IMG/VR virus record: IMGVR_UViG_2563367003_000003
DNA length: 8,520 nucleotides
DNA from: a virus
Taxonomy: Duplodnaviria; Heunggongvirae; Uroviricota; Caudoviricetes
Direction: 5' to 3' (one strand)
In this document: positions 1 to 8,520 of the stretch, one piece after another
Position numbering within the stretch: the stretch's first letter is position 1
Layout of the letters: each line of letters opens with the position of its first letter
Program-made: the position numbers and the translations under genes
Notes under the pieces: generated by a model
Databases searched by the model: none
Told to the model about the DNA's origin: nothing
What the model saw: the letters and a program-made list of their open reading frames with translations, nothing else

Positions 1-1053
1 ATGACGTTACCACTAAGAGATTACTATCCTATTGAGCGCGCGGCAAAGTTATTAGACTGCGATATTGATGATCTTATTCATTGGGCTGTGACAGGCTGCA
101 TTCGTATTTGTATAAAAATTGAATCTGCATATGGAGTATTAAATATCCCAGATGAAAAAGATGTGGTTAATTTCGATTGTCTGCGTAAGTTTCTGGATTC
201 AGAACCATGTAAATCACGGTTATCTGACCTTGATGCCATTTCAGAAAGGGCGGCAGAACACCATGGTTTTAATTATATAAAAACCAAGTCGAGAATTATA
301 TTTGATTCAATGTGCGAATCTCTAAGTCATTCATATGTAGCGCCCAAATTTGGTGACATAGCAATTGATACTGCATTTGCTTTGTTAAATTATTATAACA
401 GGGGGTTATATTATGGGGAAAATTATCACATATATAGTGTATATCGAATAGCAACGGATGAAAGAGCTGTGGCAGTTGTACCACCAGTATTTAAAGGTAT
501 TCAAGAAAAATACCATAAGTATTTTGTTGAAATAGGCGGTATTTTCGCTTTGGGGGGAAGTTTTTTTGCCAACTATGATTTTAATAAGAAGTTTAAAGCC
601 AACCGAATAATTAATAGCAATATTATAATTGCTTCTGACGTTGATATACATATAGGAGTAATTGTTACTGAGGATGTTTCTTTTGATATTGGTGATTTAT
701 ATATCTTAAAGAGTGATTTTTTAAAAATACAAAATGCTACAAGCTCCAATAGCGAGTTAAGAAAAGATTATGTTAATCCATTGGCAGACACTTTATATTT
801 GTGTGCGGGTAACAATATATTAAGCTCTGAGGATGGAGAGAAAGATATATGCACCAATAAAAACAATATAGAACGATTATCTAAAACAATGAAGGATTTT
901 TTTCGTGCGATGCTTGTTATTCATTATAAAGAACTCGAAAACAATCCGGTAAAACTTGCTGATATATTGACCGCGGAAGCAAAAGAGGCAGGACTCAATA
1001 TGCGCTTTGATAAAAGTACTATATCAAGATGGATTAAGGCATCATCTCAGTAA
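1..1053 (+). CDS. Hypothetical protein, 350 aa, AT-rich cargo-like gene of unknown function; weak HTH-like segments at both termini
   Basis: Long uninterrupted ORF from the track. By eye it is clearly more AT-rich (mid-30s % GC in sampled 60-nt stretches) than the primase and integrase genes (about 50%). N-terminus (YPIERAAKLLDCDIDDLIHW) and C-terminus (KLADILTAEAKEAGLNMRFDKSTISRWIK) look like helix-turn-helix segments. No catalytic motif recognised. ATG at position 1, so the true start could lie upstream of the window. Confidence 0.6.
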   Translation: MTLPLRDYYPIERAAKLLDCDIDDLIHWAVTGCIRICIKIESAYGVLNIPDEKDVVNFDCLRKFLDSEPCKSRLSDLDAISERAAEHHGFNYIKTKSRIIFDSMCESLSHSYVAPKFGDIAIDTAFALLNYYNRGLYYGENYHIYSVYRIATDERAVAVVPPVFKGIQEKYHKYFVEIGGIFALGGSFFANYDFNKKFKANRIINSNIIIASDVDIHIGVIVTEDVSFDIGDLYILKSDFLKIQNATSSNSELRKDYVNPLADTLYLCAGNNILSSEDGEKDICTNKNNIERLSKTMKDFFRAMLVIHYKELENNPVKLADILTAEAKEAGLNMRFDKSTISRWIKASSQ

Positions 1054-1116
1054 GACCAGCAAGCATCTTAATAAGACCTTTAATACTTGCTTTCAAAACT
1101 CCGTAAAACAAAAATC

Positions 1117-1145
1117 TCCCCCGAAAGTTCAGAAACATAGGGGGA
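1117..1145 (+). promoter_or_regulatory. Possible RBS-sequestering stem-loop in the 5' leader of the alpA-like gene
   Basis: TCCCCC (1117-1122) is the reverse complement of GGGGGA (1140-1145), which is the Shine-Dalgarno for the ATG at 1149. Stem is only 6 bp with a 17-nt loop. Confidence 0.25.
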
Positions 1146-1148
1146 AAT

Positions 1149-1469
1149 ATGACTCAATCCGCATTCATTCCACCAACTCCAGAACAGCGCCGCACCATAC
1201 TCGCCGAGTATGGTTTTGACTGCGAAGAACGCATCAGGGAAGAGAAGTGTAAAAAAATGACCACGCTTTCACGCTCCCGGCGCTGGGAACTGGAGAAGAT
1301 CGGTGCTTTTCCTCCCCGTCACTCTTTGGGGCGTTGCTCATGTACCTGGCTGTTAAGTGATGTTTTGTGGTGGCTACGTAATCCGCCAGTTATTGCCAAA
1401 GTGAATAACCCATACGAAAACGCCAAAAAGAAAAGGGAGAGGGAATCCGGTAGCGCCAGAGTTGAATAA
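1149..1469 (+). CDS. alpA: AlpA/Vis-family prophage regulatory protein (HTH excisionase-like), 106 aa
   Basis: Core MTTLSRSRRWELEKIGAFPPRHSLG...W...DVLWWL follows the AlpA pattern (G.SR...W...G.FP...G...W...D..W) as I recall it from E. coli CP4-57 AlpA. Strong SD GGGGGA 3 nt upstream of the ATG. Has a ~30-aa N-terminal extension relative to minimal AlpA proteins. Confidence 0.7.
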   Translation: MTQSAFIPPTPEQRRTILAEYGFDCEERIREEKCKKMTTLSRSRRWELEKIGAFPPRHSLGRCSCTWLLSDVLWWLRNPPVIAKVNNPYENAKKKRERESGSARVE

Positions 1470-1570
1470 GCCCGGGCGGCTTATTGCAGCCCATCGCTTG
1501 GCGGCAAAACTTACTGATGTGAACACGTTGCTACACGTGAGGGGGAGAGGTCGGGCGCTGACAGCAGAGC

Positions 1571-1601
1571 AAAAAAAAGAAGCTCGCTAAAGCCAGCGAG
1601 C
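1571..1601 (-). terminator. Rho-independent terminator oriented for minus-strand (leftward) transcription
   Basis: Read on the + strand: A8 tract (1571-1578), then GCTCGCT (1582-1588), loop AAAGCC, AGCGAGC (1595-1601). On the minus strand this is a 7-bp GC-rich hairpin followed by a U8 run. There is no U-tract on the + strand side. Confidence 0.55.
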
Positions 1602-1725
1602 CAACCAGTCAAGGATGTGCATTTAGTGCACCTGAAATCAACAATAAGAAACAATAGGCAGAAATGATTATGGCTTTTTTACTCTTAAAAATCAATTACT
1701 CAGCGCAATCGCGCAAAAATAATTT

Positions 1726-1765
1726 GCAATATTGCTTGACTCGCTTTTTTGTCATGGCGTATCGT
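1726..1765 (+). promoter_or_regulatory. Candidate sigma70 promoter for the small-gene/primase operon, with an operator-like palindrome abutting the -35
   Basis: TTGACT (1736-1741), 18-nt spacer, TATCGT (1760-1765). Perfect 10-bp palindrome GCAATATTGC (1726-1735) directly 5' of the -35; further GCAAT half-sites at 1704-1708. The upstream part of track ORF 1664-2191 has no RBS and is better read as leader. Confidence 0.35.
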
Positions 1766-2017
1766 TTGCCCGCACCTCATAAAACAGGTGCCGGGTTTGA
1801 CAGCCTGAACAATCAAGCGGGTAGCCGCTATATTTCCGTAATGCGGTTTTTTTGTGCCCGTAATTCCACCCTACCCCGTATTATGGCGGGGCGTAATGGG
1901 GGAGCCTTTGCGCTCGCTGGTTCCTTGATTGCCAGTCTGTCAACCCTGTTACGTCCCGCCACCATGTTTGACAGCGTGCTGGCGAGACTCCGTAAACTTA
2001 ATCAAGGAGCCGCCAAA

Positions 2018-2191
2018 ATGGCTATATCAACACGCCCTGATTTTATCTGGCGCTTTATGCAGTGCCACGGTAAAAATATCCGCCTTCATACCGTTACCGC
2101 CGCCAGTGAGCGCGAAGCGCGCGCCCTGCTTCCGGCATCCCGTCTGGTCTTTGTTGCCCGTATTCGTGTCCGGGAGGCGTGCCATGTTTAA
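2018..2191 (+). CDS. Icd/Ash-like small protein, 57 aa, first gene of the overlapping small-gene operon
   Basis: Internal ATG at 2018 in frame with track ORF 1664-2191, preceded by a consensus SD AAGGAG (2005-2010, 7-nt spacing). Segment FIWRF...HTVTAASEREARALLPASRLVFVARIRV resembles the Ash/Icd-like family motif as I remember it; needs HMM confirmation. Confidence 0.5.
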   Translation: MAISTRPDFIWRFMQCHGKNIRLHTVTAASEREARALLPASRLVFVARIRVREACHV

Positions 2192-2366
2192 GATCCTTAT
2201 TACCCTGATTAACTACCAGAACGGCGACGTTCGCCAGATGATTCATTCCTGGGAATATCCGACTTATGACGATGCATGGCGTGATGCCTGTCGTATGGCA
2301 TATTCCCGCAATGACAAACAGGGGCGATTAACTCACAAATGCGCAGTAAAAATCATGGAGGGGTAA
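2184..2366 (+). CDS. Hypothetical small protein, 60 aa
   Basis: ATG at 2184 in frame with track ORF 1929-2366, preceded by SD GGGAGG (2172-2177). Overlaps the stop of the upstream gene by 8 nt, suggesting translational coupling. The longer 145-aa reading lacks an RBS. Confidence 0.5.
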   Translation: MFKILITLINYQNGDVRQMIHSWEYPTYDDAWRDACRMAYSRNDKQGRLTHKCAVKIMEG

Positions 2367-2368
2367 CG

Positions 2369-2557
2369 ATGTACGAGATTCATATTAAATTGCGTAATGT
2401 GGTAACAGGAGAGGAAGAAAACTTCCACACGATACGTAAATATAAATCAAAAGGAAAAGCGGCAAGGGACGCTATCAGGTATACGGAAGAAATTGCGCCG
2501 AAATATCAATTGCCAGAAGAAGAGCTCACAGCATCAGTGGTAAAGGTGAAGAAATGA
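2369..2557 (+). CDS. Hypothetical small protein, 62 aa
   Basis: ATG at 2369 (MYEIHIKL...) in frame with track ORF 2339-2557, preceded by SD GGAGGGG with about 6-nt spacing and starting 2 nt after the upstream stop. Lys/Glu-rich. Confidence 0.5.
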   Translation: MYEIHIKLRNVVTGEEENFHTIRKYKSKGKAARDAIRYTEEIAPKYQLPEEELTASVVKVKK

Positions 2558-2772
2558 AAACCCGTTCAGCATCCCGTAAATATAGCCGTAATACTGAAAA
2601 ACGTTTCTTTGTGCTGGGTTATGCCGTTAATAAACGCGGGTTAACCAAACATGCACATGCAACGGTATACGGAGCGGAGCCAGGCGAAGCCATACGCCGC
2701 GCAGCCGAAGGACTGGAAAAGCTGGGAATGACGCATTTCAGAGCGTTGAAGGTGACGCAGCTTTCCGCCTGA
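2554..2772 (+). CDS. Hypothetical small basic protein, 72 aa
   Basis: Start ATG overlaps the upstream stop as ATGA (2554-2557), indicating translational coupling. Basic N-terminus (RSASRKYSRNTEKR). No family recognised. Confidence 0.5.
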   Translation: MKTRSASRKYSRNTEKRFFVLGYAVNKRGLTKHAHATVYGAEPGEAIRRAAEGLEKLGMTHFRALKVTQLSA

Positions 2773-2840
2773 TTCCCGAATTATCCACTGATAACTGAAT
2801 TAAATTTATATTTCGACCTTAACGGGTCGGGGGAGTTTTT

Positions 2841-3146
2841 ATGTCTGAAAATCAGAATTACGCAGATATTTTAGATAAAGAATACATTGGATTTTTTACA
2901 GAGAGTGCAAAAGAAGATCTCGCAGATGTAATTAACCTCATCGATCTTATATCCATCATGTTTGGTGAGAGGGATTGCGGAGCATCTTCAGAAATCACAA
3001 ACAAAGCAATTGTATCTCTGTTTAATATTATTTATCGGGAATTAGAAACAATAAAATCTGGTATGCATCTTTCTGGCGGTATTTTTTCATGGCACAAAGC
3101 TGAAGCCGCAGGGATTACCAAGAAACAAGAAGTAACGAGTAATTAA
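2841..3146 (+). CDS. Hypothetical protein, 101 aa, AT-rich moron-like gene directly upstream of the primase
   Basis: SD GGGGGAG (2829-2835) 5 nt before the ATG. Lower GC than its neighbours. Bracketed by a 5-bp hairpin (CGACC/GGTCG, 2814-2829) and a strong 3' hairpin. No recognisable motif. Confidence 0.55.
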   Translation: MSENQNYADILDKEYIGFFTESAKEDLADVINLIDLISIMFGERDCGASSEITNKAIVSLFNIIYRELETIKSGMHLSGGIFSWHKAEAAGITKKQEVTSN

Positions 3147-3150
3147 TAAA

Positions 3151-3185
3151 ACCCCACTGCAAAAGGTGCAGTGGGGTGGAGTTTT
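3151..3185 (+). terminator. Strong stem-loop (11-bp stem) with a short U-run, between the 101-aa gene and the primase start; possible terminator or attenuator
   Basis: ACCCCACTGCA (3151-3161), loop AAAGG, TGCAGTGGGGT (3167-3177), perfect complement. Followed by GGAG then TTTT (3182-3185), so the U-tract is 4 nt from the stem and not canonical. The hairpin contains the GTG at 3166 that the ORF track uses as the primase start. Confidence 0.4.
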
Positions 3186-3189
3186 ATAT

Positions 3190-5865
3190 ATGAAATCTGA
3201 CATCAGAAAAGAGATTATTAACCGTCTTATCCGTGATTACAACTTCAAAGAAGAAAATAACTACCTCCGGTATGGTGTTTGTCCGCAATGTGGAAAGAAA
3301 GAGTTGTTTACCAGCCTTGAAAGGCCGTACATCGTACACTGCGGGCGTGAAAATAAATGCGGTACAGACCTGCTGACTAAAGAACTTTACCCGGATGTGT
3401 TTTCATCATGGTCAGATCGCTATATCAGTACGAAAGATGAACCATACGCAGCGGCGGCAGCTTATCTCCTGGAGGCACGCAATATTGCTACAGAGCCACT
3501 GAAGGGGGTATTTACCCAGGAGCGATACAAAGACAAGGAAAGCGGCGAACAGGCCGCTACTGTGCGTTTTACGCTGGCTGACGACGTGTGGTGGGAGCGC
3601 ATCATAGACCGACCGGAACGCTTCGAACGGAAGGCGAATTTTTCCGGCAGCTACAAGGGGTTGTGGTGGGCTTATCCGGGAGCAGATTTAAGCAAGGCCA
3701 AAGAAATCTGGATTTGTGAGGGTATCTTTGATGCCATCAGCCTTAACCAGAATGGCATTGCGGCCGTTTCTGTCATGTCTGCCGTGAGCTACCCTGATAA
3801 GGCACTGGAAGAGCTGGCGAAGCTGTGCGGGGATAATCCCCGTCCGGTTATCGTGTGGGCGCTGGATAACGGGCGTGCAGGTGAGCGTTACGCGAAAAAA
3901 CATGCAGAACGCAGCGCCGAAGACGGCTGGAGAACGGCAGCGGCGTTGCCAGGTAAAAACAACAATAAACGCGACTGGAATGATTTACACATCGCCGGAA
4001 AGCTGCGTGGCCATGATGTGAAAAGATACCGTTATTACGGTGATTTATTGCTGGCGAAATCTCCAAGAGATAAGGCACTAATAATGTTTTCCTTTCGTGA
4101 GCGGAAGGAATTTCATTTTACTTTTGATAACCGTGTTTTCTGGTTCAAGCTGGACATTGAGCGCCATATGAAGGCTGTTGAGCGTGTCATTAATGAGCGA
4201 AATGTTGATGAGGATGAAGCGCGCAAAATTGCACTTAAGGAATCTGGTGCAGTAAAAGAAATCGCAAACTGTAACCCAGCGCCGCTTTATTACATTCGAA
4301 ATAATGACACGGATGAAGCATGGTATTACTTCCGTGTTACGTTCCCGGATGGTGCTACGGTGAAAAACACCTTTACATCAGGACAATTAACATCCTCATC
4401 TGAATTTAAAAAACGCCTGTTACACGTGGCAAAAGGCGGTATTTATACCGGAACGACTACGCAGCTTGACGCATTAATAAAAAATGACCTTCCCGCAATA
4501 AAAGAGGTTATTGGTCAGGATTTTATCGGATACAACAAGGCGATTGGGGCATGGCTGTTTAATGATATTGCTGTTTACAAGGGAAAAACTTATGAAATCA
4601 ATGACGAGGATTATTTTGAAATTGATGGCATAAACGCAAAACCATTAAGCGAAAAACCCACATTACAGATTAACTACAAAAAACCGGATGAATTTACAGC
4701 GTCCTGGGTGGAAGATCTCTGGCTGGCTTTTGGTGAAAAGGGAATTATTACCCTGGCTTTCTGGTTGGGCTCCCTGTTCAGCGAACAAATCCGGGATAAA
4801 GAAGAATCCTTCCCTTTCCTTGAAGTCACCGGAGAGCCCGGAACGGGCAAATCAACATTGATTGATTTTTGCTGGCGGCTGTGCGGTCGTGACAACTACG
4901 AAGGAGTTGATCCAACCAAAGGATCAGAGGCGGGCTGGAAGCGCACCTTTGGACAGGTCGCCGGATTGCCTGTTGTTCTGATTGAAGCAGACCGGGGAGA
5001 CAATGCGCAAAAAAGAGGTGCGTTTGACTTCGATAACCTGAAAAGCCTCTATAACGGTGGCGGTATCGGTGTTCGTGGGGTTAAGGCCAACAATAACAAC
5101 ACCTATGACCCGGATTTTAAGGGCGCTATCGTGATTGCGCAGAATGCGCGGGTAAATGCCTCGCCGGCAATTATTGAGCGCCTGATACGCATATACACCG
5201 ATAAAAAACGCCATTCACCTGATACCCGACTGGCGGCGAGACGGCTGGAACTCTACCCCGTCGAGAAGGTATCGGGGTTTATTCACCGGGCGGTAAGTCA
5301 GGAACGGGCGATTATGCAAACGTTCCTGGAAGTATCGCCCGCTGAAACGGAACGCCTTTGCGGATGCGAAAATATTCGCCATCCCCGTATTGCCAAAAAT
5401 CACGCGCAACTTATCGCGCTGGTCAGGGCGCTGAAATGCGTTATCGATATCCCGGATGAATGGCTTGATGCCACATGTCTGGAACTGGAACAAATGGCAA
5501 CGGCGCAGGTTAAAGCGGCGGCGGCTGACTTGCCAGAAGTGATGGAGTTCTGGGAGGCGTTCGACTTCCTGGACGGCATAACAAAATACGGTGTAAACCA
5601 TTACGGCAAGGGATGCCGCGAAGGGATTGCTATCAGTATTCCGCAACTGGCACAGGCTGCCGCCATTCACCGCGTGGAGATCCGAACCGATCGCGAAATG
5701 ATTGAGTTGCTCGGAGCTGGGCGTTCCCGACCGTTGACAGGCCGTAAAACCATTCGTAGTGAGGTGTCCAGACAGGCAAACGCCGGAAAAGGAGTAGCCG
5801 AAGCCAGAGAGCCGGAAGTACTGAAATGCCGGATATTCAGTTACAAGGAGGTCACCGAAAAATGA
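3190..5865 (+). CDS. Bifunctional DNA primase/helicase, P4 alpha-like replication protein (zinc ribbon + TOPRIM-type primase + P-loop NTPase)
   Basis: Track ORF 3166-5865 begins with GTG inside the hairpin; the first ATG at 3190 has SD GGAG (3178-3181). Motifs: zinc ribbon CPQCG...HCGRENKCG (about nt 3279-3363), TOPRIM-like EGIFDAISL (about 3715-3744) with ALDNGRAG (about 3859-3882), Walker A GEPGTGKST (about 4832-4858), Walker B-like VVLIEAD (about 4970-4990). Architecture matches P4-family primase/helicases. Confidence 0.85.
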   Translation: MKSDIRKEIINRLIRDYNFKEENNYLRYGVCPQCGKKELFTSLERPYIVHCGRENKCGTDLLTKELYPDVFSSWSDRYISTKDEPYAAAAAYLLEARNIATEPLKGVFTQERYKDKESGEQAATVRFTLADDVWWERIIDRPERFERKANFSGSYKGLWWAYPGADLSKAKEIWICEGIFDAISLNQNGIAAVSVMSAVSYPDKALEELAKLCGDNPRPVIVWALDNGRAGERYAKKHAERSAEDGWRTAAALPGKNNNKRDWNDLHIAGKLRGHDVKRYRYYGDLLLAKSPRDKALIMFSFRERKEFHFTFDNRVFWFKLDIERHMKAVERVINERNVDEDEARKIALKESGAVKEIANCNPAPLYYIRNNDTDEAWYYFRVTFPDGATVKNTFTSGQLTSSSEFKKRLLHVAKGGIYTGTTTQLDALIKNDLPAIKEVIGQDFIGYNKAIGAWLFNDIAVYKGKTYEINDEDYFEIDGINAKPLSEKPTLQINYKKPDEFTASWVEDLWLAFGEKGIITLAFWLGSLFSEQIRDKEESFPFLEVTGEPGTGKSTLIDFCWRLCGRDNYEGVDPTKGSEAGWKRTFGQVAGLPVVLIEADRGDNAQKRGAFDFDNLKSLYNGGGIGVRGVKANNNNTYDPDFKGAIVIAQNARVNASPAIIERLIRIYTDKKRHSPDTRLAARRLELYPVEKVSGFIHRAVSQERAIMQTFLEVSPAETERLCGCENIRHPRIAKNHAQLIALVRALKCVIDIPDEWLDATCLELEQMATAQVKAAAADLPEVMEFWEAFDFLDGITKYGVNHYGKGCREGIAISIPQLAQAAAIHRVEIRTDREMIELLGAGRSRPLTGRKTIRSEVSRQANAGKGVAEAREPEVLKCRIFSYKEVTEK

Positions 5866-6872
5866 CGATAAAGAAGTTGGTTAACGGTAAGTTTGCTGTG
5901 GACGTGCGGCCTGCAGGAGCAGAAGGAAAAAGATTCAGGCGGCGATTTGATACTCGTGGTGAAGCAGTGGCGTATGAACGCCATGTTCTGATGCACTACC
6001 ACAACAAAGAGTGGGTCGAAAAGCCCATTGAACGTAAAGCGTTAAGCGATCTTCTGGAATTATGGTGGGCGTATCATGGCAAGAATCATCGTTATGGAGC
6101 GATGACGCGGGTAAGAATTGAAGCTGTTCTTTGTGATATGCGCGAACTTGGGATAAACAGAAGCGATCATTTAACCCGGAAAAATATTATCAGATATCGA
6201 CTTAAATTAATGAATCGTGGAATTAAACAGTCAACAGTAAATCGCTATTGTGCCATGATGAGCGGTTTCTTTGAAAAGCTGATTGATGCTGAAGAGTTTG
6301 CGGGTAATAACCCGTTTCGCGAGATACGTAAGTTAAACATTAATCAGCCAGAAATGGCTTATCTTGCACATGATGATATTTCCAGGCTAACCGCGCTTTT
6401 ATCTGGCGATAATCTTAAGGCTGTATTGTTGTGTCTGGCTACAGGTGGGCGCTGGGGTGAGATTGCCAATATTAAAGGTGAGCACATAATTGGCGGAAAG
6501 GTTATTTTTATGAAGACAAAGAACGGCTCAAGGCGGGTCGTTCCAATCGCTAAAGATCTTGAATCACTGGTCAAAGTAAAGGCGACCGGAAGATTAATGA
6601 AACCTAATTATGCAACTGTCAGAAGTGCAATAAGGACTGTGCGGCCTGATTTACCCGTCGGTCAGTCTGTGCATGTTTTACGGCATACCTTTGCCACTCA
6701 CTTTATGATTAATGGTGGAAACATCATCACATTGCAGAAAATACTAGGACACAGCACTATTCAGCAGACGATGACTTACGCGCATTTTGCACCGGATTAC
6801 CTGGCAGATGCCATGAGATTTAACCCGGTAGCCAACATAGTGATCACCGAAGAAAAAGAGCCAGCAGAGTAA
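5862..6872 (+). CDS. int: Tyrosine recombinase, P2-Int-family integrase, 336 aa
   Basis: N-terminus MTIKKLVNGKFAVDVRPAGAEGKRFRRRFDTRGEAVAYE and the catalytic region (GGRWGEIANIK; HVLRHTFATHFMINGGNIITLQKILGH; TMTYAHFAPDYL with the tyrosine nucleophile) closely parallel P2 Int as I recall it. Near-consensus SD AAGGAGGT (5845-5852). The ATG at 5862 overlaps the primase TGA (5863-5865) as ATGA. The track start at 5826 is an upstream in-frame extension. Confidence 0.9.
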   Translation: MTIKKLVNGKFAVDVRPAGAEGKRFRRRFDTRGEAVAYERHVLMHYHNKEWVEKPIERKALSDLLELWWAYHGKNHRYGAMTRVRIEAVLCDMRELGINRSDHLTRKNIIRYRLKLMNRGIKQSTVNRYCAMMSGFFEKLIDAEEFAGNNPFREIRKLNINQPEMAYLAHDDISRLTALLSGDNLKAVLLCLATGGRWGEIANIKGEHIIGGKVIFMKTKNGSRRVVPIAKDLESLVKVKATGRLMKPNYATVRSAIRTVRPDLPVGQSVHVLRHTFATHFMINGGNIITLQKILGHSTIQQTMTYAHFAPDYLADAMRFNPVANIVITEEKEPAE

Positions 6873-6901
6873 CCCGCAGAACGCCGCATTCACAGCAAAA
6901 G

Positions 6902-6927
6902 AGGTCAGTTTCCCGCTGACCTTTTTT
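6902..6927 (+). terminator. Rho-independent terminator downstream of int
   Basis: AGGTCAG (6902-6908), loop TTTCCCG, CTGACCT (6916-6922), then TTTTT (6923-6927). An A-rich run precedes it (CAAAAGA), so it may act in both directions. Confidence 0.7.
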
Positions 6928-7120
6928 GTTGGCCAGAACCAACGGTAACAGCAATGCAATGGTGGTCATATTGCAGTAGTGCCGCCATCAATTTTTTGCT
7001 TCCCCTGATTATCAGAAAGAGTCAAACAGTGGCGAGATACATTTCAATCACAGAGAGTTAATGAGAGTGATACAGAGTAAGTGGGTTTAATTAACATTTT
7101 AAAGGGTCGCGCTAAAGTTT

Positions 7121-7440
7121 GGGGGGGGATGCGCAAAGCGGTTACAACGGTTACAAATTTAAAATCACTTATTTTTGCATTATATATCAATACATTATAA
7201 CTGGTCGGATGAGTTACAAAAGCGGTTACAACGCGGTTACATGTAACCGTTTTGTTAGGTTACAGGCGGTTACAGGTTAAGTTTTTAATTGATTGATAAT
7301 AAAGTGCTTTTTGAAACCTGTAACCGTTGTAACCGCAGTGTAACCGCAAAGCGGTTACAAACAATATCCATTAAAATCATGCTGTTAAGTGGTGTTTTTG
7401 ACTGTTGTAACCGTTGTAACCGCTTTGCGCACCCCCCACC
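7121..7440. repeat. Iteron array of GGTTACA/TGTAACC heptamers around an AT-rich core, bounded by 36-bp near-perfect inverted repeats; candidate replication origin and/or att arm-site region
   Basis: Forward GGTTACA at 7140, 7149, 7224, 7235, 7258, 7268, 7353 (plus partial GTTACA at 7213); reverse TGTAACC at 7242, 7319, 7328, 7339, 7406, 7415. Left repeat 7121-7156 (GGGGGGGGATGCGCAAAGCGGTTACAACGGTTACAA) matches the reverse complement of 7405-7440 at 34 of 36 positions, with the inner 26 perfect. Internal palindromes GGTTACATGTAACC (7235-7248) and TGTAACCGCAAAGCGGTTACA (7339-7359). AT-rich segments at 7157-7210 and 7275-7318. Confidence 0.8.
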
Positions 7441-7663
7441 GGATTATGAGGCAGAGCCCCAAAACAACTGGCCTGACCTCTAACAAAAATGCAACATCAA
7501 TCATTGATTTTTTGGAGCTGTCAGTCACGGGGAGTTGCCCTGTTGTCTGGCAGAAAAATGAAGTATGTACATGCGCGGCGGGGATGGTAAAAAACGTAAT
7601 ACACGCGGCGCAGTTGCCATAAAAAATCTCTCAAAAGCACTCTTTTTGACGCTATTGTTCATC

Positions 7664-7690
7664 TGCACAAAAGTGCACAAATTTGCACAA
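7664..7690. promoter_or_regulatory. Three helically phased direct repeats of TGCACAA (10-bp spacing); candidate regulator-binding array
   Basis: TGCACAA at 7664-7670, 7674-7680 and 7684-7690; a fourth copy at 7756-7762. TTGACG (7646-7651) sits upstream and TAGAGT (7696-7701) downstream. Lies in a non-coding region upstream of the ogr-like gene. Confidence 0.4.
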
Positions 7691-8013
7691 TTTTTTAGAG
7701 TAACTTTTTGCCCATCCGGCCCAGTACTGGCGCGCCCGGAGGGCGATTTCGTGCGTGCACAAAAAACGGTGAGTTTTTCGCGCGCAGGTGACGGGGGAAC
7801 AGCACGCGTTTCAGGGGGTAAATTACATTTTCGCTAAAGGCTGCGGGAATGCCCCGACCGGGTTAGTTTTATCGCCAGCCAGAGCCGTTCTTACGGCAAG
7901 AGAGAACTGATACGGGGAATGTGACGAGTGAGCATGGGAACGGCGCGCCCGTGCGTAATACGCGGCGACTGCTGCGGGTTTATTTGATACAGCCAGAGGG
8001 GGGCGGCAGAAGA

Positions 8014-8053
8014 TATAATAGGTTAAATTTCACACCAGTAAGAGGAGCGTGAT
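8014..8053 (+). promoter_or_regulatory. Promoter -10 element and RBS of the ogr-like gene
   Basis: Perfect TATAAT at 8014-8019. No good -35 at 17 +/- 1 bp (TTGATA at 7984-7989 is too far), which would fit an activator-dependent or extended promoter. SD AGGAG (8043-8047) 6 nt before the ATG at 8054. Confidence 0.4.
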
Positions 8054-8236
8054 ATGTCTTTCCCTTGCCCGGCCTGTGGCGCTTCAGCCCGCACCCGTGG
8101 TCGTTCGTTGGAAGAACACGAACAAAACATCTACAGAACGTATTACCAGTGCAATAATATTGAGTGTGGGGCTTGTTTTTGTACGCTTGAGTCGTTTGTA
8201 CGCATTACTAAGCGCAGGAAGTCGAAAACTTCATAG
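8054..8236 (+). CDS. ogr: Ogr/Delta-family zinc-finger late-gene transcriptional activator, 60 aa
   Basis: C-x2-C ... C-x4-C arrangement (FPCPACGASARTRG...YYQCNNIECGACF...ESFVR) aligns with the P2 Ogr / P4 Delta zinc-finger pattern as I recall it. Good SD and -10. The overlapping track ORF 8049-8381 in another frame is rejected. Confidence 0.8.
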   Translation: MSFPCPACGASARTRGRSLEEHEQNIYRTYYQCNNIECGACFCTLESFVRITKRRKSKTS

Positions 8237-8250
8237 TGATTTGTATAACA

Positions 8251-8273
8251 CAGCCAGCGAGTGTGACCGGCTG
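8251..8273. terminator. Possible bidirectional terminator between the convergent ogr-like and minus-strand genes
   Basis: CAGCCAG (8251-8257) pairs with CCGGCTG (8267-8273) with one mismatch. Flanked by A/T-rich sequence on both sides (TTGTATAACA upstream, CGTTATTTCTGTATT downstream). Imperfect stem, so low confidence. Confidence 0.3.
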
Positions 8274-8286
8274 CGTTATTTCTGTA

Positions 8287-8520
8287 TTACGTCGTGTGGT
8301 TCTGGTCATTTGCCCAGGCCCACACATCCCCCGCTACATTGCGCCCGTTGCAGTCTTCTTCCTGCGTTTCCCCGGCCTTAATTCCCTGACTGATAAACAT
8401 TCTGACGCACTGGGAGTAGTTCATCTCTCTGTCCTGACATATCTGATTTATTTTATGGTCGATTTCGTGCGGGATACGAATACAGCGTAATACGCATCGC
8501 ATTTTCTTTTGTTTTTTCAT
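8287..8520 (-). CDS. Hypothetical protein, possibly a ribbon-helix-helix-like DNA-binding protein; 5' end at the window edge and possibly truncated
   Basis: Minus-strand ORF with stop at 8287-8289 and an ATG exactly at 8518-8520, so it may extend beyond the window. Segment RIPHEIDHKINQICQDREMNYSQCVRMFISQGI has a strand-helix-helix pattern reminiscent of CopG/Arc-type regulators; this is a structural guess, not a motif match. Convergent with the ogr-like gene. Confidence 0.4.
   Translation of the reverse strand: MKKQKKMRCVLRCIRIPHEIDHKINQICQDREMNYSQCVRMFISQGIKAGETQEEDCNGRNVAGDVWAWANDQNHTT

What the first reader, a model, noticed from the sequence alone, without database searches (positions are those of the whole stretch)
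1..1053. AT-rich 350-aa ORF of unknown function beside the alpA-like regulator: candidate accessory/cargo gene
Its base composition is clearly more AT-rich than the core replication and integration genes, suggesting separate acquisition. The protein has HTH-like segments at both ends and a roughly 250-aa central region with no motif I recognise. Variable, compositionally deviant genes next to alpA in satellite and P4-like islands are often anti-phage defence, abortive-infection or helper-manipulation cargo, so this is the best candidate here for an undescribed function.
Basis: inference. Interest (0 to 1): 0.65.

Follow-up and report, generated by a model that had tools for sequence, protein, structure and literature searches.

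The report
Hypervariable gene beside satellite integrase
The 350-codon AT-rich ORF is a real, complete gene from an undescribed protein family that sits between the integrase and the alpA regulator in some phage satellites (P4-like islands and PICIs), keeping its ends while its middle is swapped for very different versions, which points to a role in phage-satellite conflict that has not been tested.

Summary
The ORF at 1-1053 (+) is real, complete and AT-rich: 33.7% GC against about 49% for its neighbours. It matches nothing in Pfam, NCBIfam, PHROGs, PADLOC or the PDB, by sequence or by fold.

It is not random cargo. All 43 complete E. coli genomes with this integrase/alpA pair carry a gene of about 1.05 kb in the same slot. 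The flanks are nearly identical (Int 93-98%, AlpA 92-100%), but the slot gene falls into alleles only 25-35% identical. Every allele is AT-rich. Within this allele dN/dS is 0.17-0.45.

The exhaustive search returned 255 representatives, all uncharacterised. They share a 45-residue acidic N-domain with near-invariant Cys20, Asp24 and His27. Most of the full-length relatives also keep a "DLFILKxDF" motif and a basic three-helix C-terminus. The middle is variable and acidic.

Relatives also lie between int and alpA in an O157:H7 capsid-forming PICI. EcCICFT073 and sister islands lack the gene, so it is optional. No GenBank phage carries it.

Best reading (about 0.35): an integrase-linked accessory protein whose variable middle recognises a phage component. 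Close rival (about 0.3): a helper-specific regulator of alpA.

The parts
1..1053 (+). Complete 350-aa ORF ('X'), the integrase-adjacent hypervariable gene, allele A
1..144 (+). Conserved acidic N-domain (residues 1-48), MxLPLR[DE]YYPxxRAAxLLxCxxDDLxHWAxxGxI. Near-invariant A14, C20, D24 and H27 across 141 representatives. Predicted strand-helix-helix-long strand.
145..696 (+). Variable central region (residues 49-232): a helical subdomain followed by a beta-rich subdomain. Only G180/F182 ('GFFxL') are kept. Median net charge of the family is -15.
697..750 (+). Conserved strand-helix motif DLyILKsDFlkI (residues 233-250), with invariant D239 and F240 and near-invariant L233 and K237
751..876 (+). 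Low-confidence, probably disordered linker (residues 251-292)
877..1050 (+). Basic three-helix C-terminal domain (residues 293-350), R-x-S ... P-x-K-L-A ... K-S-T-I-S-R-W-I-K. Other alleles carry at least one alternative C-terminal type.
1058..1091 (+). Inverted repeat or hairpin just after the stop codon (AGCAAGCAT..ATACTTGCT, enclosing CTTAATAAG). Other alleles have 13-16-nt perfect arms at the same place. It may be a terminator or an operator; this is undecided.
1114..1148 (+). Hairpin in the alpA leader (ATCTCCCCC..GGGGGAAAT) that pairs with the alpA Shine-Dalgarno. This stretch is conserved between islands that carry different X alleles.
1149..1469 (+). AlpA-family regulator (106 aa), the constant downstream partner of X

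Best explanation
The ORF encodes a member of an undescribed protein family that is linked to the integrase in a subset of Gram-negative phage satellites, both P4-like islands and PICIs.

Shown:
- The gene is complete.
- It lies 3-62 nt after int (overlapping int by 4 nt in the two cf-PICI loci) and 92-126 nt before alpA.
- It is under purifying selection within an allele.
- Between near-identical islands it is replaced by alleles only 25-35% identical that keep the same predicted topology.

Inferred:
- The gene is co-transcribed with int in the integrated state.
- It acts as a conflict or specificity protein. The variable, acidic central domain binds a phage-encoded component, from a helper or a competing phage.
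- The conserved modules provide the common output: the N-domain with the Cys20-x3-Asp24-x2-His27 face, the DLFILKxDF motif, and the basic C-terminal three-helix domain.
- Because no enzymatic or membrane effector domain is recognisable and the C-terminus looks like a DNA-binding helical domain, the output is most likely binding or sequestration and transcriptional interference, not killing of the cell.
- In this reading the gene interferes with incoming phages, and is an accessory function, not a step of the satellite's own cycle.
For: - The slot is always filled by a homologue of the same size in 43 of 43 E. coli islands, in several alleles: 29 A, 1 A2 and 13 others.
- Flanks are conserved while X diverges. 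L001 vs L004: Int 93.5%, AlpA 100%, X 29%. L001 vs L005: 96.5, 97 and 26%. Salmonella L008 vs L010: 98, 92 and 30%.
- Divergent alleles have the same predicted secondary-structure topology.
- dN/dS is 0.17-0.45 within allele A.
- The gene is optional. It is absent from EcCICFT073, whose Int is 77% identical to the Int of an X-carrying O157:H7 cf-PICI, and absent from a tRNA-Arg island with the same backbone.
- The element already has a P4-type C4/isrK immunity RNA.
- All 12 members examined are AT-rich.
- Each allele cluster is very small, and all are named hypothetical.
- An orphan copy is kept in K. pneumoniae without int or alpA.
- It is absent from 50,697 phage genomes.
- No conserved catalytic-type residues occur in the variable part. 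The middle is acidic and the C-terminus basic.
- Precedent: PICIs and P4-like satellites carry immune genes in accessory regions, and the Tai family is a single family at 22-43% identity that binds phage tail proteins (PMC11364771, PMC13586616).
Against: - There is no phenotype. No member matches any of 5,027 PADLOC models.
- Defence hotspots normally hold unrelated systems in related elements. Here one family monopolises the slot, which looks more like an element-intrinsic function.
- The position directly upstream of the master activator alpA, with a unique inverted repeat in between, fits a regulator equally well.
- DNA binding is not demonstrated. The HTH assignments did not reach significance in any sequence or fold search.
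- The AlphaFold models are of moderate confidence (pLDDT 71 and 65) and come from shallow alignments.
Confidence: 0.35

Rival explanations
1. Helper-specific regulator of the satellite, analogous to Stl. X binds DNA in the X-alpA intergenic region (the inverted repeat after its stop codon or the alpA promoter) and gates alpA, the activator of excision and replication. The variable central domain binds a helper-phage protein that relieves or triggers this control, so each allele sets which helpers can induce the island.
For: - The gene is always immediately upstream of alpA and downstream of int, in the regulatory corner of the element.
- A unique inverted repeat (CTTAWTAAG arms) lies right after the gene.
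- The C-terminal three-helix domain is basic and ends in K-S-T-I-S-R-W-I-K.
- Alleles are hypervariable between near-identical islands, as for SaPI Stl.
- The literature states that a global repressor of Gram-negative PICIs and the phage inducer of alpA are unknown (PMC6092414).
Against: - EcCICFT073 is induced by helpers through alpA yet has no gene in this slot.
- Sister islands with the same backbone lack it.
- This element already carries a C4/isrK immunity RNA of the P4 type.
- X is co-directional with alpA and followed by a terminator-like hairpin, unlike divergently transcribed Stl.
- The inverted repeat may simply be that terminator. The fold is not better than shuffles (z = -1.26).
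- The AT-rich composition is atypical for a core regulator.
Confidence: 0.3
2. Accessory factor of site-specific recombination: an excisionase-like or architectural partner of the adjacent integrase, or a determinant of the attachment site.
For: The gene is tightly linked, possibly translationally coupled, to int (3-20 nt gaps, and a 4-nt overlap in cf-PICIs). The N-terminus gives weak local structural matches to excisionases and MerR-type domains.
Against: - Alleles at 26-29% identity sit beside Int proteins 93-98% identical that use the same gcd-hpt site.
- A 77%-identical Int works in EcCICFT073 with no such gene (PMC6092414).
- AlpA/Vis already fills the excisionase-like role.
- The N-domain is acidic.
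Confidence: 0.07
3. Enzyme or metal-dependent effector. The near-invariant Cys20/Asp24/His27 face, possibly with Lys237/Asp239, forms a catalytic or metal-binding centre, and the variable middle targets it to substrates.
For: C20 is found in 134/141, D24 in 140/141 and H27 in 135/141 representatives of a family that is otherwise 25-45% identical. D239 and F240 are invariant in 29 full-length members.
Against: The three residues lie on one short helix (i, i+4, i+7) of a 45-residue module. No fold or sequence match to any hydrolase, transferase or metalloprotein family was found.
Confidence: 0.1

Closest known systems
Stl master repressors of SaPIs (Gram-positive PICIs)
   Same: The gene is encoded next to int in the regulatory corner of a satellite. 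The architecture is modular, with a conserved end and a highly divergent domain. Closely related islands carry very different alleles. Stl's divergent domain binds specific helper-phage proteins (established knowledge; cited in PMC6092414).
   Different: There is no sequence or fold similarity. X is co-directional with the downstream activator instead of divergent. X is absent from related inducible PICIs (EcCICFT073). This element already has RNA-based immunity. DNA binding by X is unproven.
Tai (tail assembly inhibition) proteins of phages, PICIs and P4-like satellites (PMC11364771)
   Same: Tai is a single protein family with very low identity between homologues (22-43%). It is carried by satellites and acts by binding a phage protein, not by enzymatic killing. 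DefenseFinder and PADLOC did not recognise it when it was found.
   Different: Tai genes are mostly in phages, and in PICIs they lie downstream of pri. X is in 0 of 50,697 phage genomes and always lies between int and alpA.
P4 hotspot cargo downstream of int (gop-beta-cII and diverse defence systems; PMC8628076, PMC13586616)
   Same: The position is immediately downstream of the satellite integrase. The gene is accessory and compositionally deviant.
   Different: The P4 hotspot holds many unrelated systems and the cos site, and is followed by psu-delta-sid. Here one homologous family fills the slot in every island, and the next gene is alpA.
AlpA / Vis / excisionase (MerR-like winged helix) domains
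   Different: No significant profile or fold match was found. The putative recognition helix is acidic and carries near-invariant Cys, Asp and His. If it is this fold, the wing holds an insertion of about 185 residues.
YfjH of prophage CP4-57 (E. coli K-12)
   Same: It is a 318-aa protein of unknown function encoded between intA and alpA.
   Different: It lies on the opposite strand and is not homologous (hhalign probability 0.3%).

Membership tests
AlpA / HTH_17 / excisionase (MerR-like wHTH), for the N-domain | Significant sequence-profile match to the family | tested here: not met
   No Pfam hit for the whole protein, the N-domain alone, or N-domain+motif chimeras. hhalign against an AlpA alignment gave probability 0.3%. 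PDB profile searches gave only chance hits.
AlpA / HTH_17 / excisionase (MerR-like wHTH), for the N-domain | Strand-helix-turn-helix-wing topology and structural superposition | tested here: inconclusive
AlpA / HTH_17 / excisionase (MerR-like wHTH), for the N-domain | Basic DNA-contacting recognition helix | tested here: not met
   Helix 2 reads C-[DET]-[VI]-[DE]-D-L-x-H-W. The domain has median pI 5.0 and charge -2.4.
Known anti-phage defence systems (PADLOC-DB 2.0) | Match to a defence-protein HMM | tested here: not met
   No match for the window protein, 28 other full-length members, or 6 distant members.
Known anti-phage defence systems (PADLOC-DB 2.0) | Protection against phage on expression | not testable with these tools
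   Needs plaque or liquid-infection assays.
Satellite defence hotspot (P4 / PICI accessory region) | Related elements carry unrelated gene systems at the same position | tested here: not met
   43 of 43 E. coli islands have a homologous gene of about 1.05 kb in the slot (span 2050-2119 bp). The same is true in Salmonella, Erwinia and IMG/VR loci.
Satellite defence hotspot (P4 / PICI accessory region) | Gene dispensable for the satellite cycle (absent from functional relatives) | tested here: met
   EcCICFT073 has a 366-nt empty int-alpA interval, and experiments have shown it to be mobilisable (PMC6092414). The tRNA-Arg island L028 also lacks the gene.
Stl-like satellite master repressor | Very divergent alleles in closely related islands | tested here: met
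   X is 26-30% identical where Int is 93-98% and AlpA 92-100%.
Stl-like satellite master repressor | Divergent transcription from the lytic operon, with an operator in between | tested here: not met
   int, X and alpA are co-directional. A hairpin or inverted repeat follows X.
Stl-like satellite master repressor | Binds island DNA and is released by a helper-phage protein | not testable with these tools
   Needs EMSA or ChIP and interaction assays.
P4-like satellite (context of the gene) | Core set int, psu, delta, sid, alpA, epsilon, alpha (PMC8628076) | tested here: not met
   int, alpA, a toprim/D5-type primase and Ogr/Delta are present, as are the C4 and isrK RNAs. No psu or sid is annotated. 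Instead there is a P2-family major capsid gene and a second recombinase.

The most novel reading that the evidence does not exclude
X is the founding member of a new class of satellite-borne phage-recognition proteins with a previously unseen fold. A conserved Cys-Asp-His N-module and a basic C-terminal DNA-binding module are wired to an interchangeable sensor domain. The allele carried decides either which phages an island blocks or which helpers can induce it. The second option would make X the long-missing protein determinant of helper specificity in Gram-negative PICI and P4-like satellites. The family is also present in an O157:H7 cf-PICI that looks like the EcCIEDL933 model system, though I did not confirm that identity.
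Probability: 0.3. Interest if true: 0.8.

Novelty: new variant of a known kind. Interest (0 to 1): 0.6.

Why it matters
Phage satellites are a major reservoir of anti-phage and helper-manipulation functions. How Gram-negative PICIs sense their helpers is an open question. This gene family has not been named in any library or paper I could search. It sits at a fixed, easily manipulated position next to the integrase. It is also present in an O157:H7 cf-PICI, and it shows one of the sharpest contrasts between conserved flanks and a hypervariable gene in these elements. If the variable domain recognises phage proteins, the natural allele series is a ready-made specificity panel. Swapping alleles between otherwise identical islands would directly test what sets phage-satellite specificity. 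It could also reveal a new fold and a new mode of interference.

Tried and rejected
- **Family scans of the whole protein.** Pfam, NCBIfam, PHROGs and PADLOC gave nothing. Nor did Pfam scans of 10 distant relatives, of N-domain, C-domain and chimeric constructs, or PADLOC scans of 35 family members.
- **PDB by sequence.** Four profiles were tried: whole protein, chimera, N-domain of 59 sequences, C-domain of 26 sequences. The only hits were chance matches to a plant complex-I PSST helix and to archaeal histone.
- **Homology to YfjH.** YfjH holds the same position in CP4-57. Rejected.
- **Identity with Tai.** Rejected on genomic distribution. The sequences were not compared.
- **A split excisionase-type domain.** The idea was that the N-domain plus 'DLFILKxDF' form one excisionase fold with an insertion in the wing. 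It fits the predicted secondary structure but has no statistical support, so I keep it only as a hypothesis.
- **A fragment of a larger gene running off the window.** Rejected.
- **A recently acquired AT-rich island.** Rejected, because all alleles in all hosts are AT-rich.
- **The word-index protein search.** It found only 3-8 relatives. The exhaustive HMM search was needed to see the family.
- **The genome-contig scan.** It gave only two loci, because it depended on a single peptide pattern.
- **RNA folding of the X-alpA spacer.** Not better than shuffles. Covariation in the alpA leader hairpin is weak.

Full report
**Observation.** The window opens with an ATG-initiated ORF of 350 codons at 1-1053 on the + strand. 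Sliding-window GC is 31-36% over the ORF and 45-55% over most of the rest. The identical sequence is found in 12 complete E. coli chromosomes, and at 90% identity or more in 30 of 5,426, always annotated 'hypothetical protein'.

In strain JP538 (L001) the gene sits in an island between gcd and hpt. The island's gene order is:
- a 399-aa tyrosine integrase
- this ORF
- an AlpA-like regulator of 106 aa
- an 'Icd-like' ORF
- four small ORFs
- a toprim primase of 889 aa
- a second recombinase
- Ogr/Delta
- a 236-aa ORF
- a P2-family major capsid gene
- mazEF

The ORF starts 16 nt after the int stop, and an in-frame TGA lies 12 nt upstream. It is therefore complete. Gene-by-gene GC is 33.7% (GC3 25.6%) for the ORF, against 42% for int, 50% for alpA, 49% for the primase and 51% for the capsid.

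**No known family.** Pfam, NCBIfam, PHROGs and PADLOC give nothing for this protein, while the neighbours are recognised as Phage_AlpA, Toprim/DUF5906 and Phage_integrase.

An AlphaFold model built on eight family members has pLDDT 71 and pTM 0.65. It shows:
- a strand-helix-helix-long strand start
- a helical subdomain
- a beta-rich subdomain ending in a strand-helix (233-249)
- a disordered linker (260-292)
- three C-terminal helices

**The family and its position.** The word-indexed protein search found only a handful of relatives. The exhaustive HMM search found 255 representatives at E<=0.001. About 30 match over their full length. Most of the others are 200-380 aa long and share the first 40-50 residues, often with a second stretch.

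Wherever I could see the context, the gene lies between an integrase and an AlpA-family gene:
- E. coli gcd-site islands (L001-L005, L007)
- Salmonella (L008-L010)
- an unnamed Logan contig next to an EamA gene (L011)
- Erwinia dacicola (L013)
- two distant IMG/VR contigs in which Int and AlpA are only 12-25% identical to those here (L020, L021)
- a Klebsiella plasmid (L022)

The gap to int is 3-62 nt and the gap to alpA is 92-126 nt. Every member is AT-rich, at 30-39% GC and GC3 23-34%. None of 50,697 GenBank phage genomes encodes a relative.

**Hypervariability between conserved flanks.** Pairwise protein identities are as follows.

| Pair | Int | AlpA | X |
|---|---|---|---|
| L001 vs L004 | 93.5% | 100% | 29% |
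| L001 vs L005 | 96.5% | 97% | 26% |
| Salmonella L008 vs L010 | 98% | 92% | 30% |

A query spanning the int 3' end, X and alpA finds 43 E. coli genomes. In all of them the two flanks lie 2,050-2,119 bp apart, so the slot always holds a gene of about 1.05 kb. Of these, 29 are allele A, one is a 64%-identical variant, and 13 are other alleles.

DNA similarity between alleles runs from int into roughly the first 100 nt of X. It resumes about 39 nt upstream of the alpA start.

Within allele A, Int and AlpA proteins are identical. X carries 5-7 substitutions between the window allele and the three variants fetched (1-6 among those variants), with dN/dS 0.17-0.45. This means purifying selection within an allele and deep divergence between alleles.

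A second AlphaFold model, of allele C (25% identical), reproduces the same order of secondary-structure elements. The alleles therefore share a fold.

**Conserved features.** In 29 full-length members the invariant positions are M1, L3, P4, L5, Y9, L17, L18, C20, D24, W28, D239 and F240. R6, R13, A14, A15, I34, G180, L233, K237 and A320 are nearly invariant.

Across 141 representatives, A14 (138), C20 (134), D24 (140) and H27 (135) stand out. C20, D24 and H27 are spaced i, i+4, i+7 on helix 2. The charge pattern across the family is shown below.

| Region | Median pI | Median charge |
|---|---|---|
| N-domain | 5.0 | -2.4 |
| Central region | 4.5 | -15 |
| C-terminal domain | 9.25 | +2.8 |

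No conserved constellation typical of nucleases, NADases, proteases or kinases appears in the variable part.

**Optional, and present in PICIs.** The N-domain is also found in the gene between int and alpA of capsid-forming PICIs. These include a 239-aa protein in strain PKF11 and a 257-aa protein in the O157:H7 cspD-clpS island (hhalign probability 96.7% over residues 1-57). In both loci the gene overlaps the int stop by 4 nt, and comparison of the PKF11 gene with other E. coli genomes shows the same pattern of conserved ends and a replaced middle. I did not confirm that this island is EcCIEDL933 itself.

By contrast, EcCICFT073 has an empty 366-nt int-alpA interval, although its Int is 77% identical to the O157:H7 one. 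Experiments have shown that EcCICFT073 is induced through alpA by helper phages (PMC6092414). A tRNA-Arg island with the same icd-to-primase backbone as this window also lacks the gene. The gene is therefore not needed for integration or for AlpA-dependent induction in general.

The window also carries isrK (1772-1853) and a C4 antisense RNA (1879-1966), the P4/P1-type RNA immunity module. The element already has a known means of repression.

**Interpretation.** Four facts argue for an accessory protein engaged in phage-satellite or phage-host conflict, with the variable middle acting as a recognition surface and the conserved ends providing a common output:
- the gene is optional
- it has deep allelic replacement between near-identical flanks
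- it is AT-rich
- it is absent from phages

The Tai family is a precedent for a single, highly divergent satellite or phage family that acts by binding phage proteins and was invisible to defence-finding tools (PMC11364771).

Two facts argue the other way. The same family fills the slot in every related island. The gene lies next to alpA, with a unique inverted repeat just after it: CTTAWTAAG arms, 13-16-nt perfect arms in other alleles, found nowhere else in each locus. These facts fit an Stl-like helper-specific regulator almost as well. The literature explicitly leaves open whether Gram-negative PICIs have such a protein.

A recombination accessory role is unlikely, because very different alleles accompany the same Int and the same att site. 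I rate the conflict-protein reading at about 0.35, the regulator at about 0.3, an enzymatic or metal-dependent role of the Cys/Asp/His module at about 0.1, and a recombination role at about 0.07.

**Novelty.** No paper in the searchable library mentions these proteins by accession or describes a gene family between int and alpA. All database names are 'hypothetical protein'. The kind of thing is familiar: an int-adjacent accessory or regulatory gene of a satellite under diversifying replacement. The family, its predicted fold and its conserved module are not.

Noticed in passing
window 1772-1853 and 1879-1966 (+): Rfam matches above the gathering score to the isrK Hfq-binding RNA (52 bits) and the C4 antisense RNA (75 bits), the P1/P4-type RNA immunity module. 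They lie inside the 175-aa ORF annotated as 'host cell division inhibitor Icd-like' (1664-2191), so at least the 5' part of that annotation may be RNA, not protein.
   Followed up: partly
window 1114-1148 (+); the same place in L003, L010, L011, L013: A hairpin in the alpA leader pairs a C-rich arm with the alpA Shine-Dalgarno (CCCCC/GGGGG in some islands, CCUCC/GGAGG in others). It could sequester the RBS on read-through transcripts from int-X. Covariation is weak (one pair changed on both sides in 3 of 9 sequences), and the fold is not better than shuffles.
   Followed up: partly
window 1058-1091 (+); L005 5932-5969; L008 11016-11053; L004 5935-5966: An inverted repeat lies directly after the stop codon of every X allele examined except those of L011, L013, L020 and L021. 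The arms often contain CTTAATAAG/CTTATTAAG, a motif found nowhere else in the 14-25 kb loci. It is either the terminator of an int-X operon or a protein-binding palindrome.
   Followed up: partly
window 5826-6872 (+): A second tyrosine recombinase (Int_N + Phage_integrase, about 334-348 aa) lies immediately downstream of, and overlaps, the primase gene. It is conserved in all related islands (E. coli, Salmonella, the Erwinia-like MAG contig L012). Its role beside the att-proximal integrase is unexplained.
   Followed up: no
L001 20047-22660 (the Ogr/Delta gene is at window 8054-8236); L007 3981-5919; L008 11517-13505: The island has int, alpA, a C4 RNA, an alpha-like primase and Ogr/Delta, but no annotated psu or sid. 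Instead it encodes a P2-family major capsid protein preceded by a 236-291-aa ORF, possibly a scaffold. In some islands this pair sits right after alpA, in others at the far end. This looks like a P4-related satellite lineage that brings its own capsid gene.
   Followed up: no
window 2841-3146 (+) and 3151-3177: A second AT-rich ORF (101 aa, 37.6% GC, no family match) lies just upstream of the primase, in the position of P4 epsilon. It is followed by a strong bidirectional terminator-like hairpin (11 bp, 7 GC) that overlaps the start of the primase ORF as listed.
   Followed up: no
residues 20, 24, 27 of the ORF (window 58-81): Cys, Asp and His are near-invariant (134, 140 and 135 of 141 representatives), spaced i, i+4, i+7 on one predicted helix of an acidic 45-residue module. 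With the invariant Asp239, this suggests a metal site or a catalytic or interaction face, not a DNA-recognition helix. It remains unexplained.
   Followed up: partly
L023 5962-6783 (K. pneumoniae record NZ_CP129740.1, next to the yfdC-like formate/nitrite transporter gene and the cynR region): An orphan 273-aa member of the superfamily sits with no integrase or alpA beside it, at the same place in five Klebsiella pneumoniae records. The record is labelled a plasmid but carries chromosomal housekeeping genes.
   Followed up: no
L001 22704-23296: A mazEF (PemK/MazF plus AbrB/MazE) toxin-antitoxin pair forms the last genes of the island before hpt, on the opposite strand. Sister island L007 carries a Hok/Gef gene after ogr/delta instead (the locus ends before that island's right end).
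   Followed up: no
L012 (record QAKE01000006.1): A contig labelled 'MAG: Bacillota bacterium' carries an island almost collinear with that of Candidatus Erwinia dacicola (int, X, alpA, 889-aa primase). This is probably a binning or contamination artefact.
   Followed up: no

Follow-up and report, generated by a model that had tools for sequence, protein, structure and literature searches.

What does an intrinsic terminator terminate on a strand that carries no gene nearby? This question is raised by a short hairpin located between alpA and the P1-type RNA immunity leader (with isrK-like and C4 RNAs, followed by icd) of an 8,520-nt stretch of viral DNA, which is referred to below as the window. 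An earlier note on this DNA had pointed out the hairpin and suggested that a leftward non-coding transcript ends there. In the computational analysis described here, such a transcript proved to be the best explanation of the hairpin, and several alternatives could be weighed against it.

The window is part of a P4-like satellite prophage

The 8.5-kb window was found to be 100% identical to part of a 12-kb island located between gcd and hpt in Escherichia coli N50. The island contains an integrase gene, an AT-rich ORF of 350 aa (window positions 1 to 1053), alpA, a non-coding leader, an icd-like gene, several small ORFs, a gene for a P4-alpha-type primase, a second integrase gene, a repeat-rich region, and an ogr/delta zinc-finger gene, and in its part outside the window a P2-family major capsid gene and mazEF. 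In view of this gene content, the window belongs to an E. coli satellite prophage that is P4-like and presumably dependent on P2. P4-like satellites are present in a large share of the genomes of Enterobacterales (PMC8628076).

Some properties of the island were noted independently of the hairpin. The satellite possesses two tyrosine recombinase genes (island, 12386 to 24904 of locus L001; window, 5862 to 6872), a P2-family major capsid gene of its own, in front of which lies a hypothetical gene, and, with mazEF, a toxin-antitoxin pair; recognisable sid or psu genes were absent from the island. The 350-aa ORF has a G+C content of 0.31 to 0.36, compared to about 0.47 for the rest of the window, and matched no Pfam or NCBIfam family. 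The ORF, which separates the integrase gene from alpA, probably represents cargo, perhaps with a function in defence. The heptamer GGTTACA occurs 14 times in the whole window (0.95 copies expected), and 13 copies are clustered in both orientations within 280 bp (positions 7140 to 7421), between the second integrase gene and ogr. By analogy with the ori and crr repeats of P4, this array probably represents origin iterons or a region required in cis. Just upstream of the primase gene, an 11-bp GC-rich hairpin with T runs on both sides (positions 3151 to 3177) forms a bidirectional terminator-like site, which overlaps the longest primase ORF (GTG start codon at 3166).

A minus-strand terminator between alpA and the immunity leader

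On the plus strand, the site comprises eight A residues (1571 to 1578), GA, the first stem arm GCTCGCT (1582 to 1588), the loop (1589 to 1594), and the second stem arm AGCGAGC (1595 to 1601). Read on the minus strand, it becomes GGCUCGCUG-GCUU-UAGCGAGCU followed by UCUUUUUUUU. The stem has seven Watson-Crick pairs, five of them G-C, and two additional G·U pairs (1602/1581 and 1594/1589), which form on the minus strand only; the loop measures 4 to 6 nt. In the consensus scan, the hairpin was listed with nine pairs, a loop of 4 nt, and the tail TCTTTTTTTT. The 7-bp GC-rich hairpin and the U8 tract (1578 to 1571 on the minus strand) reported previously were thus found again, and the coordinates given for them, 1571 to 1601, were correct to within one base. 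On the plus strand, the hairpin is followed by CAACCAGTCAAGG, which does not contain a T run, and the site is therefore one-directional. The minimum free energy of the hairpin was −13.8 kcal/mol for the minus-strand RNA compared to −11.7 kcal/mol for the plus-strand RNA.

Both strands of the window were subjected to a strict terminator test, which called for a stem of 7 bp or more without mismatches, including four or more G-C pairs, a loop of 3 to 8 nt, and, no more than 2 nt away from the stem, a tail with seven or more T residues in 9 nt. Only two sites passed, the minus-strand hairpin at 1582 to 1601 and a plus-strand hairpin at 6902 to 6922, which follows the second integrase gene, whereas 400 dinucleotide-preserving shuffles gave a mean of 0.0075 strict sites per window. 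The terminator is thus beyond chance, and its position and polarity are conserved, as described in the next section. With its G+C-rich stem, short loop, U tract confined to the minus strand, occurrence beyond chance, and conservation, the hairpin has the properties of an intrinsic terminator, and we consider it very likely that the hairpin and the U8 tract are real and act on leftward transcription.

Two minus-strand ORFs are present nearby, at 1374 to 1526 (50 aa, GTG start codon, antisense to alpA) and at 1511 to 1654 (47 aa, TTG start codon), but neither is credible; the latter passes through the terminator. The letters themselves, the scan, the strict test with shuffles, and the ORF list therefore all confirm the earlier claim of a minus-strand intrinsic terminator without a minus-strand gene. 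The scan listed no plus-strand terminator-like site between 1469 and 2811, and alpA has no plus-strand terminator of its own ahead of the leader. The gene shielded from leftward transcription by the minus-strand terminator would be alpA. The hairpin sequence did not occur in the text of the literature searched. The coordinates of the features are summarised in Table 1.

Table 1. Features of the window around the minus-strand terminator
Feature	Position	Strand	Basis and remarks
alpA	1149-1469	+	Pfam PF05930, E = 3.3e-07
U8 tract	1571-1578	-	Read from sequence and scan; preceded by UC (1580-1579)
Terminator hairpin	1581-1602	-	1582-1588 pairs with 1595-1601
Body of the predicted RNA	1603-1660	-	Folds; internal hairpin and U-rich 5′ part; no conserved ORF
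Predicted sigma-70 promoter of the leftward unit	1667-1695	-	Scan; weight matrix; conservation
Leader promoter	1736-1765	+	TTGACT, 18 nt, TATCGT; scan; weight-matrix rank 2
a1/b1 targets	1759-1811	+	Rfam
isrK-like (seqA-like) RNA with own terminator	1772-1853	+	Rfam RF01394, 52.2 bits (gathering score 50)
C4/CI-type immunity antisense RNA	1879-1966	+	Rfam RF01695, 74.6 bits

Position and polarity of the terminator are conserved in two lineages

Relatives of the site were drawn from complete E. coli genomes, viral contigs, metagenome contigs, and one locus of a contig scan. This primase-based scan yielded a single locus, which was near-identical and came from Escherichia sp., and the sample of relatives lies within Escherichia. 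The block extending from about 1547-1558 to 1700 was present in 57 of the 5,426 complete E. coli genomes and always adjoined the icd leader. Three viral contigs (L022, L025, and L026) that matched a 19-nt anchor were unrelated chance matches and were dropped. The 22 unique sequences with the leader-promoter block fall into two lineages, designated type A and type B.

In type A, alpA is located upstream, and the stem of the GCTCGCT hairpin was invariant in every relative. At the terminator, the sequences differed in the loop, in the inner closing pair, and in the U run, which comprised six to nine residues and never fewer. The inner closing pair is G·U or A-U on the minus strand, corresponding to a C·A mismatch or a U-A pair on the plus strand. 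In type B, the sister lineage, a P2-family capsid gene replaces alpA directly upstream of the leader block. At the same place as in type A, about 10 to 15 nt after the capsid stop codon, the type B sequences contain the hairpin CGGCCCG...CGGGCCG, which is accompanied by TTTTCTTTT on the minus strand only and runs into UUUUCUUUU, likewise confined to that strand. Three type B architectures were found, all of them stable; their loops measure 9, 6, and 3 nt, and their minus-strand folds have stems of 10, 10, and 12 pairs, respectively. For all seven hairpin variants, the minus-strand RNA was more stable than the plus-strand RNA, the difference being 0.1 to 5.1 kcal/mol, as some G·U pairs of the minus strand correspond to C·A on the plus strand. 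That a terminator specific for the minus strand was kept at this position while its sequence changed is the strongest argument for leftward transcription ending there. In the MAFFT alignment, the hairpins of types A and B are three columns out of register, and a count of compensatory pairs after a fit by hand would have been biased.

The homology between types A and B ends near position 1660, just beyond the predicted RNA start described below. In the TOE17 subtype, positions 1611 to 1650 are replaced by other sequence. Types A and B were aligned over their full length by MAFFT, with U-rich motifs common to both and TOE17 looking intermediate, which suggests that the unit is old and diverged rather than newly inserted. 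The body of the predicted RNA is poorly conserved between the lineages, its 5′ part being variable.

A predicted divergent promoter and a predicted small RNA

Upstream of the terminator we infer a promoter, a start point, and an RNA of defined size, and for this RNA a role. A search with a rough position weight matrix, an approach already proposed in the earlier note, placed the best leftward promoter candidate fourth among the 16,970 positions of the window. It consists of the −35 hexamer TTGATT (1695 to 1690), a 17-nt spacer, and the −10 hexamer CATAAT (1672 to 1667) and is oriented back to back with the leader promoter, which is located just upstream of the start of the isrK-like RNA at 1772. 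Among the 22 unique relatives, none of the 12 hexamer columns varied, compared to 9 of the 17 spacer columns; the probability of finding no variable hexamer column by chance was about 0.002 in a hypergeometric calculation, the hexamers being situated inside a generally well-conserved block. Promoter-like hexamer matches were no more common in the window than in shuffles (17 versus 16.4), and it is therefore solely the rank and the conservation pattern on which the promoter call is based. The conserved hexamers overlap the start of an annotated plus-strand ORF (ATGATTATG at 1664 to 1672), which is probably over-extended.

Transcription from the predicted promoter would start near 1659 to 1661. 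The transcript had previously been expected to be antisense to the leader, which it need not be: as the start at about 1660 lies upstream of the leader promoter, the predicted RNA would be transcribed divergently from the leader, and the only transcripts to which it would be complementary are those reading through from alpA or the capsid gene. Read-through from alpA is plausible, because no plus-strand terminator follows this gene.

A length of about 85 to 90 nt is predicted for the RNA of type A, compared to 78 nt for that of the TOE17 subtype and about 70 nt for that of type B. Folding revealed an internal hairpin at 1617 to 1631 (GUGCA-CUAAA-UGCAC), in which a single change, located in the loop, was observed among the type A relatives; positions 1632 to 1656 were variable. 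The U8 tail and the single-stranded U-rich stretches (GUUUCUUAUUGUUGAU in type A, GUUUUCUUUUGCUGAU in type B) are features that would be expected of an Hfq-type sRNA. Neither the ORF list nor the relatives provided a conserved or credible ORF in the leftward unit. A small peptide as its product was rejected, as the sole ATG ORF within the RNA comprises 11 codons and lies inside the segment that is replaced in TOE17, and as the type B RNAs do not contain any AUG. No Rfam family was found on the minus strand, even at E = 10; the best match, to suhB/mmgR, reached 19.3 bits compared to a gathering score of 41, and the sister lineage gave no better result. On balance, we slightly favour the view that the hairpin terminates a discrete small RNA of about 85 to 90 nt, which starts at the promoter at 1695 to 1667.

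The neighbouring immunity leader

Lysogeny control in P4-like satellites has been described as based on isrK/seqA-like and C4/CI RNAs. Comparison of the window (1793 to 1817, 1925 to 1950, and 1965 to 2011) with loci L002 to L035 revealed that C4 immunity is combinatorially hetero-immune. One box occurs in two forms (TTTGACAG or TTTAGCAG), and the other in at least seven (ATCAAG, TAAGAG, GACAAAG, AATTGG, GTAGAAG, ACCAAAG, and TTAGAG). Each box co-varies exactly at three places, namely, in the C4 loop and in both targets, one located upstream and one over the icd Shine-Dalgarno sequence, and the box forms are reassorted irrespective of the upstream block.

The annotated "Icd-like protein" of about 175 aa (1664 to 2191; PGAP CDS 1670 to 2191) spans the leader promoter and the genes for the isrK-like and C4 RNAs. 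The Icd profile NF033153 covers only residues 127 to 169 of this ORF, and the true icd start codon is probably the ATG at 2018, which is preceded by AAGGAG. The 118 codons upstream of this proposed start are open in every relative.

Two further observations concern this region. Between the divergent promoters, 7 of the 13 columns of a 13-bp patch (1704 to 1716) vary within a nearly invariant block, and some of the variants are perfect palindromes (GCGCAATTGCGC); the patch could be an operator with diversifying specificity or merely an unconstrained spacer. The top promoter-like score in the rough matrix was obtained for a plus-strand site between C4 and icd (1968 to 1998; TTGACA, 19 nt, TAAACT), whose −35 hexamer belongs to a C4 target box. 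This site may either result from the box sequence or serve icd as an internal promoter.

Possible roles of the leftward unit

In the model that we propose, the control region of a P4-like satellite contains a very short leftward unit, for which the hairpin and the U8 tract would serve as Rho-independent terminator. Transcription of this unit would begin at the sigma-70 promoter at 1695 to 1667, back to back with the immunity leader promoter, and RNA polymerase would synthesize the non-coding RNA of about 85 to 90 nt and stop at 1571 to 1578, before entering alpA and the integrase gene in antisense direction. With its internal hairpin, U-rich single-stranded stretches, and long U tail, the RNA would be built like the usual enterobacterial small RNA. 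Two functions of the unit appear most likely. It may confine divergent transcription from the control region, and it may oppose read-through from the upstream gene into the immunity/replication operon by convergent transcription and RNA pairing. The latter is possible because the RNA would be perfectly complementary to upstream read-through transcripts.

A regulatory role of the RNA's own is much less certain. A duplex scan against 13 translation start regions and RNAs of the window gave results no better than those of shuffles, 65% of which were as good, and complementarity to phage P2 extended over 10 to 12 nt compared to means of 10 to 10.7 nt for shuffles. No conserved seed was found in the RNA when the two lineages were compared. 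The variable RNA body argues against a sequence-specific role in trans and for a role that needs only the presence of the unit, which could be to stop antisense transcription into alpA and int or the capsid gene or to oppose read-through. Unlikely in our opinion is a more ambitious reading, according to which the leftward unit is the third regulatory RNA of an all-RNA immunity switch and controls excision or replication by pairing with alpA or capsid read-through transcripts, or acts in trans on host or helper mRNAs. As part of that reading, an sRNA would fill the slot held elsewhere by a small DNA-binding protein or a sim operon.

Alternative explanations for the hairpin

The fallback idea of the earlier note, that the terminator insulates alpA from antisense transcription, is still a live reading. 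In its pure form it assumes neither a dedicated promoter nor a functional RNA; the hairpin would stop spurious or pervasive leftward transcription, e.g., from the promoter-like site at 2068 to 2040, and thereby keep antisense transcripts that arise in the AT-rich control region or leader out of alpA and int (or the capsid gene). The retention of the terminator in lineages that differ in the RNA body is in agreement with such a function. Moreover, no other strong minus-strand terminator was found between 2068 and 1602, so that any leftward transcript from the leader would end at the hairpin, and further minus-strand promoter-like sites are present at 1755 to 1728 and at 2068 to 2040, the latter ranking sixth. 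However, invariant hexamers at 1695 to 1690 and 1672 to 1667 separated by a variable spacer are not the pattern expected for an unused site, and most type A copies have the internal hairpin at 1617 to 1631 in unaltered form, a substitution in the loop being the one exception. We regard pure insulation as somewhat unlikely.

The terminator of a small RNA is also to be compared with a function of the hairpin on the plus strand, where it might stabilise the 3′ end of the alpA or capsid transcript against exonucleases or serve as a factor-dependent terminator that lacks a U tract, the U tract of the minus strand being incidental. The distance of the hairpin from the stop codon of alpA (about 110 nt) and of the capsid gene in the sister lineage (about 10 to 15 nt) would suit such a function, neither gene is followed by a plus-strand terminator, and the stem also folds on the plus strand, with −11.7 to −18.6 kcal/mol. 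Yet a plus-strand T run behind the stem is missing in both lineages, an A-rich run, i.e., a U tract of the minus strand only, precedes it in both, and every variant is weaker on the plus strand, where G·U becomes a C·A mismatch. A plus-strand function is thus very unlikely.

We consider it highly improbable that the hairpin is the relic of a lost leftward protein gene of the ribbon-helix-helix-like, YlcI/YnfO-family, or P1 simABC type. Such genes are indeed found in the same slot of related satellites, each with a minus-strand terminator beside the upstream plus-strand gene, and P1 carries its sim operon there. Nevertheless, when the leftward genes of three of these satellites (L017 to L019) were compared by tblastn and blastn with window positions 1400 to 1800 and with the sister lineage, no similarity was detected in the leftward unit (best E value, about 0.4). 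The one exception, a 28-nt blastn match (E = 4e-06), falls into the common leader at about 1771 to 1798, outside the unit. Besides, two diverged lineages have retained the unit, and the changes in it leave the hairpin intact, which would not be seen upon decay.

An additional C4 target, suggested by the plus-strand motifs CTGACAG (1558 to 1564) and CAGTCAAGGA (1605 to 1614), which flank the hairpin, resemble the two C4 target boxes, and would be drawn together by it, is extremely improbable, as is the version in which C4 acts on alpA read-through or the minus-strand RNA mimics the C4 loop. By sequence reading, 10 pairs are possible between CAGUCAAGGA and the C4 loop UCCUUGAUUG, but the missing covariation with the immunity type refutes both a target and a mimic: covariation between the C4 loops and their two known targets extends over at least 7 × 2 combinations, whereas the motifs beside the hairpin are constant whatever the immunity type (e.g., in L005, L008, L010, and L011 compared to the window), and the variant at 1558 to 1564 (GACAG or GGCAG) does not track the box type.

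Comparison with known systems

The leftward unit is unannotated, and we regard it as belonging to the small non-coding units of prophage control regions that end in an intrinsic terminator, rather than to a new kind of system. If the RNA is a mere early-terminated by-product, the finding amounts to an ordinary insulator. If the proposal is true, a conserved leftward non-coding unit is added to the components of the control region in one satellite subfamily. The hairpin also marks a transcript boundary missed by annotation pipelines and flags the 175-aa Icd-like ORF as probably over-extended.

With regard to small RNAs, the predicted transcript resembles IsrK of Gifsy-1 (PMC4825925) and DicF in its size of 70 to 90 nt, in the succession of a stem-loop and a terminator hairpin with a U tail of at least seven residues, and in its location on horizontally acquired DNA beside a phage regulatory region. 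It differs from them in that it has no Rfam family match and no conserved seed and that its 5′ part varies between lineages. The literature on small RNAs of satellites and prophages yielded only unrelated systems (the Pas sRNAs of Stx phages and svsR).

Phage P4 (PLL-vis, PLE, seqA, CI RNA, seqC) has alpA/vis, the leader promoter, the isrK/seqA-like RNA, the C4/CI-type RNA, the small ORFs, and the primase in common with the window and in identical order, as well as RNA-based immunity without a protein repressor. In P4, however, only about 36 nt separate the vis stop codon (8764) from the PLE promoter (8728 to 8699), and no opposite-strand terminator is present. This gap leaves no room for a divergent unit, which places the leftward unit of the window outside the P4 paradigm.

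The immI region of phage P1 is similar in layout. Its rightward leader, with the order c4, icd, ant, is homologous to that of the window (about 79% identity over positions 1791 to 1976), and the C4 RNA, the target boxes, and icd are shared. A predicted leftward sigma-70 promoter, PsimA, is located just upstream of, and back to back with, the c4 promoters P1c4/P2c4. P1 differs in that the leftward unit is a protein operon (simA, simB, simC) and that its c4 promoter is under the control of a C1 operator; the predicted leftward unit of the window, of only about 90 nt, has no ORF, would terminate at once, and shows no sequence similarity to sim.

A parallel in position is provided by the E. coli satellites with an icd leader mentioned above (L017 to L019). 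They use the same slot, with an alpA-like gene on one side and the icd leader on the other; their layout is likewise divergent, and a minus-only terminator abuts the upstream plus-strand gene. Their leftward units, by contrast, contain one or two genes for small proteins of 59 to 61 aa, one of the YlcI/YnfO family and one ribbon-helix-helix-like by sequence reading, whereas the unit of the window is non-coding and not homologous to these genes. A recurrent layout thus consists of an upstream plus-strand gene, a minus-only terminator, a leftward unit, and a divergent leader, of which the family represented by the window has the shortest, non-coding version. If our proposal is true, the slot divergent from a c4-type leader has several uses, as it would hold the sim operon in P1, small protein genes in related satellites, and an RNA only in the family described here.

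Follow-up and report, generated by a model that had tools for sequence, protein, structure and literature searches.

The stretch of DNA analysed here (8,520 nt, hereafter the window) lies in an island adjoining gcd in E. coli N50. Judged by sequence homology, the leader upstream of its small-gene operon is the immunity region of a phage-satellite-like island of E. coli, and a homologue of P1 immI and of the P4 immunity leader. The region very probably constitutes the immunity or commitment control of a P4/PICI-like E. coli satellite island, built on a P1-type c4-icd module. The homology, the structure, the complementarities, their covariation and the conservation of the attenuator are all established for this element. 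Regulatory systems of this kind are well understood already; the island itself was previously uncharacterised and carries its own specificity barcode. By analogy with the known systems, the module would be the most likely cause of the quiescence of this E. coli island. The coordinates of the features discussed below are given in Table 1.

Table 1. Features of the immunity region and of the operon behind it, with positions in the window
Feature	Position	Strand	Basis
175-aa ORF in frame with icd, spanning leader RNA and C4	1664-2191	+	ORF list; start lies upstream of the promoter
Perfect palindrome GCAATATTGC, adjoining the -35 hexamer	1726-1735	.	Sequence check
Candidate sigma-70 promoter TTGACT-18-TATCGT	1736-1765	+	Promoter scan; -35 at 1736-1741, -10 at 1760-1765
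Putative isrK / P4 seqA-type leader RNA	1772-1853	+	Rfam RF01394; fold z = -2.6; same element in P4 and P1
5' hairpin of the isrK leader	1772-1791	+	Part of the isrK leader
a1 hairpin of the isrK leader, followed by b1, attenuator and U7 run	1792-1807	+	Part of the isrK leader
a1 target TTGACAG, in hairpin loop	1797-1803	+	Exact 7-nt complement of a' (1937-1943); aligns with P1 a1
b1 target CAATCAAG(C)	1810-1818	+	8-nt exact complement (1810-1817) of 1924-1931; aligns with P1 b1
Hairpin H1, AGCGG/CCGCU, proposed antiterminator, 5' arm overlaps b1	1816-1829	+	Minimum-energy fold
Putative terminator T, AGCCGC (1823-1828) with GCGGUU (1843-1848), into U7 (1847-1853)	1823-1853	+	Terminator stem of the isrK model
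Putative C4 / P4 CI-type antisense RNA	1879-1966	+	Rfam RF01695; fold; ~79% identity to P1 c4
a2 target TTGACAG, 5 nt past the predicted C4 3' end	1968-1974	+	Exact complement of a'; aligns with P1 a2
b2 target AATCAAGGA, overlapping the Shine-Dalgarno sequence	2000-2008	+	9-nt exact complement of 1922-1930; aligns with P1 b2
Shine-Dalgarno sequence AAGGAG of the 57-aa ORF	2004-2009	+	Sequence check
57-aa Icd (P1) / Kil (P4)-like ORF, first translated gene of the operon	2018-2191	+	NF033153; identity to P1 Icd
Small operon ORFs	2184-2366, 2369-2557, 2554-2772, 2841-3146	+	ORF list; they overlap or abut
Toprim/P-loop primase, end of the operon	3190-5865	+	Pfam Toprim; PHROG 1139 DNA primase, E = 3.9e-298; RefSeq

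An Rfam scan of the full 8.5-kb window gave three matches, all of them inside the leader region. The C4 antisense RNA family (RF01695) matched positions 1879-1966 with 74.6 bits against a gathering score of 45 (E = 1.4e-13) and over model positions 1-87 of 87. The isrK family (RF01394) matched positions 1772-1853 over the full length of its model with 52.2 bits, a marginal pass of the gathering score of 50 (E = 3.5e-09), and the match of c4-a1b1 (RF03163) to positions 1759-1811, at 35.6 bits, fell short of the gathering score of 46.7. A tRNA scan found no tRNA in the window. The same Rfam trio is present in the same order in the vis-epsilon region of P4 (isrK 60.8, c4-a1b1 44.1 and C4 74.9 bits), the immunity region of which reads P_LE - seqA/t1 - CI - seqC - kil/eta - epsilon ... 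alpha. IsrK has been equated with P4 seqA, and C4 with the P4 CI RNA, as structural homologues (PMC3632133; PMC4825925), and the Rfam C4 and isrK profiles match Gram-negative PICIs (PMC10111431). In a BLASTN comparison with phage records, positions 1791-1976 of the window were ~79% identical to phage P1 immI/c4 over 186 nt, and the P1-like phages D6 and JL22 were matched by the same segment. The P1 record annotates two c4 promoters, a1, b1, the 77-nt C4 RNA, a2, b2 and icd; by pairwise alignment with this record every annotated P1 immI feature transfers onto the window. An earlier note on this DNA had compared the leader with P4 immunity and suggested an analogous RNA-based or repressor-based switch. 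The RNA-based part of that suggestion stands, as homology and not merely as analogy in view of the shared Rfam trio, and the part that gave a palindrome the role of repressor operator falls away, as described below. The C4/CI-type RNA at 1879-1966, the four target sites and the position of b2 over the ribosome-binding site of the Icd/Kil-like ORF were missing from that note.

For the 88-nt C4 segment the predicted fold, at -45.8 kcal/mol (z = -5.9), is a long closing stem with two inner hairpins. In the minimum-energy fold the b' segment (1922-1931) lies in the loop of the second hairpin and the a' segment (1937-1943) in a single-stranded junction, and the architecture of the C4 family, with its long closing stem, two hairpins and single-stranded recognition segments a' and b', is present. 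In P1 and P4, RNase P cuts the C4-type RNA out of the leader, and the stable product of ~77-79 nt acts as a repressor in trans. Mapping of the ends from the P1 C4 annotation predicts a mature form of 79 nt at 1885-1963, followed by ACCA. A MAFFT alignment of 80 C4 sequences revealed compensatory pairs in the inner helices; the outer stem was misaligned in it, and the covariation is limited to these inner helices. Folding and covariation across homologous elements, which the earlier note had named as a check, thereby came out positive, both in the compensatory inner-helix pairs and in the covariation of the b sites across relatives that is described below. The stem followed by ACCA resembles the acceptor end of a tRNA.

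Exact 7- to 9-nt complements of a' and b' were found only at the four places that correspond to the P1 model. The window holds two copies of AATCAAG in its 8.5 kb, one at 1811 and one at 2000, and TTGACAG occurs in the whole window at 1797 and 1968, plus an unrelated copy at 5734. The arrangement agrees with P1/P7 immI (c4 - icd - ant) in the position of the promoter, in the order a1, b1, C4, a2, b2, icd, in the identical a sites and in the location of b2 at the icd ribosome-binding site. The 57-aa ORF that follows b2 scored 55.7 bits against the Icd-like family NCBIfam NF033153 (cut-off 25) and has 48% identity to P1 Icd (E = 3e-14), and the start codon of P1 icd aligns with ATG 2018. Icd-like genes are present in most Enterobacter satellites (PMC13612085). 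By analogy with P1 and P4 we propose that this Icd/Kil-like ORF would be the direct target of repression, and the operon at 2184-5865 is presumed to be under control of the leader. The island differs from P1 in that it lacks ant, icd being followed by small ORFs and a primase, and in that it is without a C1 operator. The primase yielded only motif-level matches to P4 alpha, at Walker A and Toprim (E = 2e-4), and is not a close homologue of it. Since the cargo thus differs from that of P1, with no ant, and the primase is not close to P4 alpha, the biological output of the switch is an assumption.

The main difference from P1 concerns the b sites, the 7-nt core of which is another one in all three places: the core of the window is CUUGAUU in b' and AAUCAAG in b1 and b2. 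Calculated for the loop segments, the b':b2 duplex has an energy of -20.2 kcal/mol for the window and -15.1 kcal/mol for P1, whereas cross-pairing between window and P1 gave -4.1 and -5.6 kcal/mol (that is, -4 to -6 against -15 to -20 kcal/mol for cognate pairs). These energies are for loop segments only; whole-molecule values are blind to the structure of C4 itself and were discarded. Because cross-pairing is so weak, an immunity specificity separate from that of P1 is predicted despite the identical a sites.

A family scan of public genomes and viral contigs, with a pattern that required a1...a' and left the b sites free, yielded at least 240 loci from many proteobacterial orders, and 205 unique loci were analysed; L016, L110 and L240 are chance matches of the scan pattern. 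Among the matches listed, a perfect complement of b' of at least 7 nt was found in the b1 region at 169 of the 205 unique loci, as against about 3% in a mismatched-locus control, and the same 205 loci hold at least 141 distinct b' cores among the matches listed. In the 21 relatives tabulated by hand, which include islands 91-95% identical to the window, the 7-nt core shared by b', b1 and b2 is locus-specific and covaries perfectly in all three places (21/21), and b2 abuts the Shine-Dalgarno sequence in every one of them (21/21). We propose, on the pairing model, that the 7-nt b core would set the specificity of immunity. An RNA barcode of 7 nt that differs between close islands predicts which elements would be mutually immune.

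The isrK-type leader contains two alternative hairpins. The earlier note had pointed to an AGCGG/CCGCT hairpin, to a second stem followed by a run of T, and to an attenuator-like character of both. The hairpin (AGCGG 1816-1820, CCGCT 1825-1829) and the second stem (CCGC 1825-1828 with GCGG 1843-1846, then T7 at 1847-1853) are present as described, and they turned out to belong to a conserved family attenuator, which stands far above chance by its motif, its U-run and its three-strand covariation. Both hairpins share the CCGC strand, and they would form a conserved antiterminator/terminator pair that abuts b1. The minimum-energy fold of the free leader contains H1 (-8.3 kcal/mol), and only a 4-bp stem then precedes the U-run. 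When a1 and b1 were blocked, as if bound by C4, the minimum-energy fold switched from H1 to T (-7.4 kcal/mol). By sequence and position T would be the counterpart of the IsrK terminator and of P4 t1. On this folding model we infer that pairing at b1 would destabilise the antiterminator and favour termination, so that the antisense RNA would control its own synthesis and a short IsrK-like RNA would be set free. It is not certain that termination depends on the antisense RNA, because the energies of H1 and T are close and because T is already the predicted fold of the unblocked leader in P1 and in one relative (L056).

Conservation of the attenuator was assessed in the same family. Among the matches listed, a run of at least five T is present at the position of U7 at 160 of 205 loci, in sequence of ~60% G+C, and the motif GCGG-N3-6-CCGC-N6-20-GCGG-U-run was found at 93 of the 205. 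At 80 of these 93 loci, which represent 54 different b cores among the matches listed, the b1 complement overlaps the first G of the motif by exactly 1 nt. In addition, at least 21 loci that lack the exact motif show covariation of all three strands (for example GGUGC/GCACC/GGUGC and GGCGC/GCGCC/GGCGC), with a b1 overlap of 1-3 nt. A crude family test that compared terminator formation in free and blocked leaders was not discriminating, as weak 4-bp hairpins were counted as terminators, and the conservation of the attenuator rests on the analysis of motif and covariation instead. The attenuation and bypass behaviour of P4 t1 and eta is known at the functional level. The work of Briani et al. 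2000 (Mol Microbiol) reportedly places t1, a Rho-independent terminator that needs CI RNA and seqA, between P_LE and cI of P4, and is said to have found that termination at t1 is stimulated by CI in vitro. The family-wide structural rule observed here, by which b1 is adjoined by a three-strand attenuator, may be new to the literature. Tentatively, and with more doubt than confidence, one might generalise that C4-type RNAs across Proteobacteria would be "barcoded", trans-acting and self-regulating inducers of intrinsic termination, to which satellites would add an open frame across the RNA gene, unconserved as protein, through which the mere transit of ribosomes would serve as a bypass of immunity. 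The conserved attenuator beside b1 would constitute a compact natural design for RNA-triggered transcription termination that is testable and reusable.

The course of events that we propose borrows RNA processing, repression, termination and bypass from P1, P4 and Gifsy-1. Transcription would start at about position 1772 from the constitutive promoter at 1736-1765, and the transcript would carry the decoy or target sites a1 and b1 first and then the three-strand attenuator. In transcripts that read through, the tRNA-like stem structure would be processed to give a stable antisense RNA of ~79 nt (1885-1963), whose a' and b' would anneal to the a2 and b2 sites of transcripts made later and so cover the ribosome-binding site of the Icd/Kil-like ORF (2018). 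The untranslated RNA would then undergo termination, which the P1 and P4 models attribute to Rho-dependent polarity; the operon of small genes and primase would stay off and the element would remain quiescent. Pairing at a1/b1 would overlap the 5' arm of H1 and free the shared CCGC for formation of T before U7; with CCGC freed for T, the RNA would therefore limit its own synthesis and yield a short IsrK-like RNA of ~82 nt. The b core (CUUGAUU in b', AAUCAAG in b1 and b2) would fix the specificity of immunity. Transcripts that originate upstream of 1664 could be translated through the region as an eta-like ORF and in this way escape the block.

The leader RNA might also have a positive role, as in the Gifsy-1 IsrK / STnc1160 - orf45 - anrP system of Salmonella. 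There, an isrK-family leader ends in an intrinsic terminator past which some transcription continues, a stable C4-like RNA is processed from the read-through transcript, and a small first ORF is coupled to what lies downstream (PMC4825925); for the island these features are predicted. Gifsy-1 differs from the island in that its short RNA is an activator, in that the gene downstream is antirepressor-like and leads to AntQ expression, and in that orf45 overlaps the C4-like element. It is possible, but in our estimate clearly the less probable case, that positive control of this type is the main function here, the 1772-1853 RNA acting in trans as an anti-antisense RNA or by refolding the long transcript; to a similar, limited degree we reckon with the RNA being more than a by-product of attenuation and turning on the Icd-like ORF and the operon at the level of translation, which would be compatible with the repression model. 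The isrK match does exceed its gathering score, a2 and b2 have exact decoys in a1 and b1, in Gifsy-1 the short IsrK RNA stimulates translation from the read-through transcript by a factor of more than 100 (PMC4825925), and the IsrK-like elements of P4-like prophages were required in a transposon-insertion screen of S. Typhi (PMC3632133). The pairings mapped in Gifsy-1, however, involve orf45 sequences in a different arrangement, and the dominant role described for the module in P1 and P4 is repression.

The candidate promoter TTGACT-18-TATCGT that the earlier note had listed is present at the position given and gained support, as it aligns with the annotated P1 promoter P1c4 (formerly P51b) and its position is kept in divergent relatives. 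Its match to the consensus is unremarkable, and six promoter-like sites were found where shuffled sequences lead one to expect 3.5 +/- 1.9. By alignment and position it would be the counterpart of P1 P1c4 (P51b) and of P4 P_LE. The predicted transcription start is G1772, and the match to the isrK model also begins at 1772.

The same note had proposed that the palindrome next to this promoter resembles an operator. The palindrome is there, at 1726-1735, and an operator role for it did not hold up. A protein repressor bound to GCAATATTGC, either the AlpA-like protein or a helper-phage repressor, is improbable as the main switch of the operon, even though the palindrome adjoins the -35 hexamer, the identical 10-mer occurs again at 3479, which is mildly unusual, and the corresponding region of P1 contains a C1 operator. 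Perfect 10-bp palindromes occur in the window at the chance rate (7 seen against ~8 expected); the palindrome is broken in one relative (L227) and absent in the distant relatives L141, L168, L186, L056 and L033, which retain promoter and RNA module, and in most relatives the homology seen by BLAST does not reach further upstream than the -10 hexamer and start site. Because of this chance-level frequency and lack of conservation we rejected the palindrome as an operator, which it probably is not. A minus-strand promoter-like site, ATGACA-16-AATATT, runs from 1755 to 1728, and the palindrome core AATATT constitutes its -10 hexamer.

The RNA module lies in an island of unusual make-up. The leader is preceded, in this order, by genes for an integrase, for a 350-aa protein of unknown function and for an AlpA/excisionase-like regulator. 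It is followed by icd plus four small ORFs, by the Toprim/P-loop primase and by a second integrase gene that overlaps the stop of the primase; after these come an ogr/Delta-like gene, a gene annotated 'P2 family major capsid protein' and MazEF. This composition, with two integrase genes nearby, could be taken to mean that the module is an inactive relic in a decaying island, which we consider very improbable: all its parts are intact and match the models over their full length, the operon ORFs are intact and tightly packed, and relatives 91-95% identical to the window carry different b cores that have changed coherently in three places, which points to recent selection on function.

A nested layout of the eta/kil type is present, since the long ORF starts upstream of the promoter and spans the RNA gene. 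In P4, eta spans P_LE, seqA and CI and contains kil in frame; it is translated only from an upstream late promoter, and its translation prevents termination while the same DNA yields CI RNA from the internal promoter (PMC10111431). The equivalent long ORF of P4 lies at 8168-8812, and the old 'cI protein' ORF of P4 ends in an Icd-like domain (73.9 bits, NF033153); in P4 as in the island, an Icd-like domain ends a long ORF that spans promoter and RNA gene. In satellite-type relatives the frame is open for 330-600 nt through paired 1-nt indels that shift it and then restore it, whereas in P1 and in P1-type relatives the frame closes 33 nt upstream of icd. By analogy with P4, 1664-2191 may be an eta analogue, its frame held open across the RNA gene, a reading to which we give about equal belief and doubt. 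The argument is weakened because, in the wider, GC-rich family, each of the three frames is often open through the C4 region (at 70, 65 and 29 of 205 loci, among the matches listed). The earlier note had observed that the long ORF lacks a ribosome-binding site until 2018, and AAGGAG (2004-2009) does precede ATG 2018. It had further held that translation of the 175-aa ORF as a single protein would count against a switch in the leader, a view that does not carry over, as P4 eta is translated and the same DNA nevertheless makes CI RNA.

That the region is merely the 5' part of a gene for a protein of 173-175 aa, with RNA-family matches that have no function here, is the least credible reading: the frame 1664-2191 is uninterrupted and kept open in satellite-type relatives, and RefSeq annotates a 173-aa 'Icd-like protein' here and the same in every relative, but only residues 127-169, in the last third, match the Icd family, P1-type relatives close the frame, third-codon-position substitution bias within the long ORF is confined to 2018-2191 and absent from the C4 segment, the amino acids over the RNA region are not conserved in satellite-type relatives where frames shift and recover, the variation tracks RNA pairing and the three-way covariation of the b sites, and the start of the ORF lies upstream of a conserved promoter. 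The RefSeq entry would thus represent a systematic annotation error, in which a single 173-aa protein stands for what is actually a promoter, two RNA elements and a 57-aa gene.

Further candidates were rejected. An Ogr/Delta-type late promoter, TGT-N12-ACA at 1518-1535, as the driver of the long ORF, was absent in every relative checked, and the window contains two such motifs in total, this one included. A minus-strand small RNA running from 1662 to 1570 has a fold that is not unusual (z = -1.5).

The island also resembles P4 in that an AlpA/Vis-like gene lies upstream of the leader and a primase gene at the end of the operon, and, by functional analogy, in that replication genes of a satellite would be kept off. 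The a and b sequences are different from those of P4, and a gap of 195 nt separates the alpA-like gene from the long ORF, whereas P4 eta starts inside vis. The P4 capsid-remodelling genes sid and psu were found neither in the window nor in the flanks of the island locus (L001), which contain the ogr/Delta-like gene and the 'P2 family major capsid protein' gene instead. The island would work like P4 but, with a primase that shares only motifs with P4 alpha, it falls outside the strictly defined P4-like satellites (int, alpha, epsilon, sid, delta, psu, alpA). A match to the region was present in 108 of 5,426 complete E. coli genomes (~2%), always on the chromosome.

Among the matches listed (hundreds of loci, L003-L242), the upstream target site a1 and the C4 recognition segment a′ that pairs with it (TTTGACAGCC ... 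CTGTCAACCC) were invariant, and b was hypervariable. Besides viral contigs, the loci carrying a1 and a′, as listed from two scans, represent Beta-, Gamma- and Deltaproteobacteria. Judged from these sequences, a is effectively a universal recognition site among the matches listed, and b would act as the specificity barcode.

Some contigs contain two tandem C4 modules (1343-1535 and 1700-1947 on contig L166; 1067-1207 and 2930-3070 on contig L010). In addition, in the group of relatives represented by L168 the 3′ terminus of a further Icd-like gene lies directly in front of their own leader promoter. Together, the tandem modules and the extra Icd-like 3′ end suggest that immunity cassettes have been duplicated or stacked.

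In every E. coli relative examined, RefSeq/PGAP draws a 173-aa "host cell division inhibitor Icd-like protein" across the promoter, the isrK-like RNA and the C4 RNA, and no ncRNA feature is annotated over this region in these relatives. The coordinates of this annotation in locus L001, and those of the other features described here, are given in the following table.

Positions of features in and around the C4 leader (window coordinates unless another locus is named)
Feature	Position	Strand	Remark
350-aa ORF	1-1053		between the upstream integrase gene and the AlpA-like gene
TGTGAACACGTTGCTACA	1518-1535		matches TGT-N12-ACA, the motif of late promoters activated by Ogr/Delta
9-bp GC-rich hairpin, then T8	1581-1602	minus	form of a canonical leftward terminator
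Promoter-like sites	1755->1728 and 1695->1667	minus	
Inverted repeat ACCCCACTGCA...TGCAGTGGGGT	3151-3177		perfect 11-bp stem; terminator-like score on both strands
Tyrosine integrase gene	5826-6872		overlaps the stop codon of the primase gene (ATGA at 5862-5865)
173-aa Icd-like protein annotation	L001 9171-9692		counterpart of window 1664-2191

The window contains no leftward gene to the right of the minus-strand terminator, and the minus-strand segment 1662->1570 shows nothing out of the ordinary in its fold (z = -1.5). The sequence at the terminator position differs in relatives L227 and L245, yet a leftward hairpin followed by a T-run recurs there, some 70-90 nt before the long ORF begins. 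This terminator and the minus-strand promoter-like sites could be signs of a short transcript, divergent or antisense, arising from the promoter region. As to TGTGAACACGTTGCTACA, situated after the alpA-like gene and before the long ORF, the motif is absent from all relatives checked, and the match is probably due to chance.

A second integrase gene is located upstream of the window and a gene for a "P2 family major capsid protein" downstream of it (L001 6286-7485 and 16897-18168, respectively). In relatives L245 and L248 (1-519) the capsid gene is positioned directly upstream of the C4 leader, where it replaces the AlpA-like gene. The presence of two integrases and the placement of the capsid gene look like an unusual satellite architecture, or like tandem elements. 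The 350-aa ORF had no match in Pfam or PHROG.

The inverted repeat is placed between the end of the last small ORF (3146) and the start of the primase gene (3190), and may constitute an internal attenuator or processing site within the operon. Separately, the 10-bp palindrome GCAATATTGC is present in two identical copies, one at 1726 beside the leader promoter and the other at 3479 within the primase gene; by a rough estimate, given the 7 palindromes in the window, the chance of its occurring twice is about 2%.

Follow-up and report, generated by a model that had tools for sequence, protein, structure and literature searches.

Four small genes behind a C4/isrK-type antisense-RNA module in the replication operon of an Escherichia coli island

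Organization and conservation of the gene block

The window analysed here, a stretch of 8,520 nucleotides of viral DNA (IMG/VR record IMGVR_UViG_2563367003_000003), contains four small co-oriented genes at positions 2018-2772, designated g1 to g4, which encode proteins of 57 to 72 amino acids. Every coordinate and junction agreed with those given in an earlier note on this DNA, and the genes form a genuine tight block within the early/replication operon of a mobile element. The ATG of g2 lies within the final codons of g1 (ATGTTTAA), resulting in an overlap of 8 nt. A gap of 2 nt separates the g2 stop from the g3 start, and g3 and g4 overlap by ATGA. Each of the four genes has its own Shine-Dalgarno (SD) sequence. 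An alternative ATG for g3 is present at 2339 and is used by no annotation. The features of the operon are as follows.

1664-2191, + strand: long stop-free ORF of 175 aa in the frame of g1, analogue of P4 eta; spans the promoter candidate, the isrK element and the C4 RNA
1736-1765, + strand: sigma-70-like promoter candidate, TTGACT-18-TATCGT, found by consensus scan only; position of P4 PLE
1772-1853, + strand: isrK / P4 seqA-like leader RNA element (Rfam isrK, 52.2 bits; gathering score 50)
1797-1803, + strand: target a1, TTGACAG, within the isrK-like element; covaries with C4 a'
1810-1817, + strand: target b1, CAATCAAG, within the isrK-like element; covaries with C4 loop b'
1879-1966, + strand: C4 / P4 CI-type antisense immunity RNA (Rfam C4 RF01695, 74.6 bits, E 1.4e-13)
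1922-1930, + strand: C4 loop b', TCCTTGATT, complementary to b1/b2
1937-1943, + strand: C4 single-stranded a', CTGTCAA, complementary to a1/a2
1968-1974, + strand: target a2, TTGACAG, complementary to C4 a'
2000-2008, + strand: target b2, AATCAAGGA, overlapping the SD sequence of g1
2018-2191, + strand: g1, Icd/Kil-like leader gene, 57 aa; SD AAGGAG at 2004-2009
2184-2366, + strand: g2, 60-aa protein; SD GGGAGG at 2172-2177; position of P4 epsilon
2369-2557, + strand: g3, 62-aa protein with a predicted beta-beta-alpha-beta fold; SD GGAGGGG at 2357-2363
2554-2772, + strand: g4, 72-aa protein; SD AAGGTG at 2543-2548
2811-2840, + strand: conserved short hairpin followed by GGGGAGTTTTT, bounding the four-gene block
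2841-3146, + strand: g5, 101-aa protein just 5' of the primase gene; position of P4 cnr/orf106
3166-5865, + strand: Toprim primase / P-loop helicase, distal gene of the operon (Pfam Toprim_2; phrog_1139, E 4e-298)

The hairpin at 2811-2840 either resembles a terminator or belongs to the region where translation of the next gene begins. This gene, g5, evolves fast (pN/pS 0.62); it did not align with P4 orf106 and was therefore rejected as a Cnr homologue. For the primase PGAP selects a later start, at an ATG near 3190.

In E. coli C25 the island is located between gcd and hpt and comprises 12.7 kb. It carries AlpA, an integrase, a P2-family capsid gene, an Ogr/Delta gene and a distant alpha-like primase, and the capsid and Ogr/Delta genes suggest a P2-like helper. 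The core set of P4-like satellites in SatelliteFinder consists of psu, delta, sid, alpha, int, alpA and epsilon. No sid, psu or epsilon was annotated in the 12.7-kb island, some of whose unannotated proteins were covered by a Pfam scan. As annotated, the island falls outside the P4-like satellites defined by homologues of these three genes.

PGAP calls identical g2, g3 and g4 in the identical genome of E. coli C25 and in four diverged islands. Altogether, 66 E. coli genomes carry this cassette. The ORFs of g1 to g4 were all intact in the related E. coli islands, indels occurred in multiples of 3, and all three junctions were kept in five E. coli loci. Among the five E. coli copies pN/pS was 0.16 for g1, 0.36 for g2, 0.40 for g3 and 0.26 for g4. 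Comparison with the copy in Yersinia gave dN/dS values of 0.10 for g1, 0.26 for g3 and 0.16 for g4, at a dS of about 1.3 for the latter two. In Yersinia g2 is cut to 7 codons and g3 begins about 90 nt downstream of this stub, and despite the stub g3 and g4 remain under selection. Minus-strand ORFs over g1 (2027-2185 and 2094-2246) were rejected, as they are broken in Yersinia. The PGAP calls, the intact frames and junctions, the pN/pS values, the Yersinia comparison and the broken antisense ORF confirm that g1 to g4 are real genes under purifying selection, beyond chance. The earlier note would have abandoned its reading had these frames not been conserved in relatives; they are conserved.

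Profile HMM searches assigned a family to the first gene only, as had been expected. Protein g1 matched NCBIfam NF033153 (phage_ICD_like, E 3.8e-15), with the Icd domain starting at residue 9 of the 57 residues, and shared 51% identity with P1 Icd. P4 Kil (65 aa) matched the same model (E 1.6e-21), and by sequence g1 is a homologue of both proteins. A search of genome contigs with g1 alone gave no match. The additional label 'Ash-like' that had been proposed for g1 did not hold: Pfam Phage_ASH matches P4 Eta in its N-terminal part, whereas the 175-aa ORF has no match to it, and the label was rejected for 1664-2191.

The antisense-RNA module and the proposed control of the operon

Directly 5' of g1 lies a C4/isrK antisense-RNA module, which the earlier note omitted. 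The C4 match spans the full-length Rfam model (gathering score 45). The isrK-like element has a terminal hairpin with a U-run at about 1824-1853, and the promoter candidate lies 7 nt ahead of the start of this match. A match to the Rfam model c4-a1b1 at 1759-1811 reached 35.6 bits, which is under its gathering score.

Loop and target sequences were compared in 16 units from E. coli, Escherichia sp., Klebsiella, Raoultella and P4. The b', b1 and b2 sequences covaried in lock-step and formed 12 types; a', a1 and a2 likewise covaried, with 4 types. Cognate b'/b2 pairs were complementary over 7-10 nt, compared with 4-7 nt in non-cognate pairs of the 16 units. The distance from the end of b2 to the ATG of Icd was 9-11 nt in all 15 units in which this ATG was located. 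The locus has three features of C4/CI immunity modules: a structured RNA of this type on the same strand and 5' of the regulated genes; a1/b1 upstream and a2/b2 downstream of this RNA, complementary to a' and b' over 7-9 nt; and b2 on the ribosome binding site of a short Icd/Kil-type leader ORF.

This module is, with good confidence, the actual control point of the operon, and regulation by antisense RNA can be inferred with good confidence as well. Genes g1 to g4 very likely constitute the promoter-proximal protein-coding part of an early/replication operon that is under immunity control in a helper-dependent chromosomal island and is gated by the C4 RNA. The P4 eta/kil/CI model and Rfam C4 and isrK matches in Gram-negative PICIs have been described (PMC10111431), and IsrK has been equated with seqA and C4 with CI (PMC3632133).

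We infer the following course of events, from transcription start and RNase P processing to termination, coupling and any activity of g2 to g4. A leader transcript from near 1772 would contain a1/b1, then the C4/CI-type RNA and then a2/b2. The processed C4 RNA would pair via b' and a' with b2 and a2. Since b2 covers the SD sequence of g1, this pairing would mask it and turn off g1 translation. The untranslated leader would then be prone to premature termination, as in P1 and P4, so that g2 to g5 and the primase gene would be silent in the quiescent island. Once immunity is bypassed, g1 would be translated and the closely abutting g2 to g4 would be made alongside. The bypass could result from surplus a1/b1 decoy RNA, as with IsrK, or from translation arriving from upstream via the Eta-like frame 1664-2191, as with P4 eta.

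The four genes had also been described as translationally coupled. In favor of this, the overlaps and the gap are conserved in the five E. coli loci and there is precedent in homologous modules. The leader orf45 of Gifsy-1 is translationally coupled to anrP, which encodes an anti-repressor-like protein (PMC4825925), and according to the P1 record the expression of ant apparently depends on icd. The coupling may not be obligatory along the whole chain: each gene has its own SD sequence, no sequestering mRNA structure stood out, and g2 is a stub in Yersinia. Local folds at the starts of g2 to g4 were no more stable than shuffled controls; considering this and the good SD sequences of these genes, the coupling may be weak or dispensable.

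The proteins encoded by g2, g3 and g4 and the extent of g1

No significant match for g2, g3 or g4 was obtained in Pfam, NCBIfam, PHROGs or PADLOC, which agrees with the earlier statement that they have no assigned family. A tblastn search of the phage and plasmid collections with all three proteins gave no match. Profiles of g1 to g4 yielded nothing below an E value of 0.06 against PDB sequences; the match of g2 to P2 Cox in this search (E 0.46) was discarded as noise. Eight relatives of g2 were found, all in E. coli. An hhalign comparison of g2 and g3 gave an in-register alignment (E 2.5e-4, probability 43%), which is suggestive of shared ancestry, and the two are possibly paralogous. The comparisons of Icd with g4, Icd with g2, g4 with g2 and g4 with g3 were not significant. 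A common ancestry of all four proteins was rejected, as hhalign supports only the pair g2/g3, and this suggestively.

Both g3 and g4 were confidently predicted as small beta-beta-alpha-beta proteins with the same order of secondary structure elements. The model of g4 (AF2 pLDDT 85.1) has a basic disordered N-terminal tail (residues 1-12) in front of the beta-beta-alpha-beta core. From its similarity to g3, g2 is probably a small stably folded protein of the same type. The fold matches were generic. The g4 family is characterized by the motif GYAVNxRGxT and comprised 14 cluster representatives among 1.84 billion proteins; a search of genome contigs with the g4 alignment gave 5 loci. In Klebsiella and Tatumella relatives of g4 directly follow Icd/Kil with an 8-nt overlap, and the same arrangement is present in E. 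coli L007 according to the PGAP coordinates. The ATG 8 nt before the end of the Icd stop codon was kept in every intact unit examined, with differing genes downstream.

The roles as division inhibitor or anti-repressor that had been considered for g2 to g4 are positional guesses. The three proteins are most probably protein-binding modulators that would act during satellite activation; their genes occupy the slot of the helper anti-repressor epsilon and orf151 in P4 and of Ant in P1.

More specifically, they could be helper-derepression anti-repressors like P4 epsilon, P1 Ant and Gifsy-1 AnrP, which would induce a P2-like helper prophage by binding its repressor. This is possible but rather unlikely. 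The gene g2 occupies the exact slot of epsilon and likewise overlaps the end of Kil/Icd by 8 nt, and the leader-coupled gene is annotated as or was shown to be an anti-repressor in 3 of 3 studied modules (P1 record, P4 record, PMC4825925). The indication of a P2-like helper from the capsid and Ogr/Delta genes would fit, and the cassette is exchanged between islands, as expected of a helper-specific factor. However, by sequence g2 to g4 resembled neither epsilon nor Ant nor any known anti-repressor family in Pfam, PHROG and NCBIfam or in BLAST against epsilon. P4 epsilon, which was itself not modelled, was absent from the BFVD fold matches for g4, and g2 is dispensable in Yersinia. Moreover, relatives of g4 share islands with ORF6N or AntA proteins: the gene of an ORF6N (Bro-type) protein follows the g4-like gene in Tatumella, and an AntA protein is encoded upstream in Klebsiella. 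Because of these neighbors the g4 family itself is probably not the anti-repressor.

We tentatively suggest that the GYAVNxRGxT proteins of the g4 family and the possibly paralogous g2 and g3 might belong to an unrecognised class of satellite effectors, wired to the Kil/Icd stop and released once C4/CI immunity is lifted, and that the stop-free frame may mark a translate-through switch. Such an effector could, for example, derepress a helper or interfere with it and thereby stand in for epsilon in non-P4 satellites of P2-like phages.

It is unlikely that g2 to g4 are accessory or regulatory factors of island replication that load or limit the primase at an iteron origin (iterons at 7138-7423), similar to the action of P4 Cnr on alpha. 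Genes of the g4 family also precede a DUF927 replicase (E. coli L007 and L010) or ORF6N (Tatumella), g2 to g4 are not similar to Cnr, and the position of Cnr is held by g5. It is equally doubtful that these small proteins inhibit the machinery of the host or the helper, whether as anti-defence factors or by acting on RNA polymerase, protease adaptors or cell division, or that they modulate the toxicity of Kil/Icd.

As in the eta/kil nesting of P4, a long ORF in the frame of g1 extends over the immunity RNA and has the promoter candidate inside. In all 12 units compared, this frame ran for 99-612 codons without a stop, whereas the other two frames contained 6-31 stops. The start of the long ORF has a weak SD only. 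AlpA ends at 1469, and the resulting gap of 195 nt shows that the two are not coupled. PGAP annotates g1 as a 173-aa Icd-like CDS (1669-2190) that crosses both RNA genes. It is very unlikely that this protein of 173-175 aa is the true first gene, with a wrong start of the 57-aa form and a block of one medium and three small genes: although no stop interrupts the frame from 1664 onwards, all related units keep it free of stops, and full-length Eta is made in P4 from the equivalent ORF (PMC10111431), the 118 upstream codons are without amino-acid constraint (pN/pS 0.95) and encode two Rfam-supported RNAs, a strong SD sequence carrying the covarying b2 target lies 8 nt before the ATG at 2018, and the Icd domain is already contained in the short form. 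By analogy with P4 kil/eta, the short and long forms are probably nested alternatives and do not exclude each other. The unconstrained stop-free frame through the RNA genes may represent a general switch of the whole island class, in which translating through the module cancels immunity.

Comparison with known immunity systems

The layout of the operon is already known from P1 and P4, and current models are not overturned by any of these results. In a satellite that lacks the hallmark genes of P4, the locus represents a clean natural example of the antisense-RNA immunity switch known from P1 and P4. It also corrects a widespread annotation, as 'Icd-like' CDSs of about 170 aa really consist of two RNA genes and a 57-aa ORF. 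The catalogue comprises at least 12 covarying loop/target specificities, which reassort independently of the downstream cargo and define immunity groups among E. coli islands. The three small proteins g2 to g4, predicted to be folded, would be expressed exactly at satellite activation and are candidate helper-recognition or takeover factors of capsid-carrying islands.

The left operon of P4 has the order PLE/PLL, eta/kil with embedded CI RNA, seqA and seqC, epsilon, orf151, cnr/orf106 and alpha. Common to both systems are an AlpA-type gene (orf88 in P4), isrK/seqA, a C4/CI RNA, a target at the ribosome binding site of a nested Icd-like gene, a long in-frame ORF, small genes and a primase. The Rfam C4 model also matches the CI RNA of P4, b2 corresponds to seqC, and epsilon overlaps the end of Kil by 8 nt, as g2 does with g1. 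In contrast to P4, g2 to g5 are not similar to epsilon, orf151 or cnr, the primase resembles alpha only locally, and the long ORF is uncoupled from alpA and has no Phage_ASH match. Instead of sid and psu, neither of which is annotated, the island has its own P2-family capsid gene.

The immI region of P1/P7 has the order a1-b1-c4-a2-b2-icd-ant1/ant2 (P1 record). Targets, RNA and leader ORF are arranged identically, b2 is located on the ribosome binding site of icd, and the next gene (ant1) overlaps the icd stop. The coupled gene of P1, however, encodes the 347-aa protein Ant and has an ATGA overlap, whereas three mini-proteins and an 8-nt overlap are found here. P1 has no Eta-like ORF, since a stop closes its icd frame 11 codons upstream.

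The isrK-orf45-anrP region of Salmonella Gifsy-1 also has an isrK element with its own terminator (PMC4825925), as the Rfam isrK match indicates for this locus. In Gifsy-1 a downstream RNA, STnc1160, is processed, and translation of the small leader ORF is needed for the coupled gene (PMC4825925); a processed RNA and such a leader ORF are proposed for the present locus as well. Peculiar to Gifsy-1 are the activating role of the short IsrK RNA and an anti-repressor-like cargo protein by which AntQ is turned on.

Gram-negative PICIs that integrate at hpt are divided into Integration, Bro, Replication and Late zones (PMC10111431). The 'Bro zone' of the present island differs in that it contains only the Icd-like ORF and g2 to g5 and no Bro-network domain. 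The island shares with these PICIs the site next to hpt, the order of the zones, and the C4/isrK immunity RNAs between alpA and the primase gene.

The four-gene block and its conservation

The four co-oriented reading frames at 2018-2772 were found exactly as the earlier note had described them, with an 8-nt overlap, a 2-nt gap and an ATGA junction; the interpretation attached to this confirmed observation was only partly supported. Each ATG was preceded at 5 to 8 nt by a purine-rich Shine-Dalgarno sequence.

2018-2191, + strand: g1, 57 aa; Shine-Dalgarno AAGGAG at 2004-2009
2184-2366, + strand: g2, 60 aa, its ATG inside ATGTTTAA, giving an 8-nt overlap with g1; Shine-Dalgarno GGGAGG at 2172-2177
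2369-2557, + strand: g3, 62 aa, beginning 2 nt past the g2 stop; Shine-Dalgarno GGAGGGG at 2357-2363
2554-2772, + strand: g4, 72 aa, ATGA overlap with g3; Shine-Dalgarno AAGGTG at 2543-2548

A chromosomal island in E. coli strain C25 matched the window at 100% identity. Of 5426 complete E. coli genomes, 108 had a related region and 66 the whole block, the latter at 88-100% identity. PGAP, an independent annotation, called g2, g3 and g4 with identical boundaries in C25 and four diverged islands. All four ORFs were intact in the five E. coli copies compared, the three junction sequences were conserved and the only two indels were multiples of three. The pN/pS values of 0.16-0.40 indicate purifying selection.

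Selection on g1 to g4 and on g5, the following 101-aa gene (pN/pS, five E. coli copies; dN/dS, window versus Yersinia enterocolitica)
Gene pN/pS dN/dS
g1 0.16 0.10
g2 0.36 lost
g3 0.40 0.26
g4 0.26 0.16
g5 0.62 0.33

Between the window and Yersinia, dS was about 1.3 for g3, g4 and g5 and only 0.39 for g1 (2018-2191 versus 4541-4714 of the Yersinia locus), which suggests that g1 is under additional constraint at the nucleotide level or that the immunity module was exchanged more recently. An ORF antisense to g1 was rejected, as it is interrupted in Yersinia.

Three findings favour translational coupling, as proposed in the earlier note: the junctions are conserved, an ATG placed 8 nt ahead of the Icd stop codon's last base persists even with a different next gene, and P1 and Gifsy-1 offer experimental precedents. 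Against coupling being obligatory throughout the chain stand the separate Shine-Dalgarno sequences, local mRNA folds no more stable than shuffled controls and the Yersinia copy. There only a stub of 7 codons (MFKLLIN*) is left of g2, so that g2 is dispensable and the chain from g1 to g3 breakable.

The RNA module upstream of g1

A C4/isrK module absent from the earlier note lies directly 5' of g1.

1759-1811: c4-a1b1 match (Rfam, below its gathering score)
1772-1853: isrK element, just 5' of C4 (Rfam, 52.2 bits)
1797-1803: target a1, complementary to a'
1810-1817: target b1, complementary to b'
1879-1966: C4 antisense RNA (Rfam, full-length match, 74.6 bits)
1922-1930: C4 hairpin loop b', TCCTTGATT, complementary to b1 and b2
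1937-1943: single-stranded a', complementary to a1 and a2
1968-1974: target a2, complementary to a'
2000-2008: target b2, AATCAAGGA, complementary to b' and overlapping the g1 Shine-Dalgarno sequence
1664-2191, + strand: Eta-like long ORF in the g1 frame, with the isrK and C4 RNAs embedded

Sixteen isrK-C4-Icd units were compared, of which 12 came from E. coli loci and the others from phage P4, Klebsiella michiganensis, Raoultella ornithinolytica and an Escherichia sp., one each. Changes in the loop were accompanied by changes in the targets (12 b sequences, 4 a sequences), and b' and b2 were complementary over 7-10 nt in cognate pairs versus 4-7 nt in non-cognate pairs. This covariation is strong evidence for a functional RNA-target interaction and pins the regulated g1 start codon at 2018; the b2 end lay 9-11 nt upstream of the Icd ATG in the 15 units with the ATG located. 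The regulatory architecture is likely that of an operon under the control of an immunity RNA of the C4/CI type. Its leader gene is the Icd/Kil homologue g1, and g2 to g4 encode real mini-proteins that would be made only once immunity is lifted. Islands carrying the same g2-g4 cassette had five different b types, and the window b type was also found in the second unit of L007, an E. coli island with a different cassette; immunity specificity and cargo therefore reassort independently.

The GGAG of the g1 Shine-Dalgarno sequence can pair with CUCC at 1988-1991 to form a small hairpin (1988-2014) whose loop contains b2, and the flanking stem has a compensatory change in the related island L005 (GGCUUC/GGGAGCC). 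The hairpin may serve as a kissing-loop target or may keep the RBS intrinsically closed, as described for Gifsy-1 orf45. Some E. coli islands contain two tandem units (L006 3497-4407, L007 3430-4407) that differ from each other in a/b specificity, and the long ORF of the second begins in the 8-nt overlap with the first Icd stop. These may represent dual immunity or a recombination intermediate.

The g1 frame was stop-free upstream for 99-612 codons in 12 of 12 units, while the other two frames had 6-31 stops over the same span. The upstream part of the long ORF showed no amino-acid constraint (pN/pS 0.95), which suggests selection for translating through the RNA region and not for protein sequence. 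The stop-free frame is of the P4 type, because the icd frame of P1 closes 11 codons upstream, without an Eta-like feature. In PGAP/RefSeq the long ORF is a 173-aa "host cell division inhibitor Icd-like protein" (1669-2190; 11971-12492 of the C25 locus) that crosses the isrK-like and C4 RNA genes, neither of which is annotated. Other E. coli islands showed the same pattern, with "Icd-like" CDSs of 154-216 aa, sometimes two or three in tandem.

Cargo proteins and the remaining island

The profile HMM searches suggested in the earlier note gave no family for g2, g3 or g4 in Pfam, NCBIfam, PHROGs or PADLOC. The three also had no match among 50,697 phage and 72,556 plasmid records, and no relatives among PDB sequences. 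A word-indexed search returned 8, 13 and 13 relatives of g2, g3 and g4, all from E. coli save one Yersinia g4. When 1.84 billion proteins were searched exhaustively by HMMER with the g4 profile, no more than 14 cluster representatives emerged, small proteins with the common motif F-x-V-x-G-Y-A-V-N/T-x-x-G-x-T. A g4-family gene stood directly 3' of Icd/Kil with the same 8-nt overlap in Klebsiella, Tatumella and E. coli L007 (there by PGAP coordinates), and a Raoultella match had a C4/isrK module upstream. In the window lineage g2 and g3 are placed between g1 and g4. Their N-termini aligned in register (hhalign E 2.5e-4, probability 43%), and they may be diverged duplicates; the remaining pairwise hhalign comparisons among these proteins were not significant.

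The AlphaFold2 model of g4 was confident (pLDDT 85.1), with strands 16-25 and 31-40, helix 43-56, strand 60-70 and a disordered basic tail at residues 1-12. The g3 model (pLDDT 87.8) had the same beta-beta-alpha-beta order. Fold matches were generic (PurS, ClpS and uncharacterised small phage proteins in BFVD), so no function can be read from them. The earlier note had considered a division inhibitor or anti-repressor among these genes. Helper- or host-directed protein-binding modulators, including anti-repressors, rank first for g2 to g4, as a tentative proposal. For g4 itself the anti-repressor role is argued against by the neighbours of its relatives, an ORF6N-domain (Bro-type) protein following with an ATGA overlap in Tatumella and an AntA protein upstream in Klebsiella. 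Replication accessories, ranked after the modulators, are a doubtful assignment, and a role as inhibitors, or as modulators of Kil, is similarly improbable.

2811-2840: short conserved hairpin, then GGGGAGTTTTT; downstream bound of the block
3151-3177: longer hairpin before the primase, 11 bp, with compensatory substitutions in island L005

In front of both g5 (hairpin 2811-2832) and the primase (3151-3177), a hairpin is followed by GGAG and a T-rich spacer into the ATG; the hairpins could act in attenuation or in the control of translation. The 9-mer GCGGTTACA (at most one mismatch, both orientations) occurred twelve times within 286 nt (7138-7423) and nowhere else in the window, with 2.1 copies expected by chance. 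This is probably an iteron origin for the island primase.

A second tyrosine integrase gene (Int_N and Phage_integrase domains, 5826-6872) overlaps the primase end by a few nucleotides, a position conserved in Yersinia; a separate integrase lies at the island left end (9087-10286 of the C25 locus). Between the latter and AlpA is a 350-aa ORF (window 1-1053) with no match in Pfam, NCBIfam, PHROGs or PADLOC; in the related locus L004 the same position is taken by a hypothetical CDS of 1050 nt, truncated by the edge of the locus. Just past the right end of the window (18987-21604 of the C25 locus), the island encodes a major capsid protein of the P2 family (Pfam Phage_cap_P2, E 2e-72), with an unassigned 236-aa gene 5' of it. 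A PemK/MazF-MazE toxin-antitoxin pair adjoins hpt, and the annotation of this island includes neither sid nor psu. Other islands of the lineage have the capsid pair between alpA and the C4 module instead.

Comparison with P4, P1 and related elements

The window reproduces the order of the P4 left operon. AlpA (1149-1469, 32% identical to P4 orf88) comes first, followed by the Eta-like ORF with embedded RNAs and the nested Kil/Icd (g1). In P4, Rfam C4 matches the CI RNA (8420-8507, minus strand), the isrK and a1b1 models match the seqA region, and eta is the long ORF whose end lies at 8168. The final 65 codons of eta (MATTLTPSHPEF...) match NCBIfam phage_ICD_like (1.6e-21) and correspond to the nested Kil of 65 aa. 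Epsilon begins 8 nt before the eta stop, followed by orf151 (also with an 8-nt overlap), orf106 and alpha. In the window the epsilon/orf151 slot is held by g2-g4 and the orf106/cnr slot by g5, while the similarity of alpha to the Zn-finger/Toprim/P-loop primase is only local. Unlike its P4 counterpart, the window long ORF is uncoupled from alpA by a 195-nt gap and starts with a weak Shine-Dalgarno sequence only. Pfam Phage_ASH matches the N-terminal part of P4 Eta only and not the window long ORF, so of the "Icd/Ash-like" label given earlier to the first gene the Icd part holds, g1 being 51% identical to P1 Icd, and the Ash part does not. The P1 record annotates a1, b1, c4, a2, b2, icd and ant1 in the same order as the window; icd overlaps ant1 and is called "apparently required for expression of ant".

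In P4, transcription from the internal promoter is terminated through the interaction of CI with seqA, read-through leads to translation of Kil, and Eta translation from the late promoter prevents termination (PMC10111431). IsrK has been equated with seqA and C4 with CI (PMC3632133). Translation of leader orf45 was shown experimentally to be required for the coupled anti-repressor-like anrP (PMC4825925). Rfam C4 and isrK also match Gram-negative PICIs, among which an hpt-integrating subfamily has been named (PMC10111431), in agreement with the place of this island beside hpt. The locus offers candidate effectors, a catalogue of immunity types and an annotation correction; the operon layout is already known in kind, and this locus is an added member.

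Follow-up and report, generated by a model that had tools for sequence, protein, structure and literature searches.

A hypervariable small gene fixed directly upstream of the primase in P2-dependent satellites, a tentative analogue of P4 epsilon

Is the small AT-rich gene that stands directly upstream of the primase in this element a passenger, or does it belong there, and on what does its product act? The gene lies in a stretch of 8,520 nucleotides (IMG/VR record IMGVR_UViG_2563367003_000003), below called the window, and encodes a protein of 101 aa, listed in RefSeq as the hypothetical protein WP_016242748.1. A full-text literature search for this accession found no paper. A sequence-only reading had described the gene as AT-rich, moron-like and inserted in front of the primase, with its own strong Shine-Dalgarno sequence (SD), a hairpin on each side and no known motif, and had suggested a possible analogue of P4 epsilon or an independent small effector. 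The descriptive part of this reading was borne out. With a GC content of 0.346 and a GC3 of 0.275 the gene is set apart from the primase (0.489 and 0.501) and from the upstream genes (GC 0.40-0.51), the SD is a good one, hairpins are present on both sides, and nothing but the second hairpin separates the stop codon from the SD of the primase. The features are given in Table 1; the position directly upstream of the primase is called the slot, and the gene in it the slot gene.

Table 1. Features of the window around the slot gene, and loci with an assigned gene in the slot
Feature	Position or locus	Strand	Remarks
isrK-like RNA	1772-1853	+	operon head; Rfam 52.2 bits, above gathering score
C4 antisense RNA	1879-1966	+	operon head; Rfam 74.6 bits, above gathering score
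5' stem-loop	2811-2832	+	3' arm overlaps first Gs of SD
SD of the 101-aa ORF, GGGGGAG	2829-2835	+	5 nt 5' of ATG; read from sequence
101-aa ORF, ATG start	2841-3146	+	last gene before primase
Hypervariable core, codons 33-58	2937-3014	+	nucleotide diversity peak, up to 0.45
Strong GC-rich stem-loop	3151-3177	.	between stop codon of 101-aa gene and primase SD
Primase SD (GGAG) and ATG (3190)	3178-3192	+	directly 3' of stem-loop
Toprim primase-helicase, phrog_1139, 891 aa	3190-5865	+	downstream operon gene; profile matches and annotation
Slot-gene family directly upstream of primase	L021, L022, L023, L051		
PF25738 'Derepression' (epsilon family) directly upstream of primase	L020, L024, L028		

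The window is 100% identical to a chromosome segment in E. coli N50 and two other strains. It is part of a satellite island of about 12.7 kb, which is flanked by gcd and hpt in the E. coli chromosome. The island carries, in this order, an integrase, an AT-rich 350-aa ORF, an AlpA-like regulator, an 'Icd-like' ORF, three small ORFs, the 101-aa gene, the 891-aa Toprim primase, a second tyrosine recombinase, an Ogr/Delta zinc finger, a 236-aa ORF, a homologue of the P2-family major capsid protein and MazEF. The two RNAs at the head of the operon (1772-1966) mark an immunity control of the type known from P1 (c4-icd-ant) and P4 (CI RNA). As in P1 and P7, a C4 antisense RNA and an Icd-like ORF are found at the head. 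In contrast to these phages the satellite operon has no Ant homologue; small orphan ORFs, the slot gene and the primase follow downstream. The primase is of a type shared with P2-like phages, e.g. ESSI2_ev239 and RSY1, and among the matches listed P4 was absent. From its gene content and the C4 RNA the element is therefore a P2-dependent satellite and not a canonical P4. Both RNAs are located inside the ORF annotated as 'Icd-like' (1664-2191), and the Icd model matches just the C-terminal ~45 residues of this ORF. Hence, its 5' part may consist of RNA genes and not of coding sequence.

The terms 'inserted' and moron-like, in contrast, did not withstand the comparison with related elements. A distant-mode search with positions 2339-4000 of the window as query yielded 71 E. 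coli genomes; overall, about 70 of the 5,426 genomes covered carry the element, and draft assemblies add many more. At least 80% of the query was covered in 66 of them, and in all 66, among the matches listed, the slot is filled by an annotated small gene. Every one of the 14 elements examined individually has a member of the same family, the slot-gene family, at this place. The presence and absence among syntenic elements that marks a moron was thus not found, a small gene being always in the slot, and pseudogenisation in relatives was not seen either, with the ORF intact in 11 of 11 E. coli loci analysed. The family comprises 67 clusters at 90% identity, nearly all of them full length; E. 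coli and Salmonella are their only sources. Among 1.84 billion representative proteins a profile search gave just 18 members, and a second profile search added members from Klebsiella oxytoca and Serratia. Homologues with 22-30% identity hold the same pre-primase position in E. coli, K. oxytoca, Serratia, Salmonella, Kluyvera, Izhakiella and Klebsiella indica, so that the position is kept in five genera other than Escherichia. The family also precedes a second type of primase (Zn_Ribbon_Prim and DUF927), which is 21% identical to that of the window. In a scan of IMG/VR it occurred on satellite-sized contigs of ~6-15 kb only and in no full-size phages; tblastn of the 101-aa protein against 50,697 phage records found nothing.

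Low GC content as a mark of recent foreign insertion was considered and rejected. It is common to the whole family, with 0.33-0.45 for the slot genes and 0.48-0.56 for the adjacent primases, and the epsilon cassettes found in the same slot are low in GC likewise. The gene shares with phage morons the deviant base composition and a terminator-like hairpin at the 3' side. Unlike morons it is not sporadic, and its position is conserved across genera. A crude consensus scan of positions 2770-2840 revealed no sigma-70-like promoter of its own. In this satellite lineage and its distant relatives the slot gene is a constant component, not a sporadic moron.

The two flanking hairpins have different histories. 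The 5' stem-loop comprises 9 pairs including G-U (-12 kcal/mol, z = -1.9) and is modest when taken alone. It belongs to a conserved cis element of the cassette with the consensus (T/C)GRCC-N5-6-GGTC(A/G)GGGRG-N4-6-ATG, of which the core GRCC-N5-6-GGTC and the SD are present throughout the family, including members with 22-30% protein identity. Within the stem, pairs change in a compensating manner (CG to UA, AU to GU or GC), and 85% of the alignment cells are paired, a share that falls to 58% or less if the partners are slid. The presence of four G-U pairs speaks for an RNA structure and not for a DNA palindrome. Since the stem overlaps the SD, it may damp translation of the slot gene. The 3' stem-loop is strong, with 11 pairs, -21.3 kcal/mol and z = -4.3, and none of 200 shuffled sequences folds as well; it is terminator-like on both strands. 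A hairpin is present at this position in all relatives, built from three unrelated stems (CCCCACTGCA, CCCCCTGTA and GCGCCG). It is common to versions with and without epsilon and hence part of the backbone. Because its U-tract is broken by the SD of the primase, it may serve as an attenuator or a stabiliser of RNA ends, not as a full terminator. Between this hairpin and the primase SD the run of Gs varies from ~4 to 10 when the window (3151-3177) is compared with the elements L003 and L019; such a tract could be prone to slippage and in this way tune translation of the primase.

The absence of a known motif was confirmed for the encoded protein. It has no match in Pfam, PHROGs and NCBIfam and none in PADLOC at E ≤ 0.01. 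A Pfam scan of 21 diverse family members at E ≤ 10 gave isolated chance matches only, and the best hit of a profile search of PDB sequences with the family had E = 0.35. The family is unannotated in all databases searched. No DNA-binding motif is recognisable in the 101-aa protein. It is acidic, with a pI of 4.66 and a net charge of about -7 (pI 4.6-6.1 in the family). Conserved blocks are found at residues 14-32 (Y-x-GFFTE, L-x-DVIN) and 59-84 (S-L-x-N-I-x-YREL, SGMH-x-SGGIFSW), and 25 residues are invariant across 50 family sequences. Residues 7-13 and 33-58 form variable patches with a mean column entropy of ~1.5 bits, compared with 0.3-0.5 in the conserved blocks. Modelling by AF2 with a broadened alignment reached a moderate mean pLDDT of 68.6. 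In this model two long helices (21-42 and 54-74) form a hairpin, both conserved motifs pack at its base, and the variable residues 33-58 make up the distal half and the loop. The product is accordingly predicted to be a small acidic all-helical protein. Fold searches with the model returned generic helical hairpins only and nothing informative among known anti-defence proteins.

The diversity of the slot gene is exceptional within its surroundings. Among 11 E. coli elements nucleotide diversity amounts to 0.22-0.45 exactly over this gene and to 0.03-0.1 in the flanks, and it drops back at the start of the primase. Both dN and dS are raised ~10-20-fold over the flank values; for the window and element L012, dN and dS are 0.11 and 0.29 in the slot gene and 0.003 and 0.016 in the primase. 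An omega of ~0.3 together with the increase of both rates indicates a functional gene with old alleles. Pervasive positive selection was rejected, as omega is ~0.3 even in the variable core, apart from trivially close pairs. Mosaic junctions are located inside the gene: compared with L002, near-identity holds for the first 6 codons and for the last ~35, and the core has dS >2. Slot gene and primase can differ in either direction. Between L003 and L015 dN is 0.68 for the slot gene and 0.008 for the whole primase; between L014 and L015 it is 0.017 for the slot gene and 0.139 for the C-terminus of the primase. Near-identical primases stand beside slot-gene alleles just 37% identical. The allele class of the slot gene is independent of the primase allele. 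The pattern is that of old functional allele classes shuffled by recombination among young backbones, not of rapid evolution in place.

Within the operon as analysed, from the Icd-like gene to the primase, polymorphism is highest in the slot gene, which for this reason probably lies at a conflict interface. A comparable pattern is described for the helper phages in one study (PMC1904268): the repressors of P2, P2 Hy dis and W-phi share 43-63% identity and the structural genes >96%. The repressors thus diverge deeply within near-identical phages, and the slot gene mirrors this within near-identical satellites.

A relation to epsilon emerges from the occupants of the slot. Species-representative genomes were scanned with the primase alignment, which gave 74 loci, and their ORFs were searched with profiles of the slot-gene family and of epsilon. 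In enterobacterial satellite loci either a slot-family gene or a PF25738 'Derepression' gene stands directly upstream of the primase (Table 1); in Enterobacter hormaechei and Yersinia pekkanenii, too, it is taken by PF25738 genes. The clearest case is the pair L021 (Kluyvera) and L020, which are 93-97% identical over 292-4542 and 4954-9549. The sole piece that cannot be aligned is the slot cassette, with a slot-family gene (121 aa) in L021 and a PF25738 gene (85 aa, 74 bits) in L020; the differing segment extends from just past the stop codon of the upstream gene to the stop codon of the slot gene. The flanks of L005 and L094 are 90-94% identical, and the segment before the primase is swapped between the two. 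A tandem of a 94-aa slot-family member and, after it, an epsilon (PF25738) gene occurs in Serratia (L010) and Salmonella (L094). Slot gene and epsilon may hence serve different purposes and not be strictly equivalent. No epsilon-family ORF was detected in the whole island around the window (L001) at E ≤ 1. At more distant primase-bearing loci, which are probably phages, TraR-like, Dam or DUF5347 genes are found in the slot. A Pantoea locus has DUF5375 (Cnr) there, with a primase match that is partial (query residues 172-326) and 27% identical. The record of L020 (QAKE01000006.1) is labelled 'Bacillota bacterium MAG' in spite of its 93-97% identity to a Kluyvera satellite; the contig has probably been mis-binned in the public database.

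Slot gene and P4 epsilon have several traits in common. Both encode proteins of ~90-100 aa without a DNA-binding motif, both belong to an early operon and both stand upstream of the primase. PF25738 genes are found in the identical slot of sister elements and are swapped for slot-family genes in the pair L021/L020. Furthermore, the operon of the slot gene has a C4 RNA on the same strand, and the epsilon operon of P4 carries a CI-type RNA, the counterpart of C4 RNA. Operons with such an RNA in P1 (c4-icd-ant) and P4 (CI RNA-epsilon) contain anti-repressor genes. For satellite transfer, epsilon-like genes are of importance when it starts from helper lysogens and not after superinfection by the helper. 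In contrast, the proteins differ in pI (4.7 for the slot protein, 9.25 for P4 epsilon), and the slot protein has conserved motifs of its own (GFFTE, GGIFSW) and can stand in tandem with epsilon. Homology was not detected. The PF25738 HMM, which scores P4 epsilon itself with 170 bits, matched neither the window protein at E ≤ 0.1 nor any of 21 diverse family members at E ≤ 10, and hhalign assigned a probability of 1% to a relation with P4 epsilon (A2) and of 0.06% to one with the epsilon pair (A3). A local likeness to P4 epsilon (IHREL..SGLH..IFSY and IYREL..SGMH..IFSW) was dismissed as chance: it is gone when profiles are compared, and the epsilon family conserves IFSY only. By hhalign, P4 ORF106 (Cnr), P4 ORF151, Tum of phage 186 and a P4-like 94-aa ORF from Pantoea were also without relationship to the slot family. 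Of the earlier suggestion of an epsilon analogue, the shared slot and the cassette swap thus speak in its favour; the missing homology and the tandem arrangement speak against it.

With a probability of about 0.4, the slot gene could be a non-homologous analogue of P4 epsilon, i.e. a helper-directed anti-repressor whose specificity is set by the variable tip of a helical hairpin. After the satellite operon is switched on, a resident P2-like helper prophage would have its immunity repressor, or alternatively another early helper protein, bound by the slot protein, and the satellite would gain access to helper late functions. The conserved base, made of the GFFTE and GGIFSW motifs and the proximal halves of the helices, would supply the fold, and which helper variant is recognised would depend on the hypervariable parts, the N-terminal patch (residues 7-13) and the hairpin tip (residues 33-58). 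The deep polymorphism of helper repressors might allow old allele classes to persist, and these would be shifted among backbones through recombination at the hairpins and the conserved ends of the gene. What the comparisons show is where the gene stands, how it is conserved, how its alleles are distributed, its exchange against epsilon and its independence of the primase alleles; the binding partner and the derepression activity are what we infer. The positional link to epsilon is indirect, a case of guilt by association, the slot of more distant loci being filled by TraR-like, Dam or DUF5347 genes. The proposal fits the C4-RNA operon, the swap with epsilon, an island that has no other epsilon, alleles that vary independently of the primase, the likeness to the diversity of helper repressors, the acidity seen across the family and its restriction to satellite-sized elements. 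The tandem cases and the missing homology keep our confidence at the value given, and the moderate AF2 model with its generic fold matches and the probable mis-binning of L020 also count against it.

A regulatory role at the primase itself is improbable. The slot gene would then be a replication accessory or copy-number regulator acting on the primase-helicase, a positional analogue of P4 Cnr (ORF106, DUF5375 / PF17345). This is suggested by its constant place directly 5' of the primase, with just a hairpin before the primase SD, and by P4 ORF106, also of ~100 aa, in the same position immediately upstream of the satellite primase gene alpha. However, the slot protein is not matched by the DUF5375 HMM, and its hhalign probability against P4 ORF106 is 0.4%. 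Slot alleles do not co-vary with the primase, as seen from the 37%-identical alleles beside near-identical primases, and the primases that follow the family are of two very different types; both points make the primase an unlikely candidate for the variable partner. Moreover, it is epsilon and not a Cnr-like gene that a near-identical backbone substitutes. The idea that the ORF is non-functional or decaying, and that only the flanking RNA hairpins matter by attenuating the operon, is hardly credible. The hairpins are indeed conserved in their own right and the protein has neither family nor fold assigned, but all 11 E. coli loci have an intact ORF, nearly all 67 clusters hold it at full length, omega is ~0.3, the 25 invariant residues persist across 50 sequences, and the motifs are retained at 22% identity in other genera.

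Another polymorphic target is a more serious, though still rather unlikely, explanation. The slot protein would then inhibit a host or prophage defence, or a protein other than the repressor of the helper or of a competitor phage. In favour of such a task are the small size and acidity of the protein, the hypervariable surface that it bears over a conserved scaffold, its old alleles exchanged by recombination, the AT-richness seen in many accessory genes, and the two elements in which slot gene and epsilon occur together. Against it, neither PADLOC nor PHROGs gave a match, anti-defence proteins gave no informative structural match, and the gene is fixed in a regulated early operon, outside the variable cargo region at the integrase side. 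Even with a different target, the slot gene would likely be placed at a conflict interface.

An epsilon-like anti-repressor function of the slot gene would have consequences for the range of helpers. Many P4-type elements are without a recognisable epsilon (PMC8628076), and the slot-gene family is a concrete candidate for the helper-range determinant of P2-dependent satellites lacking it. Anti-repressor function in satellites is already known; a non-homologous family with a hypervariable tip, interchangeable with epsilon, would be new. If true, a new anti-repressor fold would be added, the variable tip would be a readable specificity code for predicting satellite-helper pairings from genomes, and the locus would be an example of balancing selection on the satellite-helper interface. 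A wider proposal, which we regard as doubtful, is that the family forms a second, non-homologous class of satellite anti-repressors with hypervariable tips matched to P2-like immunity classes, possibly those inaccessible to epsilon, and that satellites change or widen their helper range by swapping or stacking cassettes at one hairpin-bounded slot.

Some further observations concern the remainder of the island. In the primase, the C-terminal third (5058-5865, residues ~620-891) falls into two deep allele classes with dN ~0.14 and dS ~0.6, in contrast to nearly uniform N-terminal two-thirds. The two classes are distributed without regard to the alleles of the 101-aa gene and may track origin specificity. 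The second tyrosine recombinase (Int_N and Phage_integrase; 5862-6872, + strand) overlaps the stop codon of the primase. The pair of primase and integrase is kept in elements of E. coli, Klebsiella and Salmonella whose island end is already occupied by an integrase.

The 350-aa ORF adjoining the island integrase (1-1053, + strand; GC 0.34, GC3 0.26) is without a Pfam, PHROG, PADLOC or NCBIfam match. At its place the sister elements L012, L013 and L014 have a different protein or none. It looks like variable cargo at the position where satellites carry defence genes. Just right of the window (L001 17686-20303) the 236-aa protein and the 423-aa homologue of the P2-family major capsid protein are encoded, followed by MazEF. 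The capsid homologue matches TIGR01551 with 133 bits, which is below the curated cut-off, and P4 Sid and Psu are missing from the annotated products. The satellite may bring its own capsid protein. Finally, a gap with few ORFs, located between the second integrase and Ogr, contains a dense field of ~14 copies of CGGTTACA(A) in both orientations (7121-7440), including 36-nt inverted arms that are 94% complementary. This field is probably the satellite origin bound by the primase.

Follow-up and report, generated by a model that had tools for sequence, protein, structure and literature searches.

A satellite of P88-like phages carries a helper-type integrase in its replication operon that may act in trans

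The window that we analyzed, a stretch of 8,520 nt, is on strong evidence the central part of one ~13-kb Escherichia coli satellite of P88-like P2-family phages. It contains an integrase gene, int2, which appears to be a swappable integrase of the helper phages' type, carried beside the satellite's own integrase, int1. The explanation that we favor overall, with a probability of roughly 45%, is that this is a P88-type satellite whose insertion site is set by int1 and whose int2 acts in trans on the att sites of its helpers. Induction of the replication operon would yield int2 along with the primase; int2 would be a functional recombinase of the helpers' integrase types that has lost its arm sites, and it would work on the helper's att sites and not on the satellite. 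The reaction could run either as help with excision or as forced integration that interferes with the helper, and most likely int2 would supply the integrase for excision of the helper prophage.

The initial annotation had proposed either one satellite-like element equipped with an Ogr-type activator or two neighboring elements that abut at an att site, and only the former is supported. A search of the flanks for attL and attR recovered a single 24-bp direct repeat, corresponding to nt 1 to 24 of hpt, that flanks 12,986 bp, and the empty site in K-12 matches this repeat exactly. We found no element end between int2 and the ogr-like gene, both of which lie within this one island. Comparison across islands further revealed that the block of primase, int2, origin and ogr has stayed together at each of three insertion sites, in islands with differing end integrases. 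A P2 int does face outward toward attP, and there is noncoding DNA 3' of int2, as might be expected if two separate elements abutted between int2 and ogr; yet the single repeat with its exact fit to the empty site, the conservation of the block and the position of the primase's own iteron origin on the ogr side together make this extremely improbable.

The int1 gene is a separate gene of the P4 integrase type (E 2e-17 against P4 Int) just upstream of the window, and doublets resembling int1-type arm sites occur near both island ends. Given that islands with three different int2 alleles share hpt and the same int1, and that the same backbone carrying another int1 is inserted at tRNA-Arg, we conclude, with strong support, that the insertion site goes with int1 and not with int2. 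The earlier idea of P2-style integration therefore does not hold, since the site tracks a P4-type integrase outside the window and int2 has no recognizable attP.

Within the window, an AlpA-family regulator or excision helper is encoded at 1149 to 1469 on the plus strand (Phage_AlpA, 30.5 bits against a cutoff of 21), as part of the same satellite; RefSeq labels this gene a helix-turn-helix regulator. At 1759 to 1966, also on the plus strand and inside an annotated Icd-like open reading frame (ORF), lie a C4-type antisense RNA with its a1/b1 target and an isrK-like RNA. In Rfam, C4 scored 74.6 bits (gathering score, 45) and isrK 52.2 bits (gathering score, 50), with c4-a1b1, at 35.6 bits, under its gathering score. 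The satellite also has a gpN-type capsid gene, and a Derepression-family protein is present in one Salmonella relative.

The replication protein is a bifunctional Toprim primase/P-loop helicase of 891 amino acids (aa) (3190 to 5865, plus strand), and this ORF was borne out by Toprim_2 (49.7 bits), Toprim_3 (37.7 bits) and phrog_1139 "DNA primase" (992 bits), together with 899 homologues at E ≤ 1e-10; DUF5906 was weak, at 17.9 bits against a cutoff of 27.6. The description of the protein as P4-type or alpha-like had to be given up. P4 alpha matches all five of Zn_Ribbon_Prim, Toprim, D5_N, DUF5906 and Pox_D5, whereas Pfam matched none of alpha's Zn_Ribbon_Prim, D5_N and Pox_D5 in the window primase, BLASTP between the two proteins gave just two short local matches, and what they have in common is confined to the Walker A stretch and the Toprim fold. 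Satellites and true P2-like phages both have members of the window primase's family, which is native to such phages, and this argues against P4-style replication as well. By these comparisons, the primase is outside the P4 alpha family, and its own family provides the predicted replication protein in many P2-like phages proper.

These same-primase phages, namely the Salmonella and E. coli prophages L012, L013 and L023 and ~37 IMG/VR contigs, resemble the satellite in having a primase 45 to 52% identical to its own, with a P2-type int and ogr within ~7 kb. They differ in being complete phages, in which int lies 4.4 to 6 kb upstream on the opposite strand, beside C and cox, and ogr is inverted and adjoins the portal gene.

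Downstream of int2, at 7121 to 7440, we place the replication origin, which holds 13 GGTTACA iterons in both orientations, an AT-rich center and the conserved sequence ACTGGTCGGA. The iterons, which the initial annotation had placed between int2 and ogr, are enriched far above chance, with 14 exact copies of GGTTACA in the window against 0.95 expected, 13 of them in 7140 to 7421, and they are framed by 36-nt inverted arms at 7121 to 7156 and 7405 to 7440. Identical iterons in the same layout are found 3' of the primase both in Yersinia and in a relative from Salmonella that has no int2, and thus the iterons travel with the primase family and can be assigned to the primase as its origin. This strongly supports a model in which the Toprim primase/helicase would replicate the satellite via the downstream iteron origin.

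Beyond the origin lies a cos-like packaging region (7663 to 7829, plus strand) of the P2-family type found in P88-like phages (Xuanwuvirus), recognized by homology to DNA outside the portal gene. A large majority of ~500 sampled E. coli genomes with partial matches to the window matched this region at 82 to 83% identity, in unannotated DNA just outside a portal gene; 19 phage records, P88 among them, also matched it. Against P88-like phages and prophages, identity was 81 to 83% over ~165 nt at the same position. A candidate 19-nt cohesive end, GGTGACGGGGGAACAGCAC (7787 to 7805, plus strand), agreed with the P2 cos end at 14 of 19 positions when compared by eye. These matches strongly support a predicted helper-type cos region between the iterons and ogr.

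Next comes a gene for a single-domain Ogr/Delta zinc-finger late-gene activator of 60 aa (8054 to 8236, plus strand), which has the same orientation as int2 and starts 1,181 nt past the int2 stop codon, as had been described. Ogr_Delta (PF04606) scored 43.4 bits against a cutoff of 26.3, the protein is 37% identical to P2 Ogr over 49 aa (E 7e-8), and its cysteines are at positions 5, 8, 33 and 38. There is thus strong support for a predicted activator of helper late genes in the satellite.

Taken as a whole, the satellite resembles P4 in being an integrated Enterobacteria element of ~12 to 13 kb. Like P4, it encodes an arm-binding P4-type integrase, AlpA and an Ogr/Delta-type activator, has RNA immunity of the C4/CI type and a helper-type cos, and carries an iteron field after its primase/helicase gene. 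Unlike P4, it has a primase outside the alpha family, a gpN-type capsid gene, a one-domain activator of 60 aa where P4 delta has 166 aa, and a second, P2-family integrase inside its replication operon, which P4 lacks. The initial annotation had described the P4 integrase as placed apart from alpha, but the P4 order is alpha, terminator, crr iterons, attP and int, on one strand and within ~700 bp. From the P4-like core used by SatelliteFinder, the arm-binding-domain integrase, AlpA and Delta/Ogr are present, and we found no match to psu, sid or epsilon in the window ORFs or in a 236-aa neighbor (Pfam, PHROGs and PADLOC). With its phage-type primase and gpN-type capsid gene, the element represents a type of P2-dependent satellite that the P4-like definition does not cover. 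The satellite also shares with Gram-negative phage-inducible chromosomal islands (PICIs) and SaPIs the order int, alpA and pri-rep followed by an iteron origin around an AT-rich center (PMC6092414), although its helper is of the P2 family and it carries cos, Ogr and gpN-type genes; that account of PICIs makes no mention of a second integrase (PMC6092414).

The int2 gene (5862 to 6872, plus strand) encodes a P2-family tyrosine integrase of 336 aa, assigned by Pfam and by homology to P2 Int. Since the proposed family might have failed on a profile search, we checked it, and the placement stood: int2 is 45% identical to P2 Int (337 aa) over 324 aa (E 1e-107), and Int_N (PF24624, 72.1 bits) and Phage_integrase (PF00589, 61.3 bits) were both above their cutoffs. 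It shares domain order, catalytic motifs and length with P2 Int, from which the satellite copies differ in their C-terminal tail and in having neither arm repeats nor an attP. They also differ from P2 in the company that the gene keeps, as P2 int is transcribed with the C repressor and int2 with the replication gene.

The ATGA overlap with a strong Shine-Dalgarno sequence that had been reported at the primase-int2 junction can be read at 5845 to 5865 on the plus strand, where AAGGAGG (5845 to 5851) precedes an int2 ATG (5862 to 5864) that overlaps the primase TGA (5863 to 5865). Five variants have the int2 start -4 to +2 nt from the primase stop and a Shine-Dalgarno sequence ahead of it. The unit is closed by a single strong Rho-independent terminator of bidirectional type (6893 to 6931, plus strand), identified by a terminator scan and by folding against shuffled sequences (17-bp stem; -24.6 kcal/mol; z, -6.6; 0 of 200 shuffles equally stable). 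The suggested co-expression is therefore well founded, and int2 is almost certainly cotranscribed and translationally coupled with the primase.

The int2 ORF was intact in all 13 copies examined, as were all five patterns of the catalytic R-K-H-R-H-Y motifs. The dN/dS ratio was 0.06 to 0.09 among satellite copies, at dS of up to 0.6, and 0.11 against the nearest phage int; on these ratios, int2 is under strongly purifying selection. Its slot is fixed and translationally coupled in Escherichia and Yersinia satellites, and the slot, the coupling and the FNP-x-A motif, which begins the C-terminal tail in all satellite copies, are also kept in a relative with a primase of 59% identity. The tail ending is of the E. 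coli type (...K/EE-P/S-AE) in 11 of the 13 copies and differs in the Yersinia and L034 copies. These observations bear on the possibility that int2 is a passenger, helper DNA gained by recombination and kept through linkage, but useless to the satellite. Salmonella and Pectobacterium relatives are missing int2 and manage without it, and the closest relatives of the alleles are integrases from the phage group presumed to act as helpers, as a passenger would predict. However, the shared slot, coupling and motif in such distant satellites, the low dN/dS with intact catalytic motifs and the expectation that 1 kb of useless DNA would vanish from a 13-kb packaged genome render this improbable.

In P2 and most of its relatives, the final ~30 nt of int contain arm repeats and attP follows immediately 3'; the P' arm repeat consensus is tgTGGaCa (PMC3448106). 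The doublet GTCCA-N5-7-GTCCA was present in 23 of 40 phage int genes but in none of the 13 satellite int2 copies. We found no P2-type arm doublet within two of the islands (L001 and L004), no clustered arm sites of the tgTGGaCa or 186 type in the window, and no core common to the surroundings of int2 and the att region of either of the two nearest prophages. Motif searches of this kind could miss a degenerate or noncanonical attP, and we conclude that int2 probably has no visible attP of its own in the island. Because the arm sites are lost and the island has no visible attP, we infer that int2 would act in trans.

Alternatively, int2 could be a second cis-acting integration module that uses an unrecognized attP to reach another chromosomal site. 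This would account for an intact gene under selection, and the 250 bp of noncoding DNA after int2 sits where a P2-like attP would be, just 3' of int. We nevertheless consider it rather unlikely, given that int2 is internal in every island seen, that insertion is as the int1 type predicts, and that neither arm doublet nor common core was found. The alleles argue in the same direction. There are at least six int2 types, ~44 to 69% identical to each other, and in one case the alleles differ between islands that are otherwise 96 to 100% identical. From position 6809 on, the DNA is identical between islands whose int2 proteins are 47% identical, and alleles sharing identical downstream DNA have only 32% identity in the core-binding domain, which is not expected of a cis module.

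It is also conceivable, by analogy, that int2 resolves satellite multimers or satellite-helper cointegrates to monomer circles for packaging, as Cre/loxP does in P1 and ResD/rfsF, adjoining the origin, does in F. Its position between replication gene and origin and its expression with the primase would suit such a role. Yet resolution would need a satellite site matched to each allele, and alleles of 47% identity lie between identical flanks; moreover, P2-family integrases rely on arm sites, which are missing here, and the inverted arms of the origin are also present in the Salmonella relative without int2. We regard it as less probable still than a passenger gene.

If int2 does act in trans, its likely targets are P88-like phages (Xuanwuvirus: P88, P884B11, Chuche, PhiR44_2 and Shae_phiSM), in which the homologous cos-like region has the same position with respect to the portal gene. 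Unlike the satellite, they are full phages of 30 to 37 kb, and P88 and the related prophages that we inspected use a gpA-type endonuclease and not the satellite's primase. The two commonest int2 alleles are closest to integrases of these phages. The window allele is 88.7% identical to Int of a P2-like prophage, and its nearest sequenced phage Int is that of P88 (77%); the JP538 allele is 81 to 82% identical to Int of Chuche, P884B11, PhiR44_2 and Shae_phiSM. The next-best phage matches to these alleles reach 53 to 58%, and the phages nearest by Int are the same ones that match the cos region. P88-type prophages occurred in 4 of 7 genomes with the window allele against 30 of 5,426 overall (p 2.6e-8, or 2.7e-6 with two near-clonal strains merged). 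A second cos-like place was missing in 17 of the 20 best island genomes, and thus the helper prophage is usually not coresident. In strain N50, the coresident P88-type prophage adjoins licT, and the core-binding domain of its Int is 70% identical to that of int2. The int2 core-binding domain is matched most closely (91%) by that of a prophage type located at chpS-ppa, which was in none of the island genomes listed. The likeness of int2 to helper integrases could also reflect recombination opportunity rather than function.

In P2-type phages, Cox is required for excision. Yet Cox also represses Pc, the promoter that drives C and int (PMC3936717), which speaks for int2 as a source of integrase for helper excision. 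Action in trans could instead amount to interference, with int2 integrating an incoming helper genome or occupying its attP. Helper DNA would then leave the packaging pool or the helper would be pushed into lysogeny, and the satellite would gain capsids or a resident helper. Such a role shares with trans action in general the lack of an attP in cis and the helper-type alleles, and the enriched coresidence with P88-type prophages fits promoted lysogeny. However, Cox, which is there in lytic growth, blocks P2 integrative recombination (PMC3936717), and a coresident helper is missing from most island genomes. We therefore judge interference unlikely, if less so than any of the other alternatives discussed above, and excision help remains our preferred role for int2.

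Our results tentatively suggest that satellites keep an "armless" helper integrase and swap its types, and thereby may control the exit or entry of helper prophages, a proposal that we hold with less confidence than the overall explanation. Satellites are known to hijack the capsids, packaging and gene expression of their helpers, and in the literature that we searched there was no description of a satellite-encoded helper-type integrase that controls helper integration or excision. If true, this would amount to a new way in which satellites manipulate their helpers, with allele swapping as its evolutionary trace, and it would explain how a productive helper is obtained from poorly inducible P2-type prophages. 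It would also provide a simple, testable example of an integrase that acts only in trans, and would mean that island-internal integrase genes are unreliable as markers of island ends or of an island's own mobility.

The primase gene, a coupled integrase gene, iterons, and an Ogr-like ORF lie in the window in the order that the initial annotation had claimed, as the ORF list and the sequence itself bear out. The primase/helicase gene (3190-5865, + strand) encodes 891 aa with Toprim domains and a P-loop and matches PHROG 1139 ("DNA primase") at 992 bits. It is followed by int2 (5862-6872, + strand), encoding 336 aa with Int_N and Phage_integrase domains, and as read from the sequence of the + strand, an AAGGAGG at 5845-5851 precedes an int2 ATG (5862-5864) that overlaps the primase TGA (5863-5865). 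The assignment of this integrase to the P2 family also stands, with 45% identity to P2 Int over 324 residues (E 1e-107). Beyond int2 we found a hairpin (6893-6931, + strand; 17-bp stem, -24.6 kcal/mol, z -6.6), then 13 exact GGTTACA iterons within 7140-7421, framed by 36-nt inverted arms, and then ogr (8054-8236, + strand), a 60-aa ORF with an Ogr/Delta zinc finger. The whole window holds 14 exact copies of GGTTACA, against 0.95 expected. A 41-aa ORF (6844-6969, - strand) whose product begins with hydrophobic residues (MTTIALLLPLVLANKK...) is convergent with int2 and extends into the hairpin that the two share, and a 25-aa hydrophobic ORF sits at the matching place in Yersinia, as judged by eye; the 41-aa ORF could be a small membrane peptide or a chance reading frame.

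This arrangement had raised the potential that two elements meet between the integrase gene and ogr, which the borders of the island do not bear out. The window is E. coli chromosomal DNA, identical in strain N50, where the copy has the same length, and nearly so in C25 and in ETEC1747 (NZ_CP122722.1), whose copy is one base shorter (8519 versus 8520); most of it is present in 32 of 5426 complete genomes. Comparison with the empty K-12 site revealed a 12,986-bp insert with 24 bp duplicated at both ends, which supplies the attL/attR direct repeat that the initial annotation proposed to locate. The repeat, ATGAAACATACTGTAGAAGTAATG, lies at 13603-13626 and 26565-26588 of the island locus L001 and is identical to nt 1-24 of hpt, so integration takes place at the start of a housekeeping gene, which the island restores; each end of the island has GTGTATCAAT doublets close by. 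Since this single direct repeat bounds the whole insert, there is one element and no junction between int2 and ogr. From gcd to hpt, ETEC1747 carries int1 (399 aa, a P4-type integrase; E 2e-17 to P4 Int), a 350-aa unknown, AlpA, an Icd-like ORF, small ORFs, the primase, int2, ogr, a 236-aa unknown, a 423-aa P2-family major capsid protein, and MazEF. Three int2 alleles occur at hpt, all with the same int1, and the insertion site therefore tracks int1 and not int2.

The primase was not, as first proposed, P4-alpha-like. BLASTP against P4 alpha gave only local matches, of 27 aa around Walker A and 97 aa in Toprim, and the domain sets differ: P4 alpha contains Zn_Ribbon_Prim, Toprim_3, D5_N, DUF5906, and Pox_D5, whereas the window primase has only Toprim models above cut-off, its match to DUF5906 falling below. 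The accompanying remark on P4 gene order was also imprecise, the P4 order being alpha, terminator, crr iterons, attP, and int, all on one strand. A sequence search of the PDB with the primase yielded no usable match, and a single-protein scan of genome contigs returned one near-identical locus only. The primase family comprises 899 proteins at E<=1e-10. Homologues that are 45-52% identical are the replication gene of complete P2-like phages, in which int, C, and cox lie upstream of the primase and an inverted ogr, portal, and terminase follow it, while those that are 54-78% identical lie in small islands with a P4-type integrase. Among five such islands inspected, four have AlpA or another helix-turn-helix regulator and two have a P2-type capsid gene. 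When we surveyed 80 IMG/VR primase loci, a P2-type int lay directly downstream on the same strand in 9, about 37 were phages whose int lay on the opposite strand, 4.4-6 kb upstream, and the remainder had a P2-type int in neither arrangement. These ~37 loci, together with the prophages L012, L013, and L023, are complete P2-like phages in which this Toprim primase/helicase replaces the gpA rolling-circle endonuclease, with an inverted ogr immediately after the primase.

Relatives of the island indicate how int2 came to lie where it does. A Yersinia enterocolitica relative (primase 78% identical) has iterons and inverted arms as in the window, and a Salmonella relative (primase 60% identical), which lacks int2, has the primase, a terminator, and then GGTTACA iterons with the motif ACTGGTCGGA. 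The iterons form the invariant columns in an alignment of the window, Yersinia, and Salmonella regions. Given that the iterons are kept in the relative without int2, they belong with the primase, which probably binds them, and int2 is an insertion that separates the primase from its own terminator and origin. We also considered the iterons as arm sites of Int2 or as an invertible switch and rejected both, since iterons and inverted arms occur in the Salmonella relative without int2, the region is collinear across all islands, and the P2 arm consensus differs.

The slot itself is conserved, and its int2 content is swapped. In five variants, the int2 start lies -4 to +2 nt from the primase stop and has a Shine-Dalgarno sequence; their islands occupy three places, namely hpt, tRNA-Arg (there with another int1), and a Yersinia site. 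Gene order differs in an A36-type island at hpt. Aligned with strain JP538, the window shows 92-100% DNA identity until ~10 nt short of the int2 ATG; between this point and ~6760, where the high identity resumes, it drops to 26-64%, and the proteins are 47% identical. The alleles fall into at least six types that share about 44-69% identity; 7 genomes have the window type and 29 the JP538 type. Several alleles have a phage integrase, and not another satellite allele type, as nearest relative: the window type is 88.7% identical to Int of a P2-like prophage at chpS-ppa, and the JP538 type is 81% identical to Int of a P88-like prophage at pdxB. Satellite and phage copies are interleaved in a neighbour-joining tree, an approximate method. 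Selection on int2 is purifying, with dN/dS of 0.06-0.09 among satellite-borne copies (dS up to 0.6) and of 0.11 when the window allele is compared with the prophage Int, and the catalytic motifs are intact in all 13 copies; it is with these values that the less likely reading of int2 as a passenger gene has to be weighed. int2 is an intact, selected, helper-type integrase gene that almost certainly belongs to the primase transcription unit.

P2 has its P' arm repeats within the last 30 nt of int, with attP directly after. The arm consensus is tgTGGaCa, and tgccGCCActt in 186-type phages (PMC3448106). A GTCCA-N5-7-GTCCA doublet is present at the 3' end of 23 of 40 surveyed phage int genes and of 0 of 13 satellite copies, and we found none anywhere in the islands L001 and L004, nor clusters of either arm type in the window. 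In all 13 satellite copies the C-terminal tail opens with FNP-x-A, and 11 share the E. coli-type tail end (...K/EE-P/S-AE), those of Yersinia and of the locus L034 ending otherwise. An attP downstream of int2 was rejected, as homology to the nearest prophages ends before the int stop codon with no common core of >=12 nt, and the islands share no more than chance similarity with the att regions of the two closest prophages. In addition, the DNA 3' of int2 is identical between alleles whose core-binding domains are 32% identical, so it cannot hold a specific core for both, which counts against the rival explanation of a hidden cis site. A P2-type arm-like doublet with 11-nt phasing, TGGACAAT(A/T)TGTGGAC, does occur in a hairpin that directly follows the tRNA-Arg-type int1 (loci L018 4679-4696, L008 3730-3747, and L021 ~2376; also L027, L028, L032, and L033). 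We rejected it as an Int2 site because it is present in the Salmonella satellite without int2, which makes it part of the int1 module, with int1 terminator, int1 site, or decoy as candidate roles. Int2 therefore stands without arm repeats and without a recognisable attP.

A second stretch of the window is cos-like. The region 7663-7829 is the sole match, at 82-83% identity, in the large majority of ~500 partial-match E. coli genomes (a sample spread over the listing), and these matches belong to P2-like prophages, where they occupy unannotated DNA immediately outside the portal gene, the position that cos occupies in P2. Nineteen phage records match it, including P88, where the match stops ~290 bp outside the portal gene, P884B11, Chuche, PhiR44_2, and Shae_phiSM, and GGTGACGGGGGAACAGCAC (7787-7805) shares, by visual comparison, 14 of its 19 positions with the P2 cohesive end. 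An annotated 90-aa ORF overlapping this region (7565-7837, + strand; RefSeq "hypothetical protein") matched no family and is probably not a gene. Searching 50,697 phage records, we found the JP538 allele to be 81-82% identical to Int of Chuche, P884B11, PhiR44_2, and Shae_phiSM (next best 53%) and the window allele 77% identical to P88 Int (next best 58%); these phages are all among the 19 cos-matching records. Of 5426 E. coli genomes, 30 have P88-type int (nucleotide identity >=97%), among them 4 of the 7 with the window allele (hypergeometric p 2.6e-8; counting the near-clonal E92 and E94 as one, the sole correction for relatedness, gives 2.7e-6). An exact match of int2 to a co-resident helper was rejected, as a second cos-like place is absent in 17 of the 20 best island genomes and the N50 P88-type prophage, which adjoins licT, has an Int whose core-binding domain is only 70% identical to that of int2, versus 91% for the chpS-ppa type. 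Both results also count against the link to the helper.

Rfam models match at 1759-1966 (+ strand), within the ORF annotated "Icd-like": a C4 antisense RNA at 74.6 bits, an isrK-like RNA at 52.2 bits, and, below threshold, an a1/b1 target, which together point to a putative RNA immunity of the P1/P7/P4 type. The 350-aa ORF (1-1053, + strand) adjoins int1 in a low-GC stretch (31-36%) and has no match in Pfam, PHROGs, or PADLOC; its placement resembles the accessory/defence hotspot of P4-like satellites, and PADLOC found no defence match among the unknown ORFs. The 236-aa and capsid genes lie ~165 to 2150 nt past the window's right end (L001 23685-25666); the 236-aa protein has weak coiled-coil-like matches only, and the first ~120 residues of the capsid protein are missing from the PHROG and Pfam models. 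Yersinia and A36-type relatives have a 350-aa capsid gene between alpA and icd. The satellite capsid gene may be a capsid-size device distinct from P4 Sid. At the right end, satellites carry a toxin-antitoxin or toxin gene that differs between relatives, MazEF here (L001 25710-26302) and Hok/Gef in Yersinia and A36-type islands (L008 12904-13053; L019 12327-12467).

We rate the element as a single phage satellite of P2-family phages, of a known kind, whose insertion site goes with int1 and whose one unexpected component is int2; the open-access papers covered, which deal with P4-like satellites, PICIs, and the diversity of P2-like phages, describe neither this satellite family nor a second integrase of this kind. 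Helper interference and multimer resolution are further rivals for the role of int2. Derepressed P2 prophages reportedly excise poorly because Int is lacking, as L. E. Bertani's "abortive induction" and "split-operon" papers of 1968-1970 are said to describe. Excision in P2 needs Cox, yet Cox represses Pc, from which C and int are transcribed (PMC3936717). We infer that Int2 would act in trans on helper att sites, and its most likely use would be to supply integrase for the excision of a P2-type helper prophage.

Follow-up and report, generated by a model that had tools for sequence, protein, structure and literature searches.

The Reps of the SaPIs are self-loading initiator-helicases whose C-terminal winged-helix domain binds iterons of 5–6 nt (PMC9371898). 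SaPI origins lie immediately 3′ of rep and contain 6–12 iterons, half of which are found on each side of an AT-rich centre, with at least two iterons on each side and the two sets pointing opposite ways (PMC9371898). The PICIs of Gram-negative bacteria are organised likewise, and the rep gene and ori of one of them, EcCICFT073, drive plasmid replication (PMC6092414).

We analysed a stretch of DNA of 8520 bp (the window) that is identical to part of a satellite-type island of about 12.7 kb that E. coli ETEC1747 carries between gcd and hpt. A conspicuous non-coding block of this island is built of GGTTACA heptamers, and our analysis, which is computational throughout, indicates that this array most likely serves a phage satellite of the P2-helper type as its origin of vegetative replication and is read by the C-terminal domain of the satellite’s own primase-helicase. 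Literature searches gave no description of the origins of these islands and of the related prophages, and no paper linking GGTTACA iterons to such elements.

The island starts with an integrase gene (int1, outside the window), followed by a hypothetical gene, an AlpA-like gene, the C4 and isrK RNAs and an Icd-like gene. Its middle part consists of small ORFs, the gene of an 891-residue Toprim primase-helicase, a second integrase gene (int2), a terminator-like hairpin and the array. It ends with a region that resembles non-coding DNA of P88-like P2-family phages, an Ogr/Delta gene, two hypothetical genes, of which one is oppositely oriented, a capsid gene of the P2 family and MazEF. The features upstream of the array that matter here are as follows.

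3190–5865, + strand: gene of a bifunctional primase-helicase of 891 amino acids (Pfam Toprim_2/Toprim_3)
5512–5862, + strand: predicted C-terminal domain of this protein (residues 775–891), the proposed reader of the iterons
5862–6872, + strand: int2, a P2-type tyrosine recombinase of 336 amino acids (Pfam Int_N and Phage_integrase)
6902–6922, no strand assigned: terminator-like GC-rich hairpin with a T run, which ends the primase–int2 transcription unit upstream of the array

A sequence-only reading of the window had counted 13 GGTTACA heptamers in the array, seven forward and six reverse, and an exact search confirmed both the numbers and the coordinates. There are 14 exact copies in the window, 13 of which lie inside 7140–7421; dinucleotide shuffles give a window-wide expectation of 0.95, with a largest count of 4 (0 of 200 shuffles reached 14). 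The 36-bp inverted-repeat caps with G8 and C6 ends that it had described were also recovered, and their arms (7121–7156 and 7405–7440, 36 nt each) are 94% complementary. The array comprises the following elements.

7121–7156, + strand: left cap, with the G8 run, a GCGCAAAG box and two forward iterons (7140, 7149)
7157–7215, no strand assigned: spacer 1, 76% AT, with an exact match to the IHF consensus, TATCAATACATTA, at 7185–7197 (+ strand)
7212–7274, no strand assigned: central-left cluster, with AGTTACA at 7212, GGTTACA at 7224, 7235, 7258 and 7268, and TGTAACC at 7242
7275–7318, no strand assigned: spacer 2, 75% AT, with an exact match to the IHF consensus at 7286–7298 on the minus strand
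7319–7359, no strand assigned: central-right cluster, with reverse copies at 7319, 7328 and 7339 and one forward copy at 7353
7360–7404, no strand assigned: spacer 3, 69% AT, with a AAAATCAT..GTTAAG box and a relaxed IHF match at 7375–7387
7405–7440, + strand: right cap, with reverse iterons at 7406 and 7415, a CTTTGCGC box and the C6 run
Starts at 7140, 7149, 7224, 7235, 7258, 7268 and 7353, + strand: forward GGTTACA, exact matches
Starts at 7242, 7319, 7328, 7339, 7406 and 7415, − strand: reverse GGTTACA, exact matches

The array is thus laid out as four iteron clusters with three AT-rich spacers between them. It is quasi-symmetric yet polar: the iterons are ++ and −− in the outer pairs and, in the inner clusters, mostly + on the left and mostly − on the right, and the right cap (7405–7440) is the inverted repeat of the left one. 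The proposal of a symmetrical arrangement around an AT-rich core therefore holds as regards the quasi-symmetry but not as regards a single core, since three spacers were found. Two further heptamers within the array carry one mismatch each (AGTTACA at 7212–7218 and GGTTTCA at 7312–7318 on the minus strand). The TGTAACC at 7242 is a palindromic partner in the central-left cluster, where the palindrome GGTTACATGTAACC is set within mostly forward copies, and the iteron positions of this cluster are kept in alignment A4.

In an alignment of 14 diverse arrays from at least six named genera, the iteron positions are conserved, the CGGAAA/TTTCCG cap boxes are invariant, a G/C run is found at both ends, and the boxes in spacers 2 and 3 are conserved. 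At the left-cap box, which reads GCGCAAAG in the window, most relatives have CGGAAA, and four positions are invariant across the 14 arrays. An Rfam search gave no match of the array to a known RNA family, and the array contains neither GATC sites nor DnaA boxes.

The spacers stand out against a window that is 55% AT overall. The exact IHF consensus WATCAANNNNTTR has two matches in the 8.5-kb window, only in spacers 1 and 2, and the sole additional match under relaxed conditions falls in spacer 3. The ATTGAT box of spacer 2 is present in 14 of 14 aligned arrays, a TCA in spacer 3 is invariant among them, and the AAAATCAT..GTTAAG box is conserved. Judged by base composition and motifs, spacers 1–3 are candidate unwinding and bending regions.

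Loci related to the island (designated L) were retrieved from genomes and viral contigs by primase scans, and an array profile was built from nine arrays. Full arrays were found in 38 loci by the profile and in six loci fetched later by way of homologous primases or a DNA match, 44 in all. These loci represent at least six named enterobacterial genera and include satellites as well as full P2-like prophages, with the same four-cluster, three-spacer layout. All 44 arrays lie on the strand of a homologous Toprim primase-helicase gene (the profile scores about 200 bits on the primase strand versus 20–85 bits on the opposite strand), which makes the array polar and fixed relative to the primase gene.

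The distance from the primase stop codon to the array is 166–350 bp in 19 Providencia/Proteus-type loci, which are mostly P2-like prophage contigs of 27–38 kb whose only P2-type integrase is encoded several kb upstream on the other strand. In L005 and L063, in which int2 comes after the array, the distance is 219 bp; in the satellites of E. coli and Salmonella, including the window, int2 intervenes and the distance is about 1250 bp. Klebsiella and Enterobacter loci without int2 have a distance of 800–1400 bp. The Evevirus-type phages, namely ESSI2_ev239 (L021, with a homologous array of CGTCACA/CATCACA iterons at 531–831) and the L106 prophage at E. coli pheA–raiA, do not carry the array beside the primase gene; here it is found past the tail genes, next to an acyltransferase moron and attR. 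In L106, it occupies approximately 31600–31930 at the attR end, and 21.6 kb separate it from the primase gene. No array was detected within 10 kb of the primase gene in the full P2-like prophages L103, L104, L111 and L113, and the profile had no match in the high-GC relatives (Pseudomonas, Ralstonia and Burkholderiales loci). At positions 9540–9750 of the Paraburkholderia locus L011, about 0.9 kb after the gene of a 46%-identical primase, GACGATG/CATCGTC repeats occur in both orientations, and this cluster may be an analogous origin in high-GC hosts.

The int2 gene, whose start overlaps the primase stop codon (ATGA), separates the primase gene from the array in the window. Islands that share GGTTACA and have primases of about 90% identity encode int2 proteins that are only 42–59% identical in amino acid sequence; the array therefore follows the primase and not the integrase. 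The position of int2 varies as well: it is located on either side of the array (after it in L005) or several kb upstream. In L006, L007 and L107, int2 is absent and the array is kept, and in the Xenorhabdus island L105, the array stands beside a decayed int2 remnant (12668–12860). Probably, int2 is not part of the origin.

The array adjoins int2 and lies upstream of an ogr-like gene, matching the int–attP–ogr order of P2, and IHF-like sites occur in attP regions too. The array could on these grounds be the attP, or the arm-type binding sites, of int2, an alternative that the sequence-only reading had also raised. Because its crossover core is common to attB, a P2-type attP becomes divided into attL and attR once the element has integrated. 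The array, however, is intact in islands integrated at gcd/hpt, tRNA-Arg and pao, three chromosomal sites at which the island is ended by another integrase, and within prophages. The related islands at the other sites (tRNA-Arg and the pao locus) each have an int1-type integrase at their end; int1, not int2, therefore sets the integration site. The array does lie between an integrase gene and the ogr-like gene, as had been pointed out, but the adjacent integrase is a second, dispensable one and not the chromosomal integrase of the island. Furthermore, arrays exist without int2, int2 alleles of 42–59% identity share GGTTACA, the iteron type tracks a primase residue (see below), and in ESSI2_ev239 a classical P2-type attP, with TGTGGAC arm repeats, abuts the int gene and is distinct from the array. 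Synteny, the intactness of the array in integrated islands and the separate ESSI2_ev239 attP speak against an attP of the adjacent integrase, and such a function is very improbable overall. The spacer between int2 and the array contains no obvious arm-type repeats.

Further copies of int2 were found in L002 (7815–8816), L003 (7814–8818), L004 (7816–8817), L005 (9370–10335), L108 (12699–13685), L109 (7010–8005) and L110 (7366–8346). The gene is apparently intact, in satellites already equipped with an integrase at one end, and its flanks and the last 40 or so residues are conserved despite its hypervariability. It might serve in multimer resolution or provide a second route of integration, both of which are conjectures. 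A palindrome, TGCAAT-N9-ATTGCA (6955–6975), is located just 3′ of int2 and the terminator, is kept in L002–L004 and is a candidate core-type site of a recombinase. Imperfect direct repeats flank the array at 6946–6998 and 7481–7514 (TAACAGCAATGCAA / TAACAAAAATGCAA and CATCAATTTTTTG / CATTGATTTTTTG), and the right-hand repeat is partly kept beside arrays in loci without int2 (CAATCATTGAT in L006). Such repeats might belong to an extended origin or to a promoter, or might have been left behind when int2 was inserted.

The proximity of a tyrosine recombinase gene to a segment of about 250 bp between inverted repeats also brings to mind an invertible switch, flipped by int2 between the 36-nt repeats and controlling the downstream genes. 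The array was found in 61–66 of 5426 complete E. coli genomes, always on the chromosome and never on a plasmid, and the matches listed are all single full-length pieces in one orientation. No flipped copy is present among these listed E. coli genomes or among the 44 arrays, which all have the same polarity, and arrays also occur without int2. We attach next to no probability to a switch.

The terminal inverted repeats and the length of about 320 bp are likewise those of a MITE-like mobile insertion, the other alternative suggested previously. This is scarcely credible in view of the genome comparison, which gives one syntenic copy per island. The low number of genomes with the array, its absence from plasmids and the single full-length matches listed rule out a MITE and show no sign of inversion. 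All five E. coli loci examined for context lie inside a satellite island, the array is syntenic with the primase gene across genera, and no target-site duplication was found. Among the contexts examined (satellite islands and P2-like prophages), there was no array copy at an unrelated locus without the primase. The median number of places per E. coli genome is 1 and the highest is 2 by megablast and 4 by blastn; the extra places probably include the reverse-strand self-match of the array at the same locus.

Several other parts of the island resemble known phage modules. Rfam matches above the gathering scores identify isrK and C4 antisense RNA at 1772–1853 and 1879–1966, where they directly precede the Icd-like ORF and extend into it; together they form a P1/P7/P4-type RNA immunity module. 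Positions 7663–7829 match, at about 81% identity, DNA that is non-coding or annotated ‘hypothetical’ in the P88-like P2-family phages (Escherichia phages P88, vB_EcoM-569R5 and 500465-2, record positions 133–299 in the last) and are probably a cos/packaging region copied from this helper type. They are contained in an ORF annotated as a 90-residue ‘hypothetical protein’ (7565–7837), which may be spurious. The P2 cos 19-mer is absent from the window. The P2-family major capsid gene and the MazEF pair of the island are located outside the window (L001, 22347–23618 and 23662–24254). Having its own capsid gene and MazEF, and no sid or psu, the island differs from canonical P4-like satellites. The GC skew along the island is uniformly positive and uninformative.

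The proposed reader of the array is a protein with an N-terminal Zn-ribbon and Toprim primase, an AAA+/P-loop helicase core and a C-terminal winged-helix-like domain (residues ~782–883). AlphaFold modelled the full-length protein with a pLDDT of 87.8 and the C-terminal domain alone with a pLDDT of 91.3; the topology of the modelled domain is helix-strand-helix-helix-strand-strand. The best PDB matches of the primase-helicase in a Foldseek search were SCCmec Cch (5dgk, E = 2e-12) and SaPIbov1 Rep (8tch, E = 6e-11), followed by DnaG polymerase domains and SaPI PriRep1/PriRep5. In these models, the predicted fold of the helicase and C-terminal domain resembles the SaPI Rep initiator, with SaPIbov1 Rep as the best match for these two parts. 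The C-terminal domain alone had no significant Foldseek match, and a PDB sequence search with the primase gave no match, so that the solved Reps are without detectable sequence similarity to it.

By tblastn, the closest phage relatives of the primase are primases of P2-like Peduoviridae, led by ESSI2_ev239 (52% identity) and followed by Ralstonia RSY1 and Pseudomonas phiCTX/Dobby; P4 was not among the 40 phage records matched. The protein had been labelled P4-alpha-like, an assignment that we would not retain: with P4 alpha, BLASTP picked up the Walker A motif (27 aa, E = 2e-4), the Toprim motif (97 aa, 32% identity, E = 0.007) and nothing else, with no similarity between the C-terminal domains, and it is SaPI Rep and SCCmec Cch that match the fold predicted for the helicase and C-terminal domain. 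When the last 192 residues alone were used as query, the homologue search returned nothing more than fragments.

The heptamer changes in a coordinated way from relative to relative (GGTCACA, CGTTACA, CCTTACA, YATTACA, GGTTACT and CRTCACA). Near the C-terminus of the primase-helicase, 110 homologues share a motif, P-x-X3-x-X5-C-W, in which X3 and X5 are hypervariable. In the window, this motif contains Val877 (5818–5820) and Lys879 (5824–5826), which lie on β3, the last strand of the domain, in P-E-V-L-K-C and, being two positions apart, are on one face of the strand. The motif pairs with the iteron type: PEV.KC is found with GGTTACA, PDTLKC and PETLKC with GGTCACA, PDTFRC and PETFRC with CRTCACA, PDVLRC with CGTTACA, PEVIEC with CCTTACA and [NS]EVQHC with YATTACA. 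In the Providencia group, four of about 890 primase columns split GGTTACA from CGTTACA loci, and all four are within the last 15 residues. Residue 881 (5830–5832), directly beside the co-varying residues, is Arg in the window, L016 and L023–L027 and a nearly invariant Trp elsewhere in the family, changing C-W-[IV]-F to C-R-I-F.

Over the 41 primases whose arrays are known, only one column of about 900, residue 877, separates TCACA from TTACA iterons: Thr goes with C at base 4 and Val, Gln or Arg with T. The split occurs in four independent lineages, in which the nearest relatives of opposite type within this set are 93, 74, 60 and 59% identical; for the Salmonella lineage, a TTACA relative at 81% identity was also fetched afterwards. 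Two predictions were made before the DNA was looked up, and both came true: a PETLKC protein had GGTCACA iterons, and a PDVVKC protein, 81% identical to the Salmonella primase of the GGTCACA type, had GGTTACA iterons. Residue 879 correlates more loosely (Lys with GG, Arg with CG/CR, Glu with CC and His with YA), with the exception of L108, in which Arg is found with mostly GGTCACA. Linkage between the 3′ end of the gene and the array could contribute to this co-variation. It is insufficient as an explanation, since the pairing at residue 877 persists across four independent switches and in L106, where the array and the gene are 21.6 kb apart.

These pairings could amount to a simple, evolvable heptamer code in which residue 877 specifies base 4 (Val or Gln for T, Thr for C) and residue 879 tends to specify bases 1–2 (Lys, Arg, Glu and His for GG, CG, CC and YA, respectively), and which P2-like phages and the satellites with the same replication module would diversify, so as to insulate their origins from, or capture those of, one another. 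We offer this proposal tentatively, as one whose chances fall a little short of even. If it is true, origin specificity would be predictable from sequence and re-programmable by point mutation. A testable hypothesis is that V877T switches the preference from GGTTACA to GGTCACA, which would give an insight into how self-loading initiator-helicases read their origins.

The co-variation also bears on whether the array is a platform for another protein, such as an Ogr/Delta activator, AlpA, a partition protein or a helper-phage factor. In other elements, repeat arrays do act as operators or as centromeres, and an ogr-like gene is close by. The Ogr-type binding site is TGT-N12-ACA, and the spacing of the heptamers is unlike it. 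There are no partition genes. Where Ogr was found in E. coli-type GGTTACA loci (seven), it is 98–100% identical, and the Ogr sequences display no pattern by iteron type, albeit in a weak test. The sole perfectly co-varying column is in the primase C-terminal domain, in a column-by-column screen that covered the primase only. A platform of this kind is, in our estimation, distinctly unlikely.

Recognition by the primase-helicase would also be expected of a cis element at which initiation does not take place, i.e. a crr-like enhancer or a copy-control (handcuffing, incompatibility) array acting on an origin elsewhere. The iteron block immediately 3′ of the alpha gene of P4 is crr, and the P4 origin is 4.5 kb away. 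Tandem arrays are known from Providencia-type phage contigs: L009, L039, L040, L047, L017 and L041 contain two full, or extra partial, arrays, sometimes of different iteron type (CGTTACA beside GGTTACA), and in L009 the arrays follow the primase gene at 8751–8895, 9006–9315 and 9401–9693. These extra arrays may be recombination scars or control arrays, and it is the latter that they recall in the present context. Against an origin elsewhere, the island has no second iteron cluster, as the array profile has one match and L001 has just two isolated heptamers outside the array, and the array is equipped with AT-rich spacers and IHF-like sites in the manner of a complete origin. We regard a crr-like or control function as unlikely.

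The leading suggestion of the sequence-only reading, an origin for the adjacent primase/helicase, is accordingly the one that position, comparison, co-variation and structure prediction support. Combining these findings, we infer the following model of initiation at the array, which would be bidirectional. After induction, the Toprim primase-helicase would bind the heptamers via its C-terminal winged-helix domain, with residues 877 and 879 on the face of β3 reading base 4 and, less certainly, bases 1–2. The oppositely oriented iteron clusters that flank the AT-rich spacers would position helicase rings facing opposite ways, and the IHF-like site in each spacer would bend the DNA and aid melting. 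As the array lacks DnaA boxes, the helicase is proposed to load itself in opposite directions without DnaA, after which the fused primase would make the first primers.

An origin at this position would explain what a conspicuous non-coding block does in P2-like prophages and in a widespread class of satellite islands of enterobacteria. One type of replication module, with differing iteron specificities, would serve both the satellite and a group of P2-family phages, which bears on helper–satellite cross-talk and incompatibility. It also sets the origin apart from the neighbouring hypervariable second recombinase, which merits a study of its own.

Compared with known systems, the array shares with the P2-type attP (P2, 186 and ESSI2_ev239) its location near P2-type integrase and ogr genes and the IHF-like sites. 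It differs in that the ESSI2_ev239 attP consists of TGTGGAC arm repeats flanking a core, and in that the array is never split by integration. The initiators of theta-plasmid iteron origins (pSC101, R6K and the RepA type of pPS10) are not helicases and need DnaA and DnaB/DnaC; the array, in contrast, has no DnaA boxes, and its putative initiator has its own helicase and primase.

The likeness to P4 ori/crr is closer. Both elements are satellites of P2-type phages whose initiators have the order Zn-ribbon, Toprim, P-loop helicase and C-terminal origin-binder, both use short iterons in both orientations, and both have an iteron block just 3′ of the gene near an integrase. The P4 type I iteron read on its other strand, GGTGAACA, even resembles GGTTACA. 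Nevertheless, P4 uses an octamer (TGTTCACC/GGTGAACA) and the island a heptamer, and the array profile has no match in P4, which bears out the earlier remark that the two iterons are unlike. Furthermore, P4 uses two separated cis elements, ori and crr, whereas the island has one array and no second cluster.

The SaPI/PICI origins (SaPIbov1, SaPI1, SaPI5 and EcCICFT073) share with the array short iterons (5–7 nt) in approximately 6–13 copies that are opposed around AT-rich DNA, and a (primase-)helicase initiator with a specificity-setting C-terminal winged-helix domain, the latter assigned here by fold prediction and co-variation (PMC9371898, PMC6092414). In the window, the corresponding elements are 13 heptamers and two near copies, opposed, three spacers of 69–76% AT, and a protein that is modelled as an initiator of the AAA+/SF3-like hexameric helicase type with a C-terminal winged-helix domain, whose specificity is attributed to this domain by co-variation (41 proteins, four lineages). 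SaPI/PICI origins are located 3′ of the initiator gene; the array is close to it in the 19 Providencia/Proteus-type loci and in L005/L063, is separated from it by int2, a recombinase gene, in the window, and is distant in the Evevirus-type phages. The SaPI/PICI origins have two iteron sets and one AT-rich centre, whereas the array has four clusters, three spacers, IHF-like boxes and G-run/CGGAAA caps. In addition, the primase part is of the DnaG/Toprim type here, and this origin family is shared with full-size P2-like phages. By its sequence features, the array would belong with the iteron origins of the SaPI/PICI/P4 kind, its specificity being other than that of P4.

Follow-up and report, generated by a model that had tools for sequence, protein, structure and literature searches.

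What function resides in the roughly 600 bp that separate a block of GGTTACA iterons from an ogr-like gene in this viral DNA? Within the window, by which we mean the whole stretch of 8,520 nucleotides that was analysed, these sequences occupy positions 7441-8040. The initial annotation described them as GC-rich and devoid of a credible ORF, and drew attention to phased copies of the heptamer TGCACAA, which were taken as a site for cooperative binding by a regulator; an att core and a non-coding RNA were offered as further possibilities. The description as GC-rich holds in relative terms only (50% G+C in 7441-8040 against 45% in the window); the surplus lies entirely within 7721-8040 (about 55%).

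Four copies of TGCACAA were located in the whole 8520-bp window, all on the + strand (7664-7670, 7674-7680, 7684-7690 and 7756-7762), which confirms three copies exactly 10 bp apart and a fourth at 7756. The copy number alone is unremarkable, since four occurrences of the 7-mer were reached in 23 of 200 shuffles. A triple at exact 10-bp spacing was obtained in none of the 200, with two mismatches allowed. The 10-bp palindrome CCAGTACTGG, which had also been pointed out, is present at 7721-7730 but carries no weight, since the window contains seven perfect 10-bp palindromes against 8.4 expected; it is disrupted in the close satellite relative L114.

E. coli chromosomes contain the 600 bp with 100% identity and, based upon the PGAP annotation of E. 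coli C25, the window is part of an island of about 13 kb between gcd and hpt. The island encodes, in order, an integrase, a hypothetical protein, an HTH protein, an Icd-like protein, small ORFs and a toprim primase, followed by a second tyrosine recombinase, the GGTTACA repeats, the region under study, an Ogr/Delta zinc-finger gene, two hypothetical proteins, a P2-family major capsid protein and MazEF. It is bounded by a 24-bp att duplication (22/24 identical) of the hpt start (L001 11164-11187 and 24125-24148), which restores the start of that gene, the island being inserted in the hpt 5' end. Nothing in 7441-8040 takes part in this duplication, and the att core suggested for the region is therefore abandoned. 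A doubled GTGTATCAAT repeat, lying near both island ends (L001 11312-11335 and 24040-24063), probably represents the integrase arm sites.

Searches against Rfam revealed a C4 antisense RNA (74.6 bits) and isrK (52.2 bits) within 1759-1966 and nothing outside that segment of the window; the segment constitutes an RNA immunity module of the P1/P4 type. A c4-a1b1 target element, below threshold, was also noted in 1759-1966, which overlaps the region annotated as the Icd-like protein gene. In 7441-8040 there was no Rfam 15 match at E<=1, leaving the idea of a non-coding RNA there without support. The island possesses a P4-like toolkit consisting of an integrase, an alpha-type primase, an Ogr/Delta protein, a P4-type immunity RNA and terminal att repeats. 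No homologs of Sid or Psu were found in it by tblastn with the P4 proteins. Having a P2-family capsid gene in place of sid and psu, the island is P4-like in its lifestyle and is not a canonical member of the P4 family. The capsid protein has 423 amino acids with an N-terminal extension of about 130 residues, and matches Pfam Phage_cap_P2 (2e-72) and phrog_70 (1e-76). Its gene (L001 21956-23227) lies about 2.7 kb to the right of window position 8520, follows one for a 236 amino acid protein without a family match, and was also found in the related loci L129, L114, L133 and L118. According to reviews, P4-like satellites share almost no structural homologs with their helpers, so that the lineage of this island may be capsid-encoding.

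A search of genome contigs with the primase yielded just one close relative. In the distant satellite L118 the primase and capsid protein are only 35% and 32% identical, respectively, to those of the island, and the layout of three plus one TGCACAA copies is kept. The second tyrosine recombinase (5826-6872), which lies directly after the primase and is additional to the integrase at the left end of the island, shows 74% nucleotide identity to the phage P88 integrase. L129 and L133 have in its place a protein with only 48% identity, the primase being 95-97% identical and the downstream DNA near-identical, and for this reason it looks like a swapped cassette.

Comparison of the window with phage genomes using megablast gave two kinds of match, one to the second recombinase and the other to 7663-7829, a stretch of 160 bp. 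The latter shows 81-83% identity over about 160 bp to genomes of the Peduoviridae, among them P88 (P88/Xuanwuvirus type), vB_EcoM-569R5 and PhiR44_2; the homologous stretch corresponds approximately to 7664-7823. In every annotated phage match it has the same orientation and occupies the gap that separates early or accessory genes (gpA, partition genes, small ORFs) from the portal gene's 3' end; the genes for portal and large terminase, on the other strand, lie downstream. The P2 record (NC_001895) shows the same location, with cosL at 1-19 and the end of gene Q at 187, and it is beside the portal gene that the literature places the cos of P2-like phages (PMC9122126). The stretch is, therefore, homologous to the P2-like cos region next to portal gene Q.

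IMG/VR was then scanned for the triple repeat, which was found at a minimum of 120 loci (>=120); with the earlier phage loci and the window this gave 125 sequences. Among the matches listed, in about 110 of the 125 the genes for portal and large terminase follow directly, in the same orientation. The rest comprise several loci that end near the site, the unplaced L125, and satellites related to the island. Four of the 125 (L026, L031, L073 and L116) proved to be unrelated tandem repeats and were discarded. L125 carries a phage-type cos block at 7143 with no portal gene within about 7 kb downstream; its recombinase and ogr-like gene are 43% and 51% identical, respectively, and the locus could represent a rearranged prophage or a satellite of a different kind.

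Conservation was computed on 107 unique triple-repeat sequences. Among the matches listed, it is high in 7664-7720, 7750-7769 and 7780-7823, and absent in 7721-7749 and outside 7664-7825; the homology to phages begins exactly at 7664 and stops at about 7825. The comparative alignment that had been advised at the outset found the repeats conserved in phage loci and in satellite relatives alike. The block is retained in those satellite relatives in which the recombinase, the integrase or the iteron type has been swapped. In 114 of 120 loci, among the matches listed, the first distal and the proximal copy are exactly 92 bp apart. A fixed 92-bp distance across a variable spacer is the hallmark of a protein-DNA assembly whose geometry is constant, rather than of an RNA or a coding element.

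The ends of the P2 and P4 records were joined and the resulting sequences aligned with the window and with seven of the phage homologs. All have a common order: a TGCA group, about 70 bp of unrelated sequence, a TGCA followed by an A run, about 20 bp, and a G-rich segment. In P2 the TGCA words precede the known nick by 123, 111, 101 and 29 bp, and in P4 by 124, 111, 101 and 29 bp; the TGCACAA copies in the window precede position 7785 by 121, 111, 101 and 29 bp. These motif-to-nick distances represent the strongest evidence for a cos site. The window accordingly has the core architecture, in which a G-rich cohesive-end segment of some 19 nt follows a TGCA motif at about 29 bp and is flanked by GCG-rich sequence, together with distal TGCA motifs some 101-124 bp upstream. 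The GTGCAT-N4-TTGCAT pair occurs only once in the P4 genome as a whole, and only once in the right end of P2. By our count, P2 and P4 have 55 bp in common, beginning with the proximal TGCATTAAAA and finishing with GCGCGC; the window counterpart extends from 7756 to about 7810, and in the alignment its opening TGCACAAAAAA (7756-7766) corresponds to TGCATTAAAA. The counted length agrees with that of the 55-bp core conserved in P2-family phages (PMC5694545, PMC5247547).

The 19-nt cohesive end of P2 and P4, GGCGAGGCGGGGAAAGCAC, is annotated as cosL/cosR in NC_001895, and its equivalent in the window is (CA)GGTGACGGGGGAACAGCAC. Identity to P2 was counted at about 14 of 19 positions in the ungapped register 7787-7805. 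G-rich ends which are akin to these, for example GGTGAGGCGGGGTCCAAC and GGTGGGGCGGGGTCACAACT, occur in other P2-like phages (PMC5694545, PMC5247547). We predict a top-strand nick between approximately 7784 and 7785 and a bottom-strand nick about 19 nt further, with an uncertainty of about 2 nt, since spacing points to 7785 and similarity to the P2 GGCGAGG to 7787. Position 7805, within the predicted cohesive end or at its margin, is an A in the window and in L133, and a C in nearly all phages and in the satellites L129 and L114. None of the phage records examined begins at a cos site of this type, and in the literature we found no paper with the sequence GGTGACGGGGGAAC or with determined ends for this type of cos.

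We propose, with a probability of roughly 0.87, that 7664-7823 is the cos packaging site of the approximately 13-kb P4-like satellite island, and that it is matched to the cos of a helper phage (Table 1). The stretch is homologous to helper cos, has the geometry of P2 and P4, and is located in a satellite. The TGCACAA copies are probably terminase recognition elements, and the protein which binds them is likely to be the terminase of the helper rather than one of the satellite's own transcription factors; a host factor might bind them instead, or they might act purely through DNA bending. A protein-binding array, as had been inferred from the phasing, is still the most plausible explanation of the repeats; the regulator to which it was ascribed is unsupported. 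The segments 7441-7663 and 7824-8040 lie outside cos.

Table 1. Features in and around the proposed cos site (positions in the window).
Feature	Position	Strand	Evidence
Satellite-specific spacer from GGTTACA iterons to cos	7441-7663	.	No phage homology; L114 divergent with a 46-bp gap; no Rfam match
90 amino acid ORF, PGAP 'hypothetical protein', judged not to be a gene	7565-7837	+	No family; stops in phages; deletion in L114
Distal triple of TGCACAA at 10-bp spacing with an A/T run after each; proposed distal terminase-recognition elements of cos	7664-7690	+	Shuffles; phage homology; P2/P4-like distances
T-rich block within cos (TTTTTT...CTTTTTGCCCnTCCGGCCC)	7691-7720	+	Window base in 70-99% of 107 sequences at most positions
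Spacer of fixed length and variable sequence, with CCAGTACTGG and the small dyad CGCCCGGAGGGCG	7721-7749	+	Conservation near zero
Proximal copy TGCACAAAAAA, highly conserved	7756-7766	+	Alignment with circularised P2 and P4 cos; 29 bp before 7785
Predicted cosN cohesive-end segment, (CA)GGTGACGGGGGAACAGCAC	7785-7805	.	P2/P4 alignment and spacing; highly conserved except at 7805
Right cos flank, conserved (GCGTTTCAGGGGGTAAAT)	7806-7823	+	Conservation profile and BLAST boundaries
Satellite-specific region upstream of the ogr-like gene	7824-8040	+	About 95% conserved in L129 and L114; absent from phages
Ogr/Delta-like zinc-finger gene, outside cos	8054-8236	+	Pfam PF04606, E = 3.3e-11; PGAP annotation

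After excision and replication, the circular DNA of the satellite would be recognized by the terminase of a P2-like helper with a cos of the P88/Xuanwuvirus type. The terminase, probably through its small subunit, would read the four TGCACAA words, three of which present themselves on one helical face at 7664-7690 while one stands near the cut site at 7756, and the phased A/T runs that follow the distal words probably also bend the DNA. The large subunit would then nick the two strands about 19 nt apart near 7785-7805, the staggered nicks generating predicted 5' cohesive ends of about 19 nt, and the satellite genome would be packaged in helper-derived capsids. Terminases of the P2 family prefer monomeric circles for packaging (PMC2231350).

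Could 7664-7823 instead be a dead cos, or helper DNA captured by recombination and no longer functional? The neighbourhood of cos is a recombination hotspot in P2-like and P4-like elements (PMC9122126), and the window departs at 7805 from the C of nearly all phage sequences. In addition, no cognate helper prophage was detectable in the best 20 matching genomes: with one match per genome among these 20 island-bearing E. coli genomes, there was no co-resident helper prophage cos to be detected at the megablast level. Against a remnant, all of the conserved blocks and their spacings are intact, the block has been kept in the satellite relatives, and the layout of three plus one persists even in the distant L118. 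We consider a non-functional relic very unlikely.

The possibility that TGCACAA forms an operator array, at which an Ogr-like, AlpA-like or repressor protein controls the ogr-like gene, is weaker again. The copies are phased at 10 bp and the array lies upstream of that gene, whose TATAAT without a -35 may need an activator. However, some 330-390 bp separate the array from the ogr-like start codon, and the phage homology stops at 7825, well short of the ogr promoter region. Moreover, among the matches listed, the identical array is found beside the portal gene in about 110 phage loci with no ogr-like or AlpA-like gene adjacent. Proteins of the Ogr/Delta type are expected to act at a TGT-N12-ACA dyad that precedes the transcription start by about 55 bp; the window contains two matches to this pattern (383 and 1518), neither of them in 7441-8040, so that the region has no Ogr box.

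Little can be said for the array as part of the satellite's replication origin, by analogy with the 'type 2' repeats of the P4 ori, three 10-bp units in direct succession, and we hold this to be scarcely credible. The array does adjoin the GGTTACA iteron block at 7121-7440, and the 10-mer TTGTTCATCT precedes triple decamers both in the P4 ori (L005 9166-9210) and in the window (7654-7693). Yet the P4 decamers, CCACTTAAAG, are unrelated in sequence, L114 has not retained the TTGTTCATCT 10-mer, and one match of this length between sequences as long as these is, by our estimate, expected by chance; the occurrence of the 10-mer in both is probably a coincidence. L114 also has a different iteron variant (GTAACCT) next to the same cos-to-ogr block. 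The repeats occur, furthermore, in P2-like phages, and P2 replicates by a different, gene-A-dependent mechanism, which again counts against an origin.

The remaining alternative, a genuine 90 amino acid protein encoded at 7565-7837, is hardly tenable. This is the longest open frame on the + strand of the region and it has been annotated by RefSeq in many genomes. Neither it nor a 77 amino acid ORF matches any Pfam or PHROG family, an in-frame TGA is present in all of the phage homologs (...CAATTTTTTTGA..., the frame reading CAA TTT TTT TGA), and L114 lacks the start region through a deletion. In other genomes (H16, H17 and H19) no gene is annotated in copies that are about 99% identical, and conservation follows DNA blocks and not codons. 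The view that the region holds no credible ORF is thus upheld despite the PGAP call, and the RefSeq 'hypothetical protein' is likely spurious, an annotation which identification of the locus as cos corrects.

P4 and other cos-type satellites are well known to have a cos matched to that of the helper, and are defined by it. The cos of this island is, then, most likely the expected biology of a P2-dependent satellite, and not a new regulator site, att core or RNA gene. It belongs to a type with TGCACAA words and a GGTGACGGGGG... end which is matched to P88-like rather than to P2-like helpers. The cos of P4 resembles it in being a satellite copy of a helper cos, with matching TGCA distances followed by a G-rich 19-nt cohesive end; according to Ziermann and Calendar (1990), in the form in which that work is cited in PMC9122126 and PMC2231350, P4 cos is cut by the helper terminase. 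The two differ in their word (TGCAT in P4, TGCACAA in the island), in the cohesive end (some 14/19 positions being identical), and in their setting, P4 cos lying between psu and gop, beside the defence hotspot, and that of the island between the ori iterons and the ogr-like gene. The island cos also matches helpers of the P88/Xuanwuvirus type and not P2 or 186.

With the P88-like Peduoviridae the agreement in sequence extends to an identical order and spacing of the blocks. In the phages, however, the portal and terminase genes come next, whereas in the island cos is followed by the ogr-like gene and the capsid-gene module; the variable 30-bp spacer reads GGATCC...GGATCC in phages and CCAGTACTGG...CGCCCGGAGGGCG in the island. 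In coliphage lambda, cosB and cosN comprise the R1-R3 sites for the small terminase, an IHF bend and an overhang of 12 nt. The island cos has no sequence relationship to it, and the resemblance would be one of principle only, short repeats beside a nick site recruiting the small terminase on bent DNA. The cos-carrying PICIs of Gram-negative bacteria are likewise chromosomal islands with a helper-type cos for packaging, but they have the cos of lambdoid helpers together with redirecting proteins, in contrast to the P4-type toolkit and P2-family cos described here (PMC6092414).

The site probably marks where the island is cut and packaged, and indicates its probable mobilizing helpers, those with a P88/Xuanwuvirus type of cos. 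The cos type should, consequently, help in predicting the horizontal transfer of the island and its cargo, including the MazEF toxin-antitoxin pair. The conserved motif spacing in the P2, P4 and island cos sites provides a testable model of what the P2-family terminase reads, which could aid the design of cosmids or transducing particles with a chosen helper specificity. Two points are of some interest, namely the precise geometry of three plus one words that the site shares with P2 and P4, and an island without sid and psu that has its own P2-family capsid gene. Perhaps the array of three plus one TGCA words is the recognition code of the Peduoviridae small terminase, and the island the representative of an undescribed P4-like lineage; this combined suggestion is tentative, and we think it rather doubtful. 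The word is TGCAT in P2, 186 and P4, and TGCACAA in P88-like, Klebsiella and Enterobacter phages; in the literature we did not find the array described as such a code. If the code is real, variants of the word and of the cohesive end would define packaging-specificity groups that are tracked by satellites. The lineage, if correctly recognized, would be one without sid and psu, possessing its own P2-family capsid protein and tuned to helpers of the P88 type.

The flanks of cos have features of their own. Inverted copies of a 36-bp sequence, 94% complementary to each other, enclose the GGTTACA/TGTAACC block (7121-7156 and 7405-7440), with runs of G8 and C6 on the outside; the block may be an origin bound by the primase or a site for the adjacent recombinase. 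On the other side of cos, 7824-8040 contains a terminator-like hairpin (7961-7976) and a TATAAT (8014-8019) that lacks a usable -35, and the ogr-like gene has its ribosome-binding site, AAGAGGAG, at 8040-8047. No sigma-70 consensus promoter was discovered in 7441-8040 by a promoter scan, and the region has only two terminator-like matches, one being the hairpin at 7961-7976 and the other formed by the repeats themselves. A motif, CGTAATAC(A)CGCGGCG, is present on either side of cos, at 7595-7608 and 7954-7967, with similar words near 8483 and at L001 22787. Its copy at 7954, which lies about 50-60 bp upstream of the ogr TATAAT and overlaps the terminator-like hairpin, is kept in L114, and the motif could be a regulator site.

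Follow-up and report, generated by a model that had tools for sequence, protein, structure and literature searches.

Phage P2 encodes Ogr, a 72-aa protein for which the role of late activator, the consensus dyad TGT-N12-ACA and the zinc-ligand motif CX2CX22CX4C have been described (PMC3931495). The P2 ogr gene stands alone, with a promoter of its own that combines a good -10 with a poor -35. Satellite P4 encodes an Ogr homologue, Delta (166 aa), made of two domains in tandem and expected to act on satellite and helper late promoters; its gene adjoins cos and sid, inside a sid-delta-psu operon with a dyad-bearing late promoter. As for P4-like satellites at large, seven core components have been listed, namely int, psu, delta, sid, alpA, epsilon and alpha (PMC8628076, PMC10085698). 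The closest phage relatives of the protein studied here are the 86-aa activators of Xuanwuvirus P88 and Gemsvirus 500465-2, whose genes occupy the classic D-ogr-attP-int position.

The window analysed here, a stretch of DNA of 8,520 nucleotides, harbours a stand-alone ogr/Delta-family gene together with the features listed below. The island to which it belongs was compared with related ones: eight diverged islands from five genera, Escherichia, Salmonella, Klebsiella, Erwinia and Pectobacterium, share a module that consists of cos, ogr, a small RHH gene, a gene for a protein of ~240 aa and a long P2-family capsid gene. We propose that the ogr product is an Ogr-family activator of the satellite's own capsid operon, with cross-talk with the helper in both directions and gating of the module by the RHH protein through palindromes, and we give this reading a probability of about two in three.

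5862-6872, plus strand: second integrase, of the P88/P2 type (Pfam Int_N and Phage_integrase matches, RefSeq annotation, homology to P88 DNA)
7140-7421, no strand: array of 13 GGTTACA/TGTAACC iterons in both orientations (repeat families D1 and D3; count compared with shuffles)
7664-7823, no strand: cos block (160-bp homology to P88 and Gemsvirus; aligned with the P4 cos junction)
7953-7963, no strand: GTAWTAC palindrome copy GCGTAATACGC, a candidate operator upstream of the ogr -10
8014-8019, plus strand: -10 hexamer TATAAT of the putative ogr promoter (read from the sequence; position kept in 7/8 islands, hexamer invariant in E. coli alleles)
8040-8047, plus strand: strong Shine-Dalgarno sequence AAGAGGAG, 6 nt 5' of the ATG (read from the sequence)
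8054-8236, plus strand: ogr/Delta-family gene, an ATG-initiated ORF of 60 aa (Pfam match, structural model, allele comparison)
8245-8279, no strand: hairpin between the convergent ogr and RHH genes (MFE -12 kcal/mol, z = -0.67)
8287-8520, minus strand: gene for an RHH-type small regulator of 77 aa (conserved family), convergent with ogr and divergent from the capsid operon

The ogr gene and its product

Translation of the ORF confirms the 60-aa product with a KRRKSKTS C-terminal tail that had been described in an earlier note on this DNA (MSFPCPACGASARTRGRSLEEHEQNIYRTYYQCNNIECGACFCTLESFVRITKRRKSKTS). The family assignment made there also holds when checked against the HMM: the protein matches Pfam Ogr_Delta PF04606 with 43.4 bits for a cut-off of 26.3 (E 3.3e-11), as a single domain that spans residues 5-51 and profile positions 2-46 of 47. 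PHROG 603, 'transcriptional regulator', is matched as well (E 2.8e-10), and RefSeq holds the same protein as WP_001756195.1, under the label 'ogr/Delta-like zinc finger family protein'. Its cysteines C5, C8, C33 and C38 form a CX2CX24CX4C pattern, in which C5, C33 and C38 are invariant and C8 is nearly so among the 26-34 relatives aligned. Judged on its sequence, it is a real, intact, single-domain zinc-ribbon member of the Ogr/Delta family.

Among phage proteins, the P88 and Gemsvirus activators are 51% identical to the 60-aa protein (47-49% over the whole alignment) and share its X24 cysteine spacing. P2 Ogr belongs to the same Pfam family and likewise has a single zinc-ribbon domain with four cysteines, but it is phage- rather than satellite-encoded, has an X22 spacing and is 37% identical over 49 residues. 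The AF2 model of the 60-aa protein (pLDDT 89.6) is a three-stranded zinc ribbon, with strands at residues 11-19, 26-33 and 41-47 and a fold that is finished by residue 47. Its closest solved counterpart is the N-terminal DNA-binding zinc ribbon of NrdR (PDB 9gex, 7p37; TM 0.65-0.70, rmsd 1.1-1.9 A), which is also three-stranded. This is a match of fold only: identity is 24-27%, there is no significant sequence relation (E 0.46), and NrdR is a repressor that comprises an ATP-cone domain. A sequence search of the PDB detected no solved structure of an Ogr/Delta-family member, only generic zinc fingers. As a member of the Ogr/Delta family, the 60-aa protein is predicted to bind zinc and specific DNA sequences and to activate transcription via the alpha subunit of RNA polymerase. 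The RefSeq record of phage P88 (L024) leaves its 86-aa ogr homologue, at 34479-34736, unannotated.

The earlier note drew attention to the shortness of the protein relative to P2 Ogr. Among its relatives, this length is nothing special. While a word-indexed search with the 60-aa protein yielded near-identical copies only, an exhaustive homologue search gave 45 representatives at E <= 1e-3, with lengths of 47-108 aa apart from a few long multi-domain matches. Forms of 60-69 aa recur among them, and three of the other islands carry 64-aa Ogr forms. When these relatives are aligned, conservation extends over the core, up to residue 50 or so, and beyond it the tail is free to vary.

Missing from the 60-aa protein is the C-terminal H-x-LP tail found in P2 Ogr, P88/Gemsvirus Ogr and P4 Delta; the tail comprises 20 residues in P2 Ogr and ~30 residues in the P88-like activators (GVHSSEGIPWHxLPASH...). 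This absence would fit a dominant-negative form, whose zinc ribbon occupies late-promoter dyads without activating them and thereby damps helper late transcription to the satellite's advantage. In principle, the satellite capsid promoter, with its helper-type element, could respond to the Ogr of the helper. Nevertheless, we consider interference unlikely. C-terminally truncated P2 Ogr reportedly keeps its activity, conservation within the family is lowest in the tail, and the same short format is common among relatives. Furthermore, sister islands with Ogr forms of 64-98 aa retain the same module, and the satellite-encoded member that serves as a precedent, P4 Delta, acts as an activator (PMC8628076).

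Another explanation is that ogr is a truncated, functionless relic in a defective, decaying island. The protein is indeed shorter than its phage homologues, and the module is found in just 57 of 5426 E. coli genomes. In addition, some database copies of the gene are frameshifted (P0005, 108 aa) or truncated (P0003 and P0004, 42-44 aa), and some islands are thus decaying. However, the differences among five E. coli alleles consist of five synonymous, one stop-to-stop and two conservative changes, which preserve the length of the ORF and the position of the stop, and the proportion of variable sites is 4.4% in the ORF versus 12.7% upstream. As synonymous changes dominate and the length is unchanged in these five alleles, the gene is under purifying selection and is maintained. 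The zinc ligands and the Shine-Dalgarno sequence are all intact, and so are the att repeats, cos, primase, integrases and capsid gene of the island; moreover, the module is conserved across genera. That the gene is a mere remnant appears very improbable.

The host island, its cos and its integrases

Three complete E. coli genomes have a chromosomal locus that is identical to the window or differs from it by one base. In ETEC1747 (locus L001), the element sits between gcd and hpt and is bounded by 32-bp direct repeats (L001 13595-13626 and 26557-26588), for a size of ~13 kb. The right att repeat covers the hpt start codon, the island being inserted at the 5' end of hpt. In the ogr region, window coordinates correspond to L001 coordinates minus 14999, owing to one indel. 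GTGTATCAATnnGTGTATCAATAT is repeated near each end of the island (L001 13751 and 26480) and may represent an integrase arm site. The IMG/VR contigs all come from isolate genomes and say nothing on packaging.

In L001, the island starts with an arm-type integrase, a 350-aa protein, an AlpA-like protein, an Icd-like region and several small genes. A toprim primase, the second integrase, the iteron array, cos, ogr and the opposite-strand RHH gene follow, and the last part comprises a 236-aa gene, a 423-aa P2-family capsid gene and a PemK/MazE pair. The arm-type integrase, which stands at the island end, is 22% identical to P4 Int (E 2e-17), the AlpA-like protein is 32% identical to P4 ORF88 (E 8e-12), and the toprim/P-loop primase resembles P4 alpha only locally. 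No portal, terminase or tail genes are found in the gene list of the island. Because it is bounded by att repeats and has a helper-type cos but no tail or terminase genes, the element is a phage satellite with a P4-related, though distantly so, backbone, as the earlier note had supposed of the carrier of ogr.

Like P4-like satellites, the island has an integrase, an AlpA-type regulator and a primase. In contrast, Psu is lacking, with a capsid protein encoded where P4 has Psu, and delta is replaced by a separate single-domain ogr. Since the psu-delta-sid operon is absent, the element is not a canonical P4-like satellite (PMC8628076, PMC10085698). As for epsilon, the small ORFs of the window gave no Pfam match to it; sister island L019 has genes of the P4 epsilon type (PF25738 'Derepression') and of the DUF5375/P4 ORF106 family. 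Within the 'Icd-like' ORF, Rfam matches to isrK and C4 antisense RNA (window 1772-1853 and 1879-1966, plus strand) suggest an RNA-based immunity region like P4 CI or P1 c4.

The iteron array lies 3' of the primase and second integrase genes. The window contains 14 copies of the iteron for 0.95 expected, a number that none of 200 shuffles reached. In P4, the alpha-binding repeats are located directly 3' of alpha. By this analogy, the array probably serves as a replication origin or crr-like region to which the primase binds.

The cos block is 81% identical to P88 10903-11062 and 77% identical to Gemsvirus 133-299, both of which adjoin the portal gene, and it is kept at 72-80% identity in 8/8 islands. 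Within it, GGTGACGGGGGAACAGCAC at 7787-7805 aligns with the P2/P4 cohesive end GGCGAGGCGGGGAAAGCAC. This 19-mer by itself does not identify cos, as its 14/19 matches are not significant relative to a background of 13/19; the support comes from the homology of the 160-bp block to P88. Of 5426 E. coli genomes, 1173 have a P88-type cos block, with identities mostly of 77-82%, and compatible helpers are thus common. A 90-aa ORF at window 7565-7837 (plus strand), annotated as 'hypothetical protein' in RefSeq, overlaps the cos block; it has no Pfam or PHROG match and is probably not a gene.

The second integrase gene, whose start overlaps the primase stop codon, has 72.8% nucleotide identity to the P88 integrase over 974 bp. 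It is found in some sister islands and missing from others, and no P88-like attP was detected beside it. The island thus resembles P88-like Peduoviridae in its cos and integrase DNA as well as in the cysteine spacing of its Ogr and in the late-promoter element described below. As stated in the earlier note, the orientation of ogr relative to int differs from that of P2: P2 ogr converges on int across attP, whereas the satellite ogr is co-directional with the adjacent int. Nevertheless, that adjacent int is the second, P88-like one (73% at the nucleotide level), and the iterons and cos lie between the two genes.

The shared module and its promoters

The module sits 3' of the primase gene, with variable cargo between them. 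Its proteins are only 28-50% identical between islands, and the island Ogr_Delta proteins have 55-98 aa. In one E. coli island (L021 4612-5114), ogr is found 3' of the small regulator gene on the same strand, in an apparent operon; elsewhere the two genes are convergent.

The operon of the 236-aa and 423-aa genes is located just past the right end of the window (L001 23685-25666). The 423-aa P2-family capsid protein is 35-39% identical to phage copies and has an N-terminal extension of ~100 residues. It belongs to a clade of long forms (about 390-500 aa) from E. coli, Salmonella, Klebsiella, Erwinia and Pectobacterium, and a genome-collection scan with it returned a single close copy. From these comparisons, this satellite seems to bring a capsid protein of its own. 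The alignment of the ~240-aa family with P4 Sid is colinear but weak (hhalign E 4e-4, probability 34%), and neither Pfam nor PHROG has a family for this protein. We also considered the gpO scaffold and Psu for this protein, and it shows no similarity to either.

Between the RHH and ~240-aa genes, a dyad [T/A][G/C]T-N12-A[C/G]A followed by AC is present at an aligned position in 8/8 islands. This pattern came from the cross-island alignment and was relaxed after the sequences had been seen. In the present island, the dyad is TGTGAGCGTATTACGAGA (TGT-N12-AGA, imperfect), at L001 23591-23608, ~70 bp past the window end and ~355 bp 3' of the ogr stop. Its right half-site is AGA instead of ACA, while the left half-site is TCT in four islands and AGT in one. 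The dyad is then followed by AC(A)AAA and is centred about 55.5 bp 5' of the predicted start. The capsid-operon promoter is devoid of a -35, and a weak A-rich -10-like hexamer is found in the islands 44-50 nt to the right of the dyad centre, AAAAAT in this one. The exact TGT-N12-ACA sequence is not found near ogr or the capsid operon, with 8 occurrences for 9.7 expected in the 38.5 kb.

This layout is close to those of known late promoters. The presumed target is -35-less with a dyad centred near -55, as for P2 Ogr; the P2 record marks the activator site and the transcription starts of PO and PP, and in PO 56 nt separate the dyad centre from the TSS, with GAAACT as the corresponding hexamer. 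The distance from the dyad centre to the ATG is 82 nt in P4 Psid versus 80-113 nt in the islands. Furthermore, P88 has TCT-N12-ACAAC(A)AAA at both of the late-operon regions examined, namely the divergent region between portal/terminase and scaffold/capsid genes, and 5' of the gpD-like gene; two further matches in the P88 genome correspond to a shorter pattern without the AAAA tail. The Gemsvirus P/O region carries the P88-type element as well, and the Klebsiella-type islands match this Gemsvirus/P88 element almost base for base. As the dyad matches the P88-type late-promoter element, the satellite capsid operon would thus have a late promoter of the helper type.

In the mechanism that we propose, ogr is a stand-alone gene, located between the satellite cos and the convergent RHH gene and transcribed from its own promoter. 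On the model of P2 Ogr and P4 Delta, the 60-aa protein would bind the dyad at the late promoter and recruit RNA polymerase. The activated promoter would drive the production of the Sid-like ~240-aa protein and of the long P2-family major capsid protein of the satellite. In addition, the satellite Ogr might act on helper late operons, and the helper Ogr on the satellite capsid operon. Such cross-activation is expected because P88-like late promoters share the dyad element and the island has a P88-type cos. Activation of the target promoter, the cross-talk and the role of the RHH protein are all predictions from sequence comparisons. The proposal in the earlier note that proteins of this kind let satellites turn on helper capsid genes is plausible, but it is incomplete, as a likely target lies closer at hand, in the Sid-like/capsid operon of the satellite itself. 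The arrangement also differs from that of P4 Delta in that the satellite ogr is single-domain and monocistronic, lacks a dyad and has an RHH gene as its partner.

As for the promoter of ogr itself, the earlier note had pointed to a perfect TATAAT without a -35 and had suggested activator dependence or extended-promoter control. Both sequence features are indeed there. The best -35 candidate, CAGCCA at 7990-7995, matches TTGACA at 3/6 positions with an 18-bp spacer, no hexamer located 16-18 bp 5' of TATAAT exceeds 3/6, and a consensus promoter scan called no sigma-70 promoter at ogr. Exact TATAAT hexamers are not more numerous in the window than expected by chance (9 versus 6.9 +/- 2.5). The one upstream of ogr is credible as its -10 because the position is conserved across islands and the hexamer is invariant among alleles: a good -10 is found 32-47 nt 5' of the ogr start codon in 7/8 diverged islands, in the forms TATAAT, GATAAT (twice), CATAAT (twice), TAGAAT and TAATAT/TATGAT.

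The modes of control suggested for this promoter fared less well. No TG extension of the -10 was found upstream of ogr in any of the eight islands. Motif search and cross-island alignment revealed no dyad or recognisable activator site at the ogr promoter; a TGT-N12-ACA sequence seen by eye 5' of ogr in L019 is not present in the other islands and was discarded as a general feature. Four related islands, of the Klebsiella/Erwinia/Pectobacterium group, have a -35 at 17 bp (TTGTCA, 5/6; TTGCCG, 4/6; TTGTTG, 3/6, twice). In the P2 record, the ogr promoter is annotated with TTG alone as the -35, and the P88 ogr promoter, with TAGAAT as its -10, is likewise without a -35. As the P2 and P88 ogr promoters share it, a weak -35 is a recurrent trait of ogr promoters that is not diagnostic, and it does not support activator dependence. 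On the other side of the gene, the ogr-RHH spacer is invariant among alleles. A bidirectional terminator after ogr is possible but weak, as the hairpin found there is no better than those of shuffled sequences.

Clustered palindromes and the RHH gene

The RHH gene adjoins ogr in 8/8 islands. Its product belongs to a family with the motif SVLRxxRIPHELD...YSxCV and matches CopG_antitoxin weakly (E 0.04). Besides the palindrome upstream of the ogr -10, with GTAWTAC at 7955, clustered GTAWTAC copies are present at 7596, 8140, 8284 and 8487; the window contains seven copies for 0.77 expected, five of them within 7596-8493. In L001, 9 of the 16 copies fall inside 1.2 kb of the 38.5 kb, in a cluster that runs from upstream of ogr to the Shine-Dalgarno sequence of the capsid operon, and the palindromes are ~38-fold enriched around ogr and the capsid promoter. 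The GTAWTAC core is found in Salmonella islands, GTCWGAC in an E. coli variant and a TGTTATACA-like palindrome in the Klebsiella group. The RHH strand varies in step with the palindrome (VLRCIRI, VLRTLRI, VLRAVRI, IRRTIRI). The GTAWTAC palindromes are candidate operators, probably of the RHH protein, which would gate the module through these clustered 9-bp sites.

Alternatively, the Ogr-like protein rather than the RHH protein might bind the 9-bp palindromes and regulate the module and its own promoter, with the N12 dyad served by the helper Ogr alone. The palindromes are TGT-N3-ACA-like in several islands, which echoes Ogr half-sites, and in addition to their enrichment around ogr and the capsid promoter one copy lies 5' of the ogr -10. 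Moreover, the Ogr subclade varies in step with the palindrome type as much as the RHH protein does, so that the RHH protein is no more than the likelier of two candidate palindrome binders. RHH proteins typically bind short repeated operators that overlap their own promoters. By inspection, one of the palindromes overlaps the likely -10 of the RHH gene. Furthermore, in L016 the change of the RHH strand from VLR to IRR goes together with an A-to-C change in the palindrome. Lastly, no such cluster was seen in those late regions of P88 that were inspected by eye, although P88 encodes the closest Ogr homologue. On balance, this alternative seems quite unlikely, and the RHH protein remains our preferred candidate.

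Taken alone, ogr is one more Ogr/Delta member, already annotated automatically, ordinary for its family and of little consequence. Its value is that of an entry point to a module found in at least five enterobacterial genera. The architecture of the satellite may be undescribed: in the limited literature that we searched, we found no description of published satellites with this module. It is tempting, although the odds are somewhat against it, to see here an undescribed lineage of satellites with a P4-related backbone, in which sid-delta-psu has been swapped for an Ogr/RHH/Sid-like/own-capsid module behind a P88-like promoter and cos. If this is true, the satellite would assemble a shell from its own capsid protein and rely on a P2-family helper for nothing but the packaging machinery and tails, which would make it the myovirus-helper counterpart of capsid-forming PICIs. 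A functional module would represent a second way to parasitise P2-family helpers, in which the satellite provides the capsid protein itself, from a late promoter that mimics those of the helper; P4, by contrast, does no more than reshape the capsid of its helper. The predicted pairs of regulators and sites, Ogr with the dyad and the RHH protein with the palindrome, are compact and lend themselves to direct tests.

The islands also differ in their cargo. Between the primase and cos, we found HicAB and a MazE-like gene in L012 (7031-7987) and an AIPR abortive-infection gene in L020 (2274-4040). The cargo 3' of the capsid gene comprises GmrSD and a type I restriction subunit in L019 (8109-13308) and PemK/MazE in L001 (25710-26302). 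By its content, the sister-island cargo resembles the defence hotspots of P4-like satellites.
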